NCBI GenBank assembly: GCA_965219095.1 | Contig: CBDCMT010000001.1 | Coordinates: 2,080,001-2,144,000, forward strand | Source of the DNA: Bdellovibrionales bacterium | GTDB taxonomy: Bacteria; Bdellovibrionota; Bdellovibrionia; Bdellovibrionales; UBA1609 | Length of the DNA stretch: 64,000 bases | Direction: 5' to 3' | In this document: positions 1 to 64,000 of the stretch, in pieces | How positions within the stretch are numbered: position 1 is the stretch's first letter | How the letters are laid out: each line of letters begins with the position of its first letter | Notes under the pieces: generated by a model | Databases searched by the model: none | Told to the model about the DNA's origin: nothing | What the model saw: only the letters and a program-made list of their open reading frames with translations | Translations under genes and position numbers: made by a program

Positions 1-433
1 CAAGTTTTGTTTTGTTCTTTTGAATGACCTTTTCAAAATGAGAGACTCGGCTAAGATCGACAAAGCTAAATTCAAAACCATGACGTTTAAAAACTGTATC
101 AAAAAGACGAAAAGTTCCTCCGTACATATCATCAAAAGCAATAACATGAGAGCCAGAGTCAAAAAGTTGTAAAACACTTGAAGTAGCAGCACAACCTGAA
201 CTGAAAGCAAACCCTGCTTTCCCTCCTTCTAACTCCGCCATACAAGTTTCATAATAATCTCTTGAAGGATTTGCAGCTCTTGAGTAATCATATTTTATAG
301 ATTTACCTGGAGACTTTTGAGTGAAAGTTGTGGAGAGGAAGAGAGGAGGCATAAGTGATCCTGTAGAAGGATCTTTTGTATACCCAAAATGAATGGCTGT
401 TGTTTCAAAACCTTTTTTTGTTTGATTTGACAT
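1..433 (-). CDS. Cystathionine gamma-lyase/synthase family PLP enzyme (N-terminal part; runs off window start)
   Basis: Manual translation from ATG at 433: MSNQTKKGFETTAIHFG...PPLFLSTTF...YDYSRAANPSR...FSSGCAA...DDMYEGT. GGAGG RBS upstream. Not in the ORF track. Confidence 0.9.
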   Translation of the reverse strand, partial: MSNQTKKGFETTAIHFGYTKDPSTGSLMPPLFLSTTFTQKSPGKSIKYDYSRAANPSRDYYETCMAELEGGKAGFAFSSGCAATSSVLQLFDSGSHVIAFDDMYGGTFRLFDTVFKRHGFEFSFVDLSRVSHFEKVIQKNKTKL

Positions 434-442
434 TATACCTCC

Positions 443-1417
443 TTATAAAAACTTTTGTTCTTTCATCCATTGGTCATTAAAAGCTTTTCCTAAATATTGT
501 CGACCACTATCAGGCATCATAACAAGAATTTTAGAGGCTTGAGTCAGCTTTTTAGAATACTCGATGGCTGAGTATAAAGTATGTCCTGAGGAAAGGCCTA
601 CAAGAAGACCTTCTTTTTTAAGAATATCTCTACACATAAGAAGAGCCTCTTTGTCTCCTACTTGAATGCAGTCGTCAATGACTTGAAAATTTAGATTTTC
701 AGGGATTAGGTCTTCTCCAATTCCTTCGACTTGATAGGGTTGAGGTTCCGTTTTTGTTTGTCCATAATGAAAATTGTCGTAAAGAATGCTTCCTATAGGA
801 TCGTTCAAAATGATCTTTATTTCAGGTTTTTTTTGTTTTAAATACTCTCCTACTCCAGAGATAGTGCCTCCTGTTCCAGCACCTGATACGAAGACATCAA
901 GATCTCCTTTCAACTGTTCCCAGATTTCGGGCCCTGTTATATCTTTATGAACTTGTCTGTTATCTAAATTATGGTACTGGTTAGTAAGAAAAGCACCTTT
1001 GGTGTTTTCAGCAATTTTTTGTGCTTGAGAATAATGGCTATCAGGATGATCAGGCTCTAAGCCATCAGGGGTGATCACAACATGAGCTCCATAAGCTTTA
1101 AGAACATCTTGTTTTTCTTGGCTTATTTTTTCCGGCATAACAAAAGTACAAGAATAACCTTTTAAATTAGCAATCATAGCAAGACCAATGCCTGTATTGC
1201 CCGAAGTGGCTTCTACAATCAATCCCCCTGATTGAAGGAGCCCTTTTTTTTCGGCTCTTTCAATCAAAGCACATGCTATGCGATCCTTGACACTGCCTCC
1301 AGGGTTAAACATCTCTAACTTGGCAAAAAAAGTGTGAGAGCTATTATGAGGCACACAGCGTTTAAGCTCTAAAATAGGTGTTTTTCCTATTAAGTCTAAT
1401 AAATTTTTATAAACCAT
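443..1417 (-). CDS. Cystathionine beta-synthase / cysteine synthase (CysK/CBS family)
   Basis: KLEMFNPGGSVKDR, EATSGNTG, GAGTGGT and YQVEGIG motifs; adjacent to the gamma-lyase. Confidence 0.9.
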   Translation of the reverse strand: MVYKNLLDLIGKTPILELKRCVPHNSSHTFFAKLEMFNPGGSVKDRIACALIERAEKKGLLQSGGLIVEATSGNTGIGLAMIANLKGYSCTFVMPEKISQEKQDVLKAYGAHVVITPDGLEPDHPDSHYSQAQKIAENTKGAFLTNQYHNLDNRQVHKDITGPEIWEQLKGDLDVFVSGAGTGGTISGVGEYLKQKKPEIKIILNDPIGSILYDNFHYGQTKTEPQPYQVEGIGEDLIPENLNFQVIDDCIQVGDKEALLMCRDILKKEGLLVGLSSGHTLYSAIEYSKKLTQASKILVMMPDSGRQYLGKAFNDQWMKEQKFL

Positions 1418-1432
1418 TTTTTTCTCCTCTCC

Positions 1433-2188
1433 TTAATTGATGAGGTTTTTTATTATAAGAAAGCCTGCCAATATAAAAAGGTAGACACTAAATATGTGAA
1501 GCTTTCCTTTTTCTATAAATCTTACTAAAAACTTCAAAGCAATCAAGCCCACAATATAAGAACTAAGAAAAGTTACAAGAAGAGGCCATGAAAGAAAAAC
1601 TTTGGAGCTAAGTTGTATGGACTGGAGGAGGACAGCTCCTAGGAGGGCTGGTAAAGCAATCATAAAACTAAAAAAAGAAGCCTCTTTTCGAGATAAACCA
1701 AGAAAAAGGCCTGTGCAAATTGTCAATCCTGATCGGCTAAGGCCTGGAATCACAGCGATCCCCTGAACTAAACCTATACTAAGAGTGTGCATAAAAGTTA
1801 GGTTTTTTTTTTCTAAATAAGACTTACGACTGGTTAAAAGGATTAAAGCTGTAACGAAAAAGCTAAGAGCTAAAAAGTAAGAGGCTTTTTGATAAAAAAA
1901 GGCCTCTAAGTAGGATTGAAAAGGTAAGACGAATAAAGCAGTCATAACATTAGATAAGAAAACAAAGCCCCAGAAAGAAAAATCCTTAAGGCTTTTTTTT
2001 ATATCCTCGTAATAAAAAGTCAAGATACTCAAAAAAGTTCCTCCATGAGCGACTACGTCGAGTAAAATGTTTTCTTTTTCTGAGGAAAAAAAATTCTGTA
2101 AAAGAAGCAAATGACCTGAACTAGAAACAGGGAGAAACTCAGTCAGTCCTTGTAGAACTCCTAACAGTAAGCTTTCTATTAACGACAT
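1433..2188 (-). CDS. uppP: Undecaprenyl-diphosphate phosphatase
   Basis: LQGLTEFLPVSSSGHL and PGLSRSG motifs; hydrophobic. Confidence 0.95.
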   Translation of the reverse strand: MSLIESLLLGVLQGLTEFLPVSSSGHLLLLQNFFSSEKENILLDVVAHGGTFLSILTFYYEDIKKSLKDFSFWGFVFLSNVMTALFVLPFQSYLEAFFYQKASYFLALSFFVTALILLTSRKSYLEKKNLTFMHTLSIGLVQGIAVIPGLSRSGLTICTGLFLGLSRKEASFFSFMIALPALLGAVLLQSIQLSSKVFLSWPLLVTFLSSYIVGLIALKFLVRFIEKGKLHIFSVYLFILAGFLIIKNLIN

Positions 2189-2317
2189 GCTGTTAGCTTA
2201 TCAGCCATACTTCTTAAAATCTATATTTTACTTTTATATTTAAAATTCTCCTCTTTGAAGACCTGATAAGAAGCTTTCTATACTTTTTTTAAACACCTTT
2301 TCAAAATAAGTTTTTTT

Positions 2318-3732
2318 GGCTTCTCCCGGGAATCTATGGATAAAAAGTAGTAGAAATCCCCCAAAAGAACTCAAAAACATTCTTTTATTTGCTGTATTAC
2401 ATTAAAATTTTAAAAAAGAAGCACCTACTTCCCAGATGCCTTAAAATGTTATTCAAAAAAAAAAAAAGGAGGGAAGAGATGCTTTTGAAGACTATACTAA
2501 ATGATTGTTTAAGATGGAAGTCTTTTGTATACGGAGACATTTATTTTTCAAAAGATAGAAAGTCAATTAATGTTCCTATTAAGGCTCGTAAAAATGGCCA
2601 AGCTTTTTGTAGTGTTTGTAAGAAGCCCTGTTCAGTGTATGACAGCAGTAAATCATCACGGGACTTTGAATCCCTTCCTATTTTAAGTTACAGGGTGTTT
2701 TTTGTTTATTTTGTAAGAAGAGTTAATTGTTCTTGCTGTGGAGTAAAAGTTGAGTATTTACCTTGGGCAGATGGGAAGAAAAACCTAACAATTTTTTACA
2801 TGAAGTATTTAGCAGACTGGTGTCGTCACCTGTCTTGGAAAGAGGTTTCTTGTAAGTTTCATGTCAGTTGGAATCAGGTCTATGCTTCGGTAGAATGGGT
2901 CGTAGAATATGGTTTAAAACAAAGGGTTTTAAAGGGAATACAAGCTATAGGTGTAGATGAAATACAATGGAAAAAGAACCATCAGTATCTCACCTTAGTC
3001 TATGAAATAAGCAAAGAAAGTGTTTGTTTGCTATGGATAGGAGAAAAAAGAACAGAAAAGAGTTTTAGAAAATTCTTTGATTTACTAGGAGAGAAGTCAA
3101 AAGAGATACGGTTTGTGTGCTCTGACATGTGGAAGCCTTATTTAAAAGTCATAAAGGAGAGGGCAAGTCAAGCTTTGAATATATTAGATCGGTTTCATAT
3201 CGTAGCAAGACTCAATAAGGCTTTAGACGAAGTGAGAGCTTCAGAACACAAAAAAATGAAAGAAGATGGGTATGAACCCCTTTTAACAAAAGCTAGATGG
3301 CCCTTGTTAAAAAATGCAGAAAATTTAAAATCTTATGAAAAAGTAAAATTAAGGCATTTAATACAGTACAATTTAAAAAGTATCCGCTGTTATTTTTTAA
3401 AAGAAGACTTCCGACAGTTATGGACCTATGTTTCACCAACTTGGGCTGGTAAATTTATAGACAGTTGGACGAGACGAGTCATGCTTTCAAAAATTGAACC
3501 TATGAAAAGAGAAGCAAAAACCATACGAAGACATAAGCTACTTATTCTTAATTACTTCAAGGCTAAAAAAGCCTTCTCCTCAGGGATTGTAGAGGGTTTA
3601 AACAACAAAGTAAAACTCACTATGAGAAAATCTTACGGCTTTAGAACCTCTAAAGCTATAAAAATCGCCTTATATCATAACCTTGGAAAACTGCCAGAAC
3701 CTCCGGGAACCCACAGATTCTTTTGAGAAGGC
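2318..3732 (+). mobile_element. ISL3-family IS, copy 1 (about 100-bp deletion in the left non-coding end)
   Basis: Left IR ggcttctcccgggaatct, right IR agattcttttgagaaggc; transposase inside. Confidence 0.9.
2479..3726 (+). CDS. ISL3 transposase
   Basis: CxxC zinc finger, GVDE, CSDMW, LDRFH, EGLNNKVK...YGFR; ATG after AGGAGG RBS. Confidence 0.93.
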   Translation: MLLKTILNDCLRWKSFVYGDIYFSKDRKSINVPIKARKNGQAFCSVCKKPCSVYDSSKSSRDFESLPILSYRVFFVYFVRRVNCSCCGVKVEYLPWADGKKNLTIFYMKYLADWCRHLSWKEVSCKFHVSWNQVYASVEWVVEYGLKQRVLKGIQAIGVDEIQWKKNHQYLTLVYEISKESVCLLWIGEKRTEKSFRKFFDLLGEKSKEIRFVCSDMWKPYLKVIKERASQALNILDRFHIVARLNKALDEVRASEHKKMKEDGYEPLLTKARWPLLKNAENLKSYEKVKLRHLIQYNLKSIRCYFLKEDFRQLWTYVSPTWAGKFIDSWTRRVMLSKIEPMKREAKTIRRHKLLILNYFKAKKAFSSGIVEGLNNKVKLTMRKSYGFRTSKAIKIALYHNLGKLPEPPGTHRFF

Positions 3733-4019
3733 AAAAAATCTAAACTTAGTTAGATATTTTTCTTTAAGCTTCCTTCCTAATCAAGCCTCTTATATCTTCA
3801 GGGTTTTACAATGAAGTCATCTTAATGGGAGTCTTTTATAAAAATATTTCTTTCTATGTTTTTATGTGTTAAGACTTCTTTACTTGAAAAAAATTCAAAA
3901 TATGATTTTCTTCAAAAGAACTCTTATTTTTTTGAATAAAAAACTTAAATTTTCTTATTTATAAAAAATAACTTATTTTTGTTGATTTTCATGGACGAAT
4001 CTGTTATTACAATGTACTT

Positions 4020-4322
4020 ATGAAAAACATAGTAAGAAAGATACGTATTTTATCACTTCAAAAGAAAATATCTCAGAGGAATTTGGCACAACAAATAGGA
4101 GTTTCTCCAAGTACTTTAAGCCGATACTTTTCAGAGCAAACTGATATACCATCCTGTGCTTTTATTAAACTATTAAAAATCTTAGGCTTTAATCTTAATG
4201 AGGTATTCCAACCTTTTGAAGATCCTCAGCCTATATTTTTTGAAAGTGAATTTGAAAGAAGTCAATACTTAAAATTATGTGATTGGTTTCAAAAGTCAGT
4301 ATGCAAAAACTATGAATTTTAA
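4020..4322 (+). CDS. XRE-family helix-turn-helix protein
   Basis: ISQRNLAQQIGVSPSTLSRY HTH signature. Confidence 0.8.
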   Translation: MKNIVRKIRILSLQKKISQRNLAQQIGVSPSTLSRYFSEQTDIPSCAFIKLLKILGFNLNEVFQPFEDPQPIFFESEFERSQYLKLCDWFQKSVCKNYEF

Positions 4323-4332
4323 GGAGGATGGT

Positions 4333-4869
4333 ATGGATAAAGAATTGCTTAATGATAAATCTTTGCAGAAAGTAGAGACAAAGCATGGAAATGTGATTTT
4401 ATCTAAAAAAATGAGAATGGAGTTTTTAGCTGATTGGAAGCAACGTTCAATTTTAGTCCTCCTAGAAGACGAATGTTTTCAGAAAGACGTAAGAAAGATT
4501 TCTGCATGTTTAGAAATTACAACAGACGAAGTATTCCAAGCTATAGAAAGTCTTAAGGAAAAAGGTTTTGTGACTGAAACAAAGCAAGGTTTTTTTCAAC
4601 AGAATTTGAAGGCCATTAAGATATCCGTTAAAGATTTCACTCCAGAAGAAAAAGTAAAAGCCCATGCTATGTTGTGTGCAGATTTTTTTCCTAGAATCAA
4701 AGTTACATCTAATATAAAGTTTAACTCATCCTTTGTGTTTTGTAATAGAAATACATTAAAGAGATTTCAGAAGCAGTTAGATAAAGTTTGTGATAGCTTT
4801 TTAAAGGAGATTGAGAAGGATCAAAATTGCGATACTCTTGTAGGATTTCAGTACATTTTTCTTGTCTAG
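4333..4869 (+). CDS. Winged-helix protein resembling DUF4423 / TIGR02147 C-terminal region
   Basis: AAGGAGG RBS at 4321; FLADW..SILVLL...F......IS..L......V..AIE.L...G pattern, recognised by eye only. Confidence 0.55.
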   Translation: MDKELLNDKSLQKVETKHGNVILSKKMRMEFLADWKQRSILVLLEDECFQKDVRKISACLEITTDEVFQAIESLKEKGFVTETKQGFFQQNLKAIKISVKDFTPEEKVKAHAMLCADFFPRIKVTSNIKFNSSFVFCNRNTLKRFQKQLDKVCDSFLKEIEKDQNCDTLVGFQYIFLV

Positions 4870-4919
4870 GTCGTATAATACTGATCGTGTTTCAAAAATC
4901 CCTTTTTCATAGACATACT

Positions 4920-5439
4920 GTAACTCGGTTATTTGACCGCTCTATCTGAGCTTAAATTTCTCTTATAAGTTTTTCTTAAGAGGGAGGATTTTATGGAAGA
5001 AGGGATTAATTTAAAAAAGAAGATACAGCTTTGTCGAGAGGAGAATTCCAACAAGAAGCTTATACGCTACCCAGAAGCTCTTAAGAGAGAGGTTCTAGAT
5101 TTTTTGAAAGAAGAGAAGATTTCTAAATTTTGTAAAGAGACAAAGGTCACCTCCTCCACGATCAATAACTGGAAGAAGTCTTATGTTTCAACAGTATCCC
5201 CTAAGAAGTCTCTTTTTAAGGCTGTTTCTTTGAAAAAGGAAAGCTTATGTGAGGATAAGAAGCTCTTAGTCTTAAAGGGTCTAGATTGGGAAGAGATTTT
5301 AGAATTAGTGAGGAATTTATGATCTTTTTTTTTTCTGAAGGCTATCATATTTTTGTCTGCTCTCGAAAGATAGATATGCGATGGAGTTTTGAAAGGTTAA
5401 GTTATTTGGTGAGAAGTGAGATGAAAGGTGAGATCAACT
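4920..5439 (+). mobile_element. Three-ORF IS66 element, left part (TnpA plus truncated TnpB)
   Basis: GTAACTCGG terminus; TnpA 4993-5322; TnpB 5319-5439 (IFVCSRKIDMRWSFERL) cut by a MITE. Confidence 0.8.
4993..5322 (+). CDS. IS66 TnpA-like HTH accessory protein
   Basis: RYPEALKREV...VTSSTINNWKK HTH; stop overlaps TnpB start (ATGA). Confidence 0.7.
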   Translation: MEEGINLKKKIQLCREENSNKKLIRYPEALKREVLDFLKEEKISKFCKETKVTSSTINNWKKSYVSTVSPKKSLFKAVSLKKESLCEDKKLLVLKGLDWEEILELVRNL

Positions 5440-7129
5440 GTAACTCGGTTTCTTAACAGCCCTTGACTTCTGCAGGGAGGATATTTCTTAGATTTTAAGG
5501 CTCCTCCCGGGAACCCACAGATTCCCGGGAGGAGCCCTTTTGGCTCCTCCCGGGAATCTGTGGGTGAAAAGTAGTAGAAATCCCCCAAAAAGGCTCATAT
5601 TAATCAAAGTAAGAGTAAGACATCCTATCTTGTATTTTTGAGTTCTTTGAGGCCCTTACTGGCCTCTATCGCCTTTGGCGATTGAACTCAAAAACATTCA
5701 TTTTATTTGCTTTTATTTGCTGTGTTACATTAAAATTTTAAAAAAGAAGCACCTACTTCCCAGATGCCTTAAAATGTTATTCAAAAAAAAAAAAAGGAGG
5801 GAAGAGATGCTTTTGAAGACTATACTAAATGATTGTTTAAGATGGAAGTCTTTTGTGTACGAAGACATTTATTTTTCAAAAGATAGAAAGTCAATTAATG
5901 TTCCTATTAAGGCTCGTAAAAATGGCCAAGCTTTTTGTAGTGTTTGTAAGAAGCCCTGTTCAGTGTATGACAGCAGTAAATCATCACGGGACTTTGAATC
6001 CCTTCCTATTTTAAGTTACAGGGTGTTCTTTGTTTATGCTGTAAGAAGAGTCAATTGTCCTTGCTGTGGGGTAAAAGTTGAACATTTACCTTGGGCCGAT
6101 GGTAAGAAGAGTTTAACGATCTTTTACATGAAGTACTTAGCAGACTGGTGTCGTCACCTGTCTTGGAAAGAGGTTTCTTGTAAGTTTCATGTCAGTTGGA
6201 ATCAGGTCTATGCTTCGGTAGAATGGGTCGTAGAATATGGTTTAAAACAAAGGGTTTTAAAGGGAATACAAGCTATAGGTGTAGATGAAATACAATGGAA
6301 AAAGAACCATCAGTATCTCACCTTAGTCTATGAAATAAGCAAAACCCGTGTACGCTTGTTGTGGATAGGAGAGAAAAGAACAGAAAAGAGTTTTAGAAAA
6401 TTCTTTGATTTACTAGGAGAGAAGTCAAAAGATATACGGTTTGTGTGTTCTGATATGTGGAAGCCTTATTTAAAAGTCATAAAGGAGAGGGCAAGTGGAG
6501 CTTTACACATATTAGATCGGTTTCATATCGTAGCAAGACTCAATAAGGCTTTAGACGAAGTGAGAGCTTCAGAACACAAAAAAATGAAAGAAGACGGGTA
6601 TGAACCCCTTTTAACAAAAGCTAGATGGCCCTTGTTAAAAAATGCAGAAAATTTAAAATCTTATGAAAAAGTAAAATTAAGGCATTTAATACAGTACAAT
6701 TTAAAAAGTATCCGCTGTTATTTTTTAAAAGAAGACTTCCGACAGTTATGGACCTATGTTCCACCAACTTGGGCTGGTAAATTTATAGACAGTTGGACGA
6801 GACGAGTCATGCTTTCAAAAATTGAACCTATGAAAAGAAAAGCAAAAACCATACGAAGACATAAGCTACTTATTCTTAATTACTTCAAGGCTAAAAAAAC
6901 CTTCTCCTCAGGGATTGTAGAGGGTTTAAACAACAAAGTAAAACTCACTATGAGAAAATCTTACGGCTTTAGAACCTCTAAAGCTATAAAAATCGCCTTA
7001 TATCATAACCTTGGAAAACTGCCAGAACCTCCGGGAACCCACAGATTCTTTCGAGGATGCGATTTTAAAGGGTTTTTTTGAAAGAAGTGTAGTCAGTATA
7101 AGTTAGGAGCGGTTTAAAAACCGAGTTAG
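5440..7129 (+). mobile_element. IS66-derived ~121-bp MITE split by an ISL3 insertion (halves 5440-5498 and 7061-7129)
   Basis: Both halves match the intact copy at 55196-55316. Confidence 0.85.
5499..7060 (+). mobile_element. ISL3 copy 2 (5542-7060) preceded by a 38-bp left-end palindrome
   Basis: 8-bp TSD gattttaa at 5491-5498 and 7061-7068; transposase from ATG 5807, stop mutated TGA>CGA so it reads through to 7081. Confidence 0.92.
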
Positions 7130-7217
7130 TAGAATAGGATGAAAATGAAAAAATTGAGGTGGTATGTAACAATTTTTGTCATTTTGAGACTTAGCTCTAA
7201 ATGATAGCAGTTAGGTT

Positions 7218-7233
7218 TGGCACGGCTTTTGCT
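7218..7233 (+). promoter_or_regulatory. Sigma-54 (-24/-12) promoter
   Basis: TGGCAC-GGCTT-TTGCT matches TGGCAC-N5-TTGCW exactly; rpoN is present in the window. Confidence 0.75.
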
Positions 7234-7366
7234 ATGTTACTTAACATAGGTTAAAAGTCCTTACCTACTAATATGAAGGAGAAAAGAAAACAGGACTTAG
7301 AAAACAGAAAATGCAAAGATATCTATTTAAATAGATATCTCTCAAATCGAAAGGAGAAAAAATCAA

Positions 7367-7549
7367 ATGAAATATTTAGTTTTATTAACCCCTATTTTGT
7401 GCTTAAGCACAGCCACTCTATCAGTCAATGCAGATTCTACTATAGAACTTGTAGAAAACAACCCATTCCATTATACACAAGGAGAATGTGCGGAAGGGTT
7501 TGAGGCCACGAAAGCTATTACTGATAACTTCTCTATCTTAGGAAACTGA
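7367..7549 (+). pseudogene. Signal-peptide-bearing secreted protein truncated by an IS630 end
   Basis: AAGGAG RBS; MKYLVLLTPILCLSTATLSVNA signal peptide; terminal ITDNFSILGN comes from the IS630-B right end (about 7520-7571). Confidence 0.7.
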
Positions 7550-8036
7550 AAACCTAAACGGAAGCACTATATGACCGCCCTTGACTTCTACTGAGGAGTA
7601 ATCAATAGCCTTTTTTAACCCACTCTCAGGACGAGCTTCTCCATAAAGTTTATAATACAGATCTTGCAGAGAAAGAACTAAATCCTTTGATTCTGTTTGT
7701 CTTAAATTTTTGAGTTCTTCATAAGTTTTTGCCTTTGATTCAACTTTAAAAATCCCCCCATAAGCTTTAATACTTTTCCACACTCCTCAGGGTAATTCTG
7801 TTCTATGTCAATAAACTTTCTTCTCGCATGAGACCAACAAAAAGCAAGATCAATTCCCTTTTCATCCTTAAAGTGTGTTTTATAACTAAACGTATCCATC
7901 TGTTAAAATAGGCCCCTTATAAGAGCCTAAGAGTTTTTTAACAGAACAGGCTGAACGGCTCTCACTAAAGTAATAAAAACTTCCTCCCTGATGACTTATA
8001 ACAAACATGTAGCCATCCTTTTACTGTGAATTATTA

Positions 8037-8908
8037 GGGCGTGTCCTCATTTGCCTATACCTTTTTCAAGACCTTAGGCGTGTTGAATATTTATAAAGAT
8101 TGTAAAAAGCTCATAACAAAGGGAGGTATTATGTTAAGAAAAGTTTTAACAGATTCTATGTGGAAGGATCTGGAAGCTATTAGTAAGAGAGAAAGGCTGT
8201 TATCATTCAGCAAACAATAGAAATGTTATGGAAGCAATTTTATGGAAATTACGCACAGGCAGTCCGTGGCGTGATATTCCTGAACAGTTCTGTCCTTGGA
8301 AGAGAGCATATAATCGCTTTAATAGGTGGGCACAAAAAAGGTTATGGAATGATTTTTTTTTACTTTACAAGAAGAAGTTGATACAGAGTGGGTGTCCATC
8401 GACGGAAGTTACGTATCGGTTCATCAGCATGCTAGTGGAGCTCGGCGTGGAGAAAGTCGTGCTGTGGGAAAATCTAGAGGTGGATCCACAACAAAAATAC
8501 ACATGGCCTCCGATGCGCATAGAAATCCACTCTGTTTTAAAATCACTGGGGGTGAAGTACACGACAGTCAAGTTGCAGGTGATTTAATTGATGAGTTTCG
8601 TAGTGAGTATTTGATTGCTGACAAGGCCTATGACTCGGATGAGATACGAGATAAGGCTCGTAGTAAGAAGATAAAGCCTGTGATACCGAGACGAAAAAAT
8701 AGCAAAAAGAAAAATAAAGATTTTGATCGTCATATCTATAAATCTCGACATCAGATAGAAAACCTTTTTGCTCGTCTTAAGCATTTTAGAGGTATTGCCA
8801 CTCGATTTGAAAAGCTTGCTAGAAATTTCAAAGCTATGCTATCTATAGCATGTATGTTTATTTGGCTTAAACTTCAAAGTAAAGGTCCAGTCAAATGAGG
8901 ACACGCCC
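8037..8908 (+). mobile_element. IS5-family IS (two-ORF, IS427-like), copy 1; orfA frameshifted
   Basis: IR gggcgtgtcctcattt / aaatgaggacacgccc, TA duplication; ORFs LRTGSPWRDIP and SIDGSYVSVHQHASGA...ADKAYD...IENLFARLK. Confidence 0.92.
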
Positions 8909-9105
8909 TAATAGGCCATGGAGTTTCATCAATATGAATCGTTATGCCTAGTTTAAGAAGTTCCTCTTTGATCTTTTCTCTCACAGGCTCTAAATAAGTA
9001 ACTGTTCAGAAAAATTCTAGTAAATTGTTGAAATTTCACTAAAAGCTCCTATGCCTATAATGTTATATGATATTTTTCGTTTAGATTTTCAGATTTTTTG
9101 AGTTA

Positions 9106-10510
9106 TACCAATTACAGAAATTAATTCGACATTTTTATGTTCAAATTTAAAATTTTAAAATTGACTTAAGGAAAAGTTTCAATTAGGAGGCTTTAAAAAA
9201 GTTTTTTTTGAAGGGAGGTTGAGTTTTCATAAGATATGTTTATTTTATGTATATCTATTGTTGTGTGAATCGATTGATGGGTTAAAATAAGTGTAAAAAA
9301 GTGAGGTTAAGATGTAAAATGAAAAAAATCAGTTACGCAATTTAATTTATAGGTTCAAATTAATTTACAAGCTTGATTCATCTTGTTGTTTTGCCCAAGA
9401 TCGAGTGCATAATTTTTTAATCCTGCCCTCCTGATCGCAAAAAGTATTCCAGGCCTCACAACAAGTATTCAGTATATGGTCATAGTTTTTAAAACATGCA
9501 TTCGATAATTTGATCCTTCGTAATTGTTGCCAGACTTGTTCCATGGGATTTAATTCTGGACTATAAGGAGGTAAAGGCATCAGGGATAAATTCTTAGGAA
9601 CTATCAAAGTCTCTGTGGTATGCCAACTGGCTCTGTCCATTAAAACAATTCCATGATAGTTTTCTTGAATATTTTTAGATATCTCATCTAAGTGAATTTG
9701 CATCATCCCTGAATTACATTCCGGTAAAACCCAAGCACAGCCTTTATCTTTATCCGGACAAACTGCTCCAAAAATATAAGTGGATAAAAATTGTCTTTGT
9801 CTCACAACTCTAGGTCGTGTGCCTTTTCTTGCCCAAATCCTGCTTAAAGAACCTTGCTGGCCTATTCTGCATTCATCCTGCCACCAAATCTCTATTTTAT
9901 GAGTCTGAATCTTTTCCTTTATTTTCTCCACCTCTTCTGGAAAATGTTCCTTAAACTGTTCCATAGCTTCTTGTGAAGTTTTAGGATGAAGAGAACGACC
10001 ACTGATCCATACAATATTAAGACGGTCTAAAAGAGCATAAACCCCAGAAAGAGAATAGCAACAGTCAAATTCATTTGCTAAAAGTTCCTGTATTCCCTTT
10101 GCTCCTATGCTTCCTCCTTCTCTTGTGTCTTGAATTTCATCTAACTTGATTTTGAAGTTCTCTTCTTCTGTCACTGGCAAACGGGGTTTACGTCCTCTGC
10201 CTTTTCGATCTATCAACCCCTCGTAATCAAAGTCTACAAAAGACTGTAACCAGGATTTGATACTGTGACGGTGATAGAAAACTATACTTGCTGTTTCTTG
10301 AATCGATTTTCCTTCTTGCATATGCTGCAAAGCTTGGAGTTTTATCTTGATGTTGGCACTTCTTTCTACTTTGTAAGTAGCTAGAAAATCATACCCTTGA
10401 ATTTGTGTAACTAAATCTTTTTTCGACACTCTAAAAATTTAACAGAGTTTGATCAAAAAGCCAGGACGCTATGCGTTAAAAGAATGTCGAATTAATTTTT
10501 GGAAATGGTA
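9106..10510 (-). mobile_element. IS630 type A, intact copy (transposase 9365-10429)
   Basis: IR tacca....aaattaattcgaca; 3-bp TSD tta; WQDECR, MDRASWH and LPPYSPELNPME motifs. Confidence 0.92.
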
Positions 10511-10574
10511 TTAGGGTCTAGTTTTTATTCAAAAGTATTGATAAATCGTCATTTGTTTTAAAAAATAGTTTCAT

Positions 10575-12032
10575 ATGATAATTCTTCCTTTAGATTCTAA
10601 AAACTTAAACGGAAAGGACTATATAGTGCTTAAGAAAGCACAAAAAGAAATAAAATGTTTAGAAAAAGATTACAAGCATTTAGAAGAAGAGCATGAGCAT
10701 TTAGAAGAAGATTACAAGCATTTAGAAGAAGAGCGTGAGCGTTTAGAAGAAGAGAACAAGCGTTTAAAAAAAGATAATGAACATTTTAAAAAAGAAAATA
10801 AGAAACTAAAAGAGGAGCTTCAATCAATACGCAAGCCTCCTAAGTGGGCTAAAAAGAACAAGAATAAAAATCCAGATGGAAACCTTAAAAAAGGAAAAAA
10901 GAAGGGTCCTAAAAAGGGTCATAAAGTTCATCGAAGAAAAAGGCCTGAGGAAGCGGATCAGGAGACCACTTGGACTTCACTGGTTTGTAGTAAATGTGAC
11001 TCTGATCTTCCTCCCTCTCATAAGTGGGATGTTCACTATCAGGTGGATTTACCACCTGTAAGTCAAGTCATCACCACGAAACACATTGTAGGCTGGAGTT
11101 GGTGCAGTTGTTGTAACAAGGAGGTTTCTGTCAGTGATAAGTTGGGAGCGAGTCTTTATGGTTCTAAGTTTCATGCTCAAGTGTGTTATTGGAAATATGA
11201 GTTGGGTTTAAGTTTTGGTAAAATAACAAATCTTTTGTCTGATCAATATGGTATGGAAATCAGTCGTGGTGTTTTGTCAGAGATTATAAGTCGTACGGCA
11301 AGGAAGTTTGAGGGGGCTTACGAGGATATCAAGTCCGTGTTATCGGAGCAGGGGCATTTGCATGCTGATGAGACAGGATGGAGAGTGAATGGGAACAGTC
11401 ATTGGCTCTGGAGTTTTTCAAATGATGATGTGTCATTTTATAAGATTGATCAAACTCGTTCGCAAGATGTAGTTAAAAATGTTCTTGGAGAAGTTTTTCG
11501 TGGAGTTTTAGTTTCAGATTTTTATGCTGCCTATAACAAGATTGACTGTCAAAAGCAAAAATGTTGGCCCCATCTTTTAAGGGAGCTTCATGGGCTAAAA
11601 GAAAAACATCCTAAAAGCAAAGAAATTGCTCAGTTTTCTAAGAGAGCCAAACTTTTTTTCAAGAGGAGAAAAAGGTTGCAAAATGAATATGAGAGTAAAG
11701 AGAATATCGATCGAAAATACAAACTGCTTATGTGTGATACAGAAAAATGGGTATCAAAAAAATACAGAAGCCATGACTTACAAAGACTTTGTAAACGTTT
11801 GGTCAAATATCGAGATGAAATTTATACTTTCATTAAGTCTGGAGTAGACCCCACTAACAATTATGGAGAGAGGGAAATTAGGCCTGCTGTACTTATGAGA
11901 AAAATCTCTTATTGCAATCGCTCAGAACAGGGAGCACATAACCAAGAGGTTATGATGAGTGTCGCTCGAACGGCCAAAAAACAGAATCTATCCTTCGTTG
12001 ACATGGCTACTGAATACCTCTCTAAACATTAA
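10575..12032 (+). CDS. IS66 transposase with N-terminal heptad-repeat coiled coil
   Basis: HADETGW, VSDFY, CWPHLLRE and PTNNYGEREIR motifs. Confidence 0.92.
   Translation: MIILPLDSKNLNGKDYIVLKKAQKEIKCLEKDYKHLEEEHEHLEEDYKHLEEERERLEEENKRLKKDNEHFKKENKKLKEELQSIRKPPKWAKKNKNKNPDGNLKKGKKKGPKKGHKVHRRKRPEEADQETTWTSLVCSKCDSDLPPSHKWDVHYQVDLPPVSQVITTKHIVGWSWCSCCNKEVSVSDKLGASLYGSKFHAQVCYWKYELGLSFGKITNLLSDQYGMEISRGVLSEIISRTARKFEGAYEDIKSVLSEQGHLHADETGWRVNGNSHWLWSFSNDDVSFYKIDQTRSQDVVKNVLGEVFRGVLVSDFYAAYNKIDCQKQKCWPHLLRELHGLKEKHPKSKEIAQFSKRAKLFFKRRKRLQNEYESKENIDRKYKLLMCDTEKWVSKKYRSHDLQRLCKRLVKYRDEIYTFIKSGVDPTNNYGEREIRPAVLMRKISYCNRSEQGAHNQEVMMSVARTAKKQNLSFVDMATEYLSKH
10668..10793 (+). repeat. Six imperfect 21-bp tandem repeats (DYKHLEE-like heptads)
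   Basis: gattacaagcatttagaagaa / gagcatgagcatttagaagaa and variants. Confidence 0.85.
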
Positions 12033-12088
12033 AATCACTAGAATTTAAGTGAACAGTTACCTAAATAACAACTCACAAAATAACAAAG

Positions 12089-12414
12089 TGAACTTCCCCT
12101 GTTTCTGCGGACAGTCAATTTTCTCTTAAAGTCTCCGTAAAATGGAGGTAAAAGAAAGAATGGAAAAAGTATGAAGCAGAAATACTGTGTTTTGCTAAAA
12201 GAAAGAACGTAGATTCCACTAATAACAGAGCTGAAAGAGATCTAAGAATGACTAAGGTGAAAAAGAAAGTGTCAGGGTGTTTCAGAACAGAAGAAATGGC
12301 GAAATATTTTTGTCGCATTACCAGCTATGTTAAAACAATGAGAAATAAAGGGTATTCTTCTTTAGAAGCGATCTCTATGGCTTTAAATAAAAACTTACGA
12401 GAGTGAGCAGTTAC
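12089..12414 (+). mobile_element. Probable IS3-like left end fused to the right-end fragment of the MTINKTS-type IS66
   Basis: tgaacttcccctgtttctgcggacag end; about 12165-12414 matches 56660-56908 and ends gagcagttac. Confidence 0.7.
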
Positions 12415-12749
12415 AAATTTACTATAATCTAAGGTTTTAAATCTTTGGAATTCATGATTTAAAACTAAAAAAGGTTCAGATAGACGCATAATAGGAATAT
12501 GTTTGTTTTACAATGTGTAAAGGAAGAGTCATTAAAAATGGAAAGCAAATGCAGGAAGTTTTCTCTTATGTGATTAGAATATTCGTTACCGTATACAAAA
12601 AAAATTTTTTATATTTTTTGTAAATGGAGAAGTGTTTTTTCTTGACATACTTTTTGATAGACACTCTAAAAATTTAACAGAGTTTGATCAAAAAGCCAGG
12701 AGGTTATGCGTTAAAAAAAATGTCGAATTAATTTTTGGAAAGGATATTA

Positions 12750-12915
12750 GCACAGAGCATATGTTATGGGAATTGACCTTCCCATACCTGATTACAACAC
12801 TGTATGTCGTCGTTTAAAGGACTGCTCTATAGAACTAGGGAAGATTAAATCAAAAGAGAATATGTACGTTGTGATTGATTCTACAGGCGTAAAAATTTAT
12901 GGAGATGGAGAGCAA
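12750..12915 (+). pseudogene. IS5 (IS903 group) transposase fragment
   Basis: LPIPDYNTVCRR...VVIDSTGVKIYGDGE motif. Confidence 0.75.
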
Positions 12916-13249
12916 AGAAGCATGGTTTTTCAAAAAGGCTGGTCATCCATATGAGTATGTCAAGAAAAAACATTTTTTCATTTACAAAAAAAGACATTTT
13001 TTTTGCATGCGGTCAGTATAAGTGAGTCTGCGTCAAAATCTTTTGTGAAGAGTATCCTTAGAAAGTTCTTTTTTTTCAATACATTATGGAGTTGTTTTTT
13101 ATCTGAGAGGAAAAAACAAGGATTCTATAAAAGAGCTTTTTTAAAAGCTAAAGCTCCTTTATAGTTATAAAGCCTTACATTTAGCTTATAAATTAAGAAG
13201 GTGATGAGGCTTTTTATAAAGTTTTGAGTTTAAGAGAGGACTTGATCTT

Positions 13250-13972
13250 GTGAGACAGGTACCAAGAAATAAACATATCTCTTATAGCATTATAGGAGAT
13301 GGAAAAGTTGCAAACCATTTTTGTCGCTATTTTGATTTATTAAATCTTCCTTATACAAAATGGTCTCGATCTAGAAACTTACAAAAAGAACTTAAAACGA
13401 CCTCATCCCATGTATTGCTTTTGATTTCAGATGAGGCTATTGAATCTTTTTATAAAGAAAACAAAAAGTTTTTTCAAAAGAAAACAGTTGTTCACTTTTC
13501 AGGTTGTCATAGTTTTCCTGACATGAAGGTAGCTCATCCTCTTATGTCTTTTGGTTCAAAACTTTATGATTTAGAAGTTTACAAAAACATACCCTTTGTT
13601 TTAGAAAAAGAAGAAGATTTTTATAAGATTCTGCCTGGTTTAGAGAATCCTTTTTACTTCATTTCTAAAGAGAAGAAGGCTCTTTATCATAGTTATTGTG
13701 TTATGGCGGGTAACTTTACATCTCTTCTTTGGTCTTTTGTTGAAGAAGGTTTTAGAAAACACCTTGGCATGGACTCAAAAGTTCTTGAGGTTTATAAAAA
13801 AAAGGTTTTTGAAAACGTGATAGAAAATTCTTCTGCTTCTTTAACAGGACCTTTTTTAAGAGGAGATAAAAGCACTATTGAATTTAATCTAAAAGCTTTG
13901 GAAAAGGATAAGCTTTTTAGTATTTATGAGGCTTTTTTGAATTCATATCAAAAAAAAGAAGGAGGTTTATGA
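13250..13972 (+). CDS. panG: Rossmann-like/DUF2520 protein, probable PanG ketopantoate reductase
   Basis: IIGDGKVA, HFSG, HPLMSF, YH....MAGNF and LTGP..RGD motifs; first gene of the pan operon. Confidence 0.7.
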   Translation: MRQVPRNKHISYSIIGDGKVANHFCRYFDLLNLPYTKWSRSRNLQKELKTTSSHVLLLISDEAIESFYKENKKFFQKKTVVHFSGCHSFPDMKVAHPLMSFGSKLYDLEVYKNIPFVLEKEEDFYKILPGLENPFYFISKEKKALYHSYCVMAGNFTSLLWSFVEEGFRKHLGMDSKVLEVYKKKVFENVIENSSASLTGPFLRGDKSTIEFNLKALEKDKLFSIYEAFLNSYQKKEGGL

Positions 13973-14757
13973 ATTTGTTAAACTTTGAAAGAAAAAAGCA
14001 AAGAAAAGAAAAAATTTCTATGGTGACTTGTTATGATCATGTTTTTGCTAAAATCATAGACCAAACATCCATAGATGCTGTTTTAGTGGGTGATAGTTTG
14101 TCTATGATTGTTTATGGAGAAGAGAACACACTAAAAGCAACAGTTGATATTATGTGTAAACATGTGGAGGCTGTTAAAAAAGGAATCTCTCAAAAACCTA
14201 TTATAGGGGATCTTCCTTTTTTATCTTATAGAAAGTCTTTGGATTCTTCTTTAGAAAATGTGGAGAAAGTTATAAAAGCGGGTGCTTCTGCTGTAAAATT
14301 AGAAGGTGTTTTAGGTAATGAGAAGCTTATAACACATCTTGTGGAATCAGGAGTGCCTGTTATGGGTCATTTAGGTCTTACGCCACAGTTTTTTCATCAG
14401 TTAGGAGGGTTCAAAGTGCAAGCAAAAGAACAAAAAGAAAAAGAAATTCTTTTCAATCAAGCTTTAAAGCTTCAGGAGCTTGGTTGTTTTGGACTTGTTT
14501 TAGAAATGATCCCCTTTAGTCTAGCTAGACTCATTTCAGAAGAACTTCGTATTCCTACCATAGGTATTGGAGCAGGGCCTTATACCGATGGGCAAATTTT
14601 AGTTCTTCATGATATGTTGGGTTTGAATCAGGATTTTCAACCTCGGTTTTTAAGGACCTTTTTAAAGGGAAAACCCTTAATTCATCAGGCCTTAGAAGAT
14701 TATACAGAAGCTGTAAAGTCAGGAAGTTTTCCTTGCAGACAAGAAAGTTATGAATGA
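13969..14757 (+). CDS. panB: 3-methyl-2-oxobutanoate hydroxymethyltransferase
   Basis: TCYD, LVGDS, VKLEG, GHLGLTPQ and TIGIGAG motifs. Confidence 0.97.
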   Translation: MNLLNFERKKQRKEKISMVTCYDHVFAKIIDQTSIDAVLVGDSLSMIVYGEENTLKATVDIMCKHVEAVKKGISQKPIIGDLPFLSYRKSLDSSLENVEKVIKAGASAVKLEGVLGNEKLITHLVESGVPVMGHLGLTPQFFHQLGGFKVQAKEQKEKEILFNQALKLQELGCFGLVLEMIPFSLARLISEELRIPTIGIGAGPYTDGQILVLHDMLGLNQDFQPRFLRTFLKGKPLIHQALEDYTEAVKSGSFPCRQESYE

Positions 14758-15524
14758 TGAAAGTGATAAACAAAATTAAAGAGTTTAAAGATTATCAAAA
14801 AAGTATGTCAGGCCATGTTGGTTTTGTACCTACTTTAGGGGGACTTCACAAAGGACATCTCTCTCTTATAAGAAAAAGTGTTAAAGAAAACGATATAACT
14901 GTTGTGAGTATTTTTTTAAATCCTTTGCAATTTGATGACGAGGAGGATTTTAAAAATTACCCTGTAGCACTTGAGAGTGACTTAAAAAAGTTAGAAGCTT
15001 TTAAAACAGTTGTTGGTTTTGTCCCTTCTAAAGAAGATATGTTCCCTGAGGACTATGAGTTTTTTGTTGATGAAAAAAAAATAAGCCCTCTTATGTGCGG
15101 ACGTTTCCGTCCTAATTTCTTTAAAGGAGTGATGACTATTGTTTTAAAACTTTTTTCTCTTGTAAAACCTAGAACAGCTTATTTTGGTGAAAAAGATTAT
15201 CAGCAATATATTTTAATTAAAGCTATGGTTGAGGCTTTTTTTCTAGACATTGAGATTAAAGCCTGCCCTATTGTGAGAGATAAGGAAGGTTTAGCTTTAA
15301 GCTCTCGTAATGAACTTTTAAGTGAAGAAAAAAGGAAAAAAGCGTCTGAATTTTATAAGACTTTAAAAGAAAATAAATCTTTAGAAGAGCTTTCTAAAAT
15401 TTTAAAAGAAAAGGGGTTTGAAGTAGATTATGTAGAAGAGCATTTTAAGAGAAGATTAGGTGCTGTGGTGATTGATAAAGTTAGGCTGATTGATAATGTG
15501 TCTTTAAAGAGAGAGGTTTTATGA
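14754..15524 (+). CDS. panC: Pantoate-beta-alanine ligase
   Basis: LHKGH, NPLQF, FGEKDYQQ, GLALSSRN and RLIDN motifs. Confidence 0.96.
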   Translation: MMKVINKIKEFKDYQKSMSGHVGFVPTLGGLHKGHLSLIRKSVKENDITVVSIFLNPLQFDDEEDFKNYPVALESDLKKLEAFKTVVGFVPSKEDMFPEDYEFFVDEKKISPLMCGRFRPNFFKGVMTIVLKLFSLVKPRTAYFGEKDYQQYILIKAMVEAFFLDIEIKACPIVRDKEGLALSSRNELLSEEKRKKASEFYKTLKENKSLEELSKILKEKGFEVDYVEEHFKRRLGAVVIDKVRLIDNVSLKREVL

Positions 15525-16717
15525 ACATTTTGTTTCAACTTTCAGGTTCTATTGCTTGTTATAAATCATGTGATTTCATCAGTTTTTTACTCAAAGAAAA
15601 TCATAAAGTTAAAGTTGTAGCTACAGAGGCTGCCTTAAAATTTGTGGGGGAAGCCACTTTAGAGGGGCTTACAGGGGAAAGAGTGATAACCGATTCTTTT
15701 CAAAAAGGATTTATGATGAGCCATATAGAACTTTCTCGTTGGTGTGATAAGGCTATCTTGTGTCCGGCCACAGCTTATTCTATCAATGGTCTAGCAAAAG
15801 GTGTCCTTAAAAATATTATAGGAGATATTTTTTTAGCCTTTCCTTTCAAACAAAAGCCTTACTATATTGTTCCTGCTATGAATTCTTTTATGCTCTCTCA
15901 CCCTACAGTCAGACAATCTCTTCTTACTTTGAACTCTTTTGAGGGGGTTTTTGTTTTTCCTACTGAGAAAGGAATTTTAGCTTGTAAAGAAGAAGGCTAT
16001 GGAAAGCTTTTAAGTATAAGTAAAATTTATGAAAGAATTTTTAGAAAAAAGAAGGCGAAAATTCTTATTACAGGGGGAGCAACAGAAGAACCTATAGATT
16101 CTGTGCGTTATTTAACAAACAAAAGTACAGGTAAAACAGCAACCTTTTTAGCTGAAAAATTTCATAAAGAAGGCTATGATGTTACCTTTTTAAAAAGTAA
16201 GAGGATAGAAAAGAGAATAGAAGAAAGTTCTCTAAGACAGATAAGTTTTACATCTTTTAAAAATTTAGACAAGAGGCTTAAACATCTTTTATCCTCAGAA
16301 TCATACGATTTTGTTTTTCATTTAGCTGCTGTGAGTGATTATTCTTTAGAGAAACCTCAACAACATTTTAAAATTGATTCTTCTTCCGAGAATCTTCACC
16401 TAAAATTGAAGAGGAATAAAAAGATTTTAGAATTTATAAAAAGCTATTCTCTGTCTCAAACCACAAAAGTTATAGGCTATAAATTAACTGTGAAATCTGA
16501 GGGGAAAAAAGAAGTTGAAAGAATTTTTTCTCAAGGAGGAGTTGATTATGTTGTTCATAATGATCTTTTAGAAATGACAGATAGAGTTCATCCTTTTTCT
16601 CTTTATAACGTGAAAGGAAAGACTGCCAGTGGCCAGAGTAAAGGGGATATGTATGAGGTTCTAAAAGGTGTTGTAGATGCTTCACAAAAGGAGAAAGAGT
16701 GTGATCTTATGTCTTGA
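15521..16717 (+). CDS. coaBC: Bifunctional PPC decarboxylase / PPC synthetase
   Basis: SGSIACYK, PAMN, TGGATEEPIDSVRYLTNKSTG and AAVSDY motifs. Confidence 0.93.
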   Translation: MNILFQLSGSIACYKSCDFISFLLKENHKVKVVATEAALKFVGEATLEGLTGERVITDSFQKGFMMSHIELSRWCDKAILCPATAYSINGLAKGVLKNIIGDIFLAFPFKQKPYYIVPAMNSFMLSHPTVRQSLLTLNSFEGVFVFPTEKGILACKEEGYGKLLSISKIYERIFRKKKAKILITGGATEEPIDSVRYLTNKSTGKTATFLAEKFHKEGYDVTFLKSKRIEKRIEESSLRQISFTSFKNLDKRLKHLLSSESYDFVFHLAAVSDYSLEKPQQHFKIDSSSENLHLKLKRNKKILEFIKSYSLSQTTKVIGYKLTVKSEGKKEVERIFSQGGVDYVVHNDLLEMTDRVHPFSLYNVKGKTASGQSKGDMYEVLKGVVDASQKEKECDLMS

Positions 16718-17471
16718 TTTAGGAAACACTTATCTTCATGGAGGCCTTTTTTGTAACCATGAAATTGTCCTTGAGTTTCGAAAAAACCTTGAAAAATCAA
16801 GCTCTTCTGATGAGTGGGGGCTTTTTCTAAAAGCAGTTTTGTTTGAAAATAATTATGATTTTAAAAAGGTTCAAAAAATTGCCATTTGTTCTGTTGTACC
16901 TGAAGCTCTTTATTCTCTTCAAAGAGGCTGTTTTAAATACTTCCGTATCAATCCCTTTGTTTTAAAACAAGGAGTAAAGACAAGGCTTAAGATTAACTAT
17001 CGTTATCCTTCAGAGCTGGGAGCTGATCGTATTGCCAACTCTATGGGAGCTTTGAAATTGTTTGAAAATAAGGATATTGTGATCATTGACTTTGGAACAG
17101 CGATTACTTTATGTGCGGTTTCTCGATCAAAGGAGTATTTAGGCGGTGCTATTTTAGCAGGTCTTGGAACCTCTATGAAAGCTTTAGAGGAAGAGGCTGC
17201 CAAGTTGTCTGCTGTTGAGATTAAAAAACCTCATTCTATAACAGGTCGATCAACAGAAGAAGGTCTTCAAGCAGGTCTTTATTATGGAGCTTTAGGGGCA
17301 GTTCAAGAGATCAAAAAACGTATCTTAAAAGAAACCTTCCCCCAAGATTCTGTTGAAGTAATAGGGACTGGAGGGTTTTCTCATTTATACAAACAAACAG
17401 ATTTGTTTAAGCATCATGAAAAACATTTATCTTTAAAAGGTTTGTATGAATCTCTGAAGCTTAACACTTAG
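16701..17471 (+). CDS. coaX: Type III pantothenate kinase
   Basis: DLGNT, LGADR, IDFGTA and TGG motifs; GTG start after AAGGAG. Confidence 0.95.
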   Translation: MILCLDLGNTYLHGGLFCNHEIVLEFRKNLEKSSSSDEWGLFLKAVLFENNYDFKKVQKIAICSVVPEALYSLQRGCFKYFRINPFVLKQGVKTRLKINYRYPSELGADRIANSMGALKLFENKDIVIIDFGTAITLCAVSRSKEYLGGAILAGLGTSMKALEEEAAKLSAVEIKKPHSITGRSTEEGLQAGLYYGALGAVQEIKKRILKETFPQDSVEVIGTGGFSHLYKQTDLFKHHEKHLSLKGLYESLKLNT

Positions 17472-17557
17472 TCTAATTTTTAGAAATCTTAAGTGACTAT
17501 ATTTTAATGACTGTGGAAAATTCCCTCGATAAAATACCTCCTAACTGCAATTCACTA

Positions 17558-17630
17558 GTGTTCTGACCAGTTAATTCTTTTACAGTTCTTCTAAGGTGAA
17601 GTTATGAAAAAAATTTACTGGTTAAAGCAC
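17558..17630. mobile_element. 73-bp MITE with IS630-like ends at a CTAG site
   Basis: ctag-tgttctgaccagt ... actggttaaagca-ctag; a perfect right end actggtcagaacactag also lies at 59731-59747. Confidence 0.65.
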
Positions 17631-17632
17631 TA

Positions 17633-18909
17633 GTACAGCATAACATTAAATTTTAATATTTTCATAATGCCTCTTAAACTTATTTCTAGCCTTATTATTT
17701 GTAAACTGCCAATTAATTTTGATTCTGTCTTTGTTTCTCTTACGGGTCCAAGTTTCTACTTCTTTTTTTAGTTGTTCAAAACTTCCTATACGTCGGTTTA
17801 AACATTGCTTTGAAAGAGCCGAAAACTCGATTTCTGCCATATTTAACCAACTGGCCTTTTTAGGAGTATAAATCATCTCAAGTCTATTTTTTAACTCCAA
17901 GGCCTTTTGAGCTGGCATGTTCTCATAAAAAGAAGAGCCATTGTGAGTGTTTAAATTATCTTGTATCAATGTGATCTTGTCTACGTCCTTATAATATAAG
18001 GACATTTTTCTCATGAAAAGAGCATAATCTTTCTTTGTTTTTCTCTTTCTTACCTCTACAATTCTTCTTCCACTCAATGGCTCTATGGCTAAGAACACAA
18101 CACAGGTTCCATTTCTTTTGTAATGATAATCCTCTCTTTTTTCTTTTCCAGGGCTTACAGGAACTGGCATCAAAACATCTTCTATCAATTGACAAGGACG
18201 CTCATCAAAACAAAGAACAGGACGATTAGAATCTAGCTTTCTTTCATAAACTTCTAAAACAGACTCCATTTGGCAAATAAAATGAGAATCGATCTTGCTT
18301 AAACACCACTGTCTTTTTAAATGAGGTTTGACTTCGTTTTTTTTAATATACGACCCACATGGGTGTGAGAAATAGAGTCTACAACATTTAACTCAACCAA
18401 CTTATCAGATAGCATCTGTAAACTCCATCGACCATAACCTTCAGGAGCTTTCGTACAAGCTAAACTCGTAATCTTCGTCCTTTGCTTCCCTGTAAACTTA
18501 GGAGGCTTTCCAGGACGAGGAGCATCATAAAGTGCTCTCCCTAATCCTCCCTTCAAGTACCCTTCTTTGATATTTTGAATAGTCCCTAAAGTTCTCACTC
18601 CAAGAATCTCACAAACCTCTGTGGAACCCTTCCCTTGATGGCTTAAAAGTAAAACCCTGGCTCGTGTTAAAACTCGAGACTGATTCACTCCCTTCTTCAA
18701 CATCTTCTCTAATTTTGTCTTCTCTGAACTCTTTAACTTTATCCTTACTTTTGGCTTTCTTTTTGCTTTTGGATTTGCTCTTGCCTTTGTTTTTAATTTC
18801 ATCTTTGATCTCATATCCCCTCCTTGGACTTTTTATTAAACTACAACAAATATTATAGGAACAACAAAAATACAAGTCAAATATATTGAAATTTAAGGTT
18901 ATGCTGTAC
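17633..18909 (-). mobile_element. IS630 type C; two ORFs (18317-18814 and 17646 to about 18340) joined by a probable -1 frameshift
   Basis: IR gtacagcataac / gttatgctgtac in CTAG; A8C slippery run at about 18336-18344; FDERP, QDNLNTH and SWLNMAEIE motifs. Confidence 0.9.
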
Positions 18910-19024
18910 TAGTGCAACCCTTTCTTTCATCATAACCTCATAAGGTGTTAACCAGCACGCAGATATGATTGATAGTACAGAAGACTCATTTTTGAAAAAC
19001 TTTTTTGTCAATGACTTACTTTTT

Positions 19025-19053
19025 TTGCTTGACTGACTGGTCATTCATATAAG
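19025..19053 (+). promoter_or_regulatory. Possible sigma70 promoter with a TetR-like operator
   Basis: TTGCTT-17-TATAAG with near-palindrome tgactgactggtcattca in the spacer. Confidence 0.4.
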
Positions 19054-19061
19054 CAAAAACA

Positions 19062-19153
19062 ATACGAAAACATAGCCACTTATTCTTAATGACTTCAAGA
19101 CTAAAAAGGCCTTCTCTTCACACGGATTGTAGAGGGTTTAAGCAACAAAGTAA
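19062..19153 (+). pseudogene. Degenerate ISL3 transposase fragment
   Basis: Resembles 3523-3613 (…ttcaagactaaaaaggccttctc…gtagagggttta…caacaaagtaa). Confidence 0.75.
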
Positions 19154-19277
19154 CTTAAAGGACGTAATCTGCTGTAATTATTTTGATTTTATCGATTTTA
19201 ATCGTTTCTAGAGGTTAATTTCTTCCTAAAGTATCTTGAATTTTTTATTTGATTAAGTTAAAATTAAGCCATCTATT

Positions 19278-22085
19278 ATGTCAGATGGTAAAAAAAATCT
19301 TTCGGAGAAAAAACCTCAATCCAAAAGACGCAATTTTTATATAGGTCTTTCAGGTCTAGTTGTTTTATTCTTTTTTGGCCTTTCCTATGTCTTTTGGTTT
19401 TTGAGTACTTTACCTTCTATTGAGAGCTTAAAAGAGTATAAACCTCCCACAGTCTCAATAGTCTATGATAGAATGGGAAAGAAAATAGGTGAATTTTTTT
19501 ATCAAAAAAGATTTGTGGTTAATAAGTTTCCCGATCTCCTTATTAAAGCTTTTGTTGCTGCTGAGGATTCTTCATTTTATTCCCACAAAGGCCTTAATTT
19601 CAAAGCTATTTTTAGAGCTTTGTTAGTGAACTTAAAAGCAGGTAGGAAAGTGCAGGGAGCTTCAACAATCACACAACAAGTGGCACGTTCTTTTCTTCTT
19701 ACAAAAGAAAAAACTTATACAAGAAAACTTAGAGAAATGCTTCTGTCTTATCGTATAGAAAAGGAGATGAAAAAAGACCACATTCTTTTCTTATATTTGA
19801 ATCAAATCTATTTTGGGAAAGGAGCTTATGGAGTAGGAGCTGCAGCAAAGGTATACTTTGATAAAACGTTAGATGATTTGAGCTTAGCTGAAATTGCTAT
19901 TTTAGCAGGACTTCCTCAAGCTCCCTCACGTTATTCACCTTTTAAATCACCTAGAAAAGCTAAGGTAAGGCAAAAGTATGTTCTCAAACGTATGTTTGAA
20001 GAGGGTTACATTACTGAAGAACAAAGAAGTGAAGCTCTTAATAAAATTGTATCTCTACATATAGAAAGAAAAGATATAAATAATTCAGGATTTTTCTTAG
20101 AAGCCGTAAGGCAGATTTTGAGTCAAGAAGTAGGTTCTAATTTTCTTTTAACAAAAGGTCTGCACATTACAACAAGTTTGGATTTAAAACATCAAAAGAT
20201 AGCTCGAAAAGAAGCTGTTGAAGGCCTAAGGGCTTTAGATAAGAGACAGGGTTATCGAAGGCCTCTTCAAAATTTAGATGATGAAAAAGAACTTCAAAGT
20301 TTTTTAAAACAACAAGCAGAAAACTTGTATTTAAAATCCCTTACAAAGAGAAAACTTCAAAGAGACGGCACCTTTGAGTTTCTTTTTAAATTTGAAGAAA
20401 AAGAACAATTAGCATCGTATTTTAATATAGGAGATGTAGTGAAAGGTGTTGTAAGCGAGGTGAATGATTCTAAAAAACTTGTCTATGTGAGGTTTGCAGA
20501 AAATAAGGGGCTTATCTCCATGGAAAATATGGAATGGGCAAGAGTCCCTAATTTTGATAAAAGCTATCGTTTTTCTAAAATTAAAAAACCTTCTGAAGCT
20601 TTAAAAAAAGGTGATGTAATTCAAGTTAAAATTTTAAGTCACAAGTTTAAAGAAAAAAAGAACTTAACTAATTTTATAGAGCTTGCTTTAGAGCAAGAAC
20701 CTGTAGCACAAATAGCACTTTTATCATTTGATCAAAGAACGCAAGACATAACAGCTATGGTAGGAGGGTATAAATTTGAAACTTCGAAATTCAATAGAGC
20801 TTATCAAGCTTTACGTCAAACAGGCTCATCCTTCAAACCCATTGTATATACCTCAGCCCTAGATAAGGGATTTAAAGGCAATAGCAAATTACAGGATATT
20901 CCCTTAGTTTATGAAGAAGAAGTGAAGACGTTGTCTGATCAAAAAAATGATTTAGATAAGAAAAAAAATCTAGTAAATCAAAATATAAAAAAATGGAAGC
21001 CTACGAATTATTATAAAGGCTTTTCAGGAGAAGTAACGTTGAGGAATGCTCTTGTACGGTCCTTAAATATACCTACAATTCGTATGATCTCTAAGCTTTC
21101 TTCTGATTGGGTAGCTCAGTATGCTTATCGCCTAGGGATTTTCAATCCTTTGAATAAAGATTATACTCTGGCCTTAGGAACAAGTGGTACAACATTGTAT
21201 GAGATGACAAAAGTCTTTTCTCATCTAGGTCGTTTAGGAAAAAAAACACGTCCTCTTATTGTAAGAGAGGTCAAAGATTCTGAAGGAAAAGTTTTATTAA
21301 AAAATATCTCTTTAGATAAACTTTTTGAATCTAAAATAAAACTTTTAGACAGTGTTTTTGAACTCAAAAGACATTTATCTTTACAATTTGAAACTGTAAA
21401 AAAGGATCAAATAAAACTTGAGAAATTTATAGAAGATCATAAAAAAGATTTTGAATCTTTTTCATTTTTAGATTATAAGTTTAACTTCTTTAAAACATTT
21501 CAAGGTAACAAGGAGCCTCCTTTTTATTTTCGGGATAAAGAACAGCTTCTAAAGCCTCAAACTGCTTATATTACTACCAATTTATTAGAGGGTGTGATAC
21601 GTGACCCCAAAGGCACAGGAAGAGGAGCACAGAGCTTTTCCCATCCTGCAGCGGGTAAAACAGGCACGTCAAGTAATTTTTTTGACGCCTGGTTTCTGGG
21701 TTATACAGCCCACTATATTGCAGGAGTGTGGCTGGGCTTTGATAAAGAAAGATCTTTGGGTCTGAGAGAAGGAGGAGGTAGGGCAGCTTTACCCGTATGG
21801 CTTTCTTATATGAAACAAGTGCATAAAACCCTCAAACCTGAACCTTTTGCTGTTCCTGATGGGATTATCTTTATGAACATAGACGGCGAGACTGGAGAGC
21901 TTTTCAGTCATCAATCAAAGCACATTGTCTCACAAGCCTTTTTAGAAACAGATGATCTTCCTTTAAAAATCAAAAGGAACTTTTTAAAGGAAGGAAAGGA
22001 AGAAGAAAAAGCTGTACAAATGATGGAAACTGAGCTAAAAGAGAGAGGTTCGAAAGAATTACATAAACTTGACTTATCTGAATAA
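19278..22085 (+). CDS. mrcA: Penicillin-binding protein 1A
   Basis: AAED, GASTITQQ, RKLRE, YLNQIYFG, SSFK, SLN and KTG motifs; OB-fold insertion. Confidence 0.95.
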   Translation: MSDGKKNLSEKKPQSKRRNFYIGLSGLVVLFFFGLSYVFWFLSTLPSIESLKEYKPPTVSIVYDRMGKKIGEFFYQKRFVVNKFPDLLIKAFVAAEDSSFYSHKGLNFKAIFRALLVNLKAGRKVQGASTITQQVARSFLLTKEKTYTRKLREMLLSYRIEKEMKKDHILFLYLNQIYFGKGAYGVGAAAKVYFDKTLDDLSLAEIAILAGLPQAPSRYSPFKSPRKAKVRQKYVLKRMFEEGYITEEQRSEALNKIVSLHIERKDINNSGFFLEAVRQILSQEVGSNFLLTKGLHITTSLDLKHQKIARKEAVEGLRALDKRQGYRRPLQNLDDEKELQSFLKQQAENLYLKSLTKRKLQRDGTFEFLFKFEEKEQLASYFNIGDVVKGVVSEVNDSKKLVYVRFAENKGLISMENMEWARVPNFDKSYRFSKIKKPSEALKKGDVIQVKILSHKFKEKKNLTNFIELALEQEPVAQIALLSFDQRTQDITAMVGGYKFETSKFNRAYQALRQTGSSFKPIVYTSALDKGFKGNSKLQDIPLVYEEEVKTLSDQKNDLDKKKNLVNQNIKKWKPTNYYKGFSGEVTLRNALVRSLNIPTIRMISKLSSDWVAQYAYRLGIFNPLNKDYTLALGTSGTTLYEMTKVFSHLGRLGKKTRPLIVREVKDSEGKVLLKNISLDKLFESKIKLLDSVFELKRHLSLQFETVKKDQIKLEKFIEDHKKDFESFSFLDYKFNFFKTFQGNKEPPFYFRDKEQLLKPQTAYITTNLLEGVIRDPKGTGRGAQSFSHPAAGKTGTSSNFFDAWFLGYTAHYIAGVWLGFDKERSLGLREGGGRAALPVWLSYMKQVHKTLKPEPFAVPDGIIFMNIDGETGELFSHQSKHIVSQAFLETDDLPLKIKRNFLKEGKEEEKAVQMMETELKERGSKELHKLDLSE

Positions 22086-22088
22086 AAA

Positions 22089-24926
22089 ATGAAAGAATTT
22101 ATTTATCTTAAAGGAGTCTGTCAGAACAATTTAAAATCTCTTGACGTTAAGATTCCTTTGAATTGTTTTACTGTGTTATGCGGGCCTAGTGGATCGGGAA
22201 AGAGTTCATTGGCTTTTGAAACTCTTTATGCCGAAGGACAGAGGCGCTATATTGAAAGTCTTTCCAACTATACTAAGCAGTTTCTTAATAAAGCTCCGAA
22301 ACCTTTGTTGGAAAGTGTTGAGAACATACCGCCTTCTTTAGCCTTGACTCAAAAAAACTCAGTCAAAAGCTCTCGCTCTACTATAGGAACTTATACTGAA
22401 ATATTAGATGATCTGAGAGCTTTCTATGAAAAATTAGCAAAACCCCTATGCCCTGAACACAAAAGAAATTTAGAGGCTTATGATCCTGTCAAAGGAGTTG
22501 AGGGAATTATAAACGTTTTTAAAAACAAAAGAGGGTATTTTTTAGCGGAAGTGGACTTAAAAACATGTGTTCTTAAAAAAGAAGAGCTTCTAAAGCATCT
22601 CATCAAAGAAGGATTTTTAAGAATTTATATCCCCTATGGCAAGTCAGAAAAAGTAAAGTTTGAGGAGAACTTTTCTCAATGTAGCTTAGGAGAAGTTGTT
22701 TTAATAGAGGACATAAAAAAGCTTCCTCAAAAAAAATTTTTTGTTGTTGTGGATAGAACTGTTTTTAAAGAAGATGAAAAAGTAAGACTTATTGATTCTC
22801 TAAGGCAAACCTATAAGCTTTTTCGTAGCCTTCACACACAAGTTTTCCAAGAAAGGGCTGTCATTCTTACTACAGAGGGTGAAAGGCTTCTTTTAAGTAC
22901 TAAGCCTTCTTGCTGTCTCTGTGGATTTCAGTTTCCTAAAATCACTTCACATCTTTTTAGTTTTAATCACCCACAAGGAGCTTGTCCTACCTGTGAAGGT
23001 TTTGGTTATATTTTGGATTTGTCTGAAAGGAAGGTAATTCCTGATCCCAAATTGACTCTTAATCAAGGTGCTATAAAGCCTTTCTCTATGCCAAGTGGTG
23101 TGATGTTTAAAAAAATGACAGAGAAAATCTGTTATTTAAATGGTATTGACTTGAATCAACCTTGGAACAAACTGCCACAAGAACACAGAAATATTGTATG
23201 GAAAGGTTGTATAGGGTTTAAAGGGGTCTGTGGTTACTTTAAAGATCTTGAAAGAAAAAAATATAAAATGTACATAAGAATTCTTCTTTCCCGTTTCAAA
23301 GACGAAGTGCTTTGTCCAAACTGCAAGGGAGTGCGTATTAATGAAAAAGCAAGGCAGGTTTTGTTTAGAAGAAAAAGTATTTCAGATATTTGCAGTTTGA
23401 ATTTAGAAGAACTTTTAATGTTTTTTAAAAATTTAAAATTATCTCAATTTGAAAAAGAATGTGTTCAATCTCTCTACGAACACATTCTTTTTAAACTTCA
23501 ATACCTAAATGATGTAGGGCTTTCTTACCTTACTTTAGACCGTAACACACGAACTCTATCAGGGGGTGAATTTCAACGTATCAATCTGTCTCGTCAACTA
23601 GGTTCAGGACTCTCAGAAACACTATACGTCTTAGATGAACCCACTGTAGGTTTACACCCTAAAGATACAGATCGATTGATTCAGATTTTAAAATCATTGC
23701 AGTCATCTGATAACACTCTTGTCATTGTAGAACATGATTCCGATGTCATTTCCAGTAGTCAGTTTGTTTTAGAAATGGGTCCTCGCTCAGGAGATCAAGG
23801 AGGAGAGCTTATGTTTTCAGGAAAATTTAAGGATTTCTTAAAAGATAAGGACTCACCTACAGCTAAGTACCTTAGCTCTGAAAACAAATTCAGATTGAGT
23901 TCGTTTCATATTCCTAGAAAAAAAGATAGTAAAAATTCTTTAATTTTAAAGGGATGCAAAGGTCATAATTTAAAAAATATTGATTTTAAAATACCTCTTG
24001 AAAGTTTCATTGTGGTCACAGGAGTGAGCGGTTCAGGAAAGAGTTCTCTTGTCACTCAAACTCTTTACCCTGCTCTTTTGAACGAAATTGAAAAAAAGTA
24101 TATCCATGGACTTGAATTTGAGAGTTTAATAGGAGCACAGCCTTTAAAGGATGTTGTTTTAATTGACCAAAATTCGATTACAAAAACTGAACGTAGTTGT
24201 CCTGCTAGTTACTTGGATTTTTATTCTCTTATAAGAAATATCATGGCCTACTCCCTTCAAGGACGCCTTCACGGAATGACTCCGAGGCATTTTAGCTTAA
24301 ATGTAAATCAGGGACGCTGTCCTTTCTGTCAAGGTTTAGGAGTTGAAATTATAGATATGGTTTTTATGGAAGATGTGGAACTACCCTGTGAAGCATGTGG
24401 AGGAAAAAAGTTTAAAGATGAAGTTTTAAATGTTCGCTATAAAAATAAAACCATACTTGATATTTTAAACATGAAAGTTTCTGAAGCAAAAACTTTTTTT
24501 AAAGAGGAACCTGCTATAGTAAGGGCTTGTGAAACCTTGGAACAAGTTGGTTTATCTTATATAAGTTTAGGACAAAGATCTTCAACGTTTTCTTCAGGTG
24601 AAGCACAAAGACTGAAGCTTGCTCAAAAACTCCATAAATCAGTAAGTCAAAACACAATGTTTGTAATTGATGAACCCACTAAGGGGCTTCACTTTCAGGA
24701 AGTGGGCTTGCTTTTGAAAGTTCTCCATAGCCTCGTGGAGGCAGGAGCAAGTGTTGTGGTGATAGAACATAATTTAGAAGTCATAGCTTCAGCTGATCAC
24801 ATTATAGACCTAGGTCCTGGCGGAGGCCCTAAAGGTGGTGCAATTGTAGGGCAAGGCCCGCCTTTTGAGTTTCGAGAAGAGATTCAAACTGAAACGGCCC
24901 GTTATTTAAGAAAGTATTTTTCATAA
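22089..24926 (+). CDS. uvrA: Excinuclease ABC subunit A family protein
   Basis: Two GSGKSSL Walker A motifs, AEGQRRY, LSGGE, DEPT and CxxC zinc fingers. Confidence 0.9.
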   Translation: MKEFIYLKGVCQNNLKSLDVKIPLNCFTVLCGPSGSGKSSLAFETLYAEGQRRYIESLSNYTKQFLNKAPKPLLESVENIPPSLALTQKNSVKSSRSTIGTYTEILDDLRAFYEKLAKPLCPEHKRNLEAYDPVKGVEGIINVFKNKRGYFLAEVDLKTCVLKKEELLKHLIKEGFLRIYIPYGKSEKVKFEENFSQCSLGEVVLIEDIKKLPQKKFFVVVDRTVFKEDEKVRLIDSLRQTYKLFRSLHTQVFQERAVILTTEGERLLLSTKPSCCLCGFQFPKITSHLFSFNHPQGACPTCEGFGYILDLSERKVIPDPKLTLNQGAIKPFSMPSGVMFKKMTEKICYLNGIDLNQPWNKLPQEHRNIVWKGCIGFKGVCGYFKDLERKKYKMYIRILLSRFKDEVLCPNCKGVRINEKARQVLFRRKSISDICSLNLEELLMFFKNLKLSQFEKECVQSLYEHILFKLQYLNDVGLSYLTLDRNTRTLSGGEFQRINLSRQLGSGLSETLYVLDEPTVGLHPKDTDRLIQILKSLQSSDNTLVIVEHDSDVISSSQFVLEMGPRSGDQGGELMFSGKFKDFLKDKDSPTAKYLSSENKFRLSSFHIPRKKDSKNSLILKGCKGHNLKNIDFKIPLESFIVVTGVSGSGKSSLVTQTLYPALLNEIEKKYIHGLEFESLIGAQPLKDVVLIDQNSITKTERSCPASYLDFYSLIRNIMAYSLQGRLHGMTPRHFSLNVNQGRCPFCQGLGVEIIDMVFMEDVELPCEACGGKKFKDEVLNVRYKNKTILDILNMKVSEAKTFFKEEPAIVRACETLEQVGLSYISLGQRSSTFSSGEAQRLKLAQKLHKSVSQNTMFVIDEPTKGLHFQEVGLLLKVLHSLVEAGASVVVIEHNLEVIASADHIIDLGPGGGPKGGAIVGQGPPFEFREEIQTETARYLRKYFS

Positions 24927-25036
24927 ACTAAAGTCTAGTTTGATTATTTTTTTGACAAAATCTCCTAAAGATTGTCTAAAAAATTGACGATGAAGTCATT
25001 AAAGAGGTTTTATAAAAATCTTTAAAGGAGCCTGTT

Positions 25037-26581
25037 GTGCAAACAAAAGAGTATGAGTATTTACATGTTATAAAAAAAATAAAACAAATTTTAGAACAGT
25101 GGTGGAGCCTTAAAGTTTTGTTTTTTAATGAAGACCATAGTTGTGAACTAGAATCTGAAAATAATGATTCTTTTTATCATATTTTCAAATCACATGACAT
25201 GATGTTGTCTCTTTCAAAACTTGTGAAATCATCTGTTGAAGAGTTACAGGCTTTAGAAGAACAGACGTATATGTTTCGTAAATGGGATGATTTAGGTTCA
25301 GATGTTCTCATAAAGCCTATTTTTTCTAATAGAGAGTATATGAGTTCTATTGTAGTTCTGTCATTTTTTAAGGAGGATGTGGATATTGACAAACGTACAT
25401 CAGAACTTAAAGGCAGGTTGTTAGGTTTGGGACTTTCACAGGACCTTATCAAAGAACATATTACAAAAGTAAAACCCATTAGCGAATCTGATAGAAGACA
25501 TCTTGTAGAGCTAGTTAAAGTTATGGGTGATGAAATTATTACTATCTATAAAGAGCTTTCTAATAGAGAGCAACGCATTTTAGAAATCAACAACGCTTAT
25601 TCAAATAAATACAGCTATAATGGAATGATAGGACGTTCAAAGTCTATGAGAGAATTGTATAGCTTGCTGGATAAAATCAAAAGTACAAATAGCACAATCA
25701 TCATTCAAGGAGAGAACGGAACAGGTAAGGAGTTAATTGCTAAATCCATACATAGAAATTCTTCTCAATCAGAAAAAACTTTTATAACGCAAAACTGCTC
25801 AGCTTTTAACGATAACCTTTTAGAGAGCGAACTTTTTGGTCATAAAAAAGGTTCTTTTACAGGAGCAATTTCAGATAAAAAAGGACTTTTCGAAGTAGCT
25901 GATAAGGGTACTTTTTTTCTTGACGAGATTGGGGATACATCCCCTTCTATGCAGGTTAAGCTTTTAAGGGTTCTGCAAGAGGGAACTTTTATTCCTCTAG
26001 GTAGTACCGAAATGAAGAAAGTCGATGTGAGAATTATAGCAGCTACAAATAAAGATTTAAAAAAAATGGTAGAGGAAAAACTTTTTAGAGAGGATCTTTA
26101 TTATCGTCTCAATGTTATCAATGTGCAAGTTCCCCCCTTAAGAGAACGCAAAGAAGATATAGCTCTTCTTGTTGATTATTTTCTGATTTCGTCATGTAAA
26201 AGAAAAGATGTAGACCCTAAGACTATCGATAATTCTGTTATTAAAAGGCTTTACGACTATTACTGGCCAGGCAATGTACGTGAATTAGAGAATGAAATTG
26301 AAAGACTTGTTGTTTTAAGTGCTGATAACAAAAAAATTTCAGAAGAATATTTATCAGAAAAAATTAAAGAGAATCGAAAAGGGGATTTGAGCCCTATTTT
26401 TTCCAAAGGAAAACTCAAAGAAGCTATCGAATCTGTTGAGAAAGAAATCATACAAGAAGGTCTTCGTAGAACCGGGTGGAATAAGTCCCAACTTGCAAAA
26501 GAACTAGGTATTAGCAGAGCAAGCCTTATTATGAAAGTAGACAGATACGCCCTTGACAAAAGAAAGATCAGCAACAGATAA
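25037..26581 (+). CDS. Sigma-54-dependent Fis-family activator with N-terminal sensory domain
   Basis: GENGTGKE, ESELFGH..GSFTGA, FLDEIG, FREDLYYRL, WPGNVREL and C-terminal HTH. Confidence 0.95.
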   Translation: MQTKEYEYLHVIKKIKQILEQWWSLKVLFFNEDHSCELESENNDSFYHIFKSHDMMLSLSKLVKSSVEELQALEEQTYMFRKWDDLGSDVLIKPIFSNREYMSSIVVLSFFKEDVDIDKRTSELKGRLLGLGLSQDLIKEHITKVKPISESDRRHLVELVKVMGDEIITIYKELSNREQRILEINNAYSNKYSYNGMIGRSKSMRELYSLLDKIKSTNSTIIIQGENGTGKELIAKSIHRNSSQSEKTFITQNCSAFNDNLLESELFGHKKGSFTGAISDKKGLFEVADKGTFFLDEIGDTSPSMQVKLLRVLQEGTFIPLGSTEMKKVDVRIIAATNKDLKKMVEEKLFREDLYYRLNVINVQVPPLRERKEDIALLVDYFLISSCKRKDVDPKTIDNSVIKRLYDYYWPGNVRELENEIERLVVLSADNKKISEEYLSEKIKENRKGDLSPIFSKGKLKEAIESVEKEIIQEGLRRTGWNKSQLAKELGISRASLIMKVDRYALDKRKISNR

Positions 26582-26792
26582 AGTTTTTTTATTTTTTCTT
26601 CCTATCTCCTACTCCACCCTTTCCCCTATAGAAATTTCATGATTGTATAATAATTAGACGCTCTCCTCTAGTTTCTCTATCAGAGGCTATTAAATTTTTT
26701 GTAATAATTACTAGAGGAAGTATGAAAATAATCCAAGAAACCACTTTTTATATTTATTTTTCATAAAAAATTGGTTACATTAAATATTAAGG

Positions 26793-26841
26793 GATAAAAA
26801 TATTACATCCTTATTAAGGGTAAGGGTGTAATATTTTTATC
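26793..26841. repeat. 21-bp imperfect inverted repeat upstream of ORF 26880
   Basis: gataaaaatattacatcctta ... taagggtgtaatatttttatc. Confidence 0.8.
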
Positions 26842-26879
26842 AACTAAATATTTATGAATTATTTATAAAGGAAGTAAGA

Positions 26880-27848
26880 ATGGACCTTGATACAAAAAAT
26901 ATAATTTATGTTGATTTTAACAACAAAAAATTTGATTTATCTGAGAAAACTCTCAAAAGATTTTTGAAATTTATTGAAAATAGATTTTCAGTGGAGACCT
27001 ATTACACAAACTTCAAGAGAACAGGTTTACCTCATCATTCCTTTAAACACACACACAAGGAAACTCTAAAAAAACTTCTTAAGAAAAACAATCCTCTTTT
27101 TTTATTAGATGAAATCTGTTTTCCCTTCCATGAAAAAGGAGAAGTCATAGGTTGTGTTAGAGTTTTAAGAATCAATCATCTTTCAAGTAAAAAAAGATCG
27201 GAGTTAGTAGATTTTTTAGGGTGGCTATGTGAAGAACATAGCAATACTTCAGAAAAACTTAAGACTTTACAAAGTCTAGAAAGAAAATTCTTCACTGATC
27301 ATTTAGACTTTTCAAATGAAAAAACTTTATTTCTAAAGCATAGGAAAAACCACAAAAAAGACAGCTACAAAGAAAAAATTGATTTTTTTAAGAACAAAAA
27401 AGAAGCTATTTTTAATTTCTCAGTATTGATACAAAGCCATTCCTCTCAAGAAGATATTTATAAAATGGCCTTGGAAATTCATTATTTTTCAGATAGGCGC
27501 TCTTTTTGTAATATTGATCAAATTTTTGGAAAGGATAGGTTTATTGATCAAGAAACTTTATTTTGTTTAGGACCTATGACCTTATTTATTCCAGAAATTA
27601 CGGATTTCCCTGTTGCATCTCAAAAGGAAATTGCTCATTTTTTAGATAAAAAGGCTATAAATCATCATTCTTCTGGTCCTGAAATCATCTTTGGAGCTTC
27701 CTATGAGTTTCAGGATCATTGGCATATTCTTTACCCTGCCATGTTGAAGCATTTAAAGATCATTCAAATGACAGATGACTTTCAATCCTACAAAACACAT
27801 GGCTTGTTTAAATTCCTTTCAAAAGTTCTAGATAGTGCAGCCAACTAA
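26880..27848 (+). CDS. Hypothetical protein with a degenerate sigma54-activator-like AAA+ region
   Basis: SVLIQ...MALEIHYFSDR..F...TLFIPEITDFP...Q ordering resembles the activator core, without Walker A or GAFTGA. Confidence 0.55.
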   Translation: MDLDTKNIIYVDFNNKKFDLSEKTLKRFLKFIENRFSVETYYTNFKRTGLPHHSFKHTHKETLKKLLKKNNPLFLLDEICFPFHEKGEVIGCVRVLRINHLSSKKRSELVDFLGWLCEEHSNTSEKLKTLQSLERKFFTDHLDFSNEKTLFLKHRKNHKKDSYKEKIDFFKNKKEAIFNFSVLIQSHSSQEDIYKMALEIHYFSDRRSFCNIDQIFGKDRFIDQETLFCLGPMTLFIPEITDFPVASQKEIAHFLDKKAINHHSSGPEIIFGASYEFQDHWHILYPAMLKHLKIIQMTDDFQSYKTHGLFKFLSKVLDSAAN

Positions 27849-27881
27849 AGTCACTTTTAGTTTAGTAAGTGAGCCTTAATA

Positions 27882-28109
27882 ACCCGAGTTTTGATTTTTA
27901 TATGCTTCTCAGAAGCCTTTGTTCTTGAGTTTTAAGTTGAATGGAGGGTTTTTTAGGTTTTAAGCAAGTAAGAGATAAGGGTACCTAAAAGATTGACGAC
28001 AAAATTTTGTGGGCTACGATGACGAGAATACTCAAGATGAAACTCTCCGTTCAATTTAAAACTCAAGAACAAAGGCTTCTGAAAAATATATAAAAGTCAA
28101 AACTCGGGT
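27882..28109. mobile_element. IS982-derived 228-bp element made of two right ends
   Basis: acccgag...ctcgggt with about 60-bp IRs; TSD taata; both arms match the right end of 58514-59555. Confidence 0.85.
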
Positions 28110-28577
28110 TAATACTAACATTTTTACTTTTTATATCTTTCGGGGGATTTTCTTATGGAAACTTTATAAAGACAGAAAGTCAAAGCTTACTTTTACAAAC
28201 CTCATGGGAAAACCATGATTTTATGGAAGCTTCGCCATTAGCAGTATCATCAGCTAACGGAATCTTAAAAGTCAATGGAATTCCAGGAGAAGGATAATAT
28301 TCTGAATACTCTATTTACGCTTGCAAAGGAAGTCTCAAATTTCTTAAAAAATATAGTTGCCATCACTTAAAAGACGAAAAATTAAATAAAGAGGTTTTTC
28401 TTAAAGAAGGGGTTTATTTGTTAATTTATAGTAACACAGATCAATTTGTTGAGGTGACAGAAAATGCTCTAACCAAGTCAATCTCGATCAAATTAAAATT
28501 AATCTCCAAGGTGAAAAATACACTCTTTACCGGGATCTTACTATAGGGAAATGCAAAATTTGGTAATAAGAAATATA

Positions 28578-29714
28578 TAGTGCTTCCGTTTAGGTTTTCA
28601 GGTTTCTAAGATGGAGAAGTTATCAGTTATCAAAGTTTCTAATTTAGGCCTGTGTTTTCGTATTCCTCTAAAAAATTGACTTAAACTTCCCTTGAAATCG
28701 TCATAGTTTTCATAATATCGATTCGCCGTGACCTCTTTTTTCATAAACTTCCAAAGCCTTTCTATAGGATTTAAATTCGGTGAGTACGGAGGAAGATAAA
28801 CAAGTTTTATATTCAACTCTTTCGCTAACTTCTTGACAGACTTCGATCTATTGTATCCGGCCCCATCTAAGATAAGATGAATCTCTTTTTCATCGGGATG
28901 CTTCTTAATGAATATGATAGAGCATATCACATAGAAAAACTTCATTAACTGTCTTATAACTCCTGACTACCGTCTTCAAACTATTGATCTCAATAGCTCC
29001 ACAAACATTCACTCTTTTTCTCCAGCCTGAATTGGTCTTCACTTCAAACTTCTTACCCTCTCTTATCCAACCATATGAAATCGTAGGGCCCCACTCAGGA
29101 TGTGTGGAATCAGCAAAGTAAACAGGACCGTCTTTCTTCTTAATTCTCTTGTATTTACGCACAAACTTTTTCTGCTCTCCTCTCTTTGCCTTACCCGGTA
29201 TCGCTGTGGCTTTTTTATAAGAAAAACCAAGGCGATGGAGAAGATCAATCGCACCACTTGTTGAGTACGTAACACCAAAATTCTCCTCAATGAACTGAAT
29301 AACAGACTGTGATGACGGAAAAATTCTTTTTTCTAACTCCTTTAAAAGCATTTTCTCCTCTTTCTTAGTTAAAAAGGACCTTTTAGGGTTGTAATTGTCG
29401 TTGATTAAGCACTCTATCCCTCCTTTGTTATAACGATCTCTACAGGCTCTTATCGTGCCCTCATCAATGAAAAGAAAGCAGGCAATATCTTTACACAACT
29501 TACCTTTATCTAAATGGAGGATTGTCATAATCCTTTTTACGTATTTAAGATTTTTCTCTAGAGATAGTTCATAGAGTAAATCTTTTCGCTCTTTTTTTGA
29601 TAGAAACCCTGACATATGAAACTATTTTTAAAAATAAATGACTTTTTATCAAGGCCTTAGAATAAAAACTAGACTTTAACTCAAAAAAAACGGGAAATTT
29701 AAACGGAAGCACTA
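28578..29714 (-). mobile_element. IS630 type B, frameshifted copy
   Basis: IR tagtgcttccg / cggaagcacta, TA duplication; ORF split into 28905-29615 and 28598-28945. Confidence 0.92.
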
Positions 29715-29836
29715 TATATAAAATATTTATAGAAGAATTTTTCAGTGTAAAACTTATACACATATCTATCACAAATCACTTCAAACACGCCATCTCGAAA
29801 AAAATATAATTTTTATTTAGCTCATAGTGTTAAACC

Positions 29837-29865
29837 TTGATTTATAAATATAAAATATTTATACT
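29837..29865 (+). promoter_or_regulatory. Sigma70 promoter
   Basis: TTGATT (29837-42), 17 bp, TATACT (29860-65); predicted +1 at about 29872. Confidence 0.65.
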
Positions 29866-29872
29866 TATGTTG

Positions 29873-30346
29873 AATGTAGTGCTTGAAACGCAAAGGTTAT
29901 AAGGCAATTGAAGCGAGATTTTAAGTGAGTTGAATAGAGTAGTTTGTGCTATCAAATTATAAAGGAAAGGAGGTTAGAGTAATGTCAAAGTCAGTTTAAA
30001 AATCTTCTTTGCTCTAACTTTCTTCAAAATCCATGGCCTTTACTTCAACTAAGGTGTGTTGTCTTTAGGTTGAGTAACGCTATGGTAAAAGGCTAAAAGA
30101 AAGATTTTATAAGGTCTCTTTTAGCCTTTTTTTTGTACTGGCTACACTCAGCATTCATACTTTCCTTTATGGTTTAGCTTGTGTATTCGTTCTATCTATT
30201 TAACACGTTAAGGTGAGTCGAAATAGTGAGTTTTTTCAACTCATACCACTTTAGCTTTCAAGATAGAACTTTTTTTCGACTTCAGCGGTTTCTTTTCAAG
30301 AATTTAATGATTTCAAGTGGTTACGCAAAACCGTGATCACTACATT
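29873..30346 (+). ncRNA. Putative ~475-nt structured RNA of unknown class
   Basis: Terminal pairing aatgtagtg/cactacatt plus at least six nested helices of 7-14 bp, several with G-U pairs on the + strand; starts at the predicted TSS; no long ORF. Confidence 0.5.
30087..30134 (+). terminator. Intrinsic-terminator-like hairpin inside the putative RNA
   Basis: aaaaggctaaaaga / tcttttagcctttt 14-bp stem ending in a T8 run. Confidence 0.5.
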
Positions 30347-30396
30347 TTAAACGGTGCCTTATAGGATTTTTATATGATTTTAGGGGTTAAAACTGT

Positions 30397-30545
30397 ATAT
30401 TGCCCCAAATGTTGAATGGTTTTTTGGATGACTTTATTCTGCACTCTCTTGTTCTCTACAATCTGAGCTGAAATAGAACCATTCTTTCTTGGAATCTTTT
30501 TTACAAACATATTTAGTCGAACGTGAAAAATTGACAAAGGCCTAG
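30397..30545 (-). pseudogene. IS1634 transposase N-terminal remnant
   Basis: MFVKKIPRKNGSISAQIVENKRVQNKVIQKTIQHLGQY. Confidence 0.65.
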
Positions 30546-30689
30546 GATTTTTATGCTATATGATCTTTATCCCTGTTACTTTCTACTATAGAGGGTTAAA
30601 TATTTTTTCATAACTTAAAAAAACAGTAGTTTTCAAGAAGGCGTACAGGCCTTTTAAGCCATTTCAGTGAAAAAAATGAAAAAAGACGC

Positions 30690-30865
30690 AACCTCTAGCA
30701 TTAACTTTCTAAAATTTTGAGAAGCTCCTGATAAAAGACTATTAATAGCATCCCCTTGTGATCCTAATAAAAAGTTCCTTCCCATACGAGAATCTATTTT
30801 CATATGACCAATGATTGCCTCAACTGAACTTCTTCTTCTGTGAAGTTTTCTTTTGTATGGACTTA
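30690..30865 (-). pseudogene. IS5-subgroup transposase C-terminal remnant
   Basis: RRRSSVEAIIGHMK...LGSQGDAINSLLSGASQNFRKL. Confidence 0.7.
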
Positions 30866-31726
30866 TACCATTTCCAAAAATTAATTCGACATTTTTTTAA
30901 CGCATTGCGTCCTGGCTTTTTTATCAAACTCTGTTAAATTTTTAGAGTCATGTCGAAAAAAGATTTAGTTACACAGATTCAAGGGTATAATTTTCTAGCT
31001 ACTTACAAAGTAGAAAGAAGTGCCAACATCAAGACAAAATTATTGGCTTTGCAGCATATGCAAGAAGGAAAATCGATTCAAGAAACAGCTAGGTATAGTT
31101 TTCTATCATCATCACAGTATCAAATCTTGGTTACAGTCTTTTTTTGTAGACTTTGATTACGAGGGATTGATAGATCGAGAAGGCAGAGGACGCAAGCCTC
31201 GTTTGCCAGTGACAGAAGAGGAGAACTTTAAAATCAAGTTAGATGAAATTCAAGACAAAAGAGAAGGAGGAAGCATAGGAGCAAAGGGAATACAGGAACT
31301 TTTAGCAGATGAATTGTGATAGTTGCTATTCTCTTTTAGGGTTTATGTTTCTTTAGACCGCCTTAATATTGTATGGATCAGTGGTCGTTCTCTTCATCCT
31401 AAAAGTTCATTAAGAAGCTATGGAACAGTTTAAGGAACATTTTCCAGAAGAGGTGGAGAAAATAAAGGAAAAGATTCAGACTCATAAAATAGAGATTTGG
31501 TGGCAGGATGAATGCAGAATAAGCTCAACAAGGTTCTTTAAGCAGGATTTGGGCAAGAAAAGGCACACGGCCTAGAATGGTGAGACAAAGACAATTTTTA
31601 TCCACTTATATTTTTGGAGCAGTTTGTCCGGATAGAGATAAAGGCTGTGCTTGGATTTTACCGGAATGTAATTCAGGGATGATGCAAATTCACTTAGATG
31701 AGATATCTAAAAATATTCAAGAAAAC

Positions 31727-33258
31727 GTAACTGCTCACTCTCGTAAGTTTTTATTTAAAGCCATAGAGATGGCTTCTAAAGAAGAATACCCTTTATTTCT
31801 CATTGTTTTAACATAGCTGGTAATACGACAAAAATATTTCGCCATTTCTTCTGTTCTGAAACACCCTGACACTTTCTTTTTCACTTTAGTCATTCTTAGA
31901 TCTCTTTCAGCTCTGTTATTAGTAGGATCTACGTTCTTTCTTTTAGCAAAGCACAGTATTTCTGCTTCATACTTTTTAAATCGCAGCCAAAGGTTTTGAG
32001 CTTGTGTATGCTTTATTCGTCCTTTCTTGCCATTTTTTTTAGGAAATTCTGGAAGCTCTTTTAAGCCTTTTGTAAGAATACTCCTATACCTTCTCTGAAG
32101 AGTTTCGTACTCTTTTTGAGTCAGAACTCTTGACTCTTTTTTATGAACTAACTCCACAGTCTCTTTAAGAAGTTTTTTGAGATTTATAGCCCATTTGAAT
32201 CCATTGCTTTCTTCTATAAATTTAAGCTCTCTCAAAAGGTGAGCCACACACAAAGCATGAGTTATCTTATCATAACAAAAGTAAGGACTCCAACAATCAT
32301 GCACAAGCACTCCTGCATATCTATCCAAGAGACCAATATCTTTTATGGCTTCCCTTCCACCTGAAAGGTGGAGAAACTGCAAGACTAATTCTCCTGAACT
32401 ATAAGTATGAATCCAGTAGTTTTTACCCTTAACCCTCATAGAGGTCTCATCAACATGAATGACCTCTGATTCAAGTATCTTTTCTTTCATCTGCTCTTCC
32501 CAACTTTTAAGAAACTCTCCTAATTCAGCAATGTATCTCAACATAACTGCAGGAGAAATCATTCGACCTATAAGCCCCATGTAATGTTCCCCAACACGTT
32601 GAAAAGACAGCATCTGAACTATAATGAAATTGATGATGGAAGCTCTAATGCCTACACCATACTGAAGAGGACCACTCATACCTTTAGGGAATTGACCTTT
32701 ATTTCTAGCTCCACATGAGGGACAATCCTTAACCTCAGAAGTTACAGTATGGGTCTGAATTTCATAAAAAATATCAATCTTTTTACGCTTCTCAAGGCTT
32801 TTTACCTCTGCTGTCTTTAAACACATCCCACACTGAGAACACTCTGAGGGAGAGACAGTCTCCTCACTGTTTGTATCTTTACTGTTATCAAGTCTAGAAC
32901 CCTTTTTCTGACTCCCACTAGCTTTCTTATTACGATTCCCTTGACGACTAAAATCTTGCGAAGGAGGAAGACCGCTGTTGCTGGAATTTTTTCGAACCTG
33001 TTTTTCTAAAAGCACAACAATCAGAATGTTCACAACCTTAAAGAGAGATTCAAAAACCACAGAAATCTCAGTAGGCACAGAACCTTTCTTTGCAAGCTTA
33101 TCAAAGTCACTTCTTATATTTTCAATCTCATTTCTGATGGAGGTCTTATTTATTGTCATTTGAAAAAAGTATTTAAAAGAAAATCTGTAAGAGCAAGACT
33201 TTTATCTTAAAACAGGTCTAAAGTTAAGGATAACTGAACAATGTAGGTGAGCAGTTAC
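31727..33258 (-). mobile_element. Single-ORF IS66 (MTINKTS type), intact; transposase 31735-33159
   Basis: IR gtaactgctcac; 8-bp TSD aagaaaac; NSSNSGLPPS, HVDETS, HDCW and PTNNRAERDLR motifs. Confidence 0.95.
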
Positions 33259-33574
33259 AAGAAAACTATCATGGAATTGTTTTAATGGACAGAGCCAGTT
33301 GGCATACCACAGAGACTTTAATAGTTCCTAAGAATTTATCTCTGATGCTTTACCTCCTTATAGTCCAGAATTAAATCCCATGGAACAAGTCTGGCAACAA
33401 TTACGAAGGATCAAATTATCGAATGCATGTTTTAAAAACTATGACCATATAGTGAATACTTGTTGTGAGGCCTGGAATACTTTTTGCGATCAAGAGGGCA
33501 GGATTAAAAAATTATGCACTCGATCTTGGGCAAAACAACAAGATGAATCAAGCTTGTAAATTAATTTGAACCTA

Positions 33575-34710
33575 TAGTGCTTCCGTTTAGGTTTTCAGTT
33601 TCCTAAGATAGAGAAGTTATCAGTTATCAAAGTTTCTAATTTAGATCTGTGTTTTCGTATTCCTCTAAAAAATTGACTTAAACTTCCCTTGAAATCGTCA
33701 TAGTTTTCATAATATCGATTCGCCGTGACCTCTTTTTTCATAAACTTCCAAAGCCTTTCTATAGGATTTAAATTCGGTGAGTACGGAGGAAGATAAACAA
33801 GTTTTATATTCAACTCTTTCGCTAACTTCTTGACAGACTTCGATCTATTGTATCCGGCCCCATCTAAGATAAGATGAATCTCTTTTTCATCGGGATGCTT
33901 CTTGCGAATATGATGGAGCATATCACATATGGAAACATGGTTAACTGTCTTATAACTCCTGACTACCGTCTTCAAACTATTGATCTCAATAGCTCCACAA
34001 ACATTCACTCTTTTTCTCCAGCCTGAATTGGTCTTCACTTCAAACTTCTTACCCTCTCTTATCCAACCATATGAAATCGTAGGGCCCCACTCAGGATGTG
34101 TGGAATCAGCAAAGTAAACAGGACCGTCTTTCTTCTTAATTCTCTTGTATTTACGCACAAACTTTTCCTGCTCTTCTTTCTTTGCCTTACCCGGTATCGC
34201 TGTGGCTTTTTTATAAGAAAAACCAAGGCGATGGAGAAGATCAATCACACCACTTGTTGAGTACGTAACACTAAAATTCTCCTCAATGAATTGGATGACA
34301 GACTGTGATGATGGAAAAATTCTTTTCTCTAATTCCTTTAAAAGCATTTTCTCCTCTTTCTTAGTTAAAAAGGACCTTTTAGGGTTGTAATTGTCGTTGA
34401 TTAAGCACTCTATCCCACCTTTGTTATAACGATTTCTACAGGCTCTTATCGTGCCCTCATCAATGAAAAGAAAACGGGAAATATCTTTACACAACTCACC
34501 TTTATCTAAATGGAGAATTGTCATAATCCTTTTTACGTATTTAAGATTTTTCTCTAGAGATAGTTCATAGAGTAAATCTTTTCGCTCTTTTTTTGATAGA
34601 AACCCTGACATATGAAACTATTTTTAAAAATAAATGACTTTTTATCAAGGCCTTAGAATAAAAACTAGACCTCAACTCAAAAAAAACGGAAAACCTAAGC
34701 GGAAGCACTA
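33575..34710 (-). mobile_element. IS630 type B, intact; transposase 33595-34611
   Basis: IRs, TA duplication; FADSTH, LDGAGYN and LPPYSPNLNPIE motifs. Confidence 0.95.
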
Positions 34711-34956
34711 TATAAATTAAATTGTGTAACTGATTTTTTTTATTTTAAATTTTACCCTCACTTTTTTACACTTATTTTAACCCATCAATCGATTCACACA
34801 ACAATAGATATACATGAAATAAACATATCTTATGAAAACTTAACCTCCCCTCAAAAGAAGTTTTTTTAAAATCTCCTAACTGAAGCTTTTCCTTAAGTCA
34901 ATTTTAAAATTTTAAATTTGAACATAAAAATGTCGAATTAATTTCTGTAATTGGTA

Positions 34957-36321
34957 TAAGACATCCTATCTTGTATTTTTGAGTTCTTTGAGGCCCTTAC
35001 TGGCCTCTATCACCTCCGGTGATTGAACTCAAAAACATTCATTTTATTTGCTTTTATTTGCTGTGTTACATTAAAATTTTAAAAAAGAAGCACCTACTTC
35101 CCAGATGCCTTAAAATGTTATTCAAAAAAAAAAAAAAAGGAGGGAAGAGATGCTTTTGAAGACTATACTAAATGATTGTTTAAGATGGAAGTCTTTTGTA
35201 TACGGAGACATTTATTTTTCAAAAGATAGAAAGTCAATTAATGTTCCTATTAAGGCTCGTAAAAATGGCCAAGCTTTTTGTAGTGTTTGTAAGAAGCCCT
35301 GTTCAGTGTATGACAGCAGTAAATCATCACGGGACTTTGAATCCCTTCCTATTTTAAGTTACAGGGTGTTTTTTGTTTATTTTGTAAGAAGAGTTAATTG
35401 TCCTTGCTGTGGGGTAAAAGTTGAGTATTTACCTTGGGCCGATGGTAAGAAGAGTTTAACGATCTTTTACATGAAGTACTTAGCAGACTGGTGTCGTCAC
35501 CTGTCTTGGAAAGAGGTTTCTTGTAAGTTTCATGTCAGTTGGAATCAGGTCTATGCTTCGGTAGAATGGGTCGTAGAATATGGTTTAAAACAAAGGGTTT
35601 TAAAGGGAATACAAGCTATAGGTGTAGATGAAATACAATGGAAAAAGAACCATCAGTATCTCACCTTAGTCTATGAAATAAGCAAAGAAAGTGTTCGTTT
35701 GCTATGGATAGGAGAAAAAAGAACAGAAAAGAGTTTTAGAAAATTCTTTGATTTACTAGGAGAGAAGTCAAAAGATATACGGTTTGTGTGTTCTGATATG
35801 TGGAAGCCTTATTTAAAAGTCATAAAGGAGAGGGCAAGTGGAGCTTTACACATATTAGATCGGTTTCATATCGTAGCAAGACTCAATAAGGCTTTAGACG
35901 AAGTGAGAGCTTCAGAACACAAAAAAATGAAAGAAGACGGGTATGAACCCCTTTTAACAAAAGCTAGATGGCCCTTGTTAAAAAATGCAGAAAATTTAAA
36001 ATCTTATGAAAAAGTAAAATTAAGGCATTTAATACAGTACAATTTAAAAAGTATCCGCTGTTATTTTTTAAAAGAAGACTTCCGACAGTTATGGACCTAT
36101 GTTTCACCAACTTGGGCTGGTAAATTTATAGACAGTTGGACGAAACGAGTCATGCTTTCAAAAATTGAACCTATGAAAAGAGAAGCAAAAACCATACGAA
36201 GACATAAGCTACTTATTCTTAATTACTTCAAGGCTAAAAAAACCTTCTCCTCAGGGATTGTAGAGGGTTTAAACAACAAAGTAAAACTCACTATGAGAAA
36301 ATCTTACGGCTTTAGAACCTC
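34957..36321 (+). mobile_element. ISL3 copy 3, both ends lost (left to IS630-A, right to IS1634)
   Basis: Transposase from 35150 is near-identical to copy 1 up to YGFRTS, then chimeric. Confidence 0.9.
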
Positions 36322-37093
36322 GATTTGGGCTGGAATACGCTTTGTGGGATTGCTCTCAGAAAAAAAGAGAAGGATGTGATTAGAAAAATGATAAGGCTAG
36401 ACTCTATTGTTGATGTATCCCATCGCATCAGGTTATCAAGTGGTACCTTGTATGCTCAGAGCATTAATCACAATGTTGGAAAAATCAAAGGACGTTTAGT
36501 TGTTTGTTACAATCAAAGGAGAGCTTTAGATATAAGAGAATCTCGTTTGGACGAAATTGCAAACGCACAAATTCTTTTGTCTAAAAATAAAAATATAAAA
36601 CCAGGTTTGGAAAAATACCTTACTCCAACAGGAAGATTAAGAAGAGATCGGTTGAATTTAGAATCTGAGTTTGATGGTTACTCTTGTATATTTTCTACAA
36701 AAAAGATCTCTGCAAAAGATATTGTTAATTTGTACTATAAGAAAGAGATAATTGAAAAATCTTTTAGGACCTTAAAGGGAATAACAAATTTGAGACCAAT
36801 TCGTCATTGGCTTTACAACAGAGTTCAATCACATGTCTTTATATGCTATTTATCTTGTCTGATACTTTCAATTCTAAAAATGAAGCTTGAAAAGATGCAG
36901 ATGTCTCCAGAGGAAGCTCTTGAAGAACTCGGTAGCATGTATAATGTCTATCTTTATGACCGAAAAAATAAAACTAGACTTATCAAAACAGTAGCTTTGA
37001 ATAAAGTTCAAGAAAAAATACTAAGATCTATTGGAAAAAGTCTTGTCAAAAAAATGTCCGTCTGTAGTGTACATTTTTGAGCACGAACTTAGG
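36322..37093 (+). mobile_element. IS1634-family transposase C-terminal part with right end
   Basis: FDGY...Y..KEIIEKSFRTLKG...LRPIRHW...RVQSHVFICYLS; ends gaacttagg. Confidence 0.85.
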
Positions 37094-37162
37094 TAAATTA
37101 GAAACTTTGATAACTGATAACTTCTCCATCTTAGGAACCTGAAAACCTAAACGGAAGCACTA
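37094..37162 (+). mobile_element. IS630 type B right-end remnant
   Basis: Matches the end of the IS630-B copies (…aaacctaaacggaagcacta). Confidence 0.85.
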
Positions 37163-37181
37163 TATAAATTGCATAAGTGTA

Positions 37182-37229
37182 TCACTTGAGACAAAAAATT
37201 GCTGTGCAGAATTTTTTTGTCTCAAGTGA
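37182..37229. repeat. About 19-bp inverted repeat upstream of lptC
   Basis: tcacttgagacaaaaaatt-gctgtgcag-aatttttttgtctcaagtga. Confidence 0.8.
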
Positions 37230-37264
37230 AAAGATTAATTTTTCTTTGATTCTTAGCTAAAAAT

Positions 37265-38188
37265 GTGTTAAAGTTATATATGTGGCTTAAAAAAGTCCTT
37301 TTAGGAACTTCCATTTTAACTCTCCTTATTCTACAGCTTGTCTTGATCTATAAGGATGTGATTGAAGAAGAAGAGCTTTCTAAAACACCACCGCTTCAGA
37401 AAATTCAAGGACTTTATGTTATAGGTTCAAACAATAGACAGAGAACTTGGAAGCTTTATAGTAAAACAGCGTTTTATAAAATAAAAAAAGAGTTTCTCTT
37501 AGAAACGGTTAGTGCAGAATTTTTTTTCAATAACAGCATATCCTTTAAAATTGTATCAGATAGAGGGAACCTTCATCTTCTTGAGAAAGACTTTGACCTT
37601 AAAGGTAACGTACAGATCGAATCAAGAAATAATTTAAGATTCTTTACAGATTTAGCTCGATATATATCATCTGAAAGAACCCTAAGAGCGGATAAAGTTT
37701 TTATTAAAAGTTTGAGTAAGGATGGTCTTTCCTTAAAAGGAGAAGAGCTTTTTATTGCTATCAATAAAAAATATCTAGAAATTGAAAAACCCTTAGTTTC
37801 TTCTAAAAATATAAAAATTAAAGCAAATAAAGCTTTTTTGAAAGATGGAAAAAAAAACATTCATTTTTCCGATGATATAGAGGTGGAATTACAAAGCTAC
37901 AAAGTTACAAGCAAGAAGGCCTTTTTAAGCTATAAAGATGCTTCTTTTACTCCACACTTTTTGCAAATGAGCAATCAAGTAAGACTTACTGGCAGGAACG
38001 TTTGGGCTGTTTCATCTAAAATGAAAGTGGATCTTCCTAAACAAAAGTATATTTTTGAAGGAAATTCAAGATTATTGTATAATTATAGTGAGCTTAAAGG
38101 GGAAAAAATTATTTTTTATGGAAAAACTAAAAAGCTTGATATAATTAAAGGGCAGTTGGAATTTCAAAGAGGAATTAAAGGTGAATGA
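37265..38188 (+). CDS. lptC: LptC with additional LptA/OstA-like beta-jellyroll region
   Basis: N-terminal TM helix, W.L.S..A and L.GNV motifs, G..I.F near the C-terminus; overlaps lptB. Confidence 0.7.
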   Translation: MLKLYMWLKKVLLGTSILTLLILQLVLIYKDVIEEEELSKTPPLQKIQGLYVIGSNNRQRTWKLYSKTAFYKIKKEFLLETVSAEFFFNNSISFKIVSDRGNLHLLEKDFDLKGNVQIESRNNLRFFTDLARYISSERTLRADKVFIKSLSKDGLSLKGEELFIAINKKYLEIEKPLVSSKNIKIKANKAFLKDGKKNIHFSDDIEVELQSYKVTSKKAFLSYKDASFTPHFLQMSNQVRLTGRNVWAVSSKMKVDLPKQKYIFEGNSRLLYNYSELKGEKIIFYGKTKKLDIIKGQLEFQRGIKGE

Positions 38189-38909
38189 GCTAAGAGTTCA
38201 TAATCTCTCTAAGAGCTTTAAAAGTAAAAAGGTGGTGAAATCGATTTCACTTTCTGTTCGCCAAGAACAGGTCGTAGGACTTTTAGGAGCTAATGGAGCT
38301 GGTAAAACGACAAGTTTTTATATGACGGCAGGTCTTTTGTTTTCTGATTCAGGGGAAGTTTTTATAAATGATCAAAGAATTGATCATTTATCTTTAAGCG
38401 AAAGAGTTAAAAAAGGTCTGGGTTATTTGCCTCAAGAATCAAGTATCTTTAGAAAAATGACTGTTGAAGAAAACATACAAATTTCCTTAGAATCTCTTAA
38501 CTCCTTATCTCCTAATGAAATTAAGAGTAACACTGATAAAATTATTACAGACTTTCATCTTAATTCTGTAGCTAAAAGTTTAGGTTATACACTATCTGGA
38601 GGTGAGAAAAGGAGAGTAGAAATTGCTCGTGCTATTGCCAGAAGACCTTATTTTCTCTTGCTAGACGAGCCCTTTGCAGGCATTGATCCTATATCGATTA
38701 ATGAATTGCAAGAAATGCTTTTACAGTTAAGAAAAAAAGAATCTCTGGGCATACTTATTACAGATCATAATGTAAGAGAGACTTTAAAGATTTGTGATTA
38801 TGCATATTTGTTAAAAGAAGGTGAGATTTTAGTCCAGGGGGATTCCAAGGCTGTAGTTCAGTCTCCTCTGGCCACAAAATTTTATTTAGGGTCAGATTTC
38901 AAATTATAG
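38181..38909 (+). CDS. lptB: LPS export ABC transporter ATPase
   Basis: GANGAGKTTSFY, YLPQESSIFRK, DEPFAGIDP and TDHNVRETL motifs. Confidence 0.96.
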   Translation: MNELRVHNLSKSFKSKKVVKSISLSVRQEQVVGLLGANGAGKTTSFYMTAGLLFSDSGEVFINDQRIDHLSLSERVKKGLGYLPQESSIFRKMTVEENIQISLESLNSLSPNEIKSNTDKIITDFHLNSVAKSLGYTLSGGEKRRVEIARAIARRPYFLLLDEPFAGIDPISINELQEMLLQLRKKESLGILITDHNVRETLKICDYAYLLKEGEILVQGDSKAVVQSPLATKFYLGSDFKL

Positions 38910-38936
38910 AGTATAATATTATAGGGTATAATTTTT

Positions 38937-40412
38937 ATGGCAATGAAATTAAAAACTACTTTTAAACTATCTCAAAACCTAAGAATGAGCCAGCAACTTC
39001 AACAAGCTATAAAGTTATTACAGTTAAGTCGCCAAGAACTTTCTACACAAATAAAAAAAGAACTTTTAGAAAATCCTATTTTAGAAGAGACTGTAGAATC
39101 TAAAGAAAACGAAAAGGATCATTTATCACATTCAGATAGTGAAAACTATAGTGAAAAATCTGAACATAGCGATAATTCTCAAGATCAGAATCACATAGAT
39201 TTAGATTGGGAAAATTATTATAATCTCTCTTCTCATAAATCTACAGATGGAATAAAACATCGCTCTTTAGCATCAAATAACGATATTTCAAAGTACGAAA
39301 GTTTCTTAGCCCAGCCTCGTTCTTTAGACGAACATCTTGTGTGGCAACTTAATTTATGTGTTTTTAATGAAAAGGAAAATAAAATAGGTCATTTTATTAT
39401 TGATAGTATAGGTGAGGATGGCTACTTGAAAACATCTTGTGAGGAGTTGTCAAAAAATAGTAAATACAGTTTAGGAAAGATTAAGAAAGTTCTACAAATT
39501 ATACAAACCTTTGATCCTGTAGGTGTAGGAGCTCGATCACTAAAAGAGTGTTTGAGCTTACAAGCTCAACTCTTGGGCGAAACCAAAGAAGATTTAACAA
39601 TCCTCATACAAAACCATTTAAAACATTTAGAGCAAAAAGATTATAAAAAAATTGCTCAAGTCATGAATAGAAGTGAAGAGAGAATTACTGAGCTTTGTAA
39701 TATTATTTATTCTATGGATCCTAAACCAGGTCTTGCTTACTATGATCAGTCACCTAACTACGTCACTCCTGATGTATATGTTCGTAAAGTAGGGGATAGT
39801 TATGTTGTTATTTTAAATGAGGAAGATTTGCCTCGACTTTGTATTTCTAATCATTATAAGAATATTTTACAAAGCAATGGCTTAAAATGTACTTCTGAGA
39901 ACTCTGAAGTAAAAAAAACAAAAAAATACATTGAGAACAAATTGAACTCAGCTTTATGGTTGATTCGTGCTGTCAATCAAAGGAATAAAACAATCTATAG
40001 AGTTATGGAAAGTCTTGTAAAACGCCAAAGAGATTTCTTTGAAAAAGGCCCTCAGCATATAAAACCTTTGATTTTGAGAACGGTAGCTGAAGATTTAGAA
40101 GTCCATGAATCTACAATCAGTCGTATTACAAGCAATAAATATGTCAGCACCTCTTATGGAACTTTTTCTCTTAAGTATTTTTTTAGCTCTGGGATTGTCA
40201 GAAAAGATGGAAGCTCTTTGTCTACACAGACAGTTAAGTTGAAGATCAAGGAATTAGTCAAGAAAGAAAAGCCCAGCAAGCCTCTTTCTGATCAAAAACT
40301 TTCAGAAGCTCTTAAGAAAGAAGTAGGTATAAATCTTGCCAGAAGGACTGTAGCAAAATATAGAGAATCAATGGACATACTTCCTGCTTCAAAAAGAAAG
40401 AAGATAGTTTAG
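38937..40412 (+). CDS. rpoN: RNA polymerase sigma-54 factor
   Basis: QLQQAIKLLQL, HESTISR and RpoN box ARRTVAKYRE. Confidence 0.97.
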   Translation: MAMKLKTTFKLSQNLRMSQQLQQAIKLLQLSRQELSTQIKKELLENPILEETVESKENEKDHLSHSDSENYSEKSEHSDNSQDQNHIDLDWENYYNLSSHKSTDGIKHRSLASNNDISKYESFLAQPRSLDEHLVWQLNLCVFNEKENKIGHFIIDSIGEDGYLKTSCEELSKNSKYSLGKIKKVLQIIQTFDPVGVGARSLKECLSLQAQLLGETKEDLTILIQNHLKHLEQKDYKKIAQVMNRSEERITELCNIIYSMDPKPGLAYYDQSPNYVTPDVYVRKVGDSYVVILNEEDLPRLCISNHYKNILQSNGLKCTSENSEVKKTKKYIENKLNSALWLIRAVNQRNKTIYRVMESLVKRQRDFFEKGPQHIKPLILRTVAEDLEVHESTISRITSNKYVSTSYGTFSLKYFFSSGIVRKDGSSLSTQTVKLKIKELVKKEKPSKPLSDQKLSEALKKEVGINLARRTVAKYRESMDILPASKRKKIV

Positions 40413-40421
40413 AGAAAAAAT

Positions 40422-40877
40422 GTGGAAGAAGCTTTTATAAGATCTCCTTTAGGGGTTTTAAAAATCATAGTTAAAAATGAAAGTGTTCTATCAGTTAAAA
40501 AAGTTCCTTCATTTTGCTATAAAAAAGTTCAAACCTCTTTCTATATGAAAAAGGTTATAAAAGAACTTGGGGATTATTTTGCTTCTGTGAGAACAAAGTT
40601 TCATATTCACCTTAGACCTCAAGGAACTGATTTTCAAAAAAAAGTTTGGAAAAAGTTAATGGAAATTCCTTATGGGAGGACTTTATCCTATTCAGAAGTG
40701 GCCTGTAAGATAGGGCATCCTAAAGCTTTTCGTGCCGTAGGACGAGCTTGTGGAAAAAATCCTTGTCTCATTTTGATTCCCTGCCATCGTGTTGTAGCAA
40801 AACAAGGATGTCTAGGGGGGTTTTCTATAGGCCTTAAAAATAAGAAATATCTCCTTTCTCATGAAAATGTGACTTGA
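40422..40877 (+). CDS. ogt: Methylated-DNA-protein-cysteine methyltransferase
   Basis: GTDFQKKVW, IPYG, RAVG and PCHRV motifs. Confidence 0.93.
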   Translation: MEEAFIRSPLGVLKIIVKNESVLSVKKVPSFCYKKVQTSFYMKKVIKELGDYFASVRTKFHIHLRPQGTDFQKKVWKKLMEIPYGRTLSYSEVACKIGHPKAFRAVGRACGKNPCLILIPCHRVVAKQGCLGGFSIGLKNKKYLLSHENVT

Positions 40878-40939
40878 TTTGAGACTCTCTGTTTCTCTGT
40901 ATGCTTTTTTACTTTAGAATAAAGTTAAGGAGGTTTTTT

Positions 40940-41242
40940 ATGAATTTAGAAATCTTATTCGAAGGAGTTGAGCACTCTGATCTTCTAACGGGGAATATAA
41001 AAAAACAGCTCTCTAAATTATCTAAATATTCTCAAAGTGATTTTTATGGAAAGGTTAATGTTAATGGGTTAAACCATCACAAGACTATTGAAGTTTCTCT
41101 GTACAAAGACCATGCTGAATACCATGCCACTGGTCAAGGTCGCTCTTATTTAGAGGCTATAAAAAATGTAGAGAAAAAATTGAGCCGTCAAATCAATTCT
41201 TTAAAGAATAAGAAAACATTTAAAAGAAAAATAGCAGCATAA
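40940..41242 (+). CDS. hpf: Ribosome hibernation factor HPF/RaiA family
   Basis: Downstream of rpoN; AI..V.KKL.RQ motif; AGGAGG RBS. Confidence 0.7.
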   Translation: MNLEILFEGVEHSDLLTGNIKKQLSKLSKYSQSDFYGKVNVNGLNHHKTIEVSLYKDHAEYHATGQGRSYLEAIKNVEKKLSRQINSLKNKKTFKRKIAA

Positions 41243-41268
41243 AAAACCCTGTTATAAAGAGACCTGTA

Positions 41269-41328
41269 GAGTCTGTAAACTATACTTCGTGTTTCAAAAA
41301 TCAGTTACACAATTTAGTTTACAGGTTC
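41269..41328. mobile_element. 60-bp mini-element with IS256-like ends
   Basis: gagtctgtaaacta ... tagtttacaggttc IR; right part recurs at 54951-54981 and in the IS630-A tails. Confidence 0.5.
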
Positions 41329-41333
41329 TATTA

Positions 41334-42437
41334 CTAACTCCTCCAAGACTCCCAGTATTCTTTCCACTCTACTTGATCTAAGAGAGGTGTTCTTAAAAAC
41401 TCTTTTCTTGAATCCACCATAACAGCATATTCATTAGTGGAGGTTTTTTGAAGGATCGCTTCAAGAGCCTTAGGATGAGGTCCATGGGGAAATCCTGGCG
41501 GATGGAGGCTCATCATACCGGAATGTAAATTGTCTCGGCTAAAAAAGTCACCTTCGTGATAGAAAATCACTTCATCATAATCGATGTTTTGGTGATAAAA
41601 AGGAACTTTCAAAGAATCTTTGTCACTTTCTAAAGGTCTTGGTAAAAAAGAACACACCACAAATTCTTTTGCTACAAACGTTGTATGAACACTAGGTGGC
41701 AGGTGAACTCTATGACTCATAACAGGCATAATGTGCTCCATACTTAAGATAAAGGGATAAAGATCTCCCTTCCATCCTATAACATCGTAAATGCTCTCTT
41801 CATAATGAAATGTAGTCATTTTACCGCTTTTTCTCACAACAACTTTTAGTACAGGTTTATTTTTTACTTCACCTTCAAGTTCTTCTAAATTAGGTTTTTG
41901 TAAAGTGTTTTGATCATAAAGAGCATGCTGGCCTAACAGACCTCTTTCAGGCTCTTGGTAATGACTGGTTAAGTTTTCAATCACAAAAAAATCACTATCC
42001 TCATCACAACGGAAAGTATGGACTAAACACTTAGGTATCACAATATAATCACTTTTTTTATATCCTAATAAACCATACTCTGTTAGAATCTTTCCTTTCC
42101 CTTTATGGCAAAAGTAGATCAAATCACCATCAGCATTTCGAAAGCCTTCCTCAGTTTTAGAGTTTTCAACTTTTAAGGACTGCAAATAAAGAGTACAGTT
42201 TTGATTGTAAAGAAGTTTATGAAGCTCTTCACTAGAAGAAGGAAGAAGTTTTGCCAGATCAAACATACACGGTTTCAAAGGACCTTCGATAGAGGTCCAT
42301 CTTGTACTCGGGTTTTTTTTAATTAAATGAGATACAGGCCCATAAAAGCCTTTTAGCCCTTGTTCTTCTTCAAAACAACCCTCCGGGATTGCTTTATGTC
42401 CTTGTATCGTTGGTTTACCCTGTTTGTAATAATCCAT
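41334..42437 (-). CDS. hmgA: Homogentisate 1,2-dioxygenase
   Basis: NADGD, DVIGWKG, HLPPSVHTTF, PFYHQNIDYDE and PHGP motifs. Confidence 0.92.
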   Translation of the reverse strand: MDYYKQGKPTIQGHKAIPEGCFEEEQGLKGFYGPVSHLIKKNPSTRWTSIEGPLKPCMFDLAKLLPSSSEELHKLLYNQNCTLYLQSLKVENSKTEEGFRNADGDLIYFCHKGKGKILTEYGLLGYKKSDYIVIPKCLVHTFRCDEDSDFFVIENLTSHYQEPERGLLGQHALYDQNTLQKPNLEELEGEVKNKPVLKVVVRKSGKMTTFHYEESIYDVIGWKGDLYPFILSMEHIMPVMSHRVHLPPSVHTTFVAKEFVVCSFLPRPLESDKDSLKVPFYHQNIDYDEVIFYHEGDFFSRDNLHSGMMSLHPPGFPHGPHPKALEAILQKTSTNEYAVMVDSRKEFLRTPLLDQVEWKEYWESWRS

Positions 42438-42452
42438 AAAGCTTTCTTTAAC

Positions 42453-43481
42453 TCACAAGTAGCCCCTTTTTTTCTGATCCCTTTCAATAGCGTCAAAAAG
42501 AGCTTGGAAGTTCCCCTCTCCAAAACCATCATGGTTTTTTCTTTGAATGATCTCAAAAAAGATAGGCCCAAAAATATTTTTTGTAAAAATTTGCAAAAGA
42601 TAACCTCTCTCATCTCCATCAACCAAAATTTTAAGCCCCCTTAAGTCATCTATATTTTCCGTAACACCAGGAACACGTTTTTTTATATCATCATAATAGG
42701 TATCAGGAACATCTAAAAATTCAACTCCTTTTTCTTTTAATTTTCTCACACTTTTTATAATATCATCACTCAAAAGTGCGATGTGCTGAATGCCAGGCCC
42801 TTTATACTCTTCTAAATACTCTTGAATCTGAGACTTTTCGTTCTTAGGTTCGTTAATAGGTATAGTAATGTTATCACAAGGTGATCTCATGACTTTAGAG
42901 ATCAAACCTGTTTCCAACCCTTCAATATTAAAATAACGTACTTCACGAAAATTAAACAAATCCTTATAAAAACCACACCAATTTTGCATTTGATTTTTAC
43001 CTACATTGTGGGTTACATGATCTAAAATTTTAAGCCCCACACCTTCTCTACTAAGGCCTTCTTCAAAAAGAAAATCAGGTTCATAAAGGTTATTCCTACC
43101 CTTATCATCTACAAAGTAAAGAGCAGAATCTCCAATACCAGAAATAGCAGGAAAACTATGGCTCTTTGAGGGTTCAAGCTTTTTGACAGGTTTTTGACTC
43201 ATCTGCTCAAAAGCCTTTAAAGCATCTTCCACCCTAAAGCCCATAGCACAAACACAAGGACCGTGTTTTTTTGCAAAATCTTCAGAGAAAGTCCCTTTTG
43301 TATTATTCACAATAAAATGAACAGCCCCTTGTGTGTACAAAAACACATCCTTTTTTTTATGCTGTGCTACTTTTTCAAAACCTAATTTTTTTAGATTTGT
43401 GTGCAAAAAACCCTCACCCTGACTAGAAAATTCTAAAAACTCTAAACCTTTTGTTCCCACAGGATTATCTCTAATATCCAT
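42453..43481 (-). CDS. hppD: 4-hydroxyphenylpyruvate dioxygenase
   Basis: DHVTHN, PINE, SQIQEY, GIQHIAL, LLQIFT and FGEGNF motifs. Confidence 0.97.
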   Translation of the reverse strand: MDIRDNPVGTKGLEFLEFSSQGEGFLHTNLKKLGFEKVAQHKKKDVFLYTQGAVHFIVNNTKGTFSEDFAKKHGPCVCAMGFRVEDALKAFEQMSQKPVKKLEPSKSHSFPAISGIGDSALYFVDDKGRNNLYEPDFLFEEGLSREGVGLKILDHVTHNVGKNQMQNWCGFYKDLFNFREVRYFNIEGLETGLISKVMRSPCDNITIPINEPKNEKSQIQEYLEEYKGPGIQHIALLSDDIIKSVRKLKEKGVEFLDVPDTYYDDIKKRVPGVTENIDDLRGLKILVDGDERGYLLQIFTKNIFGPIFFEIIQRKNHDGFGEGNFQALFDAIERDQKKRGYL

Positions 43482-43581
43482 AATAATCTCTCCTCTTTCT
43501 TATCCTCTTGCAACATAATACATTGACAAAAAGTCTATGTCCATACCTAAATTGATAAGAAAAAATTATATTTAAAGCATT

Positions 43582-44754
43582 ATGACTATATCTTATTGGC
43601 TGGATCAGTCTTTTCGGAAAAAATCAACATCTGATGTTGTAATCATAGGAGGGGGTATTTCAGGCCTTTCAACGGCTTTTTGGCTAGAAAAAGAAGACTC
43701 CAGCCTTAAAATCACTCTAATTGAAAAAGGTCCTCTTGGTTCAGGAGCTACAGGGAGAAGTGCTGGTTTTATTACTTGTGGGTCTGTAGAACACTTTAAC
43801 CGCATGGCAGAAAACTGGGGAATTCAAAAAGCTCGTAAAATATGGCAATTTAGTGAAAAAAATCTACAACTTTTAAAAACTCATATTATTGAAAAAAAAG
43901 AGCTTTTTTTTCAACAAAAGGGAAGCTTCTCTTTAGCTTCAACCGAAGAAGAGTTTAAAGAATTAAAAGCATCCTATGAACTCATGAAGTCTTTGAACAT
44001 CTCTGTGGAGGCTTTAAGTGAAAAAGACATACAAAAAAGACTTCACAGTGAAGGTTTTGTAGGAGGCATTAAATACATTGATGATGCCTCCATTCACCCT
44101 ATTAAACTTTTAGAAGCTGTCAGACAAAAGCTTAAAAAAACAAGTGTTTTTGAGAATGAAGAAGTTCATAATATATCTTTTAAGTCGCAATCACAAAATT
44201 ACGTTATTAAAACAAACAAACAAGAAATTGAATCCAGCTTTCTTATTCACGCAACAAATGCTTACGCTCCTCTTCTAGAAAATTATTTTAAAAATAAAAT
44301 TTATCCTACAAGAGGACAAATTCTCACTACAGAACCTGCTGAGCTTTTTTTAGAAGCTCCTTGTTATGCCAATTTTGTGTTGGATTATTTCAGACAGCTT
44401 CCCACAGGAGAAGTTCTTATCGGAGGGTTTCGCCAATTACAAAAAGATGCAGAAATTGGCTACGGAGATCAAACTTCAGAAGAAATACAAAAAGCCTTAG
44501 AAGATTTTTTAAATAAACATCTTCCTAAAATTAGAGGAAAAAAAATCACACATCGTTGGTCAGGAGTTATGGGTTTTAGCTCTGATGGCCTTCCTCTTAT
44601 AGGAAATCTGCCCCATCAAAGCCAAAGCTATTTTATCAGTGGCTTTACAGCCCATGGGTTAGGCCTTGCTTTTCATTGTGCTCAAAAGCTTGTCGATTTG
44701 ATCTTTGGCCGTCAAATCGATGAATTTATCTCTGCAAAACGTTTTAGTAGTTGA
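43582..44754 (+). CDS. FAD-dependent oxidoreductase (DAO/PuuB-like)
   Basis: IIGGGISG, GATGRSAG, WSG.MG.S.DG.P and GFTAHG motifs. Confidence 0.85.
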   Translation: MTISYWLDQSFRKKSTSDVVIIGGGISGLSTAFWLEKEDSSLKITLIEKGPLGSGATGRSAGFITCGSVEHFNRMAENWGIQKARKIWQFSEKNLQLLKTHIIEKKELFFQQKGSFSLASTEEEFKELKASYELMKSLNISVEALSEKDIQKRLHSEGFVGGIKYIDDASIHPIKLLEAVRQKLKKTSVFENEEVHNISFKSQSQNYVIKTNKQEIESSFLIHATNAYAPLLENYFKNKIYPTRGQILTTEPAELFLEAPCYANFVLDYFRQLPTGEVLIGGFRQLQKDAEIGYGDQTSEEIQKALEDFLNKHLPKIRGKKITHRWSGVMGFSSDGLPLIGNLPHQSQSYFISGFTAHGLGLAFHCAQKLVDLIFGRQIDEFISAKRFSS

Positions 44755-44788
44755 AAGTCTTAGAAAAAGAGCATAAAATCAATCGAAT

Positions 44789-46171
44789 ATGATTTCGAAT
44801 ACATCTGAAGTTTTTGTCAACAGAACTCTCAATATGAAAAAAATAACACATATTGGTCTGGATATGGACCTTACATTAGTTCGTTATAACACCTATGCCT
44901 TTGAAAGCTTGACTCACAAAGAAATTGTCTTCGATCTTGTAAAGAAAAAGCATTATCCTGAAGAAATTTTAGATTTAAAATTTGATTTTTCAAGAGCAAT
45001 CCGAGGGCTTGTGATCGATAAAAAAAACGGTAACCTTTTAAAGATTTCCCGTTTTGGAGCCATAAGACTTGCTTATCATGGCCTAACTCCTCTTACATTT
45101 TCTGAGAAGAAAAAAACTTATAGAAGCCCATACATTTTTATCAGTGATGATAACTACGAAGTAGTTGACACTCACTTCTCTCTCACTTTGAGCATCTTAT
45201 TTGCTCAATTGGTCACTCTTAAAGATACCTCCCTTAAAGATAAACTCCCTAATTACAAAACTCTCGGACAAGATATTATCGAAATTTTAGATGAAGCTCA
45301 CAGCACAGGAAATCTAAAACAAAAAGTCATTAAAAATTTAGATCAATACATTATTAAAGATCCAGAGGTCATAGAAGCTTTAGAGCGTTATATTTTACAC
45401 AACAAAAAGATCTTTATCATTACAAACTCTCTTCCTGACTACACTATTGAAGTACTCAACTTTGCCATTCAACCTTATTTGAAAAAACACAATCATTGGC
45501 TTGATCTTTTTGAAGTTGTTATTGCAAATGCTGAAAAGCCAAGGTTCTTTTATGAAAAAAAAGATTTTACAAAGTACGACATTAAAACAAAGACCCGAAC
45601 ACCTATGAAAGGACGTATAGAATCTCATTGTCTTTATGAAGGTGGTTCTGCAACTATCTTCACTGAACAAATGAATGTAGATCCTGACCAAGTACTCTAT
45701 ATAGGAGATCATATTTATAGCGATATTGTGCGTATTAAGAAGGATTCAGGATGGAGGACAGCCCTTGTTATTGAAGAGCTAAGTTCAGAAATTGAAAAGT
45801 ATAAAAAATTTTCAAGTACACAGAGGAAGATTGACAAGCTTATGAAAGAGAAAATTCCTTTTGAAGTGAAAATTGATGAATTCATCTCAGAAGACATTGA
45901 AAGTAAAACAAAAAATAATAAAAAGAAAATAGAGCAACTTCTTCTTAAAATCAAAGATATCGATAACTCTATACAACCTCTTATTAAAGAAGGCTTTATC
46001 GTTTTTAACCCTTATTGGGGAGAGATTTTCAGAATAGGAGCAGAAGAAACGTTTTTTACTCATCAAATTGAACGTTTTGCTTGTGTTTATACATCAAAAT
46101 TAAAAGAGTTCCTTAAGCAGTCCCCTAGAACTTACTTTCGTTCTGTGAAGCGTTTCATGCCTCATGAATAA
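44789..46171 (+). CDS. HAD-IG family 5'-nucleotidase (cN-II-like)
   Basis: VFVNR.L, GLDMDLTL, ITNS, A.KP.FF and YIGDHIYSD motifs. Confidence 0.9.
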   Translation: MISNTSEVFVNRTLNMKKITHIGLDMDLTLVRYNTYAFESLTHKEIVFDLVKKKHYPEEILDLKFDFSRAIRGLVIDKKNGNLLKISRFGAIRLAYHGLTPLTFSEKKKTYRSPYIFISDDNYEVVDTHFSLTLSILFAQLVTLKDTSLKDKLPNYKTLGQDIIEILDEAHSTGNLKQKVIKNLDQYIIKDPEVIEALERYILHNKKIFIITNSLPDYTIEVLNFAIQPYLKKHNHWLDLFEVVIANAEKPRFFYEKKDFTKYDIKTKTRTPMKGRIESHCLYEGGSATIFTEQMNVDPDQVLYIGDHIYSDIVRIKKDSGWRTALVIEELSSEIEKYKKFSSTQRKIDKLMKEKIPFEVKIDEFISEDIESKTKNNKKKIEQLLLKIKDIDNSIQPLIKEGFIVFNPYWGEIFRIGAEETFFTHQIERFACVYTSKLKEFLKQSPRTYFRSVKRFMPHE

Positions 46172-46196
46172 GACTTTAAATAAGGTCGGTCAGTTA

Positions 46197-46931
46197 TTAA
46201 AAGTAAAACTGAAATGCTAAAGAGTATGATGAAGTTTCATCATCAAAAAGTGTATCAAAGGTGAGCGTCTTAGAGCTTGAAGCTATTTCAGCAGAAATAA
46301 AAGCTTTCTTGTGAAGCTTGTATTTTAACTCTGCTGAATAAATTTGAATCAAAACTTTATCTCCATTGAAATTCCACACATAAACCAAAGACATATCACC
46401 TGCAGCAACCAAACGCTCCATAAGGTTAAAAGCAATTTCAAAGAAAGTTTTTGCTGAATAATGGGTCAGGTCTAATTTCTTATCTAGAGTATCTACCTCA
46501 GAACTGTAAAGATTATAGTTAAAGCCCTGATAAAAAGTAGTGCTTAAAGGCCCTAGCTTTTTTGATAAGATAAGCTTTCCTGTTACCCCCGTTCTTAAAC
46601 GATTATCACGAGATGTCTTTGTAAAAGGTATTTGAAAAGAAAGATCTCCTGCAAAAGATAGTTTTTTCTTTTTATGGAAATAAAGGATTCGTCCTACATT
46701 CGCTATAGGATCATTTTTATAAGCATAATAAAGTTTAAACTTCGTTTTTTGATTCCATGCATAGCCTAGAGATATGTTAGTGGAAATCGTGCCATATGAA
46801 AAAAGATCAAAGCCTTTTCCATAGAACACTTCTATCATACCAAAAAAAGGAGATTTTTCTTCTTTTTTAGAAGAAGCCCAAGAGGTTTGAAAGATAAAAA
46901 GCAAAATCAAAGCATAAAGACAGACTTTCAT
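46197..46931 (-). CDS. Hypothetical outer-membrane beta-barrel protein
   Basis: Signal peptide, alternating aromatic strands, C-terminal FQFYF. Confidence 0.6.
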   Translation of the reverse strand: MKVCLYALILLFIFQTSWASSKKEEKSPFFGMIEVFYGKGFDLFSYGTISTNISLGYAWNQKTKFKLYYAYKNDPIANVGRILYFHKKKKLSFAGDLSFQIPFTKTSRDNRLRTGVTGKLILSKKLGPLSTTFYQGFNYNLYSSEVDTLDKKLDLTHYSAKTFFEIAFNLMERLVAAGDMSLVYVWNFNGDKVLIQIYSAELKYKLHKKAFISAEIASSSKTLTFDTLFDDETSSYSLAFQFYF

Positions 46932-47179
46932 ACTCTTATAATCTAATTAAACCTTTTATTTTTCAACAATTTATTAGCTTTTAAAGCTTAAGCCTTCTAA
47001 AAACTAGACTAAGTGTTAATCTTCAGAGATTCATACGAACCTTTTGAAAGAGAAATGTTTTTCATGATGCCTAAATAAACTTGTTTGTTTAAGCACTGTT
47101 TGTACAATTCTCTCTTAAGAGCAGTCTATTTTTATGGTTTTTTAAGTTTTTCAATAAGAGACTATTATTAACACACGTA

Positions 47180-47443
47180 GGCTTTGTTGTACATAAGCGT
47201 TTTAGATCAAATTGTTTCCACTTGAGGTGACATCATTCCTATTGAGTTTGGAGTCTGATAGCTGAAGGAGTTTTCATTTGATTGAGAATCTTGCATTTTA
47301 TAAAGGCTTCATTAGCTTGATTCATAAAATTTCTTGAATTAAGTCTTGATCCTAAGAAGTTGTTTGAATCGATACATAGTCGTTTCAGCAATAGAACAAT
47401 GAGGCGTAATTTCACAACGTACATGTTCTCTTTTGATTTAATC
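47180..47443 (-). mobile_element. Internally deleted IS5 (IS903 group) remnant
   Basis: GGCTTTGTTG end; G.RLNSRNF.NQ.NE....CKILN motif; 47412-47443 matches 12843-12874 on the other strand. Confidence 0.7.
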
Positions 47444-47487
47444 GTAAGTCGGTTTTTTAACCGCCCTTGACTCCTACGAGGGGTATA

Positions 47488-48644
47488 TAGTGCTTCCGTT
47501 TAGGTTTTCAGGTTCCTAAGATGGAGAAGTTATCAGTTATCAAAGTTTCTAATTTAGCTCTGTGTTTTCGTATTCCTCTAAAAAATTGACTTAAACTTCC
47601 CTTGAAATCGTCATAATTTTCATAATAGCGATTTGCTGTGACCTCTTTTTTCATAAACTTCCAAAGCCTTTCTATAGGATTTAAATTCGGTGAGTACGGA
47701 GGAAGATAAACAAGTTTTATATTCAACTCTTTCGCTAACTTCTTGACAGACTTCGATCTATTGTATCCGGCCCCATCTAAGATAAGATGAATCTCTTTTT
47801 CATCGGGATGCTTCTTAATGAATATGATGGAGCATATCACATATGGAAACATGGTTAACTGTCTTATAACTCCTGACTACCGTCTTCAAACTATTGATCT
47901 CAATAGCTCCACCTATTGATCTCAATAGCTCCACAAACATTCACTCTTTTTCTCCAGCCTGAATTGGTCTTCACTTCAAACTTCTTACCCTCTCTTATCC
48001 AACCATATGAAATCGTAGGGCCCACTCAGGATGTGTGGAATCAGCAAAGTAAACAGGACCCTCTTTCTTCTTAATTCTCTTGTATTTACGCACAAACTTT
48101 TTCTGCTCTTCTCTCTTTGCCTTACCCGGTATCGCTGTGGCTTTTTTATAAGAAAAACCAAGGCGATGGAGAAGATCAATTACACCACTTGTTGAGTACG
48201 TAACACCAAAATTCTCCTCAATGAACTGAATAACGGTCTGTGATGATGGAAAAATTCTTTTCTCTAATTCCTTTAAAAGCATTTTCTCCTCTTTCTTAGT
48301 TAAAAAGGACCTTTTAGGGTTGTAATTGTCGTTGATTAAGCACTCTATCCTGCTTTGTTATAACGATCTCTACAGGCTCTTATCGTGCCCTCATCAATGA
48401 AAAGAAAGCAGGCAATATCTTTACACAACTTACCTTTATCTAAATGGAGAATTGTCATAATCCTTTTTACGTATTTAATATTTTTCTCTAGAGATAGTTC
48501 ATAGAGTAAATCTTCTCGCTCTTTTTTTGATAGAAACCCTGACATATGAAACTATTTTTAAAAATAAATGACTTTTTATCAAGGCCTTAGAATAAAAACT
48601 AGACCTCAACTCAAAAAAAACGGAAAACCTAAGCGGAAGCACTA
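47488..48644 (-). mobile_element. IS630 type B, degraded; inserted into an IS66 MITE (47444-47487, 48645-48662)
   Basis: IRs, TA duplication, several frameshifts, 22-bp tandem duplication at 47891-47934. Confidence 0.9.
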
Positions 48645-48736
48645 TATTTCTTAGATTTTAAAGGAGAAGTTTTAGGCTTTAGGAATTTTAAAGCCTTTTA
48701 TCAGTTTGCAGAAGTCTATCTTAAATCTTATTTTTC

Positions 48737-50809
48737 GCCTCCTCAAAAGAACCTCCGGGAACCCACAGATTCTTTTGAGGAAGAAAAACCTAACAATTTT
48801 TTACATGAAGTACTTAGCTGACTGGTGTCGTCACCTGTCTTGGAAAGAGGTTTCTTGTAAGTTTCATGTCAGTTGGAATCAGGTCTATGCTTCGGTAGAA
48901 TGGGTCGTAGAATATGGTTTAAAACAAAGGGTTTTAAAGGGAATACAAGCTATAGGTGTAGATGAAATACAATGGAAAAAGAACCATCAGTATCTCACCT
49001 TAGTCTATGAAATAAGCAAAGAAAGTGTTCGTTTGCTATGGATAGGAGAAAAAAGAACAGAAAAGAGTTTTAGAAAATTCTTTGATTTACTAGGAGAGAA
49101 GTCAAAAGATATACAGTTTGTGTGTTCTGATATGTGGAAGCCCTATTTAAAAGTAATAAAGGAAAGGGCAAGTCAAGCTTTGAATATATTAGATCGGTTT
49201 CATATCGTAGCAAGACTCAATAAGGCTTTAGACGAAGTGAGAGCTTCAGAACACAAAAAAATGAAAGAAGATGGGTATGAACCCCTTTTAACAAAAGCTA
49301 GATGGCCCTTGTTAAAAAATGCAGAAAATTTAAAATCTTATGAGAAAGTAAAATTAAGGCATTTAATACAGTACAATTTAAAAAGTATCCGCTGTTATTT
49401 TTTAAAAGAAGACTTCCGACAGTTATGGACCTATGTTCCACCAACTTGGGCTGGTAAATTTATAGACAGTTGGACGAGACGAGTCATGCTTTCAAAAATT
49501 GAACCTATGAAAAGAGAAGCAAAAACCATACGAAGACATAAGCTACTTATTCTTAATTACTTCAAGGCTAAAAAAGCCTTCTCCTCAGGGATTGTAGAGG
49601 GTTTAAACAACAAAGTAAAACTCACTATGAGAAAATCTTACGGCTTTAGAACCTCTAAAGCTATAAAAATCGCCTTATATCATAACCTTGGAAAACTGCC
49701 AGAACCTCCGGGAACCCACAGATTCTTTTGAGGAGGCAAATTTTAATGTAACACAGCAAATAAAAGCAAATAAAATGAATGTTTTTGAGTTCAATCACCG
49801 GAGGTGATAGAGGCCAGTAAGGGCCTCAAAGAGCTCAAAAATACAAGATAGAATGTCTTACTCTTGCTTTGATTAATATGAGCCTTTTTGGGGGATTTCT
49901 AGGGCGTGTCCTCATTTGACTGGACCTTTACTTTGAAGTTTAAGCCAAATAAACATACATGCTATAGATAGCATAGCTTTGAAATTTCTAGCAAGCTTTT
50001 CAAATCGAGTGGCAATACCTCTAAAATGCTTAAGACGAGCAAAAAGGTTTTCTATCTGATGTCGAGATTTATAGATATGACGATCAAAATCTTTATTTTT
50101 CTTTTTGCTATTTTTTCGTCTCGGTATCACAGGCTTTATCTTCTTACTACGAGCCTTATCTCGTATCTCATCCGAGTCATAGGCCTTGTCAGCAATCAAA
50201 TACTCACTACGAAACTCATCAATTAAATCACCTGCAACTTGACTGTCGTGTACTTCACCCCCAGTGATTTTAAAACAGAGTGGATTTCCATGCGCATCGG
50301 AGGCCATGTGTATTTTTGTTGTGGATCCACCTCTAGATTTTCCCACAGCACGACTTTCTCCACGCCGAGCTCCACTAGCATGCTGATGAACCGATACGTA
50401 ACTTCCGTCGATGGACACCCACTCTGTATCAACTTCTTCTTGTAAAGTAAAAAAAAATCATTCCATAACCCTTTTTGTGCCCACCTATTAAAGCGATTAT
50501 ATGCTCTCTTCCAAGGACAGAACTGTTCAGGAATATCACGCCACGGACTGCCTGTGCGTAATTTCCATAAAATTGCTTCCATAACATTTCTATTGTTTGC
50601 TGAATGATAACAGCCTTTCTCTCTTACTAATAGCTTCCAGATCCTTCCACATAGAATCTGTTAAAACTTTTCTTAACATAACACCTCCCTTTGTTATGAG
50701 CTTTTTACAATCTTTATAAATATTCAACACGGCTAAGGTCTTGAAAAAGGTCTGGGCAAATGAGGACACGCCCTAGCTACTTTTCACCCACAGATTCCCG
50801 GGAGGAGCC
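48737..50809. mobile_element. Rearranged ISL3 composite: mini right end, 5'-truncated transposase (to 49731) and inverted left end
   Basis: 8-bp TSD tatttttc at 48729-48736 and 50810-50817. Confidence 0.85.
49902..50773 (-). mobile_element. IS5-family (IS427-like) copy 2
   Basis: Near-identical to 8037-8908; IRs flanked by TA. Confidence 0.92.
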
Positions 50810-51701
50810 TATTTTTCTAAAATGTTGTCTTACTCCCGATTTGTGAACATCAAAAAAGACATGGCTTTTTTGATGTTTCTTTTCTCGACAAGCCTTATGA
50901 GTAAAACCACCGGCATATCATTTATTGATTCTACATCGATTTTTCTTCAAAAATAAAAGAATAGGAAGAAATAAGGTGTTCTAAAAGTTAGCTAAAAAGA
51001 GGCAAAAGTAGTATGGGCTGGTTCTTCGGATTTAAACTCCATATTGTTATCAATCACCTAGGAGAACTTTTAAGTTTTACCTTAACTCCGGGAAATGTGG
51101 ATGATCGAAAGCTAAGTTATGGATTTATAGTAAAGGGCTGATAGGAAAACTCTTTGGGGACAGAAGTTATATTTCATCAGACCTTTTCAAAAAGCTTTTA
51201 AAGAAGGGAGTTAAGCTTATTACAAACGTCAAATTAAATATGGAGAATAAATTGATTCCCTTATTTGACAAGTTGATGTTGAAAAAACGTTCTGTTGTGG
51301 AGGTCAGTGATTGGAGTGTTAAAAGGAGATTTTCATCTTGAGCATTCTCGCCATTGTAGCCCACAAAACTTTGTCATCAATCTTTTAGGTACTCTCATCT
51401 CTTACTTGCTTAAAACCTAAAAAACCCTTCATTCAACTTAAAACTCAAGAACAGGGGCTTCTGAACAATATATAAAAGTCGAAACTCGGATTATTAAATA
51501 CAAAGTAGCTTGTATTTTTTGAGTTCTTTGAGACTTTATCGGTAAATTATCTATGAAACAGAAAAAATAGATGACCAGCTTTTCAAAAAGGCTGGTCATC
51601 CATATGAGTATGTCAAGAGAAAAAAGCTCCCTATTTAAGATAAACTTCGAAATAATTTAGGCTCTTTCTTTACTAAACTTTTTAAGCTATATTGATTAAA
51701 C

Positions 51702-54700
51702 GTGCGTATTTTGCTTTCTTTTTTTATAAAAAGACATCTCTTAGCTAACCTCATGCTAGCCCTTGCCTTTCTCTTTGGCATTATAAGTCTATGGAAAATC
51801 CCTCGCAACGTTTTTCCTCTTGTGAACTTTGATCTGATCAGTATATCCACTTCTCTACCAGGGGCATCTCCTGAACAAGTTGAGAAGCTTTTGCTTAATC
51901 CAATAGAAATTGCTTTAAATGGTATTGATGGGATCAAACAAATAAAAGCTTCTGCGGTAGAAAATTTTACTGTTGTTGTTATTGAAATCGATCCTGACAG
52001 CAATACAGAAAGGGTAAAGCAAGATGTACGAAATACCATAGAGGCTATCAATGACTTTCCTAAAGAAGCCACAGAACCTATTATTAATGAAATTGATGCA
52101 GAAACAAATCAACCCTTTTTAGAACTTTCCTTAGAGATGCCGGAAAGAAATGATAAGCTTTTTGAATTATCTCATTTTGCAAAAGAAGAACTTGAAAAAG
52201 TCAAAGACATACGATCAGTTAAAAAGGTAGGTTATCGTAATCCTGAAATCTATGTTTTAGTAGATTCTTTGAAGCTTTGGAATCAAAACATTTCCCTCAC
52301 ACAAATCAATCAAGCCATTCAATCTCAAAACATCTCCTTACCAGCAGGAAAAGCTTTAGACAAACGCAACACAGAGATTTTAGTGCGTACTCAAGGGGAG
52401 TACGAAAGTGAAAGCAATAAGGGAAGAGATGTACAAAGAACACTTCTATCAAGTGTTAAAAATACAATTATACGTTCTAATGATGCAGGTTATGCTGTTT
52501 CTCTAAAAGATGTTGCTCATGTTAGTATGGGGAGAAAAAAAGCCACACAGCTTAACCGCAGTAACGGAAATCCTGCCATTGACTTTGTAATATCAAAAAA
52601 ACTTCGATCTGATGCAATTACTGTAGCAGAAAATGTTAAAAAGAAAATTATCGATCTTAAAGATAAAATAGGAGAGGGTAGGATCTCTATTTTTAGAGAT
52701 CTATCTTTTTATATTAAAAGGCGACTTAAAATTTTAGAGCAGAACTTTTTCTTAGGTCTTATTCTTATTTTATTACTTCTATCTTTAGTTTTGCCATGGC
52801 AAGTTAGTACTGTTGTAGCTGCTGGAATCCCCATTGCCATCTTAGGTTCTATAACTATAGCCTATTTAATTGGTTTTACTTTAAATCTTATTAGCGTGCT
52901 AGGTCTTATTATTGTACTAGGTGTCATTGTAGATGATGCCATTGTTATAGGAGAAAATATCTGGAAAAAAGTTGAAGAGAATATGCCAATTGAAAAAGCA
53001 GCCCTTAAAGGCACTGAAGAAATGCTGTCTCCTGTAACAGCTTCTGTTATGACAACCATTTTAGCCTTTGTTCCTATGTTATTTATGTCAGGGATCATGG
53101 GAAAATTTGTTTTTGAAATACCTCTGATGGTGATCATTTGCCTTGTCCTTTCTTTAGCAGAAGTTTTCTTTTTAATGCCATCCCATTTTGTTTCGTGGTT
53201 AAGCCCTTTTTTAAAGGACGTCCACATTAAAATGAAAGAGAGGAAACGAACTTCTAAGAGAGAAAAGTTCTTTGAAAATTTTAGTGCAATCTATGAAAGG
53301 TGGGTTTCCTGGACTGTTCGTAAAAAATACATTTCTTTAGGAATTTTATGTTTATTTTTTACACTGACAGGTTTAATTGTATCTTGGAAAGGACGATTCG
53401 TTTTATTCCCTTCAGGAGGGGATGAAGTTTTCTATGTGTCTATAGAAACTCCTTCAGGGACACCTTTAAAGGAAACAGAAAGGCACGTTTTTTCTATTGA
53501 AAAAGAAATTTTGAAATTAAAGAATACGAATGAATTAGAAAGCATTAAAACTTCTGTAGGAAAACTTTGTTCTCGGAACTTTCATCAATCTAATAGAGGA
53601 GATGAATATGCTTGTATTAGAGTCAACTTAGTACAAAAACAAGAAAGAAATCGCAATCGCAAAGTGATCGAAGATCAGTTAAGAGAAAAAATTAAACTTA
53701 TGAAAGGTTTCACTAAAGTCACTGTGGAAAGTGCTAGAGAAGGGCCTCCTCAGGGTTCAGATATTTCCATTGAAATTTTAGGAAAAGATTTTACAGTTTT
53801 AAAAGAGATTTCTGATCGTATTTTAAAAAAAATCATCACCATGCCGGGAACTGTTGATGTAAGAAGCTCTTTTTCTAGCACAAAAGAGGAGTGGCGTATC
53901 ATCCCTGATAAGAGGAAGATGGCAATCAACGGCCTTACTGCCACTCAAATTGCCACTACTGTCAGAGCCTCTCTTGATGGGTTGACTCCCACATCTTTAC
54001 GTAACTTAGAAGAGGAGATCGATATAAGAGTCAAATTGAAAAGAAATGGAGCTGTAGATACTTTGCCTTGGCTCAAATCTCTAAAAATAGGAAATAGCTT
54101 AGGAAATATGATCTCTCTTAATTCTGTAGCCACATTTGAAAAACAACAAACTATCAGATCAATAACCCATTTAAATGGAAAACGTTCTATCAATATATCT
54201 GGATCCATTGATGAAAATACTATTGTTAAAGGAAAAAAACTAACTCCTTTAAGTTTTATTCAACAAATTTCTCCCTTTATAGACAAAGTTTTAAAAGAAA
54301 AATCTAATGAAGGAAAATATGGTTATGAAGTGTCTTATTCAGGAGAAAGTCAGGACACACAAGAATCAATGAAAACACTTATGTCTTCTTTTATCTTTGC
54401 CTTTATAGGTATTTTCTTTCTTCTTGTGTTAACATTTCACAATTTTATTCAACCTTTTTTAATTTTAATGTCTGTTCCTCTAGGTCTTGCAGGAGTTGCT
54501 TGGGCTCTCATTTTTCATGGGAAACCTTTAAGCTTTATGTCAGGGATGGGAGTGATTGCACTTTCGGGAGTCATTGTCAATAACGCCATCATGCTCATTG
54601 ATTTTGTAAATTCAGGAAGAAAGAAAGGCTTGAGTCTGGAAGATTCTATTATTTCAGCAGCCAAAAGACGATTACGCCCCATCCTTCTTACAACTCTCAC

Positions 54701-54950
54701 CACAGTAGTAGGACTTATGCCTACTATCTATGGAGAAGCTATTGTTGCTCTTACAGGAGGAGTCTTTGGAGGTTATGATCCCTTTATTGTGCCGTTAGCA
54801 TTGGCACTAGGTTGGGGCCTTGCCATAGGAGTGTGTTTGACTGTGACTTTCTTCCCCCCACTCATTGCCATTGTTGATGATTTAAGATTCTATTCGAAAA
54901 CATTTTTCAAAAAAATATTTTATTTCATAAGAAAACATATTTTAAAATGA
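51702..54950 (+). CDS. AcrB/AcrD/AcrF-family RND efflux permease
   Basis: PGASPEQVE, GVIVDDAIVIGENI, GVIVNNAI and RLRPILLTTLTT motifs. Confidence 0.95.
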   Translation: MRILLSFFIKRHLLANLMLALAFLFGIISLWKIPRNVFPLVNFDLISISTSLPGASPEQVEKLLLNPIEIALNGIDGIKQIKASAVENFTVVVIEIDPDSNTERVKQDVRNTIEAINDFPKEATEPIINEIDAETNQPFLELSLEMPERNDKLFELSHFAKEELEKVKDIRSVKKVGYRNPEIYVLVDSLKLWNQNISLTQINQAIQSQNISLPAGKALDKRNTEILVRTQGEYESESNKGRDVQRTLLSSVKNTIIRSNDAGYAVSLKDVAHVSMGRKKATQLNRSNGNPAIDFVISKKLRSDAITVAENVKKKIIDLKDKIGEGRISIFRDLSFYIKRRLKILEQNFFLGLILILLLLSLVLPWQVSTVVAAGIPIAILGSITIAYLIGFTLNLISVLGLIIVLGVIVDDAIVIGENIWKKVEENMPIEKAALKGTEEMLSPVTASVMTTILAFVPMLFMSGIMGKFVFEIPLMVIICLVLSLAEVFFLMPSHFVSWLSPFLKDVHIKMKERKRTSKREKFFENFSAIYERWVSWTVRKKYISLGILCLFFTLTGLIVSWKGRFVLFPSGGDEVFYVSIETPSGTPLKETERHVFSIEKEILKLKNTNELESIKTSVGKLCSRNFHQSNRGDEYACIRVNLVQKQERNRNRKVIEDQLREKIKLMKGFTKVTVESAREGPPQGSDISIEILGKDFTVLKEISDRILKKIITMPGTVDVRSSFSSTKEEWRIIPDKRKMAINGLTATQIATTVRASLDGLTPTSLRNLEEEIDIRVKLKRNGAVDTLPWLKSLKIGNSLGNMISLNSVATFEKQQTIRSITHLNGKRSINISGSIDENTIVKGKKLTPLSFIQQISPFIDKVLKEKSNEGKYGYEVSYSGESQDTQESMKTLMSSFIFAFIGIFFLLVLTFHNFIQPFLILMSVPLGLAGVAWALIFHGKPLSFMSGMGVIALSGVIVNNAIMLIDFVNSGRKKGLSLEDSIISAAKRRLRPILLTTLTTVVGLMPTIYGEAIVALTGGVFGGYDPFIVPLALALGWGLAIGVCLTVTFFPPLIAIVDDLRFYSKTFFKKIFYFIRKHILK

Positions 54951-55010
54951 AAATCAGTTACACAATTTAATTTATAGGCTCACAATACAGTTTTCTGACT
55001 TTATTTTTTC

Positions 55011-55058
55011 GCCTCCTCAAAAGAACCTCCGGGAACCCATAGATTCTTTTGAGGAGGC
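55011..55058. mobile_element. 48-bp ISL3 mini-element (two right ends)
   Basis: gcctcctcaaaagaa-18 nt-ttcttttgaggaggc; perfect 15-bp IR. Confidence 0.8.
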
Positions 55059-55195
55059 ACTTAAAATTAAAAGGATCAAATGTCACATCTATCAATAATC
55101 GAAACTATTAACTTTTCTTGAGGAAATTTAAAAAGCTTAGGGTGTGTCCTCATTTGCCTAGACCTTTTTCAAGACCTTAGGCGTATTGAATATCT

Positions 55196-55316
55196 GTAAG
55201 TCGGTTTCTTAACAGCCCTTGACTTCTGTGGGGAGGATGTTTCTTAGATTTTAAAAGGGTTTTTTTGAAAGAAGTGTAGTCAGTATAAGTTAGGAGCGGT
55301 TTAAAAACCGAGTTAC
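55196..55316 (+). mobile_element. IS66-derived MITE, intact (121 bp)
   Basis: gtaagtcggttt ... aaaccgagttac; 8-bp TSD gaatatct. Confidence 0.9.
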
Positions 55317-55375
55317 GAATATCTATAAAGATTGTAAAAAGCTCATAACAAAGGGAGGTGTTATGTTAAGAAAAG

Positions 55376-56908
55376 GTAACTGCTCACCTACATTGTTCAG
55401 TTATCCTTAACTTTAGACCTGTTTTAAGATAAAAGTCTTGCTCTTACAGATTTTCTTTTAAATACTCTTTTCAAATGACAATAAATAAGACCTCCATCAG
55501 AAATGAGATTAAAAATATAAGAAGTGACTTTGATAAGTTTGCAAAGAAAGGTTCTGTGCCTACTGAGATTTCTGTGATTGTTGAATCTCTCTTTAAGGTT
55601 GTGAACATTCTGATTGTTGTGCTTTTAGAAAAACAGGTTCGAAAAAATTCCAGCAACAGCGGTCTTCCTCCTTCGCAAGATTTTAGTCGTCAAGGGAATC
55701 GTAATAAGAAAGCTAGTGGGAGTCAGAAAAAGGGCTCTAGACTTGATAACAGTAAAGATACAAAACAGCGAGGAGACTGTCTTTCCCTCAGAGTGTTCTC
55801 AGTGTGGGATGTTTTTAAAGACAGCAGAGGTAAAAAGCCTTGAGAAGCGTAAAAAGATTGATATTTTTTATGAAATTCAGACCCATACTGTAACTTCTGA
55901 AGTTAAGGATTGTCCCTCATGTGGAGCTAGAAATAAAGGTCAATTCCCTAAAGGTATGAGTGGTCCTCTTCAGTATGGTGTAGGCATTAGAGCTTCCATC
56001 ATCAATTTCATTATAGTTCAGATGCTGTCTTTTCAACGTGTTGGGGAACATTACATGGGGCTTATAGGTCGAATGATTTCTCCTGCAGTTATGTTGAGAT
56101 ACATTGCTGAATTAGGAGAGTTTCTTAAAAGTTGGGAAGAGCAGATGAAAGAAAAGATACTTGAATCAGAGGTCATTCATGTTGATGAGACCTCTATGAG
56201 GGTTAAGGGTAAAAACTACTGGATTCATACTTATAGTTCAGGAGAATTAGTCTTGCAGTTTCTCCACCTTTCAGGTGGAAGGGAAGCCATAAAAGATATT
56301 GGTCTCTTGGATAGATATGGAGGAGTGCTTGTGCATGATTGTTGGAGTCCTTACTTTTGTTATGATAAGATAACTCATGCTTTGTGTGTGGCTCACCTTT
56401 TGAGAGAGCTTAAATTTATAGAAGAAAGCAATGGATTCAAATGGGCTATAAATCTCAAAAAACTTCTTAAAGAGACTGTGGAGTTAGTTCATAAAAAAGA
56501 GTCAAGAGTTCTGACTCAAAAAGAGTACGAAACTCTTCAGAGAAGGTATAGGAGTATTCTTACAAAAGGCTTAAAAGAGCTTCCAGAATTTCCTAAGAAA
56601 AATGGCAAGAAAGGACGAATAAAGCATACACAAGCTCAAAACCTTTGGCTGCGATTTAAAAAGTATGAAGCAGAAATACTGTGTTTTGCTAAAAGAAAGA
56701 ACGTAGATCCTACTAATAACAGAGCTGAAAGAGATCTAAGAATGACTAAAGTGAAAAAGAAAGTGTCAGGGTGTTTCAGAACAGAAGAAATGGCGAAATA
56801 TTTTTGTCGTATTACCAGCTATGTTAAAACAATGAGAAATAGAGGGTATTCTTCTTTAGAAGCCATCTCTATGGCTTTAAATAAAAACTTACGAGAGTGA
56901 GCAGTTAC
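55376..56908 (+). mobile_element. Single-ORF IS66 (MTINKTS type), frameshifted
   Basis: IRs; TSD aagaaaag; ORF split 55475-55843 / 55716-56900 by an extra A near 55762. Confidence 0.93.
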
Positions 56909-57085
56909 AAGAAAAGTTTTAACAGATTCTATGTGGAAGGATCTGGAAGCTATTATAAGAGAGAAAGGCTGTTATCATTCAGCAAACAATAGAAATGTTA
57001 TGGAAGCAATTTTATGGAAATTACGCACAGGCAGTCCGTAGCATGATATTCCTGAACAGTTCTGTCCTTGGAAGACAGCATATAA

Positions 57086-58499
57086 TACCAATTACAGAAA
57101 TTAATTCGACATTTTCATGTTCAAATTTAAAATTTTAAAATTGACTTAAGGAAAAGTTTCAGTTAGGAGGTTTTAAAAAAACTTCTTTTAAGGTGAGTTT
57201 AAGTTTTCATAAGATAAGTTTATTTCAGGTATATCTATTTGTTGTGTAAATCGATTGATGGGTTAAAATAAGTGTAAAAAAGTGAGGGTAAAATTTAAAA
57301 TGACAAAAATCAGTTACACAATTTAATTTATAGGTTCAAATTAATTTACAAGCTTGATTCATCTTGTTGTTTTGTCCAAGATCGAGTGCATAATTTTTTA
57401 ATCCTGCCCTCCTGATCGCAAAAAGTATTCCAGGCCTCACAACAAGTATTCACTATATGGTCATAGTTTTTAAAACATGCATTCGATAATTTGATCCTTC
57501 GTAATTGTTGCCAGACTTGTTCCATGGGATTTAATTCTGGACTATAAGGAGGTAAAGGCATCAGGGATAAATTCTTAGGAACTATCAAAGTCTCTGTGGT
57601 ATGCCAACTGGCTCTGTCCATTAAAACAATTCCATGATAGTTTTCTTGAATATTTTTAGATATCTCATCTAAGTGAATTTGCATCATCCCTGAATTACAT
57701 TCCGGTAAAATCCAAGCACAGCCTTTATCTTTATCCGGACAAACTGCTCCAAAAATATAAGTGGATAAAAATTGTCTTTGTCTCACAACTCTAGGCCGTG
57801 TGCCTTTTCTTGCCCAAATCCTGCTCAAAGAACCTTGCTGAGCTTATTCTGCATTCATCCTGCCACCAAATCTCTATTTTATGAGTCTGAATCTTTTCTT
57901 TTATTTTCTCCACCTCTTCTGGAAAATGTTCCTTAAACTGTTCCATAGCTTCTTAATGAACTTTTAGGATGAAGAGAACGACCACTGATCCATACAATAT
58001 TAAGGCGGTCTAAAGAAACATAAACCCCAGAAAGAGAATAGCAACAGTTAAATTCATCTGCTAAAAGTTTCTGTATTTCCTTTGCTCCTATGCTTCCTCC
58101 CTCTCTTTTGTCTTGAATTTCATCTAACTTGATTTTGAAGTTCTCTTCTTCTGTCACTGGCAAACGAGGCTTGCGTCCTCTGCCTTCTCGATCTATCAAT
58201 CCCTCGTAATCAAAGTCTACAAAAAAAGACTGTAACCAGGATTTGATACTGTGACGGTGATACAAAACCATACCTGCTGTTTCTTGAATCGATTTTCCTT
58301 CTTGCATATGCTGCAAAGCCAATAATTTTGTCTTGATGTTGGCACTTCTTTCTACTTTGTAAGTAGCTAGAAAATTATACCCTTGAATCTGTGTAACTAA
58401 ATCTTTTTTCGACATGACTCTAAAAATTTAACAGAGTTTTATCAAAAAGCCAGGACGCAATACGTTAAAAAAATGTCGAATTAATTTTTGGAAATGGTA
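57086..58499 (-). mobile_element. IS630 type A, frameshifted copy
   Basis: IRs; 3-bp TSD taa. Confidence 0.92.
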
Positions 58500-58513
58500 T
58501 AATCGCTTTAATA

Positions 58514-59555
58514 ACCCGAGTTTCGACTTTTTTCAGGGCTAAAGGCTAGCTAATATAAACAAATACCTCAGACTTTTGTAAGATTTTCTTGAAAAAGCAA
58601 CTTACAAGAAAAAACACCTTGAGAGTTATAAAAAAACATACAAGGAGGTCTAAGATGTTTAATTCTAATTATATCATATCAATTTATGTTCTTGTCGATG
58701 ATTTTTTAACCCCTCTCATACAGCAGCATCCAGAACTGGTTCCCAAAAATAAAGGAGGTTTTTCTTGTGCTATGTCTCCCAGCGAAATTGTCACTCTTTA
58801 TCTTACTTTTCCAAAGTTCTGGCTTTAGGAATTTTAAAGCCTTTTACCAGTTTGCAAAAGTCTATCTTAAATCTTATTTTCCTAAAATGTTGTCTTACTC
58901 CCGATTTGTGAACATCAAAAAAGACATGGCTTTTTTGATGTTTCTTTTCTTGACAAGCCTTATGAGTAAAACCACCGGCATATCATTTATTGATTCCACA
59001 TCGATTTTTCTTCAAAAATAAAAGAATAGGACGAAATAAGGTGTTCTAAAAGTTAGCTAAAAAGAGGCAAAAGTAGTATGGACTGGTTCTTCGGATTTAA
59101 ACTCCATATTGTTATCAATCACCTAGGAGAACTTTTAAGTTTTACCTTAACTCCGGGAAATGTAGATGATCGAAAGCTAAGTTATGGATTTATAGTAAAG
59201 GGCTGATGGGAAAACTCTTTGGGGACAAAGGTTATATTTCATCAGACCTTTTCAAAAAGCTTTTAAAGAAGGGAGTTAAGCTTATTACAAACGTCAAATT
59301 AAATATGGAGAATAAATTGATTCCCTTATTTGACAAGTTGATGTTGAAAAAACGTTCTGTTGTGGAGGTCAGTGATTGGAGTGTTAAAAGGAGAGTTTCA
59401 TCTTGAGCATTCTCGCCATCGTAGCCCACAAAACTTTGTCATCAATCTTTTAGGTACTCTCATCTCTTACTTGCTTAAAACCTAAAAAACCCTCCATTCA
59501 ACTTAAAACTCAAAACAGGAGCTTCTGAACAATATATAAAAGTCGAAACTCGGGT
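58514..59555 (+). mobile_element. IS982-family IS, full length but multiply frameshifted
   Basis: IR acccgagtttcgactttt; TSD taata; SEIVT, SYSRF, IDST, GFKLH, GDKGY and KRSVVE motifs. Confidence 0.9.
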
Positions 59556-59594
59556 TAATAGGTGGGCACAAAAAGGGCTATGGAATGATTTTTT

Positions 59595-59642
59595 GCCTCC
59601 TCAAAAGAACCTCCGGGAACCCACAGATTCTTTTGAGGAGGC
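59595..59642. mobile_element. 48-bp ISL3 mini-element (two right ends)
   Basis: Differs from 55011-55058 at one position. Confidence 0.8.
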
Positions 59643-59778
59643 AATAAATTTAACATATGAGTATTAAAACATAAAAAAAAAATTAAATAAAATGACCTGG
59701 ATTAAAGGCTTGAAAATTGTGAAAAAAATTACTGGTCAGAACACTAGTAAGTGCAATTGGATTTTTAAGTTAGTGTTC

Positions 59779-60564
59779 TTATGATTTTCGTATTTTGATA
59801 AGATTTTTATGATTTGAAATCTTATTTTTCCTAAACCCCTTTTTCTGAAAAAAAATTTTCTGTATGTCTTTTCTAGAAAGAGTTTTTAATTTCCCTGGTT
59901 TTAACTTTCCTAAACGAAGATCTCCAATAGAAACTCTTTTTAGCTTTAAAACATGAAAATCGACTTTTTCAAACATCCTGCGAATTTGTTGGTTTCTACC
60001 TTCCGATATCACAACTTTCACCCAATCATTTCTTATACTATCTTCATATTTGACTTTTTGCACCTTCAAGACTCTTGCTTTTTTTCCAGATAAAGTAACT
60101 CCTCTTTCAAGTTTCCAGAGAGCGTTCCTATGAATATGGCCTCTTACTTTAACCATGTAGGTTTTAGGGATTTTGTATTTAGGATGTATAACTTTTTGAG
60201 AAAATTCTCCATCGTTAGTTAAGAGAATCAAACCCTCTGATTCCCAATCTAAACGTCCTATAGGAAACAGCCTTATAGGTATGTGGGATATAAAATCAAA
60301 AAGAGTAGGTCTCCCTTCTGGATCAGAAAGTGTAGAAAGAACTTTTTTAGGCTTATAAAAAGAAAAGTAAAAGAAATGCTTTTCGAGCTTTACTTGCTTT
60401 TTGTCACAAAAAACCTCATCTTTTAAAGGATCCACTTGATAACCTAAAGTAGTCATTTTTTTTCCATTGATTCGAATATGGCCCTCAGAAATTAACTTGT
60501 CAGCCTGACGTCTAGAGGCTACACCACTCATAGAAAGAAACTTATTAAGCCTTATTTTACTCAT
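59779..60564 (-). CDS. rluB: rRNA pseudouridine synthase (RsuA/RluB family)
   Basis: S4 domain RLNKFL..GVASRR; GRLD, GLILLTNDG and EGRN.QIRRM motifs. Confidence 0.85.
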   Translation of the reverse strand: MSKIRLNKFLSMSGVASRRQADKLISEGHIRINGKKMTTLGYQVDPLKDEVFCDKKQVKLEKHFFYFSFYKPKKVLSTLSDPEGRPTLFDFISHIPIRLFPIGRLDWESEGLILLTNDGEFSQKVIHPKYKIPKTYMVKVRGHIHRNALWKLERGVTLSGKKARVLKVQKVKYEDSIRNDWVKVVISEGRNQQIRRMFEKVDFHVLKLKRVSIGDLRLGKLKPGKLKTLSRKDIQKIFFQKKGFRKNKISNHKNLIKIRKS

Positions 60565-62119
60565 GATGCTTTAATACTTTTTTCAGCCTTTCAGAAAATT
60601 TATCTCCTGATTCAAAACCATTAAGAGTCAAGTTTTTAAGCCAAATTCCTTGAGAGGAATAAAATGTTACAAAAGGAAGTCCAAAAATTCCGTATTTTTT
60701 TCTTAAAATCTCAAGATCATCTGAGTTCTTTGTAGCATCAAATTTTAAAAATAAAAATTCATCCTTTAGAGCTTTGACCTTTTTATGAGTGAAAGTATAA
60801 ATATCAAGTTCCTTGCAAGCTGTACACCAGTTAGCCCAAAAATCAATCACAACAGGGCGGGATTCTTTAAAAGCAAGCTCTAAAGTCTCTTCACTGTAAG
60901 TTTGCCAAGGTAAAGATTCTTTAATATGATCTTTTTGATAATTTACAAAATAAGTGTTCAAGTAAGAGTAAAGAGGTTGAGAGTAAAACACAGAAAGCCC
61001 TAACATAGAAATCCCTAAAATCACCTTAAAGAATTGGGAAAAGCTCCCCATACGACTGATCTTATTGAGCTTATGACTAAAAGCTCCTAAAAACAAAAAA
61101 GGAAAACCTAAACCAAAAGCAAAGATAAGCAGACTTAAAAAGCCGTAGGACACATCTTGTGTTTGAGCCACATAAGCTAAAAGAGCAAATAAAACAGGTC
61201 CCACACAAGGGCTTGCTATAAGTGCCGCTAAACCTCCTAATATAAAAGCTCCTTTAAAACTTTTCACCGAGCGAGGTTTTGAAAGGAATGTTTCGAAAGG
61301 TGTAATCCATGGCAAAACGCCTAATATAGATAAGCCTAAAAATAAAAACACAAACGTTAGAATAGAAGAAAACCATAAAGTTCCTAAAAAACTTCCAAAA
61401 ATTTGACCTGTAAGAGCAGAAACTAAGCCTATAAGAGAATAGATCACAGCTAAGCCTAAAACGTAACAAAAACTCATAATAAAGGGGTGTTTTAAACTGT
61501 TTCTAAAAGCAGAAACCGTGATAGGAACTAAAGGTAAAACACAAGGTGTAAAACTTGTGAAAAGCCCTGCTAAAAAAACATACAAAATTACAAAAAATAA
61601 ATTTTTTCTCTTCTCAAAAGGGAAGGTTGTTTGATTTAGGATCTTACTATGCTTTTGAGTGATAAGAGGTATTTCTAAATTAATGGTTTGGGGAAATAGA
61701 CAATATCTATTTGTACAGGCTTGATAACTAAGTCCCAACTTAAGGGGAACTTTCCCTTTGTTTATATCATGAGGTAATTTTATTGAAGTTCTTAATTTAT
61801 GATAACCAGAGCCTAAGCCTATTCTTGTTTTTTTAGAGTTGGGATCATAAAATTTAACTTTTGAATCCACTCTTAGCTTATCTACAAAAATATTTTCAGG
61901 ACTGATAAGTTTCAATACTAAAGTTTCTAGGTAGATATAGTGAGAAGGGGCTAGAGAGACCATAAGATGTAAATCTGCTTTATCCCCAGGACTTATAACA
62001 TCCTTATTTAAAGAATAACCCTTAAAAGATAGGGGTTTAGGATTTACCATAACATCATCTACAGCATAAAAATTTAACGTAAAAAAGAAACAAAGAAAGA
62101 AAAAACAAAAGTTTTTCAT
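60557..62119 (-). CDS. dsbD: Thiol:disulfide interchange protein DsbD
   Basis: YQAC....C..P, FTPCVLP, SPCVGP and DFWANWCTACKE motifs. Confidence 0.92.
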   Translation of the reverse strand: MKNFCFFFLCFFFTLNFYAVDDVMVNPKPLSFKGYSLNKDVISPGDKADLHLMVSLAPSHYIYLETLVLKLISPENIFVDKLRVDSKVKFYDPNSKKTRIGLGSGYHKLRTSIKLPHDINKGKVPLKLGLSYQACTNRYCLFPQTINLEIPLITQKHSKILNQTTFPFEKRKNLFFVILYVFLAGLFTSFTPCVLPLVPITVSAFRNSLKHPFIMSFCYVLGLAVIYSLIGLVSALTGQIFGSFLGTLWFSSILTFVFLFLGLSILGVLPWITPFETFLSKPRSVKSFKGAFILGGLAALIASPCVGPVLFALLAYVAQTQDVSYGFLSLLIFAFGLGFPFLFLGAFSHKLNKISRMGSFSQFFKVILGISMLGLSVFYSQPLYSYLNTYFVNYQKDHIKESLPWQTYSEETLELAFKESRPVVIDFWANWCTACKELDIYTFTHKKVKALKDEFLFLKFDATKNSDDLEILRKKYGIFGLPFVTFYSSQGIWLKNLTLNGFESGDKFSERLKKVLKHHE

Positions 62120-63054
62120 TTTTTAAGGCCGATTTCAACAAGCCTTTGTTGTAAAAAGTTCTCCGCAGGAATAGGTTCATACTTTTTTCCCTCTCCTATA
62201 CAACTTTTTAAGCATTCAATCATAAAATCAGAGTTAGGATGAATGAAAAAAGGCATAGAATAACGGCTTATGTTTTCTGTATCAGGATTTACAACTCTGT
62301 GAGTTGTTGAGGGAAGTACATCATTAGTCAATCGTGACATCATATCACCTGTATCTAAAATGATGTTTTTAGAATCTGTGTCTATAGGAATCCAACGACA
62401 ATTCCGATCTAAGGCTTCTAAGCCTGACTGAGATGCAGAAATAAGAAGTGTAATAAGGTTAATGTCTTCATGAGCCGCTGCTCGCACAGCCCTAGGATTA
62501 TCATTTTTTCTCAGAGGAGGGTAGTGAAGAATTCTTAAAATTGTATTCCCTTCTTCTGTTACTTTATAGAAGAAGTCTGGATCAAGTTTAAGGGGAGAAG
62601 TCAAGGCTTCTAAAATTTGAAGAGAGATTTTATCTAAACAGGAATAAAGCTTTAAAAAAGTTGTTTTGAATCCTTTGATTTCTTCAGGCCATGCATTTTT
62701 AAGAAAAATTTCATAATTCCTATGACTTTTGTCTAAATTTCGTCCTATATGCCAGAACTCCTTCAAATCTGCAACTGTTTGACCCTTAGCTGTCTCTACT
62801 CCAAAGGGAGTATAACCTCTTTGTCCTGAATTTTGTAAGTCGTATTTTTTTTTGATTTTGCTATCTAGACCAAAAAATTCTTGTGATAAGCGATAGGCTT
62901 GATTCATAAGCTCTTCTGAAAGAGAGTGGTTTTTTAAGATTACAAAGCCTATATTCTGAAGACCTTCGAACAAATCTCTAGAAAACAGCTCCTTGTCTTT
63001 CTGATCTCCTAATATGTACTGCTGTAAGTTAAGTTCTTTTATGGTTTGAGGCAT
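62116..63054 (-). CDS. Isopenicillin N synthase-family 2OG-Fe(II) oxygenase
   Basis: RGY, DLKEFW, HEDIN, HRV and RYS motifs; ATG at 63054 preferred. Confidence 0.88.
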   Translation of the reverse strand: MPQTIKELNLQQYILGDQKDKELFSRDLFEGLQNIGFVILKNHSLSEELMNQAYRLSQEFFGLDSKIKKKYDLQNSGQRGYTPFGVETAKGQTVADLKEFWHIGRNLDKSHRNYEIFLKNAWPEEIKGFKTTFLKLYSCLDKISLQILEALTSPLKLDPDFFYKVTEEGNTILRILHYPPLRKNDNPRAVRAAAHEDINLITLLISASQSGLEALDRNCRWIPIDTDSKNIILDTGDMMSRLTNDVLPSTTHRVVNPDTENISRYSMPFFIHPNSDFMIECLKSCIGEGKKYEPIPAENFLQQRLVEIGLKK

Positions 63055-63140
63055 ATTCCTATAAATAGAAAAATAAAATAAACACGTCAAGCTTTCTTTA
63101 AAGCTTGAGTAAGTTTAAAAGATTAGGCATATTAAAGGGT

Positions 63141-64000
63141 GTGAAAAAAATCCCCCCTCTAGAGGGCCTGATCAAAAGACATCCTGATGGTTTTGGCTTC
63201 TTCATTCCTTTTGACAAGAAATTTCCTGATGCCTATATCACTAAACAGAAAATGAAAGGGCTTATGACAGGAGACAAGATCTTGGTTCAAATGGTTCCTG
63301 AGAGAAAATATCCTAATAAATTTAGAGTTGTAAGTTTAAAGCTTCTTGAGAGACATTTTCAATTTGTCGTAGGCCGCGTATGCCAGCTTTTTGAAGACTT
63401 CTTCGTCCTCCCCGACATCTCACAGGCTTGGGGTTCAGAGCTTTACCTCCAAGTTCCAGGAAAGCTTTCAGTAAAAACCGGAGACTGGGTTTATGTCCAG
63501 GTGACACACTATCCTCCTCGCTTGAAAGGACGTGTTGTAGAAAAGCTAGGTTCTACAGAAGACCCTTTTATCGATAACAAAAGGGTCTTACTAGAATATG
63601 GTTTAAAGCTTGAATTTTCTTCGGAAGCTCTTAGAGAGGCTGAAGAGATTTCGGAGGGTATAAAGCCTTCTTGCAAAAAAGGTAGAAAAGATCTAACTCA
63701 CCTAGGTTTTGTCACAATTGATGGACAACAAGCTAAAGATTTTGATGATGCGATTTTTGTGGATTCAAGCTCTCAAGGCTTGAACCTTTATGTGGCAATT
63801 GCTGATGTAAGTTATTATGTAAAAACTCAGTCTGCATTAGATAAAGAAGCCTTTCAAAGAGCTAACTCAATTTACTTACCTAACTTTGTGAGTCCTATGC
63901 TACCTCCTAAACTTAGTGATAATGTTTGTTCTCTTAAGCCTTGTGTAAAAAGATTAACTTTTGTATGTGAAATGTCTTTTAACTTTCAAGGACATTTAGC
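63141..64000 (+). CDS. rnr: Ribonuclease R (runs off window end)
   Basis: Manual translation: HPDGFGF...FVTIDGQQAKDFDDA...VAIADVSYYV...SIYLP....PMLP..LS...CSL. Confidence 0.92.
   Translation, partial: MKKIPPLEGLIKRHPDGFGFFIPFDKKFPDAYITKQKMKGLMTGDKILVQMVPERKYPNKFRVVSLKLLERHFQFVVGRVCQLFEDFFVLPDISQAWGSELYLQVPGKLSVKTGDWVYVQVTHYPPRLKGRVVEKLGSTEDPFIDNKRVLLEYGLKLEFSSEALREAEEISEGIKPSCKKGRKDLTHLGFVTIDGQQAKDFDDAIFVDSSSQGLNLYVAIADVSYYVKTQSALDKEAFQRANSIYLPNFVSPMLPPKLSDNVCSLKPCVKRLTFVCEMSFNFQGHL

Follow-up and report, generated by a model that had tools for sequence, protein, structure and literature searches.

Within the 64,000-nt stretch analysed here (the window), the inner ~300 bases of an orphan segment (29918–30214) are predicted to fold on one strand in a way that masks a ribosome-binding site, and the longer RNA of 475 nt that had been proposed for this locus is partly an accident of an adjacent transposon end. 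We tentatively favour the reading that the core is a decayed mRNA, probably once built like the messages of type I toxins, whose protein-coding part is dead.

The window corresponds to C2:2080001–2144000 in a 94%-complete genome of 3.11 Mb with 34% G+C, assembled in two contigs (C1 and C2). The segment lies within a heap of IS630, IS66, ISL3 and other IS pieces (27.9–37.2 kb), which is flanked by a sigma-54-activator-like gene on one side and by lptC-lptB-rpoN on the other. Its left border is formed by an IS630-family element on the minus strand (28575–29718), inserted at TA, with DDE_3 and HTH_33/HTH_29 domains and ~65–80 genomic matches along its length. On the far side of this element, positions 28109–28574 are what is left of a gene, now interrupted by the IS630 and by a 238-bp palindromic element (27877–28114, ~40 copies). 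Its family encodes proteins of ~280 aa that begin with a signal-peptide-like sequence, and the genome has five intact paralogues as well as several fragments. The core was considered as an extension of this secreted-protein pseudogene and the idea was rejected.

The earlier note had described a large non-coding RNA of ~475 nt, intact inside an IS graveyard. Compared with shuffled sequences, 29872–30346 indeed folds well on both strands, with a minimum free energy (MFE) of −133.7 kcal/mol (z −6.09) on the plus strand and −105.9 kcal/mol (z −5.05) on the minus strand. Of the 11 arm pairs listed for this RNA, 10 are fully complementary and the last matches at 8 of 11 positions in an ungapped alignment, but only four exceed a mean probability of 0.5 in the ensemble of the 475-mer: the terminal helix 29873–81/30338–46 (0.66), 29959–69/30160–70 (0.86), 29970–82/30009–21 (0.96) and 30087–100/30117–30 (0.94). 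Two listed arms, 30036–40/30051–55 and 30069–75/30146–52, have ensemble probabilities of about zero because 30031–54 pairs with 30063–85, and the pairing 29929–38/30195–204 attains 0.95 only in a fold without the IS end.

The statement that the region contains no IS insertion could not be upheld, as positions 30275–30515 belong to an IS-derived element of 394 bp, of which the left 240 bp are present up to its truncation by the next IS at ~30514. Hence the terminal helix, like the two outer ones, pairs with a transposon end. Fourteen other left ends of this element are found in the genome (30300–30349 has 16–17 further genomic matches), and its eight complete copies, 392–395 bp long, have terminal inverted repeats; direct repeats (15, 21, 88, 178, 202 and 467 bp) flank six of the eight. 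It thus combines multiple copies, terminal inverted repeats and long variable target duplications, as expected of an IS1634-like miniature element. Its transposase fragment, which had no Pfam hit, is presumably akin to the IS1634 family. As far as the accessible text of PMC2266710 describes them, IS1549/IS1634 elements generate long variable target duplications (8–514 bp, compared with 15–467 bp here) and have a consensus end that starts C-----YT, as does the miniature element, which differs in being an internally deleted, non-autonomous 394-bp form. Numerous genomic copies flanked by target-site duplications, which in the earlier note would have made the region an IS481-like MITE, were found for the IS-end part only, and there the element is IS1634-like rather than IS481-like. 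The 475 nt as a whole do not behave as a MITE: the core has two copies and no target duplication was seen.

Another repeat, a dispersed short palindrome at 30207–30255, lies outside the orphan core. It belongs to a family of 45–60 nt; of 15 sites examined, ~13 are further members (e.g. C2:95161, 416387, 1315665, 1746504 and 2361540), several of which directly follow the end of a gene and some of which are close to IS1634-like transposases.

Could a 475-nt RNA have co-opted the IS end for its closing helices? The z-score of the whole region would fit such a history and the junction between core and IS end is also present in the public sequencing runs X2 and X3. However, adding the 72-nt IS tail (30275–30346) to the core gains −7.8 kcal/mol, no more than 300 random non-coding tails (−7.5 ± 3.8 kcal/mol, 41% of them doing as well) and less than most of 13 further copies of this IS end (−4.6 to −9.6 kcal/mol). 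The terminal 9 bp are perfectly complementary, but the same nonamer occurs in other copies of the element, and the four private changes of the local IS end, three of which fall in MFE pairs, yield no net gain. With p-values of 0.04–0.10 for the outer duplex and a terminator-like hairpin 200 nt upstream of the proposed 3′ end, we regard this scenario as very remote.

The inner core presents a different picture, and the alternative suggestion of the earlier note, a self-sequestering mRNA, is supported by the predicted structure of 29918–30214. The promoter-like site, hairpins and helix arms described next are on the plus strand. Upstream of the core, the sigma-70 promoter claimed at 29837–29865 does exist as a TTGATT-17-TATACT site agreeing with the consensus at 9 of 12 positions, with the same boxes in the C1 copy described below and an A/T-only inverted repeat (29843–29863) within its spacer, but sites of this quality are not above chance density, six of them being found in 29500–30800 against 5.4 expected. 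The first hairpin, H1 (29969–30022; 14 bp, 3 G-U), has a probability of 0.93–0.96 in all three folds. In it, the Shine-Dalgarno (SD) sequence GGAGG (29969–73) and the first base of the AUG at 29982 are paired with an anti-SD (30009–22), so that in the predicted fold the SD is masked as in type I toxin mRNAs. The AUG opens a mini-ORF of five codons (MSKSV, 29982–29999). Its sequence is shared by the two alleles and by three public runs, which show no indel in this region; in agreement with the earlier note, there is no ORF of at least 50 aa inside 29837–30346. Hairpin H2 (30031–30085; 21 bp with small bulges, probability 0.80–0.99) contains a second AUG (30082) in its 3′ strand. Hairpin H3 (30087–30134) consists of 14 + 5 bp followed by U8 and resembles an intrinsic terminator, although it was not called as one by the motif pattern scan. 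With its A-tract ahead of the stem, the stem itself and the U-tract, it is similar to bidirectional intrinsic terminators, from which it differs in that the downstream segment pairs back with the leader. The 5′ arm of this long-range helix (29918–29969) terminates inside the purine-rich ribosome-binding region, in its upstream half, and the 3′ arm (30159–30214) lies downstream of H3; the duplex of 29918–29969 with 30137–30215 has an energy of −30.4 kcal/mol and comprises 36 Watson-Crick, 10 G-U and 1 A-C pairs.

The core (29926–30206) has a z-score of about −6, obtained with chosen borders. Tested against shuffled and genomic controls, with arms that had been picked from the fold, H1 gave p-values of 0.002–0.005, H2 of 0.001–0.003 and the long-range helix of 0.002–0.003; when the whole leader 29872–29969 was offered as a partner, the long-range duplex was no longer significant (p 0.37). 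These results have to be weighed against the reading that the locus is a neutral patchwork, in which remnants of a small gene (promoter, SD, terminator) and inverted duplications produced by template switching have come together between IS ends without any selected RNA. In an unbiased tiling with 280-nt windows (1690 non-coding, non-repeat windows on both strands, forming 447 clusters), the core locus ranked 34th of 447, outranked mostly by palindromes or terminators, which favours a patchwork. RNase P and tmRNA, however, ranked 44th and 48th in the same tiling; rank 34 therefore does not exclude a real RNA, and the core matches real RNAs in its degree of structure without being exceptional. 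The type of imperfect pair speaks against neutrality. Decaying inverted repeats in DNA should give equal numbers of G-U and A-C, whereas a strand-neutral alignment of the four helices yielded 87 Watson-Crick pairs, 17 G-U, 2 A-C and 4 other combinations. The G-U bias noticed earlier on the plus strand is thus borne out for 29918–30214, the excess of 17 over 2 having a p-value of 0.0007 against a 50:50 expectation and of 0.018 when the T/G-rich composition is allowed for. An automatic count over the whole region gave only 24:15, a ratio as weak as those for RNase P and tmRNA. The patchwork also draws some support from H3, whose stem is a common terminator shape: its 10-bp stem is also present at 83 unrelated sites across GTDB genomes, for example between convergent genes.

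The history of the segment bears on the same question. Positions 29715–30170 have one further copy in the genome (C1:39592–39135, 96.5% identical). On the left, both copies are joined at the same TA to an end of IS630 type, a different one in C1. On the right, the C1 copy breaks off at 30170; at this fold-back junction (C1:39135–39100), its own 5′ arm is copied as a perfect 22-bp inverted repeat before a microhomology jump into IS630 sequence. This junction, which reflects either real template switching or an assembly artefact, was not seen in the public runs X2–X4. A switch at exactly 30170 that creates a perfect inverted repeat is the kind of event that the patchwork invokes. Five public sequencing runs from two studies contain the segment, no RNA run being listed among them; four of the five were compared, and their contigs may merge alleles. 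The window allele was found in contigs of runs X2 and X5, and the C1-type allele with its left flank in contigs of X3 (to 30330) and X4 (to 30229), from which we infer that the unit formerly reached as far as the IS end and that IS activity either relocated or duplicated it. We rejected a simple long target duplication as the origin of the copies, because in run X3 the miniature element lies on the same side in the two alleles.

Differences between the copies that fall at paired sites all keep the pair (5 of 5 in the long fold and 6 of 6 in the core fold, against an expected share of 0.57), which argues against a neutral patchwork. Its case is helped by the failure to detect purifying selection or any homologue (see below). 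Against the reading as a decayed toxin-like mRNA, differences are not significantly fewer inside the RNA (9/299) than upstream of it (7/157; p 0.43), and the MFE of the C1 allele is average, 48% of random transition sets doing as well. With two alleles and eight substitutions, none was on both sides of a pair and none was compensatory. Overall, we consider the neutral patchwork somewhat unlikely, yet a close rival of the reading that we favour, as is the one discussed next.

In this second rival, the locus encodes a functional, lineage-specific small RNA of ~265 nt (29872–30134) or 340 nt, in which ribosome loading at the strong SD of the mini-ORF would open H1. The RNA would thereby work as a switch or a sponge, with no role for the peptide itself. 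With three stable hairpins between a promoter-like site and a U8 tail, the locus does look like an sRNA unit, and the constancy of the mini-ORF points in the same direction. There are also precedents in the available text of PMC3627812, which describes orphan sRNAs of Bdellovibrio, 98–655 nt long, that lack homologues elsewhere; the core is similar in size to the attack-phase sRNAs of Bdellovibrio bacteriovorus (merRNA has 445 nt) and is likewise lineage-restricted, intergenic and structured. It differs in having no match to the c-di-GMP-I riboswitch, in a search whose control matched nowhere; with the same reservation, a c-di-GMP riboswitch was rejected for this locus. Against a working RNA stand its location in IS debris and the C1 allele, in which the SD is weakened from GGAGG to GGAAG. 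Nor is there an antiterminator to compete with H3, the alternative structure (−58.9 vs −70.5 kcal/mol) being 11.6 kcal/mol weaker; this and the lack of an Rfam hit led us to reject an attenuator or T-box.

A further argument against it is the outcome of the homology searches. BLAST against 60 relatives, 108 genomes of the family, plasmids and phages returned nothing apart from short chance or terminator matches. A covariance model of 29962–30137, built from the two copies, detected no homologue in 108 genomes of the family or in samples of 150 genomes each from the order and the phylum (the samples overlap); in one genome, it matched single hairpins with 33 and 26 bits. When contigs from viruses, metagenomes and GTDB were scanned with six exact patterns, only unrelated genes or generic terminators came up, according to BLAST on all 114 loci and the covariance model on the five viral loci and 100 of the 109 others. 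Since the genomes covered included no other member of the genus and such scans detect only near-identical or luckily conserved relatives, homologues of the core are to be described as not found rather than absent. No Rfam family, including RNase P, tmRNA, 6S, OLE, GOLLD, ROOL, HEARO, riboswitches and T-box, reached its gathering score in the window, and the 12 sub-threshold matches at the locus (E 0.3–8.6) are all far below the cut-offs. The earlier conclusion that the region is neither RNase P nor tmRNA is consistent with the location of both elsewhere in the genome, as is a 6S-like RNA. The tmRNA (C1:51010–51361; Rfam, 140 bits) was missed by ARAGORN and the 6S-like RNA (C2:2206920) scored 38 bits, under the family cut-off. 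Searching the literature by text, not by sequence, we found no description of such an RNA.

Two RNAs associated with mobile elements were also rejected. For an OMEGA (IscB/TnpB) guide RNA, neither PF07282 nor PF14239 was detected in the genome (the PF14239 control matched nowhere) and the eight local frames had no Pfam hit. For an IS110/IS1111 bridge RNA, 29720–30270 had no BLAST match at the IS110 fragments, which are located at C2:1340063 and C1:173504.

Taken together, these observations make a functional small RNA with a mini-ORF unlikely, if only slightly more so than the patchwork. In its most far-reaching form, the core would be a free-standing, ribosome-operated RNA switch without a catalogued family: the doubly masked strong SD and the five-codon ORF would be kept for the act of ribosome loading, a facing promoter would be written into the start codon, and the read-through form would lock the leader. 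This we find improbable.

Strand-specific G-T pairs would suit single-stranded DNA as well as RNA, and rods of such a kind do occur in integrative elements of this genome, so that the core could be a single-stranded DNA signal (an Frpo-like promoter or a single-strand origin) left by a mobile element. We consider this scarcely credible: folds with DNA parameters are alike on the two strands (−37.0 vs −34.6), the SD and AUG are on the folding strand and not on its complement, a perfect −35 box falls in a loop, and no mobile-element gene other than those of IS is adjacent. The rods in question, outside the window, are imperfect, ~235 nt long and present in three copies that are 91% alike (C2:341881–342115, C2:1829661–1829900 and C2:1831061–1831340), two of which are the best-folding non-coding loci of the genome. 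In integrative elements, they immediately precede an ORF of 154 aa on the minus strand; the SD and start of this gene are paired within the rod, whose other arm has −35/−10-like boxes. We take them to resemble an Frpo-type single-stranded-DNA promoter.

We return to the reading that we favour, a relic built like a type I toxin mRNA. Transcription from the promoter at 29837–65 would start a plus-strand RNA near 29872, and during its synthesis the downstream anti-SD of H1 would mask the strong SD and the start codon. At about +260, H3 may terminate transcription or halt an exonuclease, and a read-through form of ~340 nt would lock the leader through the long-range 5′–3′ helix. On the minus strand, −35/−10 boxes facing this promoter (29956–29988) combine a perfect TTGACA over the start codon (29988–83) with a perfect TATAAT just before the SD (29961–56), separated by a non-canonical spacer of 21 nt. 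The non-repeat genome has 14 such perfect pairs with spacers of 10–29 nt, two of them in the copies of this segment, a pattern noticed post hoc. These boxes, judging by their sequence, are possibly an antisense promoter across the ribosome-binding site and could once have produced an antisense RNA over the leader; the predicted transcript covers the leader, is ~80 nt long, folds weakly (−4.6 kcal/mol) and has no terminator. As the AUG opens only five codons today, we regard the locus as most likely a relic, presumably duplicated and hemmed in by IS activity.

There is no ORF for a toxin that such a message would have encoded. A 41-codon stop-to-stop frame on the plus strand (30078–30203) is basic and then hydrophobic, has no start codon and is one base out of frame with the AUG at 30082; frames of this type occur in 5% of control windows and 11% of T-rich ones. 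A second hydrophobic stop-to-stop frame (29978–30052) also has no start, is one base off a nearby AUG and has counterparts in 12% of controls. Neither frame is rare in DNA of this kind. No homologues of the local frames were found in Pfam (eight frames), PHROGs (five) or Atlas (two), nor of the 41-codon frame by word-index and full HMMER searches, in which the two HMMER hits were tandem-repeat artefacts. An AGGAGG followed by an ATG with an ORF of no more than 10 codons is common in this genome (69 of 233). In a separate family of 53-aa proteins, encoded outside the window (C2:153633, C2:2025405 and C2:1154648), a strong SD, a signal-peptide-like start and a charged tail occur together, one copy having an early stop; a long hairpin follows the two loci viewed.

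The resemblance to type I messages concerns anatomy. According to the sections of PMC8594479 used here, the determinants of toxin mRNAs in T1TAdb are SD/anti-SD pairing, stem-loops, a 5′–3′ long-distance interaction and a length of 200–400 nt. The closest parallel is aapA/IsoA of Helicobacter pylori. As presented in the portions of PMC6733600 and PMC5416894 consulted, aapA3 contains one anti-SD downstream (aSD2) and another that is distal (aSD3), and aapA1 has a weak internal terminator before its true end, inactivated copies being common. The core shares with this system, as those portions describe it (PMC5416894, PMC6733600), a size of 200–400 nt, more than one copy, a predicted masking of the SD by a nearby downstream anti-SD and putatively also by a distal 3′ arm, a hairpin resembling a terminator ahead of the true end, and promoter elements that face the message where its ORF starts. 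It differs in several respects. Behind the SD there is no intact small hydrophobic toxin ORF, only five codons. In the form cut at H3 (29872–30136), H1 remains closed with a probability of 0.96, so trimming of the 3′ end is not predicted to free the SD as it does in aapA. Lastly, no structured antisense RNA is predicted, and the putative facing promoter has a spacer of 21 nt. No sequence similarity to type I toxin mRNAs was found in Rfam, Pfam or PHROGs. The locus thus fails membership of type I systems, as it lacks a toxin ORF and is predicted to have neither an SD freed by trimming nor a structured antitoxin, and given the matching anatomy we read it as a locus that may once have worked like such a message and is now dead. 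The hok/Sok system is another in which a type I toxin mRNA has a 5′–3′ long-distance interaction.

In IS-rich, AT-rich genomes, a high folding score over a hand-drawn interval may include transposon ends, and repeats should therefore be masked first. Should the RNA with its mini-ORF prove to be a working one, it would represent a new kind of ribosome-gated RNA. As a relic, the locus itself would matter little. Bdellovibrio is not named in the main text of T1TAdb, as far as the available part of PMC8594479 goes, and in a lineage in which we found no type I toxin-style mRNA described, the anatomy of such a message would provide a lead.
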